A stretch of DNA of 63,768 bases, the filler included, from Octopus bimaculoides (lineage: Eukaryota): the NCBI RefSeq assembly GCF_001194135.2. It is 4 parts of 3 records of this genome, joined end to end, with 100 filler letters (N's around TTAATTAATTAA, not from the genome) between each part and the next. Parts side by side here need not be neighbours in the genome. Positions count along the whole stretch, not along the records: positions 26,614 to 55,600 come from NC_068990.1; 3 more parts are not named here. One strand, given 5' to 3'. Position 1 is the stretch's first letter; each line of letters opens with the position of its first letter. Shown here in pieces: positions 1 to 63,768 of this stretch. The notes beneath the pieces were generated by a model. That model searched no databases. It worked only from the letters and a program-made list of their open reading frames with translations, and was not told the DNA's origin. The position numbers and the translations under genes were made by a program.

Positions 1-33
<33 letters not shown>

Positions 34-239
34 TTCATTTTTGTGATTATTACTCACATATATGTCAATAGATAGTTAGATAGATATACTAACATTAGCG
101 ACCATGCACTGACTGAATCCTTCCTGGTGGAACTTAAGACTGTGAATATCTATTTTTTATCTGTTTTAATTCGTTGTCATTTCTTCAAATTCAAGTAGTC
201 TGAGTTTCATTTTATAGAATGAACTCCTCCGAAGCACCT

Positions 240-700
240 CAGTATATAGCATATACCATACTGGCCTTCATGTGGTTTGTTACCTTCTGTACATGTCCAT
301 AATTTCCTGTCTTCACTTTTTGGCATTCAAGAATCCTGTGAGTTTGTTTAATTTCTTCTTGTACATTATTAATTCTGCTATTTTGATCCCTCAGTTGAAG
401 CGACAGTTCAGAAAGCCCTACCAAGTCTTCAACAAACCCAAATTATATACAAAAGCTGACGATTCTAATGCTTTCTTTTTTTCGATCTGTTGTACTTTAT
501 TCTTTCTGCACAAGATCTTGAAGTGCTACAGATCTGCCTTTCAAATAGATTTATAAGGTTGTCAAATTGCCTCTCTAAATAGATTTATTTGTTGGCTATA
601 TTGCCTTTAGAGGTTGGCAAAATGAAGCAATAAATCTCACATTGAAAACACGATCGATTTTCAACAGTTAACTGTGAAAGCCTTCAGCGTATTCAATTAA
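240..700 (-). mobile_element. Decayed hAT (Charlie/Buster, GTF2IRD2-like) transposase remnant
   Basis: The minus frame reads FGFVEDLVGLSELSLQLRDQNSRINNVQEEIK...ECQKVKTGNYGHV. This resembles the LAFLVD..HL..LN..LQG.N....M...IKAF segment of Charlie-type transposases. Stops lie upstream and no TIRs were found. Confidence 0.45.
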
Positions 701-1783
701 CTCATCTGGATTCTTTGAAAATCTTTTATTATAAAGAATAATCACGCACAAAATATCCGAAAAAAAGATTAGAATCTGCAACTTCTTTACAGGATTTCAA
801 GCGCAAGTTTTCCATGGTGTCATATGCTTGTATAAGGAAAATTCTCGAAAGATTGTGAAGCAGTCAGTCTCTGGTTTTGGGCCCTAATATTAGTGACTCC
901 ATCAGTTACATGTCATATCACATTTTTCTTTAGATATTACTTTAAATGTCACCACTCCATCACCATCATATAACGCCTCCGTACATCTTGTATTTGCACT
1001 AATTTTAAATGTTCTAAGTTAAAATATAACGATGGAGAGTGGTTAGATTCACCGTCTGCTGCTCTCAAGCAGATTACTAAAACTGATTTCCATTGACATT
1101 TTATATTAATTGGAAATAATATTTACAGCCCTTCCTTACGTATTTGATTCCCTATCGGATGTGCAATATCTGTGCGTTTCTCAAATTAGAATTATTTCTT
1201 TCTTGCATTTCAATATAATAAGGTATATATTATATTATATTTCTATGTATATCTGTCTTTTAAAAATATATTCGTATGCTCATTTCCATTGGAGTATATC
1301 AATCTGAAAAATATAGATATCTGAAAATATTTACATAATGAAATGTGTAAAATATAATTTATTCTACTCCCACTGTCACTGAATAAAATCATTCACAATA
1401 AAATATTCATCACTCACGATATAGGCTCGAATAAATTATGGATATTACCTATTACACCTTCTGTCCAATCTTATCTGAAACTCCTAACCATAAAATACAA
1501 TTTCTTGAGGAAGGCAATAGAAAAGAAACATTGAATTATATGGTTCCCTGCCTAATTCATATCTACCAACGTAATTTATAATTAAAACTTATCTAAAAAC
1601 CCCACTAAATGCTAAAACATTAAACAGGCTTCTATGTGCATAATGTTATCTTCCCACTGATAGATACATAGCCCAAGTGGGATAATGGAGTTAGTGTTAT
1701 GCAAAACCTAAACTAGTTACCCAGGCAATCTGAAGCACGTAGCGTAATTAGAATAGCTGCCTGAGTCAGTTTACCTTAGTTTG

Positions 1784-2110
1784 GTGAAGGCGCGTAGTGT
1801 AGCTTAGTGGTTAATGTGTTCGGCTCACGATCATAAGGTCGTGAGTTCAATTCCCAGCAGCAAGTTGAGTCCTTCAGCAAGACACTTTATTTCATATTAC
1901 TCCAGTCTACTCAGCGGCAAAAATGAGTTGTACTTGTAGTTCAATGGGCTAGCCTTGTTACTTTCGGCGTGTTATGCTGAATCTCCTGAGAGCTAAGTTA
2001 AGGGACGCATGTCTGTGGAGTCCTCAGCCAGTTGCACGTTAATTTCACAGCAGGCTGCTCCGTTGATCATATCAGTTTGAGCAATCATCGTCGTAAGCGA
2101 CGGAGTGTCC
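1784..2110 (+). mobile_element. tRNA-derived SINE, family C variant (C1 head/core plus C tail)
   Basis: A-box/B-box head (TAGCTTAGTGG...GAGTTCAATTCC), CORE-like gtccttcagcaagacacttt and tail gcacgttaatttcac...gacggagtgtc. Perfect 13-bp TSD ttaccttagtttg at 1771-1783 and 2111-2123. Confidence 0.85.
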
Positions 2111-2374
2111 TTACCTTAGTTTGAGTAATTTTTAGATATAAAGAAATACTCTTCTTAAAATACCGAGCGCAGACATTTGTGGGCCTAGAAGTCGAGTCAG
2201 TAAGCTTTTGATATCGTCTTAATTTGGCTCCAAACACGTATCTTCATCTCTAAAAATATTATGATATACATATTCATTATTCAAGCCTTTCAAGTATTTA
2301 TATGAATCTACTAGCCATATCTGAACAACAACAGCAACAACAACAACCATATACATTTTAAGATATATATCACT

Positions 2375-2414
<40 letters not shown>

Positions 2415-3264
2415 NNNNNNNNNNNNNNNNNNNNNNNNNNNNNNNNNNNNNNNNNNNNNNNNNNNNNNNNNNNNNNNNNNNNNNNNNNNNNNNNNNNNNN
2501 NNNNNNNNNNNNNNNNTTGTGTAGAATATATTGTATAAAAGATCGTGGATTAATGTAGACTTATCTTGTATTCAATATTTCGGGGTTATGACCCCATTTT
2601 CATCACGGAATTTTGTCAGTGAACAGGTCGCGGTTTCAAAGCGATGAAAATATTTTGATAAATTAAATATAAATGTTGAAGTGAATCTGACGGTTTTTGT
2701 GTTTTTAAATGGTTCATAAACACCTTCAACGCTGCAGTATTCTATTTGTCTTCTTATAAGGGTCATTCGACACAGTATGTCTCGTAAAGTACTTTTCATT
2801 CAAGTAAATTATTCCCGTAAGGTTGAATGAAATCATATTGGGCTGCATAAAACAAGAAAAGTTGAATGAAAGGTCAGTGAAACGAGAACAGTAACAGATT
2901 TAATTTACTTAGGTATTTATATTGTCTATACTTAAAACAATTTCATTGTCATTGTGGTGGCTGTTACTACGGCTTTTATGGAAGTCGCTCCTCTGGATAC
3001 TTGATATATTATTTAATTCTATCTGTGGTTTCCTAATTTCAAAGTAGTAGGACATTTCCCAAATTTATTGTACTATAATTTTTTTATTGAAGACCAAACG
3101 AGCTAGTGCGGTTATATATTTATAAATGGCAACACGGGAAGATCGCTATAAGCAGCTGTCGAACTGTAACTTTAATAAACATTGACAATTTCATTATTAT
3201 TTCTTTTTTTGTAGTGGAACTAGAATTTGCTCTAAATATTTATGGCTAGAAAATTCTGCTTGTA

Positions 3265-3571
3265 TTGTTGTTGGCACTCTGTCGCTTACGACGTCGAGGG
3301 TTCCAATTGATCTGATCAACGGAACAGCCTGCTCGTGAAATTAACGTGCAAGTGGCTGAGCACTCCACAGACACGTGTACCCTTAACGTAGTTCTCGGTG
3401 GTGGTGGTGGTGGGGGAGATTCAGCGTGACAGAGTGTAACAAGGCTGGCCCTTTGAAATACAGGTACAACAGAAACAGGAGAAAAAAGTGAGAGAAAGTT
3501 GAGGTGAAAGAGTACAGCAGGGTTTGCCACCCCGCCCTGCCAGAATCTCGTGGAGCTTTGGGTGTTTTCGC
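3265..3571 (-). mobile_element. SINE family C, 3' two-thirds
   Basis: Collinear with the full copy at 42060-42446, with an internal (GGT)n expansion near 3398-3413. The head is lost at the microsatellite/gap. Confidence 0.8.
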
Positions 3572-4489
3572 GTATATATATTAACGAATATATNNNNNNN
3601 NNNNNNNNNNNNNNNNNNNNNNNNNNNNNNNNNNNNNNNNNNNNNNNNNNNNNNNNNNNNNNNNNNNNNNNNNNNNNNNNNNNNNNNNNNNNNNNNNNNN
3701 NNNNNNNNNNNNNNNNNNNNNNNNNNNNNNNNNNNNNNNNNNNNNNNNNNNNNNNNNNNNNNNNNNNNNNNNNNNNNNNNNNNNNNNNNNNNNNNNNNNN
3801 NNNNNNNNNNNNNNNNNNNNNNNNNNNNNNNNNNNNNNNNNNNNNNNNNNNNNNNNNNNNNNNNNNNNNNNNNNNNNNNNNNNNNNNNNNNNNNNNNNNN
3901 NNNNNNNNNNNNNNNNNNNNNNNNNNNNNNNNNNNNNNNNNNNNNNNNNNNNNNNNNNNNNNNNNNNNNNNNNNNNNNNNNNNNNNNNNNNNNNNNNNNN
4001 NNNNNNNNNNNNNNNNNNNNNNNNNNNNNNNNNNNNNNNNNNNNNNNNNNNNNNNNNNNNNNNNNNNNNNNNNNNNNNNNNNNNNNNNNNNNNNNNNNNN
4101 NNNNNNNNNNNNNNNNNNNNNNNNNNNNNNNNNNNNNNNNNNNNNNNNNNNNNNNNNNNNNNNNNNNNNNNNNNNNNNNNNNNNNNNNNNNNNNNNNNNN
4201 NNNNNNNNNNNNNNNNNNNNNNNNNNNNNNNNNNNNNNNNNNNNNNNNNNNNNNNNNNNNNNNNNNNNNNNNNNNNNNNNNNNNNNNNNNNNNNNNNNNN
4301 NNNNNNNNNNNNNNNNNNNNNNNNNNNNNNNNNNNNNNNNNNNNNNNNNNNNNNNNNNNNNNNNNNNNNNNNNNNNNNNNNNNNNNNNNNNNNNNNNNNN
4401 NNNNNNNNNNNNNNNNNNNNNNNNNNNNNNNNNNNNNNNNNNNNNNNNNNNNNNNNNNNNNNNNNNNNNNNNNNNNNNNNNNNNNTATA

Positions 4490-4700
4490 TATTGATAGAA
4501 AAGACAACAAAAGAAACAAAGAGACCTCGATATTATGTAAATAGAGGAATTTATCTATAAATATGTGACAATTATTTGGTAGCCATGATAAAACTCCGAG
4601 TTTCGGATGCCGGGGCGGACACCCACGCCGCCATCTCTTCAGTTATCTGGCCATTGATAACACGTGCTTTCACAGGCGGACATCGTCATAGTGTGACACT
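4490..4700 (-). mobile_element. Penelope-like (PLE) terminal-repeat fragment carrying a hammerhead
   Basis: Hosts the hammerhead motif below. Minimal hammerheads are a known feature of PLE terminal repeats. Boundaries are approximate (gap on the left) and no ORF is present. Confidence 0.45.
4580..4653 (-). ncRNA. Type I hammerhead ribozyme motif
   Basis: Minus strand: UGGCCA-GAUAA / CUGAAGA / stem II (GAUGGCGG...CCGGCAUCC, imperfect) / GAAA / stem III AC-U(CGG)A-GU / U / UUAUC-A-UGGCUA. Stem I is 11 bp with one bulge and the cleavage triplet is GUU. Confidence 0.7.
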
Positions 4701-5700
4701 ATAACACTTTTGTGATTGTAAAAAATATTGAAAGAAATGTCAAAAGCTGGAAATACAGAAGTGTAAATATCAAACGAAATTTGTGAGGAAGATTGTAATG
4801 GAAAAGAGAATTGGTGATACTGAAAGGTTTAGTTTAACTATTTAAAAAAAAACTGTGTGAATAATTTCATGAAGCTGATGTGCTGGAGTTGAGAAATGCG
4901 ACTTACGGAATAAAGATGAAAGCTTAACTTCGAAACGGAAAAGTTGTATAATTGAAAAAGTATAGTTCGTACGCAAATATACACACGTATATACACACAT
5001 GAACACACACACACACACACACACACANNNNNNNNNNNNNNNNNNNNNNNNNNNNNNNNNNNNNNNNNNNNNNNNNNNNNNNNNNNNNNNNNNNNNNNNN
5101 NNNNNNNNNNNNNNNNNNNNNNNNNNNNNNNNNNNNNNNNNNNNNNNNNNNNNNNNNNNNNNNNNNNNNNNNNNNNNNNNNNNNNNNNNNNNNNNNNNNN
5201 NNNNNNNNNNNNNNNNNNNNNNNNNNNNNNNNNNNNNNNNNNNNNNNNNNNNNNNNNNNNNNNNNNNNNNNNNNNNNNNNNNNNNNNNNNNNNNNNNNNN
5301 NNNNNNNNNNNNNNNNNNNNNNNNNNNNNNNNNNNNNNNNNNNNNNNNNNNNNNNNNNNNNNNNNNNNNNNNNNNNNNNNNNNNNNNNNNNNNNNNNNNN
5401 NNNNNNNNNNNNNNNNNNNNNNNNNNNNNNNNNNNNNNNNNNNNNNNNNNNNNNNNNNNNNNNNNNNNNNNNNNNNNNNNNNNNNNNNNNNNNNNNNNNN
5501 NNNNNNNNNNNNNNNNNNNNNNNNNNNNNNNNNNNNNNNNNNNNNNNNNNNNNNNNNNNNNNNNNNNNNNNNNNNNNNNNNNNNNNNNNNNNNNNNNNNN
5601 NNNNNNNNNNNNNNNNNNNNNNNNNNNNNNNNNNNNNNNNNNNNNNNNNNNNNNNNNNNNNNNNNNNNNNNNNNNNNNNNNACACACACACACACATGCA

Positions 5701-5870
5701 TATATACGACGGGCTTCTTTCAGTTTCCGTCTACCAAATCCACTCACAAGGCTTTGGTCGGCCCAAGGCTATAGTAGAAGACACTTGCCCAAGGTGCCAC
5801 GCAGTGGGACTGAACCCAGAACCATGTGGTTGGTAAGTAAGCTACTTACGACACAGCCACTCCTGCGCCT
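5701..5870 (-). mobile_element. SINE family B, 5' half
   Basis: Matches the head of the full copy at 47646-48050 (ggcgcaggagtggctgtg...caccttgggcaagtgtcttctactatag). The rest falls in the N gap. Confidence 0.85.
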
Positions 5871-6803
5871 ATATACACATACACATATATATAACCGTGC
5901 TAGACTTGTGCGTAAAACATTCATTTCATAAATAACTGATGCGATATGTTGAGCATTTAAGGAGCAGCCAAAATAAATATTTGGTACGATGGGTAAGCAA
6001 TTGCAAAGCTGAAAACACTTGTTTGTTCGGAAAGTATAAGAAAACTTGAAACAGAATTGTAAATATGAAAAGAGAAATACAACTGGGATATTTCTCAAAA
6101 CATGATGTACAAATATATTAAATTGCTTTAGACTTAAAAGCGATAAAACATAATATAGCATTATATGTATACACACAAACGCAGCCACACATACACACAC
6201 ATACACACACACATGCACACACATACATATATATATATATGTTACACGCGCAAATACAGGCACACACATTCACACATTTATAAACATACACACGCTCATA
6301 TATACATATACACAAACATACACACACACGTATGTACATTTATGTGCGTGAATGTATGTGTGTTTGTGTGTGTGTGTGTAATAATATATAATTGTATATA
6401 TACAACACACAACATGTGCATAAGATGCTGAAAGGAAATATTAAAAACGCCAGACCGGCAAATAAGAAAGCGAAAAAAAGCTATTAAAAGTTGAACAAAA
6501 ACTTAAAACAGCAAAGCGTAAATATGGAAGAAATATTGAAAAAAAACGTATAATATCAGTATTGCCACACTCCAATGACAAAAACAAGCTACAGACAAAA
6601 GATTATATAAACACACATACACACACAGATATATATATATACATACATATCTATAGGTCTGTTTGTATCTGGGTGTAGAAATATTAAGAACGTTAGGGCA
6701 ACCTAGATCTTTGTCTCAGGAAAGTGTTGATATTCTGCGTTGCATTTTCCTGTTGGCCAGAGAACTCAGCCGGCAGATACTAACGAGGTTTCAAAAAACA
6801 TAG

Positions 6804-7063
6804 ATGACGACAGATGCGCCCTTTTAAAGCCTAGACAGGCTCATGGGCCCGGTTTCCCGGTTTCAATGGCATATGTGTTCCCCAGCTGGATGGGACGCCA
6901 GTCCATCGCAGCGTTACTCATTCTTATTTAGCTGAGTGGACTGGAGCAACGTGAAATGAAGTGTTTTGCCCAAGAACACAACGCATCGTCCAGTCCAGGA
7001 ATCGAAACCACAATCTTACGATCATGGCGCTGACACCCTAACCACTAAGCTATGCGCCTCCAC
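6804..7063 (-). mobile_element. tRNA-derived SINE with C1-type head/core and a different tail
   Basis: Head gtggaggcgcatagcttagtggttaggg...ggtttcgattcc and core gtgttcttgggcaaaacacttcatttcacgttgctccagtccactcagc, followed by gcgatggactggcgtcccatccag (V-domain-like) instead of the C tail. Confidence 0.8.
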
Positions 7064-7524
7064 TTAAAAAAAAAAAAAAAGCATACTCGCACATATTTAT
7101 AGTTACATACACGCATATAGGCACGAAATTCTCGGATTGGTGCACACCCACACCACTTCGCGATAATTTAGCGACTGTGCTTCCACTGTGTCAGGGTGCT
7201 TATTCCAGGGTGGAAATATCGTGGGTTTACATGTGTACATGCATTAAAAAAATGTCTACATTGAAAGTAAATTCTTTTAACTGTACATCATGTGTTTGTA
7301 GAGAGGGAAAAAGTCATCAGATTAGTAACTGTTCTGCGTTGGGCGTTCAGTAGTGATTGAATGCTCTCCATAACTGTCCACAGAGAAATTATTTACAAAC
7401 CCTTGGTTACTATCGGCTCAAATAAATCTGATAGACCAATCTTCAAAGTATGATGCATCAATGGCAGCTAGATTAGTTTACAGTGTTTTGTTTCGAAGCT
7501 ATTATGTACTATAGACTATTTCTT

Positions 7525-7755
7525 ATTACTTTATTGCCCACAAGGGGCTAAACATAGAGGGGACAAACAAGGACAGACAAAGGGATTAAGTCGATTATAT
7601 CGATCCCCAGTGAGTAACTGGTACTTAATTTATCGACCCCGAAAAAATGAAAGGCAAAGTCTACCTCGGCGGAATTTGAACTCAGAACGTAACGGCAGAC
7701 GAAATACTGCTAAGTATTTCGCCCGGCGCGCTAACCACTCTGCCAGCTCACCGCC
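7525..7755 (-). mobile_element. SINE family A, full length
   Basis: ggcggtgagctggcag...gagttcaaattccgccgagg...ggggtcgat...gccccttgtgggcaataaag. 22-bp TSD tatgtactatagactatttctt at 7503-7524 and 7756-7777. Confidence 0.9.
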
Positions 7756-8684
7756 TATGTACTATAGACTATTTCTTTAAACTTTTGCCTTTATATTTGT
7801 TGTGTTTGGAGGATTGGGCATTACTCATGACATTGGGTTTAAGGAACTTAATGCCGTCTATGTTCTATTTAAACTGTTATAGGTCAACACCCGGAGGAAA
7901 GAAACTAAAGAAATGGTCAGGGAGAAATCTCCACGTAACAAAGTTATATAACTACGTTGTCTTCATAAATAATATCTTCGTGGATAGAATCAAAAAACGC
8001 AGCTGGACTAGCTTCGATGCTTGAGATTTCGTCCACATGTGAATACTCTTTTTAACTCTCCATAGAGACTCTACTTATAAAACCACCATTACAAAAGACT
8101 TACGTAAATCCGACGAATAACCAATTTGCATATAATAAGACGTTCTTCGGAGATAGTTGTTTTTTAACTTTGAAGACAATATAGCATTCTTTCCCTTGTA
8201 TATTCTTTCTAATATTATATTGTATGAACACAATATCTTTCCTAGTACTTTACGTTTTTTTAAATTCAAATTCTAATACATTATTCTTCCTAATCTACAG
8301 ACTTTCTAATCTTTATTCTCCATAATCTTCATTCTTTCCGATAGATTTTTCGGTTTTTCGCCAAAATTTATCTTTTCAGTCTGCGAATTATTTATGAAGC
8401 GATTTCAAAAAGAGATTAACTTCTCTTGGGAAATTCCAAGAGCAAAACGAATGTAAAAAACTTGATTGCGTTTTATACAGGGGTTATTCTTTCAAAGAAA
8501 CCCACAACACAATCAAATCTACTAGATTTGTACGGATAGGAACATTTTCAAGTTGGTCTTTCATAAAGTTTGACTTGAGACGGATTTTATATGTAAGATC
8601 TAAGATCAATATTAACCCCTTTTTTTAAAAATGGGCATCAATAACAAATTACTGGTACTCATTCTATAGTAGAAGACACTGGCG

Positions 8685-9178
8685 GTGTCTTCTACTATAG
8701 TCTCGGGCCGACCAAAGCCTTGTGAGTGGATTTTGTAGACGGAAACTGAAAGAAGCCCGTCGTATATATGTTTATGTATATGTTTGTGTGTATATGTTGT
8801 GTATCTGTGTTTGTCCCCCCAACATCGCTTGACAACCGATTCTGGTGTGTTTAGGTCCCCGTAACTTAGCGGTTCGGCAAAAAGAGACCGATAGAATAAG
8901 TACTAGGCTTACAAAGAATAAGTCTTAGGGTCGATTTGATTCGACTAAAGGCGGTGCTCCAGTATGGCCGCAGTCAAATGACTGAAACNNNNNNNNNNCC
9001 CAACATCGCTTGACAACCGATTCTGGTGTGTTTAGGTCCCCGTAACTTAGCGGTTCGGCAAAAAGAGACCGATAGAATAAGTACTAGGCTTACAAAGAAT
9101 AAGTCTTAGGGTCGATTTGATTCGACTAAAGGCGGTGCTCCAGTATGGCCGCAGTCAAATGACTGAAACAAGTAAGAA
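8685..9178 (+). mobile_element. SINE family B, 5'-truncated; 3' part duplicated across a 10-N gap
   Basis: Matches the family B body and tail. About 8819-8988 is repeated at 8999-9168, which looks like an assembly overlap. Confidence 0.85.
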
Positions 9179-9195
9179 GAAAAAAAAGAGAAAAA

Positions 9196-9239
<44 letters not shown>

Positions 9240-9289
9240 CGTTCTAGTCGTAATTTATTAAATCTGGACGGTTAGCTTTGCTAGGGATG

Positions 9290-9830
9290 TTGCAGATATA
9301 ACAGTGGCCAAGATGTAGTGCTGTACCGTGTTATGTACTTTGTGCACATTTATACAAATTATTGTCCGTTTTCACATCGCGGTGTTGGCTTATTGCCCAG
9401 TGAACATAGCTGCTGTCTGAATCATGCCTATGAATACACTCAGCTTTGGCAAAGACTAGATAACTGGAGACGATGCGGTCAACAATATCATTATGCTGAT
9501 TCTGTTGTCTACACTTGATGCGAACATCTTTTCACTGTTATATTTCTGTAGTTCTTTATGACAAAGTTTTATGCTGCTAAAATCAAACCTTCTGTTTCTA
9601 CTTTTAGTCCAGAGCTCTCGAGCTATTGTCGGATTTCACCGTGGTTTACTTCCGCTCTGTCGATTCTCGCAGGATATTGCTTATGGAGTGTTTTCTTTTT
9701 TTCCTCTCTCCAGCTTTTCTTTCGGCATACCTTGGAATTCCGTTTTGGCTTTTTGGATTTTCATATTTTTATTAATTTTTTTCTCTTGTTTTGTCTTCAT
9801 GTAAATCTCTTTGTTCGATGTAGTTAGCTT
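9290..9830 (-). mobile_element. Decayed R4-clade RLE non-LTR retrotransposon, lineage 2 (post-RT/CCHC region)
   Basis: The minus frame reads KTLHKQYP...Q*LESSGLKVETEGLILAA* and then IVDRIVSSYLVFAKAECIHRHD..SYVHWAI. This matches LHGQY..WL.SSGLK.ETEG.I.AAQ / IDHIVSGC..LA..EY..RHD..Y.HW of R4/Dong/Rex6-like ORFs. Confidence 0.7.
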
Positions 9831-9994
9831 CCAGTTAGTGCTTTTATATTTTCTTGCACATAAATTTCTTCTTCTTCTTCTTCTTCTTCTACCTGTTATT
9901 TAATTAATTTATACTACTAGAACAACAACAATAACAACGACGACANNNNNNNNNNTTAATTTATACTACTAGAACAACAACAATAACAACGACG

Positions 9995-10049
<55 letters not shown>

Positions 10050-10069
10050 CTATTACTACTTCTAATCTT

Positions 10070-10450
10070 TTCTACTCTAGGCACAAGGCTTGAAATTTGG
10101 AGGGAGGGGGTGGGGCAGTCGATCACATCGACCCAGTACGCAACTGCTACTTAATTTATCGACCCCGAAAGGATGAAAGGCAAAGTTGACCTCGGCGGAA
10201 TTCGAACTCAGAACGTAAAGGCAGACGAAATACCGCTAAGTATTTCGCCCGGCGTACTAACGTTTCTGCTAGCTCGCCGCCTTAACAAAAACAATAATAA
10301 AGATTATCCTTTCTATTAAATACACAAGGCCTGAAATTTTGAGGGAGGGGGTAAGTCGATTACATCGACCCCAGCTCTCAACTGGTACTTAATTTCTCGA
10401 CCCCGAAGGGCAAAGTCGACCTCGGCGGAATTTGAACTCGGAACTCAGAA
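10070..10450 (-). mobile_element. Two tandem SINE family A copies (10070-10282 full, about 10308-10450 partial)
   Basis: Same body as 7525-7755, with the alternative tail cacaaggcctgaaattt...gggg. Confidence 0.85.
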
Positions 10451-10729
10451 CAACAACAATAACAATAATGGTTTCACAATTAGGTACAAGGCCAACAATT
10501 TCCGTGGATGTGGGTAAGCAGATTACATCGACCCTGATGAAATAAATTACCAGTTACGTACTGAATCCAACAGCGTTCCTTGAAAACTCGCCACACATTT
10601 CAGGCCTTGTGCATCTGCTAATATCAAATTATTTCAATAGTCCTAATTCCATTGCTGCTTTGACTGTACTACTGAACACAACCCTGTGTGTCTTTGATAT
10701 ATAAAGTATTGTATTTTGGTTTTGTATGT

Positions 10730-11075
10730 TCTCCAGGCAATCGCCGTGCGGTGCCTATTAGCGATATTTTCGTGTGTTATACATATTTGCATGTCATGGT
10801 GATTTTCGCTATTTTATTTGCATGATTTTTACCATTGCCATTGCAGCAACTATTATAATGCAGTTTATTTTTGGTTTCCACCCTCTCTTTCACATTGTCT
10901 CCATTTTCAGAAATGGAATGTGATTATTTGGTTAATTATTCCATTTGTTTGACAGTTACTTAATTATCCGCAGGCACAAATACGCCGAGTAGGATGCTTT
11001 TCTTTTCCTTGTCATTCTTGGTAGCAATATCAAGCTCATTAGCCTTAACCTTAATTTTGCGGTCAGACTAAGGTC
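10730..11075 (-). mobile_element. Decayed R4-clade RLE endonuclease fragment, lineage 2
   Basis: The minus frame reads SDRKIKVKANELDIATKNDKEKKSILLGVFVPADN*VTVKQME*LTK*, with IIIVAAMAMVK and IGTARRL further on in shifted frames. This corresponds to TDR.IKANRPDI.......LID..VP.D..V..KE.EKL.KY...IIVGALG...GTA.IL. Confidence 0.7.
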
Positions 11076-11096
11076 ACTTCGCCATTACCTGAGAAA

Positions 11097-11355
11097 TCTT
11101 GTTGTTGTTGTTGCTGTCGTTCTTGCTGTTGTTGTTGTTGTTGTTGCTGTTCTTCTTCTTCTTCTTCTTCTTCTTCTTCTTCTGCTTCTTCTTTTTCGTG
11201 TGGCTGTTGTTCTCCTTTCTTTCCTTCTTCTCTTGTTGTTGTTGTTGTTTCTTCTTCTTCTTCTTCTTCTTCTTCTTCTTCTTCTTCTTCTTCTTCTTCT
11301 CCTCCTCCTCCTCCTCCTCCTCCTCCTTCTACTTCTTCTTCTTCTTCTTCTTCTT
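11097..11355. repeat. Compound trinucleotide microsatellite (TTG/TTC/TCC)
   Basis: Directly visible. It generates the spurious poly-R/L/F ORFs in the track. Confidence 0.95.
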
Positions 11356-11920
11356 ACACACACTTATACACACACACACACACACATGAAAACGGCACAA
11401 CACACACAAACACCCACGTACTTCTGATTTCAGTATACTTTTCCGTTCACAATATTTTGCCAATGAGGTTGAACCCAAAGCGACGTGTTAAGGATGCAAA
11501 TTTCTTAGCAATGAAGTTATGGCTTTTATTGACATTGTGGTAGTTGTTGTTGTTCATGTTGCTATTGTTATTGCACCGTTTTTTCTTGACGGTGGTAATG
11601 TCATTTTTGTTGCTTTTAGATGTTCCTAGTCAGGCTACAGCTGTTGTTGTTGTTGTTGTTGTTCTTATTGTTCAGGCTGCATTTTATAGCTATTCATTCA
11701 TTGCAAGTTGATTTGGTTATCGATTCTGAAACTGTTGTTATTGTTGCTGTTGCTGCTGTTAAGCATTACCTTTAAAATATTATAAAAAATCTTATTTTTC
11801 TGACAAAAAAAAAAAAAAAANNNNNNNNNNNNNNNNNNNNNNNNNNNNNNNNNNNNNNNNNNNNNNNNNNNNNNNNNNNNNNNNNNNNNNNNNNNNNNNN
11901 NNNNNNNNNNNNNNNNNNNN

Positions 11921-11963
<43 letters not shown>

Positions 11964-12580
11964 GGAATACGCACACTTGCATACACATGCACACATACGC
12001 ACACGCACATATATATACCGCCATATAAATAAATTCATACTTTGTACGCATATATATTATATACATTAAATTCATAAGAATGAGAAACACATCGATTAAT
12101 GTGTTCAACAAATGATAAAGTTCAGTATTTATTGTAGATGTTGACAATATCTTCGAAAGCAATATGCGAGAGATATTTATTAGCTAACTGAGCGTTACTA
12201 ACATAAGCTGTCATAAGTTTTGAAACATCAACAAAAAACATGTCAACGGGAAGCTTTTTTTCATTCAATGATTTCGCCTTGATAAAATCATTGAAATCAT
12301 AACCAAAAAATAAAGAGTACACGATGTCGGAGCCAAGAAACAACCTTACTTTCTTCCATTACAAAAGAGTTCGACTGCAGCCGGAATATCCTTATGAAGG
12401 GAGATAATCACAGTATTCTTCTAGGGATTCCGATTACCGTTAGTATTTTCCTGTGAGTTTCGCTCTTCAACGTATGGAAGGCTGTGAGGAGGGCCACAAA
12501 AGAACATGCAAGTCTTTCTTTCTCTTCTGTACGCCCTCTACATTCATATATGTATCCATGTTTGCTTGCATGTATGTATG

Positions 12581-13295
12581 TCTTCACATTTATCATTTCC
12601 TACAGTTTTCTGTCTTTGGTTGAAAGTCCAATCTTTTCCAGATTGGCAGTTAGACACTTTCTAAAATAATGAAGGACATCAATGATTAATGGTGCAGATG
12701 TAAATTTATAATCAAAATAGAGAAGATGCAGATTTCGAAGCAATTGTCCTTAAATATCCTCCTTATCCATCTTTTGTAAGAGATCTGTTAACCTCCAAGA
12801 CTACTTTTCTTTTCTCTTCCAAATAACTATGACAGATCCCCTATGGTAGAAGTTCCGATGGAAAGGCTCCACTAATATTTCTCCTGTTAATATGTATGTT
12901 CCATTACAGAAAGGCTGCTTTTTATTATTAATCTCATGACGGTTTTTCCTGCGGATAACATTGCATAGTGATTTACCAACAACATCTTTCTCACAGCAGG
13001 AGGTAGTGCCTCGATGACGCTTTGGGGAAGCAGCTGATTACATGCTTTATGTTCTCCACAGAATAGTGACGTAATCGATATTTGAGATCGTATCTTGGCA
13101 CTTTCGTTTCTCTATTAGATATTCCATAGAGATTTCAAGTGGAAAAGCGTAGCCTTCGGCATGTGACGTGATGTGACAGTCACGAGTCCACGAGTGGCTA
13201 CACTTCATGTTGGTATCAATCCCCCTCTTCAAATTTACGCGAAACATATCCGTACCCAAACTTTCGTGTGGTTATGCAAAGTGATTGCTTTTATA
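12581..13295 (-). mobile_element. Old R4-clade RLE retrotransposon fragment, lineage 1 (CATA-associated)
   Basis: Minus frames read SWTRDCHITSHAEGYAF...EYLIEKR, DVVGKSLCNVIRRK and EDI*GQLLRNLHLLYFDYKFTSAPLII...NLEKIGL, collinear with the 51075-52320 copy. The 3' end joins CATACATACATGC. Confidence 0.75.
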
Positions 13296-13482
13296 CTCCA
13301 CAAGAAGAGTGACACTCGTAACCCGAGGAGGAGACGAGAAACACCACAGCAATGGAGGGGGTACATCAACAGTTAATTCTATACTGATACGGCTAGAAAA
13401 GATTGATAAAAATAATATCGGTACCCAAATAGGTAGAAATGTTACGAACTTGCTTATTGTTGCAATATACATGATTATATGA

Positions 13483-13685
13483 AGGGTGCGAGTTGGCAGG
13501 ATCGTCAGCACGGCGGGCAAAATGTTTGGCGGCATTTCATCCGTCTTTACGATCTGAGTTCAAATTCCGCACAGGTCGATTTCGCCTTTTATCATTTTGG
13601 GAGTCGATAAAATATGTACCAGTTGCATACTGGGGTAGGATTATCCCCCCCCCCCTAGAATTACTGGCCTTGTGGCAAAGTTCCA
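13483..13685 (+). mobile_element. SINE family A (diverged)
   Basis: gagttggcaggatcgtcagcac...ctgagttcaaattccgc...ggccttgtggcaaag. Confidence 0.8.
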
Positions 13686-14548
13686 AAATCGATATATTTG
13701 ATTGTAGAAGATATTTCTTTATAAGTTCTGCTCAATCGGGGTTAAACAACAATAACAACAACAACAACAACAACAACAAGAGCAACAGCAACGATACGNN
13801 NNNNNNNNNNNNNNNNNNNNNNNNNNNNNNNNNNNNNNNNNNNNNNNNNNNNNNNNNNNNNNNNNNNNNNNNNNNNNNNNNNNNNNNNNNNNNNNNNNNN
13901 NNNNNNNNNNNNNNNNNNNNNNNNNNNNNNNNNNNNNNNNNNNNNNNNNNNNNNNNNNNNNNNNNNNNNNNNNNNNNNNNNNNNNNNNNNNNNNNNNNNN
14001 NNNNNNNNNNNNNNNNNNNNNNNNNNNNNNNNNNNNNNNNNNNNNNNNNNNNNNNNNNNNNNNNNNNNNNNNNNNNNNNNNNNNNNNNNNNNNNNNNNNN
14101 NNNNNNNNNNNNNNNNNNNNNNNNNNNNNNNNNNNNNNNNNNNNNNNNNNNNNNNNNNNNNNNNNNNNNNNNNNNNNNNNNNNNNNNNNNNNNNNNNNNN
14201 NNNNNNNNNNNNNNNNNNNNNNNNNNNNNNNNNNNNNNNNNNNNNNNNNNNNNNNNNNNNNNNNNNNNNNNNNNNNNNNNNNNNNNNNNNNNNNNNNNNN
14301 NNNNNNNNNNNNNNNNNNNNNNNNNNNNNNNNNNNNNNNNNNNNNNNNNNNNNNNNNNNNNNNNNNNNNNNNNNNNNNNNNNNNNNNNNNNNNNNNNNNN
14401 NNNNNNNNNNNNNNNNNNNNNNNNNNNNNNNNNNNNNNNNNNNNNNNNNNNNNNNNNNNNNNNNNNNNNNNNNNNNNNNNNNNNNNNNNNNNNNNNNNNN
14501 NNNNNNNNNNNNNNNNNNNNNNNNTAAATATATATATATATACATGTT

Positions 14549-14589
<41 letters not shown>

Positions 14590-15895
14590 GTATATATGTA
14601 TATATATATGTATATATATATATGTATATAATGTGTATAATATATATGTATAAATATCTACTTACAAACATACATACCTATATATATATGCATACACATA
14701 TATATGTGCGGACGAAACATTCGGAATACGCTTAGACGTGGTGTCACTAAAGGAATCTAAAAGCCAACACAAACACCCGTGTACGAACATACACATGTGC
14801 AAAAACACACACACACACACGCATAGATACACACTCACACACGCACACACACATATACACACTAAAACACTGGTTCAGAAGTCCGATTATCCATTTTGTT
14901 ACGCTGTCGCCATAGAAGTGAGTAATCCATGTAGAAATTCTATATATTATACCGTAAGTTCCAATACATCATGTCTAGCATCCTATCCCATGTGACATGC
15001 TCTCCTCATCTATTGTTCACCGTGGGAACAGAGCTAAATATTAATCTTCAGCAGCACATGGAACCTGAACAAAGTTTCATTCATTCGTTCAATGCCATTT
15101 TGTTTAAAGATTAGCTGAAGTTGTAGATTTTTCATTTGTTTTAGAAGTACTTTTGTTAAAATGACATAATCAAGGAAGATGGGGCTGTGTCCACGACCTT
15201 AAAGCGCCAAATTCACCGTGTGTTAGGTAAATAAACCCAGGATAAACATAAACCTGGCAGTTTACAATTATTTATCCACGACGGACTTAAGATATTCCGA
15301 ATAGAATTGTTGATAACTTAAACTAAGAGTTAAGTGGGAGAGCAGCGTATGGCACAGTTATATATTGTCCATTAAAAAAACTTAACATTCTCCGTATTCT
15401 TTATATTTCACCCTAATTTTGCTGCGTCTTTATAGCCATTTAAAATTGTCAATTTGAAAAGTTGATAGTAAGTCTGCATCAAATTTTCCTTTACCGCTTC
15501 TATTCTTTTTATAAAGTATTTTTCGTTATCTTGTAATATTGCTATACAATTACCTGATTTGATGGAATTATCAAATGTACTGAATATCAATTAAAAAGAA
15601 AATTACGGTACCTTCAAAAACCACCAGCTTACTACACAAGTGGCAATGTGTAACATGAGTAAACACTTTATAGAGCAAAACCAAATTGTGACAAACTAAT
15701 TGCTTTATTTTGTGCGCGCTAATAAAGCAGCAAGATGAAAGAACGTTCAAATTTAAGCGTTAAATTCAGGAGCACGACCAAGGAAAAAAGATGGCTGAAT
15801 TTCTTTGCCATTTTGTCCGTTAAATTGTTGCAATATTTAAACGCGTTACATCGAGGTTTTGTTCGCACAGGAAACGGAAGGCAAGATTGTACTAC

Positions 15896-15946
<51 letters not shown>

Positions 15947-16357
15947 CATAAATATACACATTGATGCAGTAGTTAAGTATAACTTTTTTTCTGTTATTAT
16001 CTCTAAACTCGCACAGATAGATATGAAGCCTGACGGAGTTAGTACGAAAGCTTACGTAACTGATTATTGTTGCTTGTATTGTTTCTGTATGTATGTATGT
16101 ATGTATGTATGTATGTATGTTATATATAGCTTAGATTTTATCTACTTCATTCCATAATTTTGGATTTCTATTCGCATACACAGCAAACCGTAAGCCATAA
16201 AATAATTTTTTCAGCTTATCGAACTTCGATACGGGAAAAATGTACAACCTTCTACGTCAATAAACAACTATTGTTCCTGAAAGTTGATTTCTTTTTATAC
16301 CTTCTACGGACTGCTTGAAACTTACTGTCTTCCTACACCTTGATCCATGGGTCTTAC

Positions 16358-16414
<57 letters not shown>

Positions 16415-17385
16415 TGTACGTATTTACGCATTTAAGAAGTTGACTGTGAGATCTATGTTTCGCCAATACTGGTCCATCAATTTTGATACAAAATCTAAGT
16501 TAAGGTTGTGTAAATACATAGGGGGGGGGAGCGTAGAAGCGTAGAAGCGCAGAGGCATAGAAGCACAGAGCAGAAGCGTAGGAGCATAGAAGTGTAGAAG
16601 AGCAGAAGTATTATAAGTAATAGAGTAGAATATTTCTGGAAGGATGAAAACAGGCCAATAGATGAATAGAAATAACCGGGTATGGTTGAAGTCAATATCT
16701 GATGAAAGAGAAGTGAAGAAAGAAAATCCTAATATTGGGTGTAAGTTAGATCAATAATATCATGTGCATATATACATAGGGAATGTATAATATAAGTATG
16801 GTTAATGGATTGTTTTGACGGTGAGAAAAGATACGAGAGACAAGGTAACTAGAATATGGAATCCTAAAACCAGTAAAGTTCATGAATATTGTAATGCAAT
16901 ATATATGAGGTGTTACAAAGTTGATATTGACTAGAATGAAATCTAGATGTATAAGAAAATGAAAATTTTTATCTGGAATATAAAAAGCAGTTATATGTAT
17001 GTGAGAAATTCGAAAACTATATAAGGTGAATTTTTCTTACTAGAATTAGTTCATGGATTATAAAAAAAAACACACAATTTTTGTCGTGCAATGAAAGAAA
17101 AATGTTATATACATATGTAGTAGTAATTCGAAAGGATATAAAAGGGTGAACAAGTAGATTTTTGAATAAACCATCAATATCCTCTAATATACAGAAAAGA
17201 AGTGTATGCATGTGTGTGCATACATAAACCACCATCACATATACACAGATATATGCATGCATATGTTTACTATTGGATGTATGCAGATGCATACATACAC
17301 ACATATATAGACACATGAGATGCACTGAATTTATACCCCCCCCCATATATATACGTACATGTACCTGACATACATTGAATATGTA

Positions 17386-17456
<71 letters not shown>

Positions 17457-18177
17457 GACATTTTGACATTCATACCTTTCCATCAATGTCATTAATTTAT
17501 ATTTCTCTTTTTTTTTTTACCATGTTTGTTTCTATTCATATAAAAACTTATTTGAAGCTGGCGAGGTCGAATCTAATCGGAGTATCCTGCTTCCGTTCTT
17601 GACAATTGCAGTACGTTTCAATAATATCGGTTGTGAATGCATGAGATATGCGTCACTTGCCGCAGTGCTCCTCTGTGACCCCAGCAGAGTAAATGAATAA
17701 CAGAGTGTTGCAAAAGCATGCAGAGCTCCCGTTTCTTCTCTGTTCTCGACTCTGGACTGTCTTTCCCCTCTCAAATCTTTTCGGTTGTGAATTGCTATCT
17801 TTGCTTCTGTAATTTTGCCTTTTAAAAATGAGTTTGCGTAGTGCCAACATATCTACCTATAGGGGTGTTGCTCCTACGTGAATCCATTTTTACATGTGGG
17901 AAGAAGTACTCTATATTATTATGGCCTCTATCCATAGACTTTACGAGGAGCTTAAGCTCCACTGGCACAACTCTCAGGGTCATTGAGGCACACAAGCCGT
18001 CACACCACAGCAAGAACAGGACCTTGTGATGGTGACAGTAAACAGACCAACAATAAAATGTCAGTAAGACAATATGCAGAGAAAAATCGCTCACAGGACC
18101 GAATGCCATTAACATAAATTCACACACGACAAACAGAAGACAGCAGGATAGTCAACACTAAAAATATTAACATCGTC

Positions 18178-18410
18178 TGTTCAAATTCCGCCGAGGTCGA
18201 CTTTGACTTACATCCTTTCGGGGTCGTTAAATTAAGTACCAGTTGCGTACTGGGGTCGATCTAATCGACTGGCCCCCTCACCAAAAAATTCGGGCCTTGT
18301 ACCTAGAGTACAAAAGAATAAAAACACTAACATCGGCTGTCTTTACATTTTGAGTTCAAATTCCGCCGAGGTCGACTTTGACTTACATCCTTTCGGGGTC
18401 GTTAAATTAA
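18178..18410 (+). mobile_element. SINE family A, 5'-truncated copy plus a partial repeat running into a gap
   Basis: tcaaattccgccgaggtcgactttgacttacatcctttcggggtcgttaaattaa occurs twice. Confidence 0.8.
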
Positions 18411-19182
18411 NNNNNNNNNNNNNNNNNNNNNNNNNNNNNNNNNNNNNNNNNNNNNNNNNNNNNNNNNNNNNNNNNNNNNNNNNNNNNNNNNNNNNNNNNN
18501 NNNNNNNNNNNNNNNNNNNNNNNNNNNNNNNNNNNNNNNNNNNNNNNNNNNNNNNNNNNNNNNNNNNNNNNNNNNNNNNNNNNNNNNNNNNNNNNNNNNN
18601 NNNNNNNNNNNNNNNNNNNNNNNNNNNNNNNNNNNNNNNNNNNNNNNNNNNNNNNNNNNNNNNNNNNNNNNNNNNNNNNNNNNNNNNNNNNNNNNNNNNN
18701 NNNNNNNNNNNNNNNNNNNNNNNNNNNNNNNNNNNNNNNNNNNNNNNNNNNNNNNNNNNNNNNNNNNNNNNNNNNNNNNNNNNNNNNNNNNNNNNNNNNN
18801 NNNNNNNNNNNNNNNNNNNNNNNNNNNNNNNNNNNNNNNNNNNNNNNNNNNNNNNNNNNNNNNNNNNNNNNNNNNNNNNNNNNNNNNNNNNNNNNNNNNN
18901 NNNNNNNNNNNNNNNNNNNNNNNNNNNNNNNNNNNNNNNNNNNNNNNNNNNNNNNNNNNNNNNNNNNNNNNNNNNNNNNNNNNNNNNNNNNNNNNNNNNN
19001 NNNNNNNNNNNNNNNNNNNNNNNNNNNNNNNNNNNNNNNNNNNNNNNNNNNNNNNNNNNNNNNNNNNNNNNNNNNNNNNNNNNNNNNNNNNNNNNNNNNN
19101 NNNNNNNNNNNNNNNNNNNNNNNNNNNNNNNNNNNNNNNNNNNNNNNNNNNNNNNNNNNNNNNNNNNNNNNNNNNNNNNNNN

Positions 19183-19220
<38 letters not shown>

Positions 19221-19242
19221 GTTGTTGTTGCTGCTGTTGCTG

Positions 19243-19297
<55 letters not shown>

Positions 19298-19546
19298 CAT
19301 AATCCTATTTCTAATTTACTTTCGCAATCTCACAGCTTTTTAATTATTTTATTCAAATTAGTTGTTACTGTGTTGTCTCCAATCACATCTGAGCGAACAT
19401 AATTTTCTTTTTCCTTAAGGTGCGTGAGTCAGTGGGACTCATGATCGTAACGTTGTGGGTTCGATTCCCCAGAACGGGTTGCGGGGGCGAGTTGTTGTAT
19501 CCTTGAATAAGGCATTTCATTTTACACCGTTCCAAATTGCAAAGCT

Positions 19547-19716
19547 CAGTGACGTAGTTAGCTTGTGTGTTGCCCTGGGCAACCCCTAATTTCGAAGCCC
19601 CCTTCCCCGCCGCACATACACTTATACAGCCTTCTACAGAAGACTCCAAATCAGATCCCCATAAAGGGACCACCTGGGATGGACTGCCCCTCTCACCTCC
19701 ATTAGCTACGCTACTG
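19547..19716. mobile_element. hAT-type MITE inserted into a decayed family C1 SINE head (about 19415-19546)
   Basis: Imperfect TIRs CAGTGACGTAGTTAG and (reverse complement) CAGTAGCGTAGCTAA. The 8-bp flanks gcaaagct and gctaaacg match at only 5 of 8 positions. Confidence 0.5.
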
Positions 19717-19793
19717 GCTAAACGGAAGAAGAAAAATACCATCCAAGTACAGATGGACACCGTTTCCTCTACAATTCTCACATCTCTAAATCT

Positions 19794-20204
19794 AGGAGTC
19801 GCTGTGTGGTAAGTAGCTTGCTTACCAACCACATGGTTCTGGGTTCAGTCCCACTGCGTGGCACCTTGGGCAAGTGTCTTCTACTATAGCTTCGGGCGAA
19901 CCAAAGCCTTGTAAGTGGATTTGGTAGACGGAAACTGAAAGAAGCACGTCGTATATATGTATATATGTGTATGTATATGTGTGTGTATATATATGTTTGT
20001 GTGTCTGTGTTTGTCCCCCAACGTCGTTTGACAACCGATGCCGGTGTGTTTACGTCCCCGTAACTTAGCGCTTCGGCAAAAGAAACCGATAGAATAAGTA
20101 CTAGGCTTACAAAGAATAACTCCTGGGATCAATTTCTTCGACTAAAAGCGGTGCTCCAGCATGGCCGCAGTCAAATGACTGAAACAAGTAAAAGCGTAAA
20201 AGAG
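19794..20204 (+). mobile_element. SINE family B, near full length
   Basis: Head, CORE-like segment, internal (TA/TG) microsatellite and tail gactgaaacaagtaaaag are all present. Confidence 0.9.
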
Positions 20205-21251
20205 TGGATCTGTCAAAAGCGGGGTATACTTGCAATTACTGAGACAGCATCTTAAACAGTTAACGAAGAGCACAATGCAGGCTATTAAGTCACACTCGCT
20301 TGCGAGTAACCTCTGTGGTTATTCAACTTATTCTAATAATGATATTTTCTGTATGTTGTATGTATAAGTCACGAGAAAATCGTTATATCGTTTGTCTATT
20401 TGCTTTTTTTATAACCTACCCAACGGACCTATTATTAACAAGATGTGTTTTGTTTTCCATTCTTAAATTCTACTGAAATCTATTTCCAGATATTTATACT
20501 TGGATACTTTCCCCATTACTTTTAGCGATACATTATCGTATGTTAGGATTAATAGTTCGATCAGGAAGTACTTCCTTTATTGATGGTCCTTGACACTAAT
20601 ATCCGGTCGATATTTCTTTAATCTTATTGTCTGAAAAGATTCGCATCATATACCTGAGTATGATGACTGTGTCATTATCTGAGACAATTTCTAGTGAATA
20701 TTTATACATTTTCTGTTGGCACATTTTATAATTGGCATAGTTTCTTCTGTATGAAAGACCCCAACACTGTCATCTCTTATCGCTATCCTTCTCTCTCTGT
20801 CTCTCTCTGTCTCTGTCTGTCTGTCTGTCTCTCTATATATAATATATGCACGTACGTATATATAATATATAATATAAATATATATCCATATACACACACA
20901 CGCACACATACAATCTCTCGGTTCTTATGGTTCTTCGATTTGTATGGTTTTAATTTAAACACATTATTTTCATTGAATTTTTCTCTTCTTTACGTATGTA
21001 TTTTAGAAATACCACTTCATCGTTATGGCTTTTGATTTTCCATTTTCCCTCCATTTTAATTTCATTTCGTTTCTAAGATTGCCAGATAAACCCCGTACAA
21101 ATTTAGACCCAACGGTAATTAACAAGAAACAGTTTGCTAAATATTTTCGAGATTGAATATTAGATTCAAGAATTGCATTTCTCTAGAATTTGTGCCACAA
21201 TTACTTAATGAATACAATATATCACATGCTTTATAGTAAATAAATTATATG

Positions 21252-22817
21252 TAGGTGCAGTCGTGGCTGTAATGGATAAGAAGCTAGCAGTTGCAACGAC
21301 GTGGTTTCACGTTCAAACAATGCGCAGGGCATTCGTCTAAACTTCTATATATCTTCAACGAAACCGTACGAGTGGATTTGCTAGCTGGAAACTTTATGGA
21401 AATCTGTCGTATACATACACACACACACACACACACATATATATATTTTTACTTGTTTCAGTCATTTGACTGTGGCCATGCTGGAGCACCGCCTTTTGGT
21501 CGAGTAAATCGACCCCAGGACTTATTCTTTCGATGCCTAGTACTTATTTTATCGGTCTCTTTTTGCCGAAACGCTAAGTTATGGGGACGTAAANNNNNNN
21601 NNNNNNNNNNNNNNNNNNNNNNNNNNNNNNNNNNNNNNNNNNNNNNNNNNNNNNNNNNNNNNNNNNNNNNNNNNNNNNNNNNNNNNNNNNNNNNNNNNNN
21701 NNNNNNNNNNNNNNNNNNNNNNNNNNNNNNNNNNNNNNNNNNNNNNNNNNNNNNNNNNNNNNNNNNNNNNNNNNNNNNNNNNNNNNNNNNNNNNNNNNNN
21801 NNNNNNNNNNNNNNNNNNNNNNNNNNNNNNNNNNNNNNNNNNNNNNNNNNNNNNNNNNNNNNNNNNNNNNNNNNNNNNNNNNNNNNNNNNNNNNNNNNNN
21901 NNNNNNNNNNNNNNNNNNNNNNNNNNNNNNNNNNNNNNNNNNNNNNNNNNNNNNNNNNNNNNNNNNNNNNNNNNNNNNNNNNNNNNNNNNNNNNNNNNNN
22001 NNNNNNNNNNNNNNNNNNNNNNNNNNNNNNNNNNNNNNNNNNNNNNNNNNNNNNNNNNNNNNNNNNNNNNNNNNNNNNNNNNNNNNNNNNNNNNNNNNNN
22101 NNNNNNNNNNNNNNNNNNNNNNNNNNNNNNNNNNNNNNNNNNNNNNNNNNNNNNNNNNNNNNNNNNNNNNNNNNNNNNNNNNNNNNNNNNNNNNNNNNNN
22201 NNNNNNNNNNNNNNNNNNNNNNNNNNNNNNNNNNNNNNNNNNNNNNNNNNNNNNNNNNNNNNNNNNNNNNNNNNNNNNNNNNNNNNNNNNNNNNNNNNNN
22301 NNNNNNNNNNNNNNNNNNNNNNNNNNNNNNNNNNNNNNNNNNNNNNNNNNNNNNNNNNNNNNNNNNNNNNNNNNNNNNNNNNNNNNNNNNNNNNNNNNNN
22401 NNNNNNNNNNNNNNNNNNNNNNNNNNNNNNNNNNNNNNNNNNNNNNNNNNNNNNNNNNNNNNNNNNNNNNNNNNNNNNNNNNNNNNNNNNNNNNNNNNNN
22501 NNNNNNNNNNNNNNNNNNNNNNNNNNNNNNNNNNNNNNNNNNNNNNNNNNNNNNNNNNNNNNNNNNNNNNTATATATATATATAAAATATATATAAAATA
22601 TATATCTTTTATCTTTTACTTGTTTCAGGCTTTACATTGCGGCCATGTTGTGGCAGCGTCTTGAAGAATTTTATGTCGATGGAAACGACCATAGTACTTT
22701 ATCTAAGCTTGGTACTTATTCTATCAGTTCTTTTGTCGAACGGCTAAGTTATGGGGACGTAAACACACTGACACCGGTTAAACAGTGGGGGACAAAAGCA
22801 GACAAACAGACACACAC

Positions 22818-22864
<47 letters not shown>

Positions 22865-23005
22865 TACTTCACGGGTTCTTTTAGTTACCTTCTGCCTTAT
22901 CAGTTCACTAACAGTTACGCCTTGGGATCGATGTAATCGACTTAATCCCTTTGTCTGTTCTTGCATGTCTCTTCTATGTTTAGCCCCCGGTGGGCAATAA
23001 AGAAA
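21252..23005. mobile_element. Patchwork of SINE fragments around a gap
   Basis: Decayed B head (+) at 21252-21410, B tails (-) at 21448-21593 and 22615-22800, and an A tail (+) at 22920-23005. Confidence 0.7.
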
Positions 23006-23922
23006 TAGATATCAATATAAACGGTGTTGGTTTTTGTCCATCCACTTAAATTAACATTTTGGCATAAGAAACCAATAGAATAAATGTTAGTCCCCAAAAA
23101 TAAATACAGGGATCGATTTGTTGAACTGAAACTCTTCAAGGTCGCAATCGGAGTACGGAAATAAGCAGAAGATAAAAGGTGGAAAACAATACTGACGAAA
23201 CGGGTCCCTTTGGAAAGAAAACGTTTGAATGAATTTTAAAAATCGACAGAACGAAATACCGTTCAAAAATACAAAATATCTTAACATCGAATGACAACGT
23301 TGTTATGCTGTAATGCATTATGTAACTATTTCTGAACGTCTTGGCTTTGATACAGAGTGACAGAACGTAAAAAAATATCGGATCTTTGTTCCAATTTCAA
23401 TCATTGTTTAAATTTGGTTTGTGTATTTCTTTGTAATTTATAAAAAAAAAAAGAAAACAAAACAAAAAAGCCCGAACATTATTCGATTTTCGAAGTTTTG
23501 ATTCGATTAACATGGAAACTCATGGAACCCTTCAACTGTCTAACTGTTTGACTGTCTGTCTGTGTATCTATATCCTCTTTCTCTCTCACACACACAGACA
23601 CACTCACACTCACAAACACACACATGCATACATATATACATGCATATATATATATATATATATGTATACACACACGCATACTTTGGTTAGGCATGAGCAA
23701 CCAGAGACAATATGCTTAATCCACAAGTTCTTTAACTTGTGGTTCTTCATGTTGTTTTATGGAAATCATTGTTATTGTAATTAAAAACGTTGCCATTTTC
23801 TCCTTCTCCTCATCCTCCTCATCTGCTTCAGCCGTCCTCATCAGCATTGTAGTCACCAGCCTTTGACATTGGCAGATCTGAGAGAGAGGAGCTATCGCAA
23901 CGCGTCAGCTGCATTTGTTTCT

Positions 23923-23980
<58 letters not shown>

Positions 23981-25456
23981 CTGTGCGTTTACAAATGAAT
24001 GCCTTTACAGCGACGTTGTTTATCAGCGAATGTTCAGCTTCATATATACTGGAATCTAAATAACAAACTGTGAAATATGTGTTCGGCAATGACTGAGAGA
24101 GTAGTGGGTGGCGGTGGTGGTGGTGGTAGTGGTGGTTTCTTGTGATGTTTGTCGCTGACTAAATCGATAATTCTAGAAGCTTTGTGTGTATGCATGAGAG
24201 AGAGGGGGTAAGAACAAGAAAGACAAAATGAAGAGAGAACTAGGATGAGAGAAAAGGAAAGGGGAGAAAGAATGAGAGGATAGGAAGAAAGTATAAGAAA
24301 GATGGGGGAACGAGGATAGGGCTAGAGTTTAGCGACGAATCAGGCAATATGCTACCAAGTTTTGGTAAATGCTATCTTGGATGTTCCATTTTCATTCATG
24401 TTGAATTCTTTAGCAGAAAAAATAAAACTAACGAAACTGCTGGATGAAATAAATAATACACAGTTAAATAATAGAAAAAGATTAAATAAATAAAACAAAA
24501 CAAGAATAAAAGTCGTTTGGATTGTTTAAGAAGTTTTATTTTTCGGGAAAATATCTCTTCTGTTCGACTTTCATCCCTTTGTCTCTTTCTTGTGTTTCTT
24601 AAATTCACTAAGGCTTATCAAATTATCGATTAACTTTAACTGATTCCTTCTTTTTGTATAACGTCTTTCAATTCAACCTCAGTTTAGTTTATCGTTTCAA
24701 TTGTGCAGACGACAGAACTTCAATGAGCGACATTATGTGTGATTTTTTTATCTTCTCTTTTTTTCTCTCTTAGTCTAAAAGAGATACAGTAATTTCTTTT
24801 GTGTGTAATTCTCTTTAGTCAGTCGGTCTCTTGTTCACTAAAGAAATTGATTTTATTTAATAAGGTACCACATGAAATTTTATAGCAGCAGAGGGTGTAT
24901 AGTCAATTGAATAAACTGAAGTTTTCCGGAATTACTTTCATATATATCGTCAACACAGGTGCGATTCGAACAAGGAGGTAGATTAACCAGAGAACTACAT
25001 ATATATATATATATGTATGTATGTATATACTGCGTTAAATTAAGAAACGGTAACGAGTGAAACATTCTGTAAATAATAATGATTATCATCTTGAAGCTTA
25101 TTAGCGTTCACCGTGTATGACTAAAGAAAATAGTCTAATATTGGGGCATATAACCCTCGACGGAAACAAGTGGGTATTAGTACGCGTGAGAATCGAACCT
25201 ACACCTCTTAAAATGCTACAAAAAACATGAAGATGAGGTAAAAGAAGCAAAGAATAAGGGTGTATATGGTTCAATCCTTTTGTTTGTCCTTGATTGTCTC
25301 CTCTATGTTTAGCCCCTTGTGAGCAATAAAGAAATAAGTTTTATCGAACTAATTATGGTAATGATGAATTCACTGACTTGCAAAATAAGTTCAAATCCTT
25401 TCTTTCTAGTAAAGTAATTTGCATAGACCAGGGCTTCATTCTTTTCTATATCTTAG

Positions 25457-25860
25457 TCAGAAGAGAAAGGACAACGCCTAAGATCATATAAAGGACTACT
25501 AAATCTCCTGGTGGTAAGGAAGAGATCTGACATGAATGCTTTCAATAGGATGGACTCTGTTAAAACCATCCAAGGAATAGATGTGATTTTAAATCGAGAA
25601 ATGGATAAGTCCACTACCCAATCGCTAGCACAGTTTACACGGTGCTTCTTCTTTTTAGGACGCAATTGTAAATGATTTTAAAGCAAAAAGAAAATAATAA
25701 ACTTTTTAATGGACGGTGTTCTCGAATCCTACATTCGATGAAACTTGAGCCTCAGTTTCTCAATCCTAGCCTTATTTATTTGTCAATAGTATTAACCTTT
25801 AATTCTCCCCACATAACATCACAACCAGCTGTCTCAGCCATTGAAGAAATTACAGATACA
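25457..25860 (+). pseudogene. Possible highly decayed Penelope-like RT remnant
   Basis: LLVVRKRSDMNAFNRMDSVKTIQGIDVILN loosely resembles the PLE motif I.IRKADKGN..V.MD...Y..K...IL, and QPAVSAI resembles RPIVS.I. This is weak similarity by eye only. Confidence 0.3.
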
Positions 25861-26513
25861 GTGTGAGACACCAAAAAGAGTTTCATGTAATCACTACGAA
25901 CCGATGTTATGATAGATATTTCAATTCAAAGAATAAAATTTTGCCTTGTCTTACACGAATTTCGCTCTTAAACTTCATTTATTATTATTGTTTTTACCAA
26001 AATCATTATTTACCGAAAGCCATTTTTTCCCCCACAAAAAGAAAAAAAGATCAAGCATGTTTATCAAAAACTAAACACCTTTTTTTCTTTCAACGTTTGC
26101 TTCATTTCACAAGTCTTGTGTTCAAGTTTGATTGAAACAACATAAATCACTTTCTTGGTATTTTTTTTTCTTTTTATAGATGACTGAAAGCAAAAAAAAA
26201 AAAAAATGTCAATAATCTGTCATCAAACAGTATAATGTTTATTTTCGAGAAAGTTACCATTAGTTTTGTATACTTTCGCTATTATTTTTAACGCCTCCTT
26301 TTGATGTTGGGTCTGCTAGGAAGAGAATAAGAACATATATATTTCAGGACTGCAAATAGATAGACGTTGAGCAAACACTCTGAATGTTAAAAGCATTAGA
26401 CAGTATCGTAGAGGATTCTGGGTAAATATACCTAATATGACACAAGCATAGACGCTACGCACAGCGACAAAAGGATACAGTAGGGAAGAGGGCAAATGGT
26501 ACACTAGAGGTAT

Positions 26514-26613
26514 NNNNNNNNNNNNNNNNNNNNNNNNNNNNNNNNNNNNNNNNNNNNTTAATTAATTAANNNNNNNNNNNNNNNNNNNNNNNNNNNNNNN
26601 NNNNNNNNNNNNN
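26514..26613. other. Artificial 100-bp contig spacer N44-TTAATTAATTAA-N44
   Basis: An identical 44+12+44 layout occurs at 55601-55700 and 62668-62767. The 12-mer puts stop codons in all six frames. Confidence 0.95.
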
Positions 26614-26750
26614 GTTTTAAGTAATTGAACATCCCTATAGTCACTATGTATGTGTGTACATCCAGTACGCAGTGTTCGTTATCTTGTTCTAATTCTAATT
26701 TTTTATTCTTTTTCCATACTTTTTAGATGTGATGAACTAAGCAATACAAA

Positions 26751-27655
26751 ATGAGTAAGATGTCCTCTTCTAGAAAGTATTGCGTTAATTCTCCAAATGT
26801 ATTTTGTTATGTTTGTGGGGAATACACATTATCTGAAAATCGAAAAAACATCACTGATTTTGTTGAAAGAGCGTATATGGCATATTTTGAGGTCAAGCTG
26901 GGAGACCAAGATAAATATTGGGCACCGCATAGTTTCTGCAAACAATGTGAAGAACATTTGCGACAAGGACTAAAGGGACAAGGAAAAGTATGAGGTTTGC
27001 TATACCAATGGTATGGCGGGTGCCTTATAATCACGTGGACGACTGCTACTTTTGTAACCTAAATTTAAAGGATATTAACTGGACAAATCGACAAACACTT
27101 GTCTATCCTAATCTTGCATTTGCTATTAGACCGGTTCCATACAGTGAAGAGCTTCCTGTTCCTGTCTTCAATGTCTTGCCTCAGATAACTTTACCCTCAA
27201 CCAAAAAAGATTCACCACCTGAAGAAGACACTAGAGATCAAGGCTTTTCAGTTGAAACTTTACCTCAGCTATTCTTCCAGATAGAGTTGAGCCTCCCAAA
27301 AAATTCTGCAGAACTGTTGGCTTCTCGACTGAAAGAGAAAAATCTTCTAGAGAATGGTGTCCGTACAACCTTTAAGCGGAATCGGCATGAAGAATTTCTT
27401 TCTTTCTTCACAAAAGAGGAAGAGCTGGTTTACTGCAGAGATGTCAGTGGGCTTCTTAATAAACTTGGCATCGAGGAATACAAATCAAAGGGATGGCGTC
27501 TTTTCATAGACAGCTCTAAGCGTTGTTTAAAATGTGAATTGTTGCACAACAGAAATGTGTATGGCTCTGTCCCACTCGGCCACTCAGCAACCCTGAATGA
27601 AAAATATGAAGAAATTAAGTTGGTTTTAGAGAAGATACTGTATTATGACCATAAA
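26751..27655 (+). mobile_element. Chapaev3-type (CMC superfamily) transposase pseudogene, N-terminal 60%
   Basis: CVNSPNVFCYVCG..LGDQDKYWAPHSFCKQC, then a frameshift near 26990, then FAIPMVWR.P.NHVDDCYFC, ELLASRLKEKNLL and WRLFIDSSKR.LK..LLHN. It is truncated at LEKILYYDHK. A splice-acceptor-like tract precedes the ATG. Confidence 0.8.
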
Positions 27656-28608
27656 TGCGAAACCATGTATATATATGTGTGTTACATGATTTCCTGTTCC
27701 CTTGTTATTTATTTAATTTCATTTCACCACAGGGCCACGTCTGTACTTCATTGCCTGCATAAGACGAGCAAGCCAAAACTTCGAAGTCACTGTTACTAAT
27801 TTCTTTGCAAGAAAAATTGATTAACATGGACACTTCTAAAGGTATTGAGTAGTCCTTCAGTTTAATGTTAAGTCGCTTTTATATGTACTTGACTTAACTA
27901 AATATATGCGTGTATGTGTGTGTGTGTGTGTGTGTGTTTTGTTTGTGTGCTGTGTGTACGTGTATGTGTGTGTGTCTACATACACAATATATAAGAGGAA
28001 TTATAATCCAAGTTGTGTTCTCATGAAGCACATCTGGGTATTCCGTGATCTGCGCATCAACTGAATGTATGTATAGGTTTTCTTTTTAAGAAGAAAATCA
28101 TACAGACAAATTGACATTCCCGTACAAGTTGAAGAGTAACGTCAGAAGAAATGCCGGTAAGCATTTTGTCCGACGCGGTAACGATACAGCCAGCTCGCCG
28201 TCATACACATTTTTTTATATGTATCTGTGAATGTAGTATCGCTTTGCCGTTTTCTTAGTTTCCGTCTCTATAAATGGCTATGTATACTAGCGTATGTAAA
28301 TATTCATTCGTTGCAACTTCTGCAAGTGGATTGCTTTTTCTGAATAACTGTCTCTGCTCCCATTTAATACGCATAACCACATCACCTGCCGTCGCGAGCA
28401 TACACCTGCACAGCACGACAGCACCACATAAACAAATCAACGTACGACGCACAAAATACTTGATCATATTTATATACGTATAATTATACTTGAATACACA
28501 CACACACACTTATATATATATGTATGTATGTATGTATGTATATATACATATAAATATGTATATGTATGTATGTATATATGTATGTATGTATGTATGTATG
28601 TGTGTGTG

Positions 28609-28649
<41 letters not shown>

Positions 28650-29484
28650 NNNNNNNNNNNNNNNNNNNNNNNNNNNNNNNNNNNNNNNNNNNNNNNNNNN
28701 NNNNNNNNNNNNNNNNNNNNNNNNNNNNNNNNNNNNNNNNNNNNNNNNNNNNNNNNNNNNNNNNNNNNNNNNNNNNNNNNNNNNNNNNNNNNNNNNNNNN
28801 NNNNNNNNNNNNNNNNNNNNNNNNNNNNNNNNNNNNNNNNNNNNNNNNNNNNNNNNNNNNNNNNNNNNNNNNNNNNNNNNNNNNNNNNNNNNNNNNNNNN
28901 NNNNNNNNNNNNNNNNNNNNNNNNNNNNNNNNNNNNNNNNNNNNNNNNNNNNNNNNNNNNNNNNNNNNNNNNNNNNNNNNNNNNNNNNNNNNNNNNNNNN
29001 NNNNNNNNNNNNNNNNNNNNNNNNNNNNNNNNNNNNNNNNNNNNNNNNNNNNNNNNNNNNNNNNNNNNNNNNNNNNNNNNNNNNNNNNNNNNNNNNNNNN
29101 NNNNNNNNNNNNNNNNNNNNNNNNNNNNNNNNNNNNNNNNNNNNNNNNNNNNNNNNNNNNNNNNNNNNNNNNNNNNNNNNNNNNNNNNNNNNNNNNNNNN
29201 NNNNNNNNNNNNNNNNNNNNNNNNNNNNNNNNNNNNNNNNNNNNNNNNNNNNNNNNNNNNNNNNNNNNNNNNNNNNNTACACAGCAATAAGAAAATTTTC
29301 TTATTGCTATATAAATTAATGGGAAAATATCTTTTTACCCGCACCTATTTATTGCACTTGGTAATACAATGAAAAAAACACAAGTGTAATAATAATTGGG
29401 TATTCTTCCAGCAGTATATTGGATAGATATTATCCCTTAGTGTGTTGGATTCACAAACCCTAACTTTCGTGGATATATATAAAT

Positions 29485-30269
29485 ATCTGTTCATTTGAAC
29501 AGATATATTTACCAAAATTACATAAAAATATCTTGAAATACTACAGAGTAAACTTATTCTCTTGCAACTCTTCTAGGCGGTCTCCTTGTTTAAGTTGGTG
29601 AATGCTGCCATAATCCTTGCCTTCAGTTTATCTTTGGTGTTGCACAAGGAGTTTTGTTGGCTTCTCGCTCAACTGCGCCCCACGCATAATAACTAAGGAG
29701 GTTGCAGTCTGGGGAGATAGGTGGCCAGGGTTGATGTGGTCGCGCAGAAAATTTTCTGACAGAGCCATGACTGGGTTCTCCTGCTTGTGTGGCATGATGC
29801 TGAGTCCTGTTGCCAGACATAATGTTTTTCAACAGCCACCCTCTTGACCCAGAGCAGCACTACCTCCCCCAGGCACTTGATGTAGGCCTCCGTGTTGAGT
29901 TTGATGCCTGTGTGAGAAGATGAACGGAGGCTTAACGTGACCATCACTAATGATCACTCCAAACACCATGATGTAAGTTGGATGTTTGATTTTTATTACT
30001 CTCGGTACATATCCTCCTATTGCACCGTCCTCAGATTGACAACCAAACACTCTGAAATGTTCGTATTGGAGCTTCTGGTGCGAATGCCAAGCAGTACAGC
30101 ATGTTGTTGCCAAGTGTCTGGCAGAGTGAATTGCGTTATGATGCTGTTTTTCTCACAGACGGTACCCAACTGACCCTACTATACTGTATAGTCGACGAAA
30201 TAAAAAAAAACAATGCACATGCGCGAAATTAGAAGTATATAATGTCGACAATTTACGCATCGCACTGTG
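29485..30269 (-). mobile_element. Internally deleted maT/DD37D (Tc1/mariner) element
   Basis: KIKHPTYIMVFGVI.SDG, YVWQQDSASCHTS and WPPISPDCN...WGAVER are split over frames. The terminus cgcactgtg|TA matches the ends of the 49165-49995 copy. Confidence 0.8.
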
Positions 30270-31371
30270 TATATATACACGTATCTGTATGTATACACAC
30301 ACACACACACACATATATATGTATATATATATATNNNNNNNNNNNNNNNNNNNNNNNNNNNNNNNNNNNNNNNNNNNNNNNNNNNNNNNNNNNNNNNNNN
30401 NNNNNNNNNNNNNNNNNNNNNNNNNNNNNNNNNNNNNNNNNNNNNNNNNNNNNNNNNNNNNNNNNNNNNNNNNNNNNNNNNNNNNNNNNNNNNNNNNNNN
30501 NNNNNNNNNNNNNNNNNNNNNNNNNNNNNNNNNNNNNNNNNNNNNNNNNNNNNNNNNNNNNNNNNNNNNNNNNNNNNNNNNNNNNNNNNNNNNNNNNNNN
30601 NNNNNNNNNNNNNNNNNNNNNNNNNNNNNNNNNNNNNNNNNNNNNNNNNNNNNNNNNNNNNNNNNNNNNNNNNNNNNNNNNNNNNNNNNNNNNNNNNNNN
30701 NNNNNNNNNNNNNNNNNNNNNNNNNNNNNNNNNNNNNNNNNNNNNNNNNNNNNNNNNNNNNNNNNNNNNNNNNNNNNNNNNNNNNNNNNNNNNNNNNNNN
30801 NNNNNNNNNNNNNNNNNNNNNAATTAGGGGTGAGTTGGGTGGGGTTGGAGTAGGGGGTAGATTGGGGGTTAGCTCGGTGCAATTAATTATGATTGGCCGG
30901 TAAGGGTGGTAGATGATTGCGGTGTTGTAGTCAGGTAAGCTGTTCAAAACTTTAGCGCCGTCGCAGCTTCTAGACAGGGTGTGTCGTTTAAATGTGGAAT
31001 ATATAAATATGGAATTGTTTCACACCAGACGGATCGCTCTTAGAGTCTTACAAAGAGTGGGGAGAGTAGAGAGAGAGAGAGAGAGAGAGAGAGACGAAAG
31101 AGTGAGGAAGGAGAGGAAGGAAAGGGGAAGAGGAAGGCGAGGGAAAGAGAGAAAAGAGAATGTTAGTGTGAGAGATTGACACTTTTCTCTCTAACTACGC
31201 ATTCGCGCGAGCGCATACACACTCACACACACACTCACACACACACACTCTCTCTCTCTCTCTCTTTCTCTCTCTTTCTCGCATACACGTATTGATATAT
31301 ATGTCTTTGTGAGTTTGTGTGTGTGTGTGTATATATATGCATACATATGTGTATATATATGTGTGTATGTG

Positions 31372-31425
<54 letters not shown>

Positions 31426-31706
31426 TGTACATACGCACACATACATACATACAGTCATACATACATACATACATACATACATTGTATAAAGTTCCATTTC
31501 ACGGGAAACAATTTTGAACATAATTCCTGCTGAGTTTGCTTTTTCACTTGACTGAGACTAAAATTGGCTGGTTTCAAATGGACAGTCAGATTTCTTCTAT
31601 AACGTCCTTTTTTTTTTCTTCTACACCGTTTTCTCTGAATGAGCACAATTGTAGCTTGTCTGCAAATGATATGGCAGGTCAGCTGCTTTTATTATTTTAT
31701 TGAGAA

Positions 31707-33556
31707 CGTTGGGGAACATTTTCGAAAAAACTTTTGTCTTGCTATTTGCAAATAAGTCTACCTAATTTGATGATGCTGGGTTCATAAATACCCTCAGAAA
31801 TTTTCTATCACGTCAATTTTTTTGTTTTCTTTTACTAAAAGTGTCAATTTTGTCATTAAATTCATTTTTTAACAAAAACTGTAAATTTTACCATTAAAGG
31901 TAATACTGAAATAACTAATACAAAATAAATAGTAGTTTTTATTGTTTAACAAATATACTACACAAAATGTTAAATTATACATCTTAGCATAGATATTTCG
32001 GTCAAACTGGAGTTTCAGCTACTTGATACCTAGTCTTGATAGCTAGTTTTCATAGTCTCGATATTTTGGTGGAATCTTTCTCCTTGCTCATCATTTATTG
32101 AACTATGATTTTCGAGGAAATAATCCAGATGACTGTGCAGGAAAGGCACTTTTACCCTCATGTTGCATCTCAGTGCTCGAAAACTGGTTAACAGGGTCTG
32201 CACAATTTCTTCATAATTTGATGACTTCCTGTTTCCGAGAAAACCAGACACAACTGCAGCAAAAGCTTTCCATGTTTCTTTTTCAACGCTAGGCATGGTC
32301 TCCATTAAAATACGCATCCTAATGTATGGCCCGTCAAACACACCAACCATAATTTTCTCACAAGACAAAGCTGGAAAATTTCTGCTTATGTATTTGAAAC
32401 AATCACTGTGTCGGTGTTTCATGACATATTTTACACACTATATGGGAGTAGGGGGAAGGCTTGGTCTTTATCACCCAGTTTTATGCCAAAGGAAGTAAGG
32501 AAAGCTATCTTCACAAGACCTGTGATTTTGTTTCGCTGCCTAAATAAAGTGTAACATCGATAAATATAACAGAAAATATCGAAGCTGTTTTGCATTTTCT
32601 TCTCTCACAACTGATCATGTGTTTGAAATATAAAACACATATTCAAGCCAGTTGTCACCTAGGAAAAACATTTTCAGAATTGTCAGCAGTTATAAAATAA
32701 GCAAATGCAGATTTGTGATGGCAAAGTTCCATAAAGAGCATATGTACCATGAAGTTCTCTCTACAGTTCTTTGATCATGCTTGACAAAAAAATACCTTAA
32801 CCTATGTGACCCTCACAATTCAAAAATTAAGGGCGCATTCAAAGCACAAAATTTTTATAAGAAATAGTTAAAGGTTCAACAAAACACGTTTCACCTGCTT
32901 TGCCATGATAGTCTCACTAAATCAAGCAATGTGTGGACAGATCGGCAAACATGATTTAAGGCATGATTTAAGTATCTTCAGTAAATAAAAAGCATCAAAC
33001 ATGCGCAATTTTCACCATTTTCAATCTCATCATTTTAAGTGTCATGATGATGACAGAAATGGCCTTTATACAATTAGATGTTAATAAATAACACATTTCT
33101 GTGGTCCTTGATATCATACATGCCTCATATTTGTGGAATTTGTCTGCAGATATAACAAATGTGTTGTTTATTAACATCTAATTGTATAAAAGCCATTTCT
33201 GCCATCATCTTAACATTTAAAATGGTGAGATTGAAAACGGTGAAAATTGCTCATGTTTGATGCTCTTTAATTATCGAAGGTATTTAAACCATGTCCTTTG
33301 CATTCACTTTTGCATTTACTGTAAATGACTTTGAAAACTTCAAAGTTCTTTCGAGCTCCATGCATGGATCTGCATTTGAGGAAGCCAAATCTATCTTTAG
33401 AAATGGCAACAATACCAGAAATATTGAAAAACGAACATTTGATATGGTGAAAAGTCTTGACGTGATACAGCCTAATGGACTTCATATTTTAAATCAGCAC
33501 CTCAAAATTACTAGGAAATATGTTTCCAACAGACAACAAAAACCATTTCCCCAGTG
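31707..33556 (-). mobile_element. Internally deleted Chapaev3-type element
   Basis: Minus frames read NSFDIFCYIY.CYTL...ITGLVK.AFL..FGIKLGDKDQA / HIVCKIC, joined directly to CFKYI..FP.LS.EK...GVFDGP.IR...CNM.VK..FLHSHLDYF.EN....DEQGERFHQ. Degenerate termini cgttggggaa / ttccccagtg and inverted subterminal tatcacgtcaa / ttgacgtgata. Confidence 0.75.
32962..33293. repeat. Long imperfect palindrome (about 137-bp arms, 58-bp spacer)
   Basis: 32962-33098 aligns to the reverse complement of 33157-33293 with scattered substitutions. Confidence 0.9.
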
Positions 33557-33649
33557 TTATTAGTACGATCAATAAATAAAGTACTCCATCCAGAGAGGAA
33601 TAAATATCATTTAAGTTCCACCAAGTTCAACAGAATGTCCTTGCCGCCG

Positions 33650-33747
33650 TGTCATGTACGTACTTACGTACGTATGTATGTATGTATGTCTGTTTGTATG
33701 TATGTCTGTATGTATGTATACATGTATGTGTGTATGTACGTGTGTAC

Positions 33748-33782
<35 letters not shown>

Positions 33783-33960
33783 TGTATGTATGTACGTACG
33801 TACGTATGTACGTATGTATGTATGCATGTATGTATGTATGTATGTATGTATGTATGTATGTATGTATGTATGTACGTACGTATGCATGCTTGTATATATG
33901 TGTGTATGAATGTATGTGTGTGTATATCTATATATAAAGTATGTACATGCATGCATATCT
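33650..33960. repeat. Compound (TATG/TACG/CATG)n microsatellite
   Basis: Directly visible. Confidence 0.95.
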
Positions 33961-34136
33961 ATATCAATAAAATTTATTGAATCTCAAATTTTATTGAGCG
34001 ATTCGAATTTCACGTCGTTGCGCATTTCGGGCATGAAAATCGAACCGCAGGATAAACATTCACTTTCAATAAACTTTATATACACACACATACCTATATG
34101 TATGTATACATATGTGAATATATATATGTGTGTGTG

Positions 34137-34236
<100 letters not shown>

Positions 34237-34404
34237 CGTATGTATAGTTTTGGTGATGCAAACAGGAAAAATAGAACTCAAAATATGATTATATATATAT
34301 CTTTATGCTTTTATATTTTTTAACTTTCAGCCCTTGAGTCTCTCTGTTGCTTCTGCTAGATATGTATATATAGACACATACACACACACACACACACATA
34401 CATA

Positions 34405-35674
34405 CGAGGGAGTGTTCATTAAAGGTTTCCCCTGACCAACTTCTCAAGGACTGAGATAAATTAAACTTGACATAGTTATTGGCCCTTCTCTACATAGCCA
34501 CTACCAATGGTGACACACTTTTCCCATCACTTTATGCAGTTGTGAAAACCTCGTCTGCAGAAGTCGGTAAGTTGCGTCTGGATCCAAGACTTTGCCTCGG
34601 AAATAAGTCCATCATCATCCGAAAAGTGCTTCCCCAATAAAAAGGTCTCATGGGTGGAAAGAGGAGGAAATCAGATGGTGCGAGGTCGGGAGAGTAAGGG
34701 GGATGAGGAACGATTTTATAGCCGCATTGTGAACTATGCGCATTGTGCCACTGAACATTGTGCAACTTCACATTGTGAAAATGCGCATTGTGTATTGGGG
34801 CGTTGTCTTGGAAGAGGCGGACACCTATGGTCGGCATGCCACGCCTCTCTGCTTTGGTGACGTCCTCCAATTTCTGCAGCAGAGAAGCATAATATGTCTC
34901 GTTACTGTGGTGTCCTTTGCCAGAAAATCTATCATCACTACTCTGCGCGGATCCCAAAAGATGTAAGTATCACCTTGCCTGCTGAAGGTTGGACACGAGC
35001 CTTCTTTGGAGGTGGTTAATTATCGTGCCCCCATTGCTTCGACTGGACTTTAGTCAAGGATCATAATGATGGACCCATGTTTCATCCAGTGAGATAAGTC
35101 TGCCGAAAAAATCTTCGTTTTCTTGGCACATTGCCAAATGAGTTTGGGGGCAATTGACTTGTTCCTACTTCTGAAAAGGTTTTGAGCATCCGTGGAATCC
35201 ATCGTGTTGACAACTTCCGCATGTGCTAATGGTCGTGAATGATTTTATCTGCAGACCCTACACTTATCTTCACTACTTGGGCTAGTTGCTGAATAGTTAT
35301 GCAGTGACCCTCCAAAATGGCGGCTTCCACTTTATGGATGGCGTCGTCATTAATGGAGGAATGTGGTCGTTCAGGAATTGGAGCAGTTTCCACCGGTGTC
35401 CTACCACATTTGACTATAAACTTCTTTCATATCATCGAAAGTCTGTTTTGGTGTGCAACCTTTCAAGCATAAGAACCTGATCACTGATCTGCATTCAACT
35501 GCCTCCATTATAACACCTTAGTCCGCTTAGCAGCCATAAAAGACAAACGAATACTAGTGGAAAGCTACTATTTATAATGTGATATGAAGAGACATGTATG
35601 ATTATACCTGTACAAGGTCCGTTTCATGCAATAATCGAAAGTGGAACAGGGAAATTTTTAATGAACACTTCTCG
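34405..35674 (-). mobile_element. Full-size (1270 bp) decayed mariner element
   Basis: TIRs TA|cgagggagtgttcattaaaggtttccc and gggaaatttttaatgaacacttctcg|TG. The transposase remnant has HMRKLSTRWIPRML, FQDNAP and HPPYSPDLAPSDF, with stops and frameshifts. Confidence 0.9.
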
Positions 35675-35765
35675 TGTGTGTATATATATATATATNNNNN
35701 NNNNNNNNNNNNNNNNNNNNNNNNNNNNNNNNNNNNNNNNNNNNNNNNNNNNNNNNNNNNNNNNN

Positions 35766-35847
<82 letters not shown>

Positions 35848-35939
35848 TTCTGATTTCTTCAATATTTGATATCAGTTTTTCAACATTAAACATTGTATCT
35901 TCTGCTTCTATCATAAGACAACTTCTTTGTCTTTCCCAC

Positions 35940-36260
35940 CTCTCCTACAGACGTATGTGACCATGACCTCTTCTCCCATACACAACATAGTACTGCATTA
36001 AGTTAGCCTTTCTGAAGCTCAGGTAAAACTATGTTGTCTTTCCAGTTTCTCTGGGGTTCTACATGTTTTCAGTTTCTCGGTGGTCACCAAGTACTCACGG
36101 ATTTTTTCTTCTCATGCGTTGTCCAATTAACTGTGAATGATTTCTGTGTTCATCGTAACTTGGTCTCGGTATTCAAAGTAATTTATTCCACCAATAATTT
36201 CAAATACCGTCAGTACCTGACAAACACTAATGTTTTTTTCTTTCATAAAACAGAATGACT
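35940..36260 (-). pseudogene. Possible decayed CR1/L2-type RT fragment
   Basis: EEKIREYL...KLERQHSF...LCMGEEV faintly follows RD.I..HL......QHGF.....LL.F.EEV. Heavily disrupted. Confidence 0.25.
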
Positions 36261-36387
36261 GTTGAATAACTTTCAGCCTAATCTTAGTATTCTACGCGTT
36301 GCTGTCTGTCTCACAACTTCTCACTTATTCTTCCTGTCCAGAGTGGTAGTGAAGATGGTGGTGGTAGTGGTGGTGGTTGTGGTGATT

Positions 36388-36427
<40 letters not shown>

Positions 36428-36946
36428 GAGCAGCGGCTGCAGTGGTGGTGGTGGTTGTGGTCTTCTCTCCCTATATGTCAGTCCAATAACTTATCGTCTA
36501 CCCTATCTCTAACCACTTAAATATATTTGCTAACTTTTTCACTCTGCGCCACATAACATCTTCTGAGCTAGAGTAAACAAGTTGTCCTTTCCATGTCAAG
36601 CTTTAGTTTCTATTTAATCTAAACACTATTTTTCTACACCATTTATCTAAGCATTTTTTATTTATTTGTAATGCCGTAACTGTTCAGTTTGCCGGCCGGT
36701 AATTATCCTTAAATCTTTCCTTAATCTTATCCTTAAATCTTTTAAAATGTCAATCTCTTTATAGCTAGCTTTCTTGCCTTGTTTTCTAACGTCTCTATTT
36801 CATTTGCTTCGGTTACCAGACAGGCGTTATTCTGTTACAGATTTTCATCTTTTACAACCTCTTTAACGATTGTTGTCTTCTCTTCTGTATATTTTCATTA
36901 CACTTTCTCTTTTCACATTAATAGTCCAGTAATGGTGCCTCTATGC

Positions 36947-37167
36947 CAGTGGTTGCCAGTGGTTCATATAAGATTTTATGGTTAAAACTCATCTGCATTA
37001 AATTCCTTATACTTCTACGATACACAAAATATATTAAATACAATTCCTAAAAATATTTAATTATTAAAATATAAAATGATTTTTTAAACATCGAATAGCT
37101 AGGAGGGTCCACCCGATAAAATTGGAATCGATGGGGTCCTGAGGTAAGAAATGGTTGAGAAACACAG
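36947..37167. mobile_element. hAT (Charlie-like) MITE
   Basis: Ends CAGTGGTT... and ...GGTTGAGAAACACAG. 8-bp TSD ctctatgc / ctttatgc (7 of 8 match, central TA). Confidence 0.65.
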
Positions 37168-37424
37168 CTTTATGCGGTCGCTCAAAATGCTAGAGATATT
37201 AACTTGTAAAAGGTTGATAGTTGCAATAAAGACATTAGTCTCTCTCTATCACCTTTCAACATAATTATATATGAAGAAACGGTAGAACAATTAACAACAT
37301 AATGAAAATAAGTTTTATTTTTTGATGATGCTTGGTTTTACAAATCCTGTGTCATTCAGCTTAGCAGCCGCTGATTATTTTAGGGTCGGTATTGGAAGGT
37401 TAAGAGCTTCCTTGATGCATGCCA

Positions 37425-37650
37425 GAGGAGCAAGTAGCTATCACGTCGAAGGCATCGTGGTGAAGAGTGCTTCGTTGAGGAGCAAGGTGTTGTCACGTCG
37501 AAGGTATCGCGCTCAAGAGGCTTAGAAAGTGAAACAAACTCTTTAAGTACTAGTTTTACTTCGCATGCGCACTCGAGGGGCTTCCGGAAAGGCAAGTCCC
37601 TTGTGCATGTGCGGATAGTACTTCTTCAATGGCGGCTATAATTTCGCGCC
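37425..37650. promoter_or_regulatory. CpG-enriched island with promoter-like motif cluster (or an unrecognised repeat)
   Basis: 52-bp tandem duplication at 37425 and 37477, NRF1-like CGCATGCGCA at 37562, TTCCGGAA at 37582, YY1-like AATGGCGGC at 37628 and E2F-like TTTCGCGCC at 37642. Confidence 0.3.
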
Positions 37651-38384
37651 ACTACAAACTAAATTCTCTTGAAATATCACTATCCCTTCTTGAAAATAGA
37701 ATGAGGTGTTAACATTATGTCTGTGGTATAAGATGCAACGGTAATAACTGAAATTCTTTGATTAAGGATGATTTGGGGTTAAAATTCAATAACATTATCA
37801 TCAACAACAGCAATAACAACAACGACATAAACAATAACATCATAGAGAACATCAAAACCACATCAGCATCAGCAATTACAACATAAACAACAACAGTATC
37901 AACACCATAAACAACAATTTCAACAACATCAACTGTTATGTATTCTTTTGGATTGTGTTGGGACGATAAACAACTCGTTGAAGATGTTATTATGATTCTA
38001 CGTGTTCATTTACTTGGCATGTTTACAAACTGTCTATGTATAGCGGAGTGATACACATTGTGCGTATCCGCGTTAGTCGCAGTTCATACTGTTTACTAGA
38101 TGCGCTTAACAACATAGTACTAATAGTGGGGATGTATTCATATATACGTATACCTACGCATACACATACATACGAACATATAAACACAGCAATATCAACA
38201 TTAGTAGAAGTAACAGCAACAAATGAGCAATAACATCAACAATAACAATAATAATGACATTATCAACAACCACTACTTGCACCACATCCCCTTCTATATA
38301 CGGTGTCTATTATAATACTATATATACAATAGAATGTACCCTTCCAATTATATATTTATTCTGTTAGCAATATTAAAAGCTCCT

Positions 38385-41035
38385 TGAGGCGGTGAGCTGG
38401 CAGAATCATTTGCACCCCGGACAAAATGCTTAGCGGCATTTCGTCCGTCTTTACGCTCTGAGTTCAAATGCCCGCGGAGTCGACCTTACCTTTCAACCCT
38501 CGGAGAGCGATAAAATAAGTACCAGTTGAGAACTGGAGTCGATGTATTTGACTTATCTTCATCCTTGAAATTGCTGGCCATGTGCCAAACATTTAAGCTG
38601 ATATTAAAAGACCTGTGTCCTGCTTATTCAATCTTCTCCCCTATTTCAACTACATCCTTCGATTGATTTCAGAAGTGACAGCATTTCTAACCATTCTTCT
38701 CTTCTACAACACTTTTTGTTATGTTATATTTCTCGTCGTACATAAGGCGGCAAGCTGGTAGAATCGTGAATGCACCGGACAAAATGACTAGCAGTATTTT
38801 GTCCTTCGTTGGCGGCGAGCTGGCTAAATCGTTAGCGTGTCGGACAAAGTGACTTTTACTATTTTTTCAGGATATTTACGTTCTGAGTTCAAATGCCGCC
38901 GAAGACGACCTTGCCCTTCATCCTTTCAGAGTCGATAAAATAACAACCAGATGAGTACTCGAGAAAATCGACTAGTCTGCAAGCCCCACTTCTCAGATAT
39001 AGAGTAACAAGGACCTCAATGTCTGAAGCAGTGCTCGGCAACCTTTATCGACTAGAAGATCGCATGAGATATTACTCATCAAGAACTGGATTAAGTGTAT
39101 TAGATATTGGTTTCAAATTTTTGGCACAAGGCCAGCAATTTCGGGGACAGGCTAAGTCAAAAATATCGACTCCATTGTTCCACAGGTAATTAATTTATCA
39201 ACCCTGAAAGATGAAAGGCAAAGTTGACCTCAGTGGAATTTGAACTCAGAACGTAAAGACGGGCGAAATGCCGCTAAGCATTTTGCCTGGTAGACTAACA
39301 ATTCTGCCTGCTCACCACCCGAAATATAGTAGATATTTCTAAACAAGGAAGATTACTGTTGTAAATATTTAATATTAATGATTTAGAAATAATTCATCCA
39401 AAGAAATCCTATTTATACTTGTATAATAATCCTTTCTACAGGAAGCCCAAGACCTCAAATTTGGGGGAAGGGATTAAGTCGATTACATCGACCCCGGTGC
39501 AAAACTGATACTTATTTAATCGACCACGAAAGGATGAAAGGCACAGTCGACCCCGTCGGAATTTTTTATACCAGTAGAATAATAAAGGTAAATGCGCCGT
39601 GTAAAAAATCCACAAGAGCCACCTGCCGCCTTACAAGCGGCAGGTTGTCCAATTACTGATCTAGAATGTTCGTTAAGTGTTCTTTGGTTTCAGGTACTTA
39701 TGAGTGAGGGATTGATAATGAAACGAAAACAACTCGAGAAAATACGAACGCAGACTTGGCTATCCCGAATTATCAAAACAAATATGTAATCATTTAAAAG
39801 TTACTTATTAAATATCATTATTACAGATTTATTGTCTTAATTGATGAAGAGCCTAAGTTTTTTTTTTCCAGTTTATTACACTAGCATGGTTAAAAAGAAA
39901 ACATGTCTTATATAAAAAAACATAAATATATGTTTGTACTGGAAATCGAAAACTAATTTCGGTTGGGGGGGGGATACATAGAGAGAGAGAAGTGGGGGAG
40001 GAGCATTAGTCGATTTTATCGGTCTCTGTATTAGACTGGTACTTTATTTTATTGACCTCCGAAAGGAAAAAAGACAAACTTGACCTCGGTGGGATTTGAA
40101 CTCAGAACGTAAAACAGGAAGATATGCTACGAATCGCGGATCATTAATGGTTCTGCCAGCTAACAGACTTTAGATGAGTCTGTATTGATAGTTTCAAATT
40201 TTGGCACAGGGCAAGCAGATTTTGAGGGGAGGAGTAAGTCGATTACATCGACCCCAGTGCTCAACTGCTACCTATTTCATCGACCCCAAAAGGATAAAAG
40301 GCAAAGTCGATCTCGACGGAATTTGAACACGGAACATAAAGACGGACTAAGCATTTCGTTTGGTGTGCTAGCGATTCTATCAGCTCGCCGCGATAGAAAC
40401 CTCTAATAAAAACCTCTTTAGAATACCTTACGGCGGAGAACTGGCAGAAACGTTAGCACGCCGAGCGAAATACTTAGCGGCATTTCGTCTGCCGTTACGT
40501 TCTGAGTTCAAATTCCGCCGAGGTCGACTTTGCCTTTCATCCTTTCGGGGTCGATTAAATAAGTACCAGTTACTCACTGGGGTCGATGTAATCGACTTAA
40601 TCCGTTTGTTTGTCCCCTCTATGTCTAGCCCCTTGTGGGCAATAAAGAAATAAGAATACATTAGAAACTTCTTTTTAAAAAGTGGCCTTTAAACATCTAT
40701 ATATTCGTTTCGTTTACTCGGGATATCCAAGTTTTTTTTCAAAAAATTCCGGATTGTTTCCGTTTTATTGTTTCTCAGTCATATATGTCTAAAGCAGTTT
40801 TCTTTTTTATTTCCCTCTGAAACAGATGCCAGCCCTTTGCTTAGTTCAAGGCCAGCAATTTTTGAAAGGAGGGTACAAGCCTATTACATCGACGACCCCT
40901 TTACTGATATCTTATTTTATCGACTCCGAAAGGTTGGAAGGTGAACATGAATCTTGACGGGAGTTGAACTCAGTACGTAAAGAGCCGGAAGAAATGCCGC
41001 TAAGCAGCATGTCCGACGTGCTACCGATTCTGGCC
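38385..41035. mobile_element. Cluster of about 8 SINE family A copies
   Basis: Approximately 38385-38620(+), 38745-38965(+), 39108-39320(-), 39428-39565(-), 39990-40165(-), 40184-40392(-), 40432-40655(+) and 40840-41035(-). Confidence 0.85.
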
Positions 41036-41513
41036 TCACATATAACTGCGTAATATGTGAAACCAAAGTTCACATTGATGGAAAGATTGCCTTTGTTTGA
41101 GACAATAGCATGTGATTTGATGGAAATATAGCTGTTATTTCTAGTAGATGGAGAGACTCCACAGACATACAGTCTCCTTCATTAATTCTACTCGTTACTT
41201 AACGCTGTTCCCCCGTTTCTTTTCTTGCTTCTACACTGTTTATCGTAAACACGTCTTCATTTACTTTCACCCATCGGTGCTAGTTCTTATTTTCACTAGT
41301 TTGTTAGTCTTCATCAGAGGGGTTGCTCCTATTATTTTTCTCCCTTCTTCTCTATTAAGGTCTATGATTAAATTACAAATACCAGCATCTTCCTCTCACC
41401 GTTTAAACCCCAACTGTTTTGCACCTCGTGTTCGCAATGACACTCTTTCCACACAATTGCCGACCTTGTAGTAAATAAGGAGCCAATTACTATTACCATT
41501 ACTTTTATTATTA

Positions 41514-41573
<60 letters not shown>

Positions 41574-42059
41574 GTAGTAGTAGTAGTAGTAGTAGTAGTT
41601 ATTTTAGTAATAACGAAAACATTATTTATAATTCGTGGTTTGAGAAATACATCGGAAGTTTGCCTTCTAAAAACAAGATTATCATTATTATTATTATTAT
41701 TGTTATTGTTGTCGTTGCGTCGTTGATGTGACGGTAGAGGCGGCAGCGGCGGCAGCGGCGGCAGCGGCGCCTGCAACGGTGGTGGTGGTTGTGGTGGTGA
41801 TGGTAGTGATGGTAGTCACTAAAGCGGTGGTGTTGGTGGTTGTATTGGTGGTGGAGCGATAATCGCTACTTGCCATAGAGGCACGCGCTTTCACAGAGCT
41901 TTGTTTGGAAGATGCTGTGATTAGTCTCGAAAACGAGTGTTAATTAAAAAGTGTTATTACGAGAAAACAAAAATCTTCGGAATATTACTACCCACGTTTC
42001 ATTTCCCTGGGTTAGAAAATAAAGTCTGGCCATAGATATTTTTTATTATTCACACACAT

Positions 42060-42446
42060 TGTTGTTGGCACTCCGTCGTTTACGACGTCGAGGGTTCCAG
42101 TTGATCCGATCAACGGAACAACCTGCTCGTGAAATTAACGTGCAAGTGGTTGAGCACTCCACACACACGTGTACCCTTAACGTAGTTCTCGGGGATATTC
42201 AGCGTGACACAGGGTGTGACAAGGCTGACCCTTTGAATTACAGGCACAACAGAAACAGGAAGTAAGAGTGAGAGAAAGTTGTGGTGAGAGAGTACAGCAG
42301 GGTTCGCCACCATCCCCTGCCGGAGCCTCGTGGAGCTTTAGGTGTTTTCGCTCAATAAACACTCACAACGCCCGGTCTGGGAATCGAAACCACGATCCTA
42401 TGACCGCGAGTCCGCTGCCCTAACTACTGGGTCATTGCGCCTCCAC
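42060..42446 (-). mobile_element. SINE family C, full length
   Basis: tRNA-like head gtggaggcgcaatgacccagtagttagg...ggtttcgattccc and tail ...gacggagtgccaacaac. 12-bp TSD attcacacacat at 42048-42059 and 42447-42458. Confidence 0.9.
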
Positions 42447-42494
42447 ATTCACACACATATATATCTACAAACATCCATTTCACTTCGTTTACCA

Positions 42495-42808
42495 GTGGCT
42501 TGTGGTTAGTGGTCAGATATTTGGCTTAAGATTGTAAGGACATGCGTTCGATTCCCAGTGGCGCGTTGTGTCCTTCAGCAAGACATTTTATTTCACGTTG
42601 TTCCAGTCCACTAAGATGACAAAAATGAGTACCTGTAATTCAAAGGGCCAGCCTTGTTACACTCTGTCACGTTGAATCTCCTAGAGAACTACGTTAAGGG
42701 TACACGTGTCTGTAGAATGTTCAGCCATTTGCACGTTAATTTCATGAGCAGGGCTGTTCCGTAGGTTGGATCAACTGGAACCCTCGTCATCGTAACTGCC
42801 GGAGTGTC
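42495..42808 (+). mobile_element. SINE family C variant (C1)
   Basis: Collinear with 1784-2110. Confidence 0.85.
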
Positions 42809-43998
42809 AGTCAGCTTCTATTCATTACTAGGGTAGCGGATGAAGGTGCCAGTGATAAAGGTTATTTCAATGAATACGCTCACCATAAATCAATTTTGAA
42901 AATGCAAACATGAAAATAAGATAATTAACAGACAGACGCAACCTTAAATACATTTACAATTTTACACAAAGGGAAAACAATTAGAAAAAATACGGCTTAA
43001 CCCAAGGAAGGTACTGACATAGATGTGATTTTCATAAACTGATGAGGGTTTTTTAAATGTCCTCAAAAGAGAAACTTGAAGAAGTTCTGGTCGATATATG
43101 GCAGGATATGTGATCCAGCGATCGATGCAAGGAATATGAAAATGTATATTGGTATTTAAGATCGATGAAGAGGCAAAATGACAGAGACAGTATTGATATA
43201 TCACACACCTGTCCACAGGATGCTGCTGATGCTCAGAGGAGACACGATTAAGAGTTTCGGTCCTGACGTCGAGCATTGGTTTAGCATCACAATTGCGACA
43301 CTGTATGAAAAGGTGGTGATTGGGGGGGGGGGACTGGAAACATGCGATCGGGTGTGGTGTTTGCGTGGATTGTTTTGACACCCCACCAAAAAATCAAAGA
43401 GTAACATGGAGTAACATGGATCCTTACCTCATGTAGTGACCGATGACGAAGTCAATAAAGTTAATATTATAGGATAGAAAACTAGTTGCTACATGAGTGG
43501 AAATAAGAGCTAAATGTTTGAGGACTAGAAATACATGAGTGACAACTGTAGCTACATGACTGTAGTTGCACGTGAGAATATATACAGGAGTATTATGAGA
43601 GCATGTAACTACATGATGTAACTACATGCGCGATGGTAAATAGCTACATGTTTTGGAATATGTTGCTTCATGGAGGAAATATGTAGCTATATGTATGAGA
43701 GTAAAAGTCACATGAAGGTTTTATATGTGTAAGAGTGTAATAATCAGTGGCAATCTACTTTGGACACGAGCGGACAGTTTTCCTGAGTGTGTGTAGGGAT
43801 CAGCTTTCTTTCAGACATGCCATAGTCAAGACCTGATTTGTGTATGTTTTTACTAAACCTCGTTTTTAATTAAAGGCATACCAGCAACAGGTAGTCTATA
43901 CAAGAGTTCCACGAAGAATTTGGTGATACCAATTGATGTTACCACTTTAACCCTCCACAAAAATCCCAAATTTGATTTAATTTGTTTTGCGGGAAGGA

Positions 43999-44200
43999 CT
44001 GTTTTAACGAAGTCGCGTCTTGTCCTTACCTTCGAAACGCGGAGTAGATAAAACAGGAGACAACTGATGAAGGAAATGTTCTTTATGGTGCCTGTCTCGT
44101 TTCTCTATTTGCTTCTTTCGTTGTTCGTTTTCTATGTTTTTGTTTTTTATGTTCTCGTTTCTCATTTTGTTCACGTTTTTTGACGTCCCGTACCCATATA
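43999..44200 (+). mobile_element. Probable PLE-like terminal repeat with a defective hammerhead
   Basis: CTGTTTTA..GAAG-loop-CTTC GAAA C-GCGGA-G TA ..TAAAACAG gives stems I-III and a GUA site, but no CUGANGA box in place. A stray CTGATGA lies at 44064. Confidence 0.4.
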
Positions 44201-44609
44201 TGCATGTATATATACATATATATGTAGGTATGTACATATATGTATNNNNNNNNNNNNNNNNNNNNNNNNNNNNNNNNNNNNNNNNNNNNNNNNNNNNNNN
44301 NNNNNNNNNNNNNNNNNNNNNNNNNNNNNNNNNNNNNNNNNNNNNNNNNNNNNNNNNNNNNNNNNNNNNNNNNNNNNNNNNNNNNNNNNNNNNNNNNNNN
44401 NNNNNNNNNNNNNNNNNNNNNNNNNNNNNNNNNNNNNNNNNNNNNNNNNNNNNNNNNNNNNNNNNNNNNNNNNNNNNNNNNNNNNNNNTAAAGACTTTCT
44501 GTATTCCCGAGCGTCAAACTAATACATCCTTTTGTTGTTTACACCACCTGTCCTAGTCTGTTGTTTTTTTTCGTACATTCTCCCATATATATATATATAT
44601 ATATATATC

Positions 44610-45068
44610 TTTTATCTTTTACATTAGACTGCTGCCTTGCTCGGACACCACCTTGAAGAATTTTTAGTCGAATGAATTGACCCAAGTACTTATTTTTTTT
44701 AAAGCTTGGTCTTTATTCTATCGGTCTCTTCCTTCCCGAGCCACTACGTTACGGTGCGTAAACATACCAACACCGGTTGTCAAACGGCGGTGCAGCACAA
44801 ACACAGACGCAAATACACACACAAACACATGCGCGCGCGCACACACACACACACAGGCGCGAGCGTGGTTGTGTGGTAAGAAGCTTGCTTCCCAACCACA
44901 TGGCTCCGTATATACGACGAGTTCAAACCCAGTTTCCATCTGTCAAATTTACTCAGAAAGCAATGGTCGGCCCGGGGCTATATTAAAAGGCACTTGCCGC
45001 GCTGTAAGATGGAACCCGTATGCAAACAGTTACAGAGCAAACTTCTTAATCACTTAGCCAGACCTGCG
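44610..45068. mobile_element. Rearranged SINE family B mosaic
   Basis: B tail (-) at about 44610-44800, B head (+) at 44855-44908 and decayed B 5' half (-) at 44909-45068. Confidence 0.7.
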
Positions 45069-45814
45069 TAATTTTTTTCCTTTCCATTTCTCTCATTCGA
45101 GATTAAAATGAAATAAAAAAGATAAAGTTCAGATTCTTTAAAATAGATACGAAAATAAAATTTTAATAAACACAGATGAGAATTTCATTAAATAAGAGAT
45201 TTTGTTATTGGCATAAGCTCGGATTGATATCCTGTGTTTATCTCAAAGACTGATCACTTTACAATCGTACCACATCCGATGTTACCTGGCCAATATGAAC
45301 ATCTGGGCGATTAGTAAAACAACAGACCATGCTACAACAATCAGATAATGGGCTTCCTTTCATTCGCCTTGTCTTCTTTCCATCTTAACTTGCTTCCCGT
45401 TTTCCTCTTTTATTCTTGCTTTCTTTTATCTTACTCTCTTCCTTTCTTTTTATGTTTGCCTTGTTTTTCATTTCCTATTTTTATTTCATTCATTTATCTT
45501 TGATTAATAATTTATTTCGCTTTAAGCCACTTGTATTTATTGTTTATTTATTTCTCTTTTATCCATTCTCTTCGTTTTCTTCTAGTTCTTCCTAATCTCC
45601 AAGGTGTGTTGAGAACATCACAAATTCGTCTATCATTTTAGTCTCTTTGTTTCTTGTTTCTTTTTTCCCCTTCCTCTCAATGTTTCCATACAAAGACTTG
45701 TTGAAGTTTCTGGCAAATATTCTCCGGGACAAATATGAAATAACAATAGAACAGGAAGAAACGCAACACGCATCACGCATACACACATACTATCAAGCAT
45801 AGACACGCACACAT

Positions 45815-46045
45815 GGCGGCGAGCTGGCAGAAACGTTAGCACGCCGGGCGAAATGCTTAGCGGTATTTCGTCTGCCATTACGTTCTGAGTTCAAATTCCG
45901 CCGAGGTCGACTTTGCCTTTCATCCTTTCGGGGTCGATTAAGTAAGTACCAGTTACGCACTGGGGTCGATATAATCGGCTTAATCCGTTTGTCTGTCCTT
46001 GTTTGTCCCCTCTGTGTGTAGCCCCTTGTGGGTAGTAAAGAAATA
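45815..46045 (+). mobile_element. SINE family A, full length, young
   Basis: Nearly identical to 40432-40655 and 60990-61262. Confidence 0.9.
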
Positions 46046-46130
46046 ACACATAGGTACGTACACACACGCATACACACACATACAGACGTACACATACACG
46101 AATGCAAGCACATACATACGTGCTTACGCA

Positions 46131-46165
<35 letters not shown>

Positions 46166-46254
46166 TGTGCGTGTATGTGTGTGTATGTGTGTGTGTCTGT
46201 GTCTGTGTGCACGCGCGTGTGTACATGATGTATACATACGTACGCTTTTACATA

Positions 46255-46482
46255 CATGTGGTGGCCAGAACAATCTGGAATAGGATAAGAAAAAGTACCA
46301 ATAAAGTTCACCATCACGAGGCCCATGGCCCAAAAGATTATTTGTGGAACTAAATAATTAAAAGAGCCAAGAAGTAAAAACATAATTTGCCAGATATTAT
46401 TGTATGGAACTAAGGAAGATTGATAAGGAGCTTCCAAATCCAGTACCCAAGATAGACTTTCAGGTTCATACTTATTATCATC
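46255..46482 (+). mobile_element. Old, internally deleted R4-clade RLE fragment, lineage 1
   Basis: A single frame reads HVVARTIWNRIRK...YLWN*IIKRAKK*KHNLPDIIVWN*GRLIRSFQIQYPR*TFRFILIII, versus HDVVAK.I.NAIRR / WWN.SIK...CKHNRPDIV / G.L.RNLQLLYP. The 5' junction is TACATACAT|GTGG. Confidence 0.7.
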
Positions 46483-46641
46483 ATTATTATTATTATTATT
46501 ATTATTATTGGAGCAGCAGGACATTTACCAGCCTGACTGGGGTAAAGCATGTCTAAACTTGAGTTCTTGCGGAGAGAATACAACAAATGACGGGTCTACA
46601 AATGATCACGATATCTGGGACACATATACAGAACCACAAAT

Positions 46642-46691
<50 letters not shown>

Positions 46692-46712
46692 GAAGAGAGA
46701 GAGAGAGAGATG

Positions 46713-46757
<45 letters not shown>

Positions 46758-47645
46758 CGTGATAGATATTTATATAAACAGAAAAATAGACAGTTCTAAT
46801 TAGATAATTTCGCCTCGTTATCAGATTTATGTTAGTTTTCAGCGTGGTATACACTTCTTTCATATACCTCCTATCAAGCAGTCAATCTATCCATCTATCT
46901 ACTTGTGTATCTATAAACTCACAAACATAAACACACAAACTTTCACCCACTCCTACGCACGCTCATATATTCCTCTATGTATACATACAAATATGCATAC
47001 ATGCATGCATATGTACACAGATACTTTAGAAAGAGTTGTATGTGTGTGTGTTGTGCATATGTGTACGTGTGTATGTATATACATACATATGTATGTGTGT
47101 GTATATATACATGTACATACATACGTGTGTGTTTGGAGGGGTGCATGTATATGTGTGTGAGTGTGAATGTGCGTGAATGCACTCTCGTTTGTTTGTGTGA
47201 ATGAATAGAAACTCGTTCCCTTCCCAAGTGTCAGGTGATCTTTTTGGCTCCCTTACCAAAAAAAAAAGAAAAAAAAAATCCCCACCAACTTTACGCAGTT
47301 CTCCTCTCCTCCATCTCTCACTCATAATGGTTCTTTACTCCATTCCTTATCACATGTTTCTGTTGAAGAAATATGCCTTCGTTTCAATAAATTTTGAAAA
47401 TATTGAAGAATGTCTCTTCAGGTACATAAATAAATAAATAAAAATTAAAAGTCTCACTAGAGATTCGGTATTACGTATCGCCAAATGTCCGTCCACTTTG
47501 AGAATGAGTAAAAACAGAGAAAAGTTGAAAAATTCAAAAATGAACGTGAAAATTCTAGTTTAGAGAAAATGACGTAACGAGCCATCGCTGTTGTAACTGC
47601 CGAGAAAGAAAAGGAAGTACACATACACATACACATACACATATA

Positions 47646-48050
47646 GGCGCAGGAGTGGCTGTGTGGTAAGTAGCTTGCTTACTAACCACATGGTTCCGGG
47701 TTCAGTCCCACTGCGTGGCACCTTGGGCAAGTGTCTTCTACTATAGCCTCGGGCCGACCAAAGCCTTGTGAGTGGATTTGGTAGACGGAAACTGGAAGAA
47801 GCCAGTCATATATATGTACATATGTATGTGTGTGTATATGTCTGTGTGTCTGTATTTGTCCCCTCAACTTCGCTTGACAACCGTTGCTGGTGTGTTTACA
47901 TCCCCGTAACTTAGCAGTTCGGCAAAAGAGACCGATAGAATAAGTACTAGGCTTACAAAGAATAAGTCCTGGGGTCGATTTGCTCGACTAAAGGCGGTGC
48001 CCCAGCATGGCCGCAGTCAAATGACTGAAACAAGTAAAAGAGTAAAAGAG
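47646..48050 (+). mobile_element. SINE family B, full length
   Basis: Reference copy: tRNA-like head, caccttgggcaagtgtcttc core, internal microsatellite and tail aagtaaaagagtaaaagag. Confidence 0.9.
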
Positions 48051-48147
48051 ATACACAGATACATATATGTATGCGTATACACATATAAACATACGCCAGT
48101 GTACACGTATACGCAAATTCACATTAATATATACATACACACACACG

Positions 48148-48179
<32 letters not shown>

Positions 48180-49164
48180 NNNNNNNNNNNNNNNNNNNNN
48201 NNNNNNNNNNNNNNNNNNNNNNNNNNNNNNNNNNNNNNNNNNNNNNNNNNNNNNNNNNNNNNNNNNNNNNNNNNNNNNNNNNNNNNNNNNNNNNNNNNNN
48301 NNNNNNNNNNNNNNNNNNNNNNNNNNNNNNNNNNNNNNNNNNNNNNNNNNNNNNNNNNNNNNNNNNNNNNNNNNNNNNNNNNNNNNNNNNNNNNNNNNNN
48401 NNNNNNNNNNNNNNNNNNNNNNNNNNNNNNNNNNNNNNNNNNNNNNNNNNNNNNNNNNNNNNNNNNNNNNNNNNNNNNNNNNNNNNNNNNNNNNNNNNNN
48501 NNNNNNNNNNNNNNNNNNNNNNNNNNNNNNNNNNNNNNNNNNNNNNNNNNNNNNNNNNNNNNNNNNNNNNNNNNNNNNNNNNNNNNNNNNNNNNNNNNNN
48601 NNNNNNNNNNNNNNNNNNNNNNNNNNNNNNNNNNNNNNNNNNNNNNNNNNNNNNNNNNNNNNNNNNNNNNNNNNNNNNNNNNNNNNNNNNNNNNNNNNNN
48701 NNNNNNNNNNNNNNNNNNNNNNNNNNNNNNNNNNNNNNNNNNNNNNNNNNNNNNNNNNNNNNNNNNNNNNNNNNNNNNNNNNNNNNNNNNNNNNNNNNNN
48801 NNNNNNNNNNNNNNNNNNNNNNNNNNNNNNNNNNNNNNNNNNNNNNNNNNNNNNNNNNNNNNNNNNNNNNNNNNNNNNNNNNNNNNNNNNNNNNNNNNNN
48901 NNNNNNNNNNNNNNNNNNNNNNNNNNNNNNNNNNNNNNNNNNNNNNNNNNNNNNNNNNNNNNNNNNNNNNNNNNNNNNNNNNNNNNNNNNNNNNNNNNNN
49001 NNNNNNNNNNNNNNNNNNNNNNNNNNNNNNNNNNNNNNNNNNNNNNNNNNNNNNNNNNNNNNNNNNNNNNNNNNNNNNNNNNNNNNNNNNNNNNNNNNNN
49101 NNNNNNNNNNNNNNNNNNNNNNNNNNNNNNNNNNNNNNNNNNNNNNNNNNNNNATATATATTTA

Positions 49165-49995
49165 CAGGGTGTGGTGAATATATTGTCGTCTAAATTACGC
49201 AAAAATGAAAATAATACTGACATCTCATTTTAACAGACATATTTATCAAAATTACCTAAAAGTATCTTGAAGTACTAATAGAATCAATAAAACCCCCATT
49301 GTCTTCAACCACGGTCTCCAGACGACTTTGGAATCGCCTGCAACTCTTTTGGGCGGTCTCCTTGTTTAAGTTGGTGATTATTGCCATAATCCTTGCCTTC
49401 AGTTCACCTTTGGTATTACAAGGAGTTTAGCTGGTCTCTCGCTCAACTGCGCCCCACACATAATAATCAAGAGGGTTGCAGTCTGAGAAGATAGGGGTGA
49501 TGTGGTCGCAAAATTGTCTTACAGACTGGGTTCTTCTGCTTGTGGCGAATTGTGCAGACACAGTGTCTTCCAGCAACCACCCTCTTGACTCAGGGCAGCA
49601 CTACTTCCTCCAGGCACTTGATATAGGCCTCCATGTTGTGTCTGAGGCCGTGTGGGAAGATGAATGGAGGCATAACGTCGCCATTACTAGTGATTACTCC
49701 AAACGAACATCATGATGGTGACAGGATGTTTGATTGCTATCACTCTCAGTGCTTGTTTTGGGGACACGGCAAGCCAATGGTTGTTCTGTGTGTTCAACAT
49801 TTCTTCGAACTGGAGCCTCTGGCCCGAATGCCAACCAGTACAGCATGTGATTTCCAAATTTCTGGCAGAGTCAACTGCGTCATGGTGGATGTTTTTCTCA
49901 CAGACAGTGCCCAACTGACCCTACTATACTGTGTAGTCGACAAAATTAAAAACAAACAAAATATAAGATGGGGACAATTTGCCCATTGTCCGCTG
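49165..49995 (-). mobile_element. Non-autonomous maT/DD37D element with both TIRs (831 bp)
   Basis: TA|cagggtgtggtgaatatattgtcg ... gacaatttgcccattgtccgctg|TA, with remnant PLDYYVWGAVE. It has a deletion similar to the 29485-30269 copy. Confidence 0.8.
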
Positions 49996-50087
49996 TATGT
50001 GTGTGTGTGTATGTGTGTGTGCGCGTATGTGTGTGTTTGTGTGTATGTGTGAGAGCGTGTCTCTGTGTGTGTGTGTGTGTGTGTGTG

Positions 50088-50142
<55 letters not shown>

Positions 50143-50989
50143 TTGTGTATGTTTATAAATATATATACATACGTACATTCATATATGCATGTGTATATAT
50201 ACACATGATTACAAAACACATAAATAAATAAATATGCACACAACATATACTATGATATACACACATACACACATACACACACGAACACACACGTGCACAT
50301 ATACAGTGTATGTAAATTAAATTAGTCACAAAACTATCATATAATTATGTCAGTGAAGCTCCTGTGGGGAAACACCGTTTCATACTTATTTATTCAAGAT
50401 ATTTTTCTTCGTATCAAAAATATATATAATACGTACATGTGTCTATAGATGTGTATGTATATTTGATTACATACATATCTAGTTGGACAAACTAGACACG
50501 CGCATAAAACATACGCATTATATATGTATATATATATCATGTATATGTCTAGTTTGTCCATATATATAAATATTATATTATATTATATTATATATATATA
50601 TACACACACATATACATACGAAGCACACTTATATGCACGCGCAAACACAAACAGAAACACATGTAAACGCATATCTGTAGCGCCACTGACAAAAATAAAA
50701 TCTAACTGTAGGATCACTCTGTATATTTAAGTACAGTCTCTCCTTTTACTTATTTCAGTGATAAATCTGCGGCCATGCTGGGGCAACACTTTCAAGGATT
50801 TAGATGAACAATCGACCCCAGTTCTGTTTTTTTTTCTTTTCTTTTTTTTTTTTTTTTTTTTTTTTTTTTNNNNNNNNNNNNNNNNNNNNNNNNNNNNNNN
50901 NNNNNNNNNNNNNNNNNNNNNNNNNNNNNNNNNNNNNNNNNNNNNNNNNNNNNNNNNNNNNNNNNNNNNNNNNNNNNNNNNNNNNNNNN

Positions 50990-51042
<53 letters not shown>

Positions 51043-51074
51043 TACATACATACATACATACACATGTATGTATG

Positions 51075-52320
51075 ATTTTTCTTTGAGTTTTATTTATGTT
51101 CTAAAGAGAGTTCAAGCCGGTCTCTAACAAAGCGAGAAGACAATTTGAGTTGAGAGAGTTCCCGGTGTTTGTATATATGTGGTTCTGTTGATGTTTTGGT
51201 TGAACTGTCGATGCCTACATCCAAGTGTGTGCGTCTATTCACATAAGAGTTTTAAATGGAGAATATTTGGAATGTTTTTGAAACCTTCAATGTGCTACTA
51301 ATAGATTAGATTTGGAGAATCCGTGTCAGATTCTTTCGCTCTTTCTTCGTGAAGCCAAGAATTTCTTGGTTTTTGTGCAAATTTGTTGGTACATAACCTA
51401 ATGCACCTATGTTAACAGGTACAAATGAAAATTCACAGTCAGGGTACAAGAGCTGTAAGTTCCACCTTAATCCACCATAAATGTTCTCTTTTTCCAGGAC
51501 TTTTGATTGTACAATCATATCCACTGGGCAGCTGGCCTCCACAAAAGTGCATGACTTTTGTCCACAGTCTCAGGGAACAATATTAGGTCTGTTATGTTTG
51601 CACTAAATTGCTCTTTTTATAGAAATGTTCCACCATCATTCCTTGTTTGAATACCTGCTGGTCCTGACAGGCCTTTGATGTATACGTCAGGTCAATTCTC
51701 CTGCGGATAGCATTGTAAATAATCTTTGCAACTACATCATGCCTCAAAGGCAGGTAGTATCTCGTAGACGTTTTGGGAAAGCTGCTGATGATGTGGCTGA
51801 CATCTTCCACACTAGTATGGCAGCGGAGGTTTAGCAGTATTTTTGTGTCTCTTGTTTATCAGGTATTTAATAGCTACTTCCTGTTCATGAATTGCGAAGT
51901 CATATCCTTCTAGGTGAGTATAACGTATCTGTCCCAGGTCCAGGAGAGGCCACTCTTCTTGTCTATGCTGTCGTTTCCCTCTACCTTGCGGAATATGCAC
52001 TCATGCATTGCTTTTGTTGGTATGATGCCTCATTCAAGCATCTGTTTGGGTAGACTAGTGCAGCCTCCTTTGGGTCACATAAGACAGTTGTATTCTCAGA
52101 GTACCCGCACAGCAGTTTTTCTCCAACGCCGGATGTTGGTGCATTCACGTTTGAGTAACAATTGAATCTATTCACTTCTTTCATTACTTTTCAGCTGGTG
52201 TTCTCTGAGTGATACAATGCGACATTCAAAGGCTGTTTGGACCGACTTCATGCCTCTCCTGCCATCACTTAGTCTCACATAGATCCGATTGGTGTTGCTG
52301 TTAATATGGAAGTTGCCATT
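51075..52320 (-). mobile_element. 5'-truncated R4/Dong-clade-like non-LTR retrotransposon (RT thumb end, CCHC, RLE, 3' UTR), lineage 1
   Basis: GNFHINSNTNRIYVRLSDGRRGMKS, HLEGYDFAIHEQEVAIKYL, EDVSHIISS...RYYLPLRHDVVAK and CKHNRPNIV..VEASCP.D....K..EK...Y...LQLLYP...FVPVNIGALG. Stop at 51252-51254 and a 3' UTR of about 177 bp. Flanked by TATG repeats on both sides. Confidence 0.85.
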
Positions 52321-53213
52321 TGTATGTATGTATGTATGTATGTATGTATGTATGTATGTATGTATGTACCATTCAACTATGGTAGTAGTTGAATAATATT
52401 CTTAAGGACCCAATTTACTCACACGCAGAATCTTTCAGAGCTTGTCGCTAATTCAGTTCTTAACTAAATTGAAAATGGTTAGCAGTTTTGAAGAGGACTG
52501 GTCCCTAGCTACATTTTGGCATAAAAGAAATTGAGATTTGGTCCAGTAGAAAAAGTTTATACCGAAATTTGTAGCAACGTTATAGGAAAATAAGTAACGC
52601 CACCAATCAAGTTTAGATCTAAATAACTTGTTTATTTTAAAAGCAAAGTATATTTATCTTAGTTTCAATGATAGAAGAAAGCGTGAAGTTTTGTTCTCTT
52701 GCGACAAAAATTTATATCAAAAAAGTTGTAAGGTAAAATATCATGAAAATATATATAAGGCAAAAAACTGGATCTAAGTGTAATTAACTTTTTTATTTAA
52801 AAAACAAACTATATTTTAATTAAGCTTAAATGATAGAGCTCAATTCAAGAAATTTCATGGTATCAATCTCATGCAATGAAGTTTTAAAAGAAAAACGTTA
52901 TGAGTGTTTGTTTCTGAGATTTGAGGATGATAATATAATTCTTTACTTTTTATTGAATATAATTCTAGAGGACCTTTAATATATGTCACCTGCATCATTG
53001 AGGTAAGGAAAAAAATTATCAGTGACACCGCTAATTGACACATTATTAATTAGCATAATAGCATAACTTGAAAAATCATGGACTACATGGAAAAATGCAA
53101 GCAAGACAAATAATATTCTTAAGATTTTAAACCTGGAAAAGTGCAGCGAAAATCAAAACAAGAACGTATCTATTTGTTTTCAATAATTTCTGGCTGATTT
53201 GAACGTGGATATA

Positions 53214-53488
53214 CTGATTGCCGTTGTATACCTCTTTGGAGAACATCTCTTACCTTAAGTTGTACATAGACTCTTACTGTTCTGCGTACACCCCAACATC
53301 AGCAAATAATTTGCTTCTTGATTTGTTAGATGAATTGACCTTGGGGTAGATTTCACTAACGAGACACACAATAAAGTCGAAACACTGCAGTGTGTCAAAG
53401 TCCCCTTACATCAGTGAATCATTTGTGTTACGAACACGTATCATTTAATGGGAGGTGTTCTCCTATGACGGAATACAACAGCGATCAG
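53214..53488. mobile_element. Unclassified TA-flanked MITE (Tc1/mariner-like)
   Basis: About 45-bp imperfect TIRs (ctgattgccgttgtatacc.tctttggagaacatctc versus reverse complement ctgatcgctgttgtattccgtcataggagaacacctc), with TA on both sides. Confidence 0.55.
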
Positions 53489-53814
53489 TATATTCCCTTT
53501 GGAATCTGCAAGAATGTATTCAGAATGAATAGTTATGTGACTGTAATCATCTCATAGATATTCTACAACTTTCATTTGATCCGTTCTAAAGCTGGTCTAC
53601 ATGTCCCATGTTGAAACATTGTCAACACAATAAAAATTACATAATTAATCGTAATTATAAAATGTAGTTGAACGATTGTTTTAGATAATTTCAAACTTTA
53701 TACAATATAATTCCTGTTATCAACATTTGCTTTGATGTAACAATATATGATACATTAAAGTTTAATGATGGGTTAAAAAACTGAGCTTTTAAATTCCATG
53801 TGTTTTATTCAGTG

Positions 53815-54452
53815 TGCATGTGTTTACGTATTTTCACATGCGCATGTGTATGTGTGTATGCGTGTTTATGTATGTGTGTGTGTATGTGTGTGTGTGCATG
53901 CGTGTTTATGTATGTGTGTGTATGTGTGTGTGTGCATGCGTGTTTATGTATGTGTGTGTGTATGTGTGTGTGTGCATGCGTGTTTATGCATGTGTGTGTG
54001 TATGTGTGTGTGTGCATGCGTGTTTATGTATGTGTGTGTGTATGTGNNNNNNNNNNNNNNNNNNNNNNNNNNNNNNNNNNNNNNNNNNNNNNNNNNNNNN
54101 NNNNNNNNNNNNNNNNNNNNNNNNNNNNNNNNNNNNNNNNNNNNNNNNNNNNNNNNNNNNNNNNNNNNNNNNNNNNNNNNNNNNNNNNNNNNNNNNNNNN
54201 NNNNNNNNNNNNNNNNNNNNNNNNNNNNNNATGTATGTGTGTGTGTGCATGCGTGTTATGTATGTGTGTGTGTATGTGTGTGTGTGCATGCGTGTTTATG
54301 TATGTGTGTGTGTATGTGTGTGTGCATGCGTGTTTATGTATGTGTGCGTGTATGTGTGCGTGTATGTGTGTGTGTGCATGCGTGTTTATGTATGTGTGTG
54401 TGTATGTGTGTTTGTATGTGTGTGTGTATGTATGTGTGTGTGTATGTGTGTG
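53815..54452. repeat. Higher-order minisatellite built from microsatellite units (about 28-32 bp, gcatgcgtgtttatgtatgtgtg...)
   Basis: The unit recurs on both sides of the gap at 54047-54230. Confidence 0.9.
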
Positions 54453-54767
54453 TGAGGGGTGTGACTGAGTGGTTAAGGTATTCAGCTTATGGCCATTCAG
54501 ATGTGAGTTTCAGTTCGTGGATCGTTGTGTCCTCGAGCAAAAAATTATTCCGTTGCACGTTGCACTGTATGCATAAGAAGTCTAGCAGGCCGAAACTTCG
54601 AAGTTACTACCACCTTTCTTTATGTAAAATGTAATAAATGTGTACTCTACAAAAAATATTGCGTAAATCTTCACTTTAATGTTCAATTATCTTTATTATA
54701 ACTCAGCATAAACGCAAACATTAATCTACACGCCCACACACACATACATACATACATACATACATAC

Positions 54768-55032
54768 GCCATCAATGGAACTGTAAAGATATGTAAAAGT
54801 TTCCAAAAATTTAGCACATAAATACATATGCATGCATCTAGACATAAAAACGCATCCATAAAACAAACATACAAATCTGCGCATGCACTAACACCAAATA
54901 CTGCACACACACACATATGCACAAATACCTAGATGATGTTGATAAAAGTTCCAATGAAGGAGCCTTGAATCTATATTAGAGTCCGGCTCTTTCTCTATGG
55001 ACAAGAAATACAGAAATGAAACTGATTGATAA
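54768..55032 (+). mobile_element. 3' end (265 bp) of a young R4-like lineage 1 subfamily, inside (CATA)n
   Basis: Reads AINGTVKICKSFQKFST* followed by a 3' UTR, homologous to the ORF end of the 51 kb copy (SSTLKVSKTFQIFSI*). (CATA)n at 54743-54767 and CATACATGCATG from 55033. Confidence 0.8.
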
Positions 55033-55084
55033 CATACATGCATGCATGCATACATACTTACGTACGTATAATTATATATATGCT

Positions 55085-55700
55085 TCAGTATTTGGCTGCG
55101 GCCATGCTGGAGCACTGCCTAAAGGAGTTTTAGTCGAACAAGTTGATCTCAGGACTTATTTTTCAAGTCTAGTACTTATTCTATCAATCTCTTTTGCTGA
55201 ACCACCTAGGTTTCGGAGACGTAGACACACCAATACCGGAAGTCAAGCGGTGACGGGGAGACAAACACAGACACAAATACACACACTCATAAATATATAG
55301 ATATATATGTGACGGAGTCCTTTCAGTCTACCAAATCCACTCCCGTGGCCATAGTAGAAGACACTTGCCCAAGGTGCCACGCAATGGGACTGAACCCAGA
55401 ATAATGTGGTTAGGAAGCGAGCTTCTTACCATACAGCCAGACCTACGCCTATATCTTTTACGTGTTTCAGTCAGTGGACGGCGGCCATACTGGGGCACCG
55501 CCTTGAAGAATTTTTAGTCGAATGAGCAGACCCAGTAATTTTCTTTTTTCTTTTTAGCTTGGCACTTATTCCATCAGTTTATTTTGCTGAGCCGCTAAGT
55601 NNNNNNNNNNNNNNNNNNNNNNNNNNNNNNNNNNNNNNNNNNNNTTAATTAATTAANNNNNNNNNNNNNNNNNNNNNNNNNNNNNNNNNNNNNNNNNNNN

Positions 55701-55734
<34 letters not shown>

Positions 55735-56310
55735 AAAGAAAAAAAGAAAATGGAGGTTAGGAAGTTAATAATTGTTTATTATTAACAGCAAATTAATCAT
55801 CATCCCTTGCATCTGTTTCAATTTATATTCAGTAAATATTAAGTAAATATTAAATTTATATTTATATGACCTGAGCATAATATCTTCAGAGGGAAAAAAA
55901 TATTCCCTTGGATGTTTTATATGTGTTTATGGATAAACCATCCCTTCGTGAGGTTAACATAACCTTCATTTGACTGTGGTCATGCTGGAGCATCGCTTTA
56001 GTCGAACAAATCGACCCCAGGACTTATTCTTTGTAATCCTAGTACTTATTCTATTGGTTTTCTTTTGCTGAACCGCTAGGTTATGGGGACGTAGACGCAC
56101 CAACATCGGTTGTCAAACGATGGTGGGGACAAGCAAACACACACACACACACACACACACGCGTGTATACGACGGGTTTTTTTCAGTTTCTGTCTACCAA
56201 ATCTACTTACAAGGCTTTCGTTGGCTCCAGGATATCGTAGAAGACAGCTGCCCAAGGTGCCACGTAGTGGGACTGAACCCGGAACCATGTTGCTAGGAAA
56301 CACACTTCTT
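55085..56310 (-). mobile_element. Three SINE family B copies (about 55085-55449, 55458-55600, 55965-56310)
   Basis: Each matches the reverse complement of the family B reference copy. Confidence 0.85.
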
Positions 56311-57350
56311 NNNNNNNNNNNNNNNNNNNNNNNNNNNNNNNNNNNNNNNNNNNNNNNNNNNNNNNNNNNNNNNNNNNNNNNNNNNNNNNNNNNNNNNNNN
56401 NNNNNNNNNNTGTTTTTAGGGAAATTGTTTTATTTATATATACGGGTATAGTGTTTTATATATACGGGTATACAGTGTTGGCTGTGCTAATATCTCGAAT
56501 ATATAATTCTTCTTCTTCTTCTTCTTCACCATTATCATCATAGTCATCATCTTCATCCTCAGCAGCAGCAGCAGAAGAAGAATCGTTGTCTTGTATGCAT
56601 GTATGTATGTATGTATGTATGTATGTATGTATGTATGTATGTATGTATGCATGCACATACACACACACACACACATATTCATTCATACATGTATACATTC
56701 GTATGCATACATACATAGATACACACACACACACACGTATCTACATGTACCTAACTTACAGGAAGAAAATAATTACGCCTTTATATACATTCATGATTCA
56801 ACCAGCTTTCGGATGCGCAGTAGTTGAACGTACATGTTGTGTATCATAATGGCCATTGTTTCTTTCCTTCGGTATTAAAATATCAGTTTTTAGAACTTTC
56901 GACATAATTGACCTTTCCACGAGGTTTTGCTTTATATTTCTAATTTTAAAAGTTTAAAGTTTTTTTTGTTGTATTCGTATTATATTTTATAGACAACGCG
57001 ATTTTGTATTTTATATTGTATGTAGAGCAACGTCCTAAAATATTTTAGAAGGATGAAATAAAAAAACATTGTGTAAAACCAATATATTTGTTCTATGGAA
57101 AATATTCCCAGCTCATAAAAATAACGTTTCGGAGATAGGTGCTTTTTCAAGACAGAAGAAAGAAGACACACATCGTCGTTGTTTGGTTCCTTCTCAGCTT
57201 TCATCAAACAGACCTATAATCAGAGATCTAGGACTACATTAGCTTGGCTGGCTTCACTGGCTTCATGTTCTTGCTTGATGAGGCTGGGGTCATTCTAAGT
57301 TAGTGGTCCCAGAGGCGTCATCATGCATAGAGCCGACTAGGTTCACCAGT

Positions 57351-57468
57351 TTACATTATTTACATTATTTACATTCGACGTATTTGTCCTGATGAGGACA
57401 AATATCCGTCGAATGTAAATAATGTAAATAATGTACAGAATTCCTCATCTCTTAAATATAGAACTGTA
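57351..57468 (+). mobile_element. 118-bp foldback insertion with a 12-bp TSD, probably a PLE terminal fragment with 5' inversion
   Basis: TSD aggttcaccagt at 57339-57350 and 57469-57480. The arm ttacattatttacattatttacattcgacg-tatttgtcct pairs with aggacaaatatccgtcgaatgtaaataatgtaaataatgta. Confidence 0.7.
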
Positions 57469-57689
57469 AGGTTCACCAGTGTTCTCTATCGTTGGTGGTC
57501 ACGTGCCAGTTCCTCTGCATCCTCCAATGTGCAATTTTATTTCTGTTTTTTTTTTTGAAGATGATGGAGTGCGATTTGATGTAGATTTGGCTGCGCTTTC
57601 TAACAGGACTTTGTTGATATCTGACATTTAGTATTATGAAAGTAGAAGGTTGTATGCTGAACGTTTTAAATAAGTAAAAAATTCAGAAT

Positions 57690-58129
57690 AGGCGTCGGAG
57701 TGGCTGTGTGGTAAGTAGCTTGCTTACCAACCACATGATTCCGGGNNNNNNNNNNNNNNNNNNNNNNNNNNNNNNNNNNNNNNNNNNNNNNNNNNNNNNN
57801 NNNNNNNNNNNNNNNNNNNNNNNNNNNNNNNNNNNNNNNNNNNNNNNNNNNNNNNNNNNNNNNNNNNNNNNNNNNNNNNNNNNNNNNNNNNNNNNNNNNN
57901 ATATGTATATATATATGTATGTGTGTCTGTGTTTGTCCCCCCAATATCGCTTGACAACTGATGCTGGTGTGTTTATGTCCCCGTAACTTAGCGGTTCGGC
58001 AAAAGAGACCGATAGAATAAGTACTAGGCTTCTAAAGAATAAGTCCTGGGGTCGATTTGCTCGACTAAAGGCAGTGCTCCAGCATGGCCACAGTCAAAAG
58101 ACTGAAACAAGTAAAAGAGTAAAGAGTAA
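57690..58129 (+). mobile_element. SINE family B, full length with a gap in the middle
   Basis: Head before and tail after the gap at 57746-57900. Confidence 0.85.
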
Positions 58130-59039
58130 TCCAGGGAATTTGTTACGTGTCTCCAGAGCAGTTGTCAACATTTTGCATGTTGTGAAGAATTATGTGTACC
58201 AACAACAAATTAAGTCCAGTGAATAAATTATTTTTAATTATGAATCGATTCACTCATTTGTTTACTTCAAAGGCATACACATTCCTTTTGCATCTGTTCA
58301 CTATGATATACATTTAACCACTACATATACATATACATATATATATATACAAGATACATCAAAATATAGTTTTCGTCCAGTAAAATTTCACTCAAATAGT
58401 ATTGGTACCACATACTGAGCTCGAACACAGAAACATCTGGATCTGGTTGTGAATCACACCTCTTGAACACACAACCATGACTGCTATTTTCACCTGATCA
58501 AATCAGCTTAATCAAACTTGACGTATAGCTTAAACAACTGCCATAGCAAATTGTTAACGAGCTAGATATAATACAATATACTAAGTAAAATTATTTGGTG
58601 GTGTATTGTTTAAGTACTTTCAGTGTTAAATAGTTTCTCTTTTTGCTGCAGGGAATAAGTACATGTAAAAGAGTTAGGATTCAAATTTCTGACAAATTGT
58701 GGAATTATATATAATACAATACCAAGCTACTAGAAACGGGGGAAACAGTAAGTACAATACGATAAGTCTCTGTGTGTATGCATGTGTGTGTGTATGTATA
58801 TATATATATATGGGTTAATGTATAAACCAGCTGCTGGGCAGGTTGCCAGATATATCTGCCTAACTTGTCTATAATATGTACGAACGATGACTTTACATGC
58901 GTCTGTTGCACTTCTGTCTATCTATCTATCTATCTATCTATCCATCCAACAAATATACATATACATAGATGCCCAAACATACGTATATATGATGCATACA
59001 CACTAATCATATATACACACACACATTCTCTTATTCTTT

Positions 59040-59480
59040 TATCCTTTTACTTCTTTCAGTCTTTTGACTGTGGCCATGTTGGAGCATCACCTTGAAGAAT
59101 TTTAGTCGAACAAATCGACCTCAGGATTTATTTTCTAAGCCTACTATTTTTTCTCTCAGTCCTTAAAGTCGAGCCGCTAAGTTACAGGGACGTAAATATA
59201 CCAATACCGGTTTTCAAGCGGCGACGGGGCGACAAACACAGACACAAAGACACACACACAGGGGTATATATATATATATATATATGCATACACATTTGTG
59301 TGTATATATACATACATATATATACATATACATATACGACAGACTTTTTTCAGTTTCCGTCTACCAAATTCACTCACAAGGCTTTGGTCGGCCCGAGGCT
59401 ATAGTAGAAGACACTTGCTCAAGGTGCCACACTGTGGGACTGAACTCGGAACCATGTGGTTGTGAAGCCAGCTTCTTAGC
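59040..59480 (-). mobile_element. SINE family B, near full length
   Basis: Reverse complement of the family B body with an internal TA/CA microsatellite. Confidence 0.85.
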
Positions 59481-59520
59481 TCTCAGTCTCGATACATACA
59501 CACACACGTATGATAATAAT

Positions 59521-59732
59521 TATTTCAAATTTTTGTCACAAGGGCAGCTTGCGGGAGGAGATTAAGTCGATAACATCGACCCCAATGCGTAACTGGTACT
59601 TATTTGATTGACATCGAAAGGATGAAAGGCAAAGTTGACCTCGGCGGAATTTGAACTCAGAACGTAAAGACGGGCAAAATACTTCTATGCATTTCGCCCG
59701 GTGTGCTCACAATTCTGCTAGCTCGCCGCCTT
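59521..59732 (-). mobile_element. SINE family A, full length
   Basis: 18-bp TSD cacacgtatgataataat at 59503-59520 and 59733-59750. Confidence 0.9.
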
Positions 59733-60119
59733 CACACGTATGATAATAATAGTGATGTTTGATATCTATCATCGTCAAACATTTGATATCATTAGATTTA
59801 TCCTAGAGTTCTGAAAAAAACAACTATATTTTAAGCTATCAACGAGGGCAGGAAAATGGCGAGCGACCGAGTCTAATGGTCTTCCTTGATGGTCAGTTTC
59901 GTTTCGTCGATGTCTCCCATTAATTTACTTTTTACAGTTGCGCTTTACAGTAACGTTCTGAAGAATCACATCCTAATCGGAAATTTTCCCCTCCATAGCG
60001 GATCATCAAATGCACCAACAGTCCACATGCAAACATCAACATTGAAGATTTTAGATATTTATTTTAGTTTATTTTGCTATTGCTGCCTTGCAGTTCACAT
60101 TGGGCTCCGTCGCTCTTAC

Positions 60120-60263
60120 AATTTTACGTATACAAGCCTCTATAGACTTCCTTAGTTCTTTCTTAACGGCAGGCGACGGTAGAACCTTTTTGTTAGGCGG
60201 GTCCCATTGATGGTCCGACATGTCTTTGAACTTGGCTATCCCATCGTAGCTAGGATGCCCCAT
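60120..60263 (-). CDS. Candidate coding exon of unknown product (MGHPSYDGIAKFKDMSDHQWDPPNKKVLPSPAVKKELRKSIEACIRKI)
   Basis: gaaATGg context, 48 codons, ends at an ATT|GTAAGA donor, in unique and relatively GC-rich DNA next to the promoter island. No homology was recognised. Confidence 0.25.
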
Positions 60264-60502
60264 TTCAGTTTGATGAACACAAAAGACTTAAAAGAAAAAG
60301 AAATAGTAAAAGAAAAGATGAAATGTCATCGCGGGAATTGTTTTCAGTGGTGAATTATAGCAGAGTAGATAGCACGCCATTTTTGCTTTCAGAATCTTGG
60401 TGTAGTGACCCCTGGCGGTCAAGTATGGAAGCAAAACGAAAATGAGATCTAACGAGAGTAATTTCCCTCGACCTTCTCGAACATTCTAGAAGTTTCCAAT
60501 TA

Positions 60503-60582
60503 ACTTCCGGATGACGTGGCAGTCAGGGACTTCCGGTTCATCCCTTATATAAAGGAACACATTGCTAATTTCACGCCACTCT
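60503..60582 (+). promoter_or_regulatory. Candidate RNA polymerase II core promoter (TATA + Inr) with proximal ETS and bZIP motifs
   Basis: ACTTCCGG at 60503 and 60529, TGACGTGG at 60512, TATATAAA at 60546-60553 and YYANWYY match CCACTCT with A at 60578 (32 nt from the TATA start). Confidence 0.55.
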
Positions 60583-60989
60583 TGCCTGTTGGTTCCTAAA
60601 CATGCATTGAATCACGCCACTCGCATACACACTCGCACGCGTGCATATTCGCCCCATTTTGCTTTCAGACATGTGGTTGCAAAATATGTTCATGTGATGT
60701 TACAAGCTTTTCCTTCAATTAACCTTGTGTCAACGCATTACATCCAGTAATAAATATCTTATGACTTATTAGAAACGTCTCGCAAATTCTTATTTTCTTG
60801 TCGTTTACGTACAAGATGATGATCCCTCTTTCTCTCATGCTTATAAAATTATAGGATGTGACATACTGACATCACTATATAGGTCTTCCAACAGAACCAG
60901 TCATCTGTCTCTGTTGCAAGTGAACCGCTGAGTAGCTAACTTGATGGGATCCGCCAGACACAATGCTCACCAGAAAGAAATATATATAA

Positions 60990-61262
60990 GGCGGCGAGCT
61001 GGCAGAAACGTTAGCACACCGGGCGAAATGCTCAGCAGCATTTCGTCCGTCTTTACGTTCTGAGTTCAAATTCCGCCGAGTTCGACTTAACCTTTCATCC
61101 TTTTGGGGTCGATTAGATAAATACCAGTTACGCACTGGGGTCGATGTAATCGACTTAATCCGTTTGTCTGTCCTTGTTTGTCTGTCCTTGTTTGTCTGTC
61201 CTTGTTTGTCTGTCCTTGTTTGTCCCCTCTATGTTTAGCCCCTTGTGGGCAATAAAGAAATA
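60990..61262 (+). mobile_element. SINE family A, full length with an expanded 14-bp tail unit
   Basis: 18-bp TSD agaaagaaatatatataa at 60972-60989 and 61263-61280. gtttgtctgtcctt occurs in several tandem copies. Confidence 0.9.
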
Positions 61263-61530
61263 AGAAAGAAATATATATAATATAACATAACATAATATAA
61301 TATATGATATAATATAGATATAATAAAAAATATAGTATGATATAATCTGCTAATAATAATACTCGTGTTTTTCTCCGTCACAACATATGAATGATAAAGG
61401 AAGGGATGACAGATGAATAAGGAAGGAAGGGGTGATGGCAAACTGGTAGTGGGATGATGGAAATTCTACGGCGAAAAAAATCAAACTGCATTTCAGCTCT
61501 GTGTGAGTATATGTGTGTATATGTGTGTGA

Positions 61531-61654
61531 CTGTTTTTCTCACAGACGATGCCCAACTAATCCTATTATACTGTGTAGTCGACAAAATCAAAAACAATGC
61601 GGATGCACGAAACTAAAAAATATAGAATGGCGACAATTTACCCATCGCACCTTG
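61531..61654 (-). mobile_element. Solo 5' end of the maT/DD37D family
   Basis: ctgtttttctcacagac...ggcgacaatttacccatcgcaccttg|TA matches the ends at 30269 and 49995. Confidence 0.75.
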
Positions 61655-61674
61655 TATGTATGTATGTATGTATG

Positions 61675-61932
61675 TTATCAATCAGTTTCATTTCTGTATT
61701 TCTTGTCCATAGAGAAAGAGCCGGACTCTAACATAGATTCAAGGCTCCTTCATTGGAACTTTTATCAACATCATCTAGGTATTTGTGCATATGTGTGTGT
61801 GTGCAGTATTTGGTGTTAGTGTATGCGCAGATTTGTATGTTTGTTTTATGGATGCGTTTTTATGTCTAGATGCATGCATATGTATTTATGTGCTAAATTT
61901 TTGGAAAGTTTTACATATCTTTACAGTTCCAT
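61675..61932 (-). mobile_element. Second copy of the young R4-like 3'-end element, inside (TATG)n
   Basis: Three substitutions versus 54775-55032 by manual alignment. (TATG)n at 61655-61674 and from 61931 onward. Confidence 0.85.
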
Positions 61933-62137
61933 GTATGTATGTATGTATTTATGTATGTATGTATTTATGTATGTATTTATGTATGTATGTATTTATGTAT
62001 GTATGTATGTATGCATGCATGTATGTATGTATGTATGTATGTATGTATGTATGTATGCATGCATGTATGTATGTATGTATGTATGTATGTATGTACGTAC
62101 GTATATATGTGTGTGTGTGCGTGTGCGTATGTATGTA

Positions 62138-62204
<67 letters not shown>

Positions 62205-62618
62205 ATGCATATATGTATGCATGTATATATAAATATACATGTGTGTGTGTGTGTGTAAACGCGTGCATATAGACGTAAACACACGCACATACACACACAA
62301 ATCTTCATTTGCGCTGCGAAGTATCTATTACAGTAATGTACCGTAGTGAACTGATGGGGAGGCTGCTGAATCCGTCAAATAATATAATATATGCAGTGAA
62401 GTCGGTAATTTGGCAGACACTGTTCTCTGAAACAAATGTCAGTATTTAAGTGTAAGTAAAGATATCTTTATATAGGACAGAACACAACTGAATAAGTAAC
62501 AATGTATAACGTCCTAGCACGACTCGAAATATTGACTACCCTGCACTTTATAACTATATGTTTGTATACCTACTTGTAAATATATATATAAGTGTATATG
62601 TATATAATATGTATATAG

Positions 62619-62667
<49 letters not shown>

Positions 62668-63326
62668 NNNNNNNNNNNNNNNNNNNNNNNNNNNNNNNNN
62701 NNNNNNNNNNNTTAATTAATTAANNNNNNNNNNNNNNNNNNNNNNNNNNNNNNNNNNNNNNNNNNNNGTCTACTTCAGTTAGCTCTCACTCTTGCTAGAA
62801 ATCCCCATCCTACCTACTTCTGCTGTACCCATTTTCATTGTCATTTCACCATGTTACCCCTCTTCTCTATCCTTTGCTTTACAACAAACCTCTATTTGAA
62901 ATATTGAATTCTCCTCCTTTTCCAAAGGGTAATTATACTTTTGCTATTTTGCTTTGTTTTTCTCTGCTTGATTCTCTACAGGTTTGACTTTACATGGATA
63001 TTCTATTACCATAGAAATGTAGATGGCTCAGATTGCCATTAAATATGAAGCTTACTTTGACAATGATGTATGAAGTACATTCCAGAAGTTTTAAGACTTT
63101 TTAAGGTGAAGCAACAATAATTGTCTTAGATAACTGTAATTTTAGTATACCATTACTATACATCTAATAAAATGACTTGTCAACTTTTGTTATTCCAGAT
63201 TGAATAAGACATCTATAACAGAATTCTGAATACATCTTATTAAACTGTACTTATCACAGCCAACTAGTTTGCAGAATGTAGTCAAGATATTTGGAAGCTT
63301 ACTATCCAACAAAGTTTTGTGTTATA

Positions 63327-63768
63327 CGAGGTAAAAATACTCCAGAAACATATGAAATGCTCCAGACTGCTTGTGGATTAACGGTTTCATTAACACAAGA
63401 GGTTGAAGGACAATAGAGCAGAAATGAGAGATGATGAGAGGTGTAGGAGGGAGAGAGATATCAGAAGATCAGAGAAGCTTGAGAAAACCCGTAATTTTCT
63501 GGATGAAGACCATTGTGTGTCTATAAAGGCAGTAAGCATGCAGCTTGGAGTTGGAGTAGCAACTGTACACAGAATTATTCATAAAGATCAGAATGTTCAA
63601 AATTTGTGCAAAGTTCATTCCCAGGGTTCTCAGTGATGACCATTCCTGGTAACCAACAACTTGACAGAGATGAGCATCAAAACTGTCCTTCACCTTCCCT
63701 ACAGTCCAGATCTTGCCTTCTGTGACTTTTGGTTGTACCCCAAGCTGAAGGAGAACCTCAGGGGTAGT
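63327..63768 (+). mobile_element. Internally deleted mariner element (runs off the window)
   Basis: TA|cgagg start. HTH region DDERCRR...LDEDHCVSIKAVSMQLGVGVATVHRIIH is joined to TVLHLPYSPDLAFCDFWLYPKLKENLRG. Confidence 0.8.

What the first reader, a model, noticed from the sequence alone, without database searches (positions are those of the whole stretch)
51064..52368. RLE retrotransposon apparently targeted to (CATA)n tetranucleotide microsatellites
Seen: this 1.25-kb R4/Dong-like fragment has TATG repeats at both junctions, which read CATA on the element's sense strand. Four other copies of the lineage (12581-13295, 46255-46482, 54768-55032, 61675-61932), on both strands, also abut CATA in the same relative orientation. 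Where the 3' UTR survives, the junction is ...AA(T)|CATACAT each time. Known: RLE elements are often sequence-specific, and Dong-type R4-clade elements are reported in TAA repeats. Inference: this is a cephalopod lineage whose endonuclease targets CATA repeats. I do not recall such a target being described, but cannot check.
Basis: partly seen in the sequence, partly recalled or inferred. Interest (0 to 1): 0.8.

Follow-up and report, generated by a model that had tools for sequence, protein, structure and literature searches.

The report
Retrotransposon lineage that inserts into CATA microsatellites
The fragment is a dead copy of a jumping gene (a LINE with a restriction-like endonuclease) whose whole lineage, here and in at least ten other public datasets, sits inside (CATA)n microsatellites in one fixed orientation; this is a target I could not find described for this class of element.

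Summary
Window 51075-52320 (minus strand) is a 5'-truncated, frameshifted copy of an RLE-type LINE. It keeps the C-terminal ~355 codons (CCHC motif, RHD, PD-(D/E)XK nuclease) and a ~180-nt 3' UTR. On its sense strand it is flanked by (CATA)12 upstream and CATACATACAT downstream.

Two more degraded copies in the piece (54768-55032 and 46258-~46590, both + strand) also abut sense-oriented CATA. The chance of this is about 1e-10, even in this microsatellite-rich DNA.

I fetched 13 relatives by protein similarity alone, from ten other datasets including the octopod Argonauta hians. In all 16 copies, every visible junction (14 5' and 14 3') abuts CATA in the sense orientation. Three ~99%-identical copies of one family include one full-length and two truncated at different points.

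The lineage shares a covarying 3'-UTR hairpin. Two sister branches sit in (CTTA)n instead, and more distant relatives end at TAA repeats, as Dong does.

It is a new target variant of a known kind (microsatellite-specific RLE LINEs). R4/Dong versus HERO membership, and absence from Repbase/Dfam, could not be checked.

The parts
52321..52368 (-). 5' flanking microsatellite. It reads (TACA)12, which is (CATA)n, on the element's sense strand.
51075..52320 (-). Body of the 5'-truncated, decayed RLE-LINE copy. It corresponds to about position 785 to the end of a ~1150-aa ORF, plus the 3' UTR.
51255..52317 (-). ORF remnant spread over three frames, with several stops and frameshifts. The last residues are KTFQIFSI*.
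51724..51822 (-). CCHC zinc-knuckle remnant and RHD motif (C..EDVSHIISSFP..RYYLPLRHDVVAK). The first Cys pair is partly lost and the last Cys is mutated to Phe.
51309..51600 (-). Restriction-like endonuclease core (NRPNIV ... VEASCPVD ... EKENIYG ... IGALG).
51075..51254 (-). 3' UTR, ending ...CAAAGAAAAAT.
51117..51141 (-). Decayed copy of the lineage's conserved 3'-UTR hairpin (CTT-CTCGCT-TTGTT-AGAGAC-CGG; 4 of 6 pairs left).
51064..51074 (-). 3' flank CATACATACAT on the sense strand (either target or element tail).
54738..54767 (+). 5' flanking (ACAT)7.5 of the second copy.
54768..55032 (+). Second copy, severely 5'-truncated. It holds the last 16 codons (INGTVKICKSFQKFST*) plus a 214-nt 3' UTR with the hairpin at 54963-54986.
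55033..55065 (+). 3' flank of the second copy: CATACATGCATGCATGCATACATAC...
46249..46257 (+). Short sense-oriented TACATACAT at the 5' junction of the third copy, within a degenerate ACAT-like stretch.
46258..46590 (+). Third copy, an old RLE-domain fragment (VVARTIWN..KDYLWN..NLPDIIVWN..IIIGAAGHLP). It is interrupted by an (ATT)n expansion of its own Ile codons. Its 3' end was not identified.

Best explanation
What it is. The locus holds three dead copies of a lineage of non-LTR retrotransposons. The lineage encodes one ~1150-aa protein with, in order: an N-terminal three-helix domain with no zinc finger, a reverse transcriptase, a CCHC knuckle, and a C-terminal restriction-like endonuclease. 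It integrates specifically into (CATA)n microsatellite arrays, always with CATA on its sense strand.

Shown here:
- The domain order and intact ORFs in relatives.
- Sense-oriented CATA at every visible 5' and 3' junction of 16 copies.
- 5' truncation at many different points, which is the signature of target-primed reverse transcription.
- A 3'-UTR hairpin kept by compensatory changes.

Inferred by analogy with R2 and Dong:
- The protein binds its own RNA through the 3'-UTR hairpin.
- The N-terminal domain and/or the RLE recognise the repeat.
- The RLE nicks the (TATG)n bottom strand.
- The freed 3' end pairs with a short CAUA tail on the RNA and primes cDNA synthesis.
- Premature termination gives the truncated copies seen here.

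Insertion into a neutral repeat spares genes. Tails left at each insertion may extend the target arrays.
For: Window copies. Chance estimate about 9e-11.

Relatives found by protein similarity only:
- L001, L008, L026: one ~99%-identical family. One copy is full-length. The other two are truncated at element positions ~555 and 1473. All three abut CATA on both sides.
- L002.
- L003 and L004: intact 1161-aa and 1133-aa ORFs.
- L007, Argonauta hians.
- L009, L010, L012.
- L023, L024, L025.

Domains: RVT_1 only and no APE. The best PDB sequence matches are R2 proteins at E 1e-20 to 1e-27. The CCHC and PD..D/E..K regions align weakly to R2.

Hairpin: 88% of cells paired versus 30-40% when the partners are slid; 6 of 6 pairs show double changes; 0 of 500 shuffles reach the observed value.

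Tree: two deep CATA clades, each with 100% bootstrap.
Against: - No biochemical evidence, and no empty-site comparison. The nick position, the target-site duplication or deletion, and the module that reads CATA are all unknown.
- The main copy's 3' CATA is only 11 bp. L007, L009 and L026 also have short or degenerate 3' tracts, so part of the 3' CATA may be an element-borne tail.
- Many relatives sit on ~4-kb short-read contigs that simply end in the repeat, so the wider context is unseen.
- No genome-wide count was possible in the source genome.
Confidence: 0.85

Rival explanations
1. Chance adjacency plus an element-encoded 3' tail. The genome is full of ACAT-type microsatellites, the element merely ends in a CATA tail, and the 5' repeats are coincidental.
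For: The piece holds 57 CATA-class tracts of at least 8 bp and 137 TRF rows. Several 3' tracts are very short.
Against: The probability per junction is about 0.01, and about 9e-11 jointly. All 14 visible 5' junctions carry sense CATA, including copies truncated at different points and copies from ten other datasets.
Confidence: 0.02
2. Passive accumulation. Insertion is not sequence-specific, but copies survive preferentially in microsatellite-rich, gene-poor or low-recombination DNA, as was proposed for Waldo-A/B near CA repeats.
For: This idea exists in the literature for another LINE (PMC3812793). The window is repeat-rich.
Against: Passive retention does not predict base-exact abutment of one particular tetranucleotide. 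It does not predict strict strand orientation at 28 of 28 junctions, or the same habit in two clades that are only ~38% identical. L026 sits in an isolated array within otherwise unique DNA.
Confidence: 0.03
3. Homology-directed capture rather than endonuclease specificity. Transcripts carry a (CAUA)n tail that anneals to pre-existing nicks or replication intermediates in (CATA)n arrays. Under this view the RLE is not what selects the site.
For: Every element ends directly at CATA, so a templated tail is plausible. The phase at the 3' junction is constant while the 5' phase varies, as annealing would predict.
Against: The CCHC and RLE motifs are invariant or nearly invariant across the family, and the ORFs are intact in L003 and L004. 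This argues that the nuclease is needed. Sister branches with (CTTA)n flanks would have to change the tail and still find nicks. None of this is decisive.
Confidence: 0.1

Closest known systems
Dong (R4 clade; Bombyx mori, Anopheles, Biomphalaria, ostracods, cnidarians)
   Same: It is an RLE-type LINE with a single ORF and no N-terminal zinc finger. A diverged Myb/SANT-like N-terminus has been reported for it (PMC7998251). It inserts into a microsatellite in a fixed orientation. The more distant relatives I retrieved (~30% identity) end at TAA repeats.
   Different: Dong's target is the trinucleotide (TAA)n (PMC3812793, PMC7998251). Here the target is the tetranucleotide (CATA)n, with (CTTA)n in sister branches. 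Clade membership by RT phylogeny was not tested.
Waldo (WaldoAg1/2, WaldoFs1; R1 clade)
   Same: It targets ACAY, that is ACAT/ACAC-type, microsatellites (PMC3812793). This is essentially the same repeat.
   Different: Waldo carries an APE-type endonuclease and belongs to the R1 clade. The present family has no APE domain and has a C-terminal RLE. The shared target is convergent.
Togen ((TG)n, fish) and some HERO families (leech)
   Same: These are RLE-encoding LINEs reported to be microsatellite-specific (PMC4640811).
   Different: Their repeats differ or are unstated. Their relationship to this family is unknown. HERO membership cannot be excluded with the tools at hand.
R2 (28S rDNA)
   Same: It is the mechanistic paradigm: RT plus CCHC plus RLE, binding of the 3'-UTR RNA, and bottom-strand nick followed by TPRT. 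R2 proteins are the best PDB sequence matches.
   Different: R2 has N-terminal zinc fingers plus Myb and targets a unique rDNA site. Only the RT region aligns significantly. The RLE region aligns at E of about 0.05.

Membership tests
RLE-encoding non-LTR retrotransposons (R2/R4/NeSL/HERO/CRE group) | Reverse transcriptase domain of LINE type | tested here: met
   RVT_1 at E 4e-26 and 2e-25 in the full-length relatives L004 and L003. R2 proteins are the best PDB hits. The window copy itself is truncated downstream of the RT.
RLE-encoding non-LTR retrotransposons (R2/R4/NeSL/HERO/CRE group) | C-terminal CCHC motif followed by a PD-(D/E)XK restriction-like endonuclease, with no APE domain | tested here: met
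   CRLC..ED..H....C, RHD, NRPD, E..CP.D and EK..Y are conserved in the alignments. A profile aligns these to the R2 CCHC and RLE regions, though weakly (E 0.05). No APE Pfam hit was found. The motifs are recognisable but mutated in the window copy.
R4/Dong clade | Groups with R4 and Dong in an RT-domain phylogeny | not testable with these tools
   No R4, Dong or HERO reference sequences are reachable. Word-indexed searches returned only family members and then APE LINEs. The representatives library has no names.
R4/Dong clade | Single ORF, no N-terminal zinc finger, diverged Myb/SANT-like N-terminal domain (PMC7998251) | tested here: inconclusive
   There is a single ORF with no C2H2 pattern. 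A conserved ~60-aa N-terminal block has invariant W20 and W50. The AlphaFold model has three helices (pLDDT 77). The Foldseek hit list includes four Myb domains (TM 0.5-0.6), but no hit is significant (best Myb E 3.7). Pfam finds nothing.
Dong sensu stricto | Inserts into (TAA)n | tested here: not met
   All 16 copies are in (CATA)n. Only the outgroups L015, L016 and L019 end at TAA-type repeats.
HERO clade | Groups with HERO references in an RT phylogeny | not testable with these tools
   No reference sequences are available. Some HERO families are said to be microsatellite-specific (PMC4640811), so this remains a live alternative label.
Waldo / R1 clade (ACAY-specific) | N-terminal APE endonuclease | tested here: not met
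   No Exo_endo_phos hit in L003 or L004. The nuclease is a C-terminal RLE.

The most novel reading that the evidence does not exclude
An old, widely distributed clade of RLE LINEs has kept strict, oriented specificity for the tetranucleotide microsatellite (CATA)n across lineages that are only ~38% identical. It has switched at least once to (CTTA)n, a one-base change in the repeat unit. It carries a covarying 3'-UTR hairpin that is probably its RT-binding signal. None of this appears in the searchable literature. If so, it offers a natural paired system (CATA readers versus CTTA readers) for working out how an RLE/Myb-like module reads a 4-bp repeat. It would also be a candidate microsatellite-directed insertion tool.
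Probability: 0.45. Interest if true: 0.6.

Novelty: new variant of a known kind. Interest (0 to 1): 0.5.

Why it matters
Site-specific RLE LINEs such as R2 are being developed as gene-insertion tools. How their modules choose a target is an open mechanistic question. The family described here offers:
- a simple 4-bp repeat as target;
- many intact natural variants;
- sister lineages whose target differs by a single base.

That makes it a tractable comparative system. It also bears on how microsatellite arrays and the elements that live in them may amplify each other. Dong-R4-type LINEs are among the most active transposons reported in Octopus vulgaris (PMC13282606). For genome annotation, it explains a recurrent association between "Dong-R4-like" fragments and ACAT/TGTA repeats.

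Tried and rejected
- DNA-level blastn between the window copies found no significant similarity. They are old or belong to different subfamilies, so relatedness had to be shown at protein and RNA-structure level.
- Pfam on the stitched window protein found nothing.
- Rfam at permissive E-values on eight relatives found no HDV-like or other ribozyme, only spurious mir-297 matches on the repeats.
- A scan of viral contigs found no relatives.
- Pfam on the N-terminal domains found no Myb hit. Foldseek on the N-terminal model gave no significant match, although Myb domains are among the top hits.
- Attempts to reach named R4, Dong or HERO references through the protein searches failed. The key older papers (Dong 1993, Kapitonov 2009, Biedler 2015) are not held.
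- Literature searches for ACAT or CATA together with non-LTR elements found nothing relevant.
- I considered that the (TACA)12 might be internal to the element, because alignments run through it to 'TIVEW'. I rejected this as most likely chance, since no RT homology follows upstream.
- I looked for the 3' end of the 46258 copy beyond the (GATA)n tract and did not find it.

Full report
**1. What is in the window**

The piece is very rich in microsatellites: 137 TRF rows in 29 kb.

At 52321-52368 there is a perfect (TGTA)12, and at 51064-51074 ATGTATGTATG. On the minus strand both read (CATA)n.

The 1.25 kb between them, translated on the minus strand, gives an ORF remnant spread over three frames. 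Its recognisable motifs are:
- GNFHINSNTNRIY..DGRRGMKS
- HLEGYDFAIHEQEV
- C..EDVSHIISSFP..RYYLPLRHDVVAK
- NRPNIV
- VEASCPVD
- EKENIYG
- IGALGYV
- KTFQIFSI*

This is the post-RT linker, CCHC knuckle and restriction-like endonuclease (RLE) of a non-LTR retrotransposon, followed by a ~180-nt 3' UTR.

Pfam has no model for this region. The stitched translation finds 24 homologues at 34-46% identity and aligns with them end to end. tblastn E-values reach 4e-54.

A family HMM scanned over all six frames of the piece finds nothing upstream of 52401 on the minus strand. The copy is therefore 5'-truncated at about residue 785 of a ~1150-residue protein.

**2. The other two copies**

Copy 54768-55032 (+):
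- It starts with the last 16 codons of the same ORF (INGTVKICKSFQKFST*; HMM E 0.008).
- It continues through a 214-nt 3' UTR.
- It lies between (ACAT)7.5 and CATACATGCATGCATGCATACATAC.

Copy 46258-~46590 (+):
- It encodes VVARTIWN..KDYLWN..NLPDIIVWN..IIIGAAGHLP, the RHD-to-RLE stretch (tblastn E 6e-9).
- Its 5' end abuts TACATACAT.
- Its 3' end is lost beyond a (GATA)n tract.

The three copies are not alignable at DNA level, so they are old or belong to different subfamilies.

**3. Chance**

In the 26,281 non-N bases, a random point on a random strand has at least 8 bp of sense-oriented CATA on its outer side with p of about 0.0097. Five such junctions give about 9e-11. The microsatellite-rich background does not explain the pattern.

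**4. Relatives elsewhere, retrieved by protein similarity only**

| Locus | Source | 5' junction | 3' junction |
|---|---|---|---|
| L008 | ERZ25878469 | (CATA)n, full-length copy | (CATA)n |
| L001 | ERZ25878469, 98.9% identical to L008 | lacks the first ~554 bp, abuts >700 bp of (CATA)n | (CATA)n |
| L026 | ERZ25067561, 99.4% identical to L008 | truncated at element position 1473, abuts (CATA)19 | CATACATACATATATAT, then unique DNA |
| L002 | ERZ2271440 | CATA | CATA |
| L003, L004 | JGI Ga0073926, intact 1161-aa and 1133-aa ORFs | CATA | CATA |
| L007 | Argonauta hians BAAFZT010000047.1 | (CATA)15\|ACACGTGG | AAAAAAGAGA\|CATACACACA... |
| L009 | ERZ25072740 | CATA | short CATA |
| L010 | ERZ25068966 | CATA | off contig |
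| L012 | ERZ2271440 | off contig | CATA |
| L023 | ERZ2271971 | off contig | CATA |
| L024 | SRR25018306 | CATA | CATA |
| L025 | ERZ17082947 | CATA | CATA |

Counting the window, 14 of 14 visible 5' junctions and 14 of 14 visible 3' junctions carry CATA in the sense orientation.

The 3' junction is always A-rich sequence followed by CATA. The 5' junction falls in any phase of the repeat.

The 5'-truncated copies, cut at different internal positions, rule out an element-encoded 5' repeat.

**5. Anatomy of intact members**

- One ORF of ~1130-1220 aa.
- Pfam sees only RVT_1, plus a weak zf-RVT match at the CCHC motif. There is no APE domain.
- The best solved-structure sequence matches are R2 proteins (E 1e-20 to 1e-27, RT region).
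- A profile of the C-terminal domain aligns weakly to the R2 CCHC and RLE segments.
- The N-terminus has no zinc finger. It has a conserved ~60-aa block with invariant R9, R12, Y14, W20, N25, G41, W50, P55 and L64.
- AlphaFold models this block as three helices (pLDDT 77).
- The Foldseek hit list includes Myb domains at TM 0.5-0.6, but none is significant.

This architecture matches what Schön et al. describe for R4/Dong (PMC7998251). Without reference sequences I could not place the RT in a phylogeny, and HERO is not excluded.

**6. A conserved RNA element**

About 45-50 nt before the 3' end, clade-A members share CCTT-N6-loop(TTGTT, TGGTT or AGGTA)-N6'-CGG. This group includes both window copies that retain a 3' UTR. 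The stems differ between members but stay complementary:
- GCTATA/TATAGC
- GCTGTA/TACAGC
- GCCACC/GGTGGC
- ATCCCA/TGGGAT
- ATCACC/GGTGAT

On a 10-sequence alignment, the counts are as follows:
- 88% of cells pair, against 30-40% when the partners are slid.
- All six pairs show double-sided changes.
- 0 of 500 shuffles reach the observed score.

By analogy with R2, this is most likely the RT-binding signal. That role is inferred. Clade B (L012, L023, L024) has a different hairpin.

**7. Evolution of the target**

An NJ tree (812 columns, 100 bootstraps) gives two deep clades, each with 100% support and each in CATA:
- Clade A: L002, L003, L004, L007, L008, L010, L025.
- Clade B: L009, L012, L023, L024.

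Two relatives are flanked by (CTTA)n instead:
- L005 at its 5' end. It nests inside clade A with 73% support.
- L011 at its 3' end. It branches separately.

CATA therefore looks ancestral, with one or two one-base switches of the repeat unit.

More distant relatives (~30% identity) were recovered as eukaryotic contamination in bacterial assemblies. They end at TAA-type repeats:
- L015: ...AAAAAAAA|TAATAATAA
- L019: ...CACAACA|AATAATAATAAAAATAATAA
- L016: ...CACGACA|TAATAGTAATG

This is the Dong habit. It supports a Dong-like affiliation but is only suggestive.

The C-terminal domain has 143 representative clusters at E<=1e-30 and 3436 at E<=1e-3. The wider group is large.

**8. Mechanism**

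Shown:
- Oriented insertion into (CATA)n.
- 5' truncation.
- Conserved RT, CCHC and RLE motifs.
- The covarying 3' hairpin.

Inferred:
- Protein binds the hairpin.
- The repeat is recognised by the N-terminal domain and/or the RLE.
- The (TATG)n bottom strand is nicked.
- The nicked end pairs with a CAUA tail on the RNA, and TPRT follows.

No ribozyme was detected at the 5' ends. How the RNA 5' end is made is open.

The nick position and any target-site duplication cannot be read inside a repeat. L026 may show a duplicated CATACATATATAT edge.

**9. Comparison with the literature**

Microsatellite-specific LINEs already described:

| Element | Clade | Endonuclease | Target | Source |
|---|---|---|---|---|
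| Dong | R4 | RLE | (TAA)n | PMC3812793, PMC7998251 |
| Togen | NeSL-related | RLE | (TG)n | PMC4640811 |
| some HERO families | HERO | RLE | microsatellites, repeat not stated | PMC4640811 |
| Waldo | R1 | APE | ACAY | PMC3812793 |
| Mino | R1 | APE | AC | PMC3812793 |
| Kibi | Tx1 | APE | TC | PMC3812793 |
| Koshi | Tx1 | APE | TTC | PMC3812793 |

So ACAT-type repeats are a known LINE target, but for an APE-type R1-clade element. RLE elements are known to target other repeats.

Dong-R4 LINEs are reported as abundant and recently active in Octopus vulgaris (5 families, 1129 recent insertions; PMC13282606). That paper does not mention a target.

Three full-text searches found no description of a CATA/ACAT-specific RLE LINE. 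Repbase Reports and Dfam are not searchable here, so prior annotation there cannot be excluded.

**10. Verdict**

- The copy in the window is dead.
- The lineage is real and widespread. It is best described as a new target variant of the known class of microsatellite-specific RLE LINEs.
- The origin of the window is consistent with an octopod: a SINE at 47753-47810 is 96.6% identical over 58 bp to Argonauta hians DNA. The lineage itself is not shown to be cephalopod-restricted.

Noticed in passing
window 46472-46509: The (TTA/ATT)12.7 microsatellite inside the third copy sits exactly on the conserved 'P-I-I-I-G-A' codons of the RLE domain. It reads IIIIIIII-GAAGHLP. It therefore looks like a slippage expansion of the element's own ATT Ile codons rather than a foreign insertion.
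   Followed up: partly
L005:1-59 and L011:4431-4453: Two sister subfamilies of the CATA lineage are flanked by (CTTA)n instead, L005 at its 5' end and L011 at its 3' end. This is a one-base change of the repeat unit. L009 also has a mixed (CATA)n(CTTA)n(CATA)n array upstream.
   Followed up: partly
L013-L019 (genome-contig hits): Contigs filed under bacterial genomes carry eukaryotic RLE-LINE ORFs and long eukaryote-style microsatellites, for example (CTT)89. Examples are Streptomyces narbonensis JCM 4147 NZ_BMSF01000045.1, a Dehalococcoidia MAG (CAXXBX01, contigs up to 138 kb), Cyanobacteria bacterium J06614_10, and a Saprospiraceae MAG. These look like host or eukaryote contamination of the assemblies.
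   Followed up: no
window 47640-47810; also 50760-50800, 55080-55130, 55470-55520: There is a tRNA-like SINE (ggcgcaggagtggctgtgtggtaag...ggttcagtccc...). Its tail at 47753-47810 is 96.6% identical over 58 bp to Argonauta hians DNA (L007:11441-11497). A second recurrent motif, cggccatgctggggca(c/a)..gcc, occurs next to poly-T. Both suggest an octopod origin of the window.
   Followed up: partly
window 51036-51075: Directly beyond the main copy's 3' CATACATACAT, the same tetranucleotide continues in the opposite orientation. This gives a near-palindromic junction (CATACATACATGTGTATGTATG...), followed by (GT)n and a 120-N assembly gap. It could be the original target structure or an assembly artefact.
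   Followed up: no
L008:2450-2506 and L008:6816-6873: The same ~57-bp sequence (CAAGGCTGAGTCTCTACTGGACTACACCTTATGTTT.GGTCCCCTCTGGTGCTGG) lies outside the microsatellites on both sides of the full-length element. The order is X-(CATA)n-element-(CATA)n-(GATA)n-X. It may be a SINE-like repeat whose tail is the microsatellite, or a local duplication.
   Followed up: no
L002, L003, L004, L008, L010, L012 repeat flanks: Rfam mir-297 (and mir-1277, sno_ZL1) give sub-threshold matches on the reverse strand of plain (CATA)n arrays. These are spurious repeat-driven hits that an automated annotation could pick up.
   Followed up: yes
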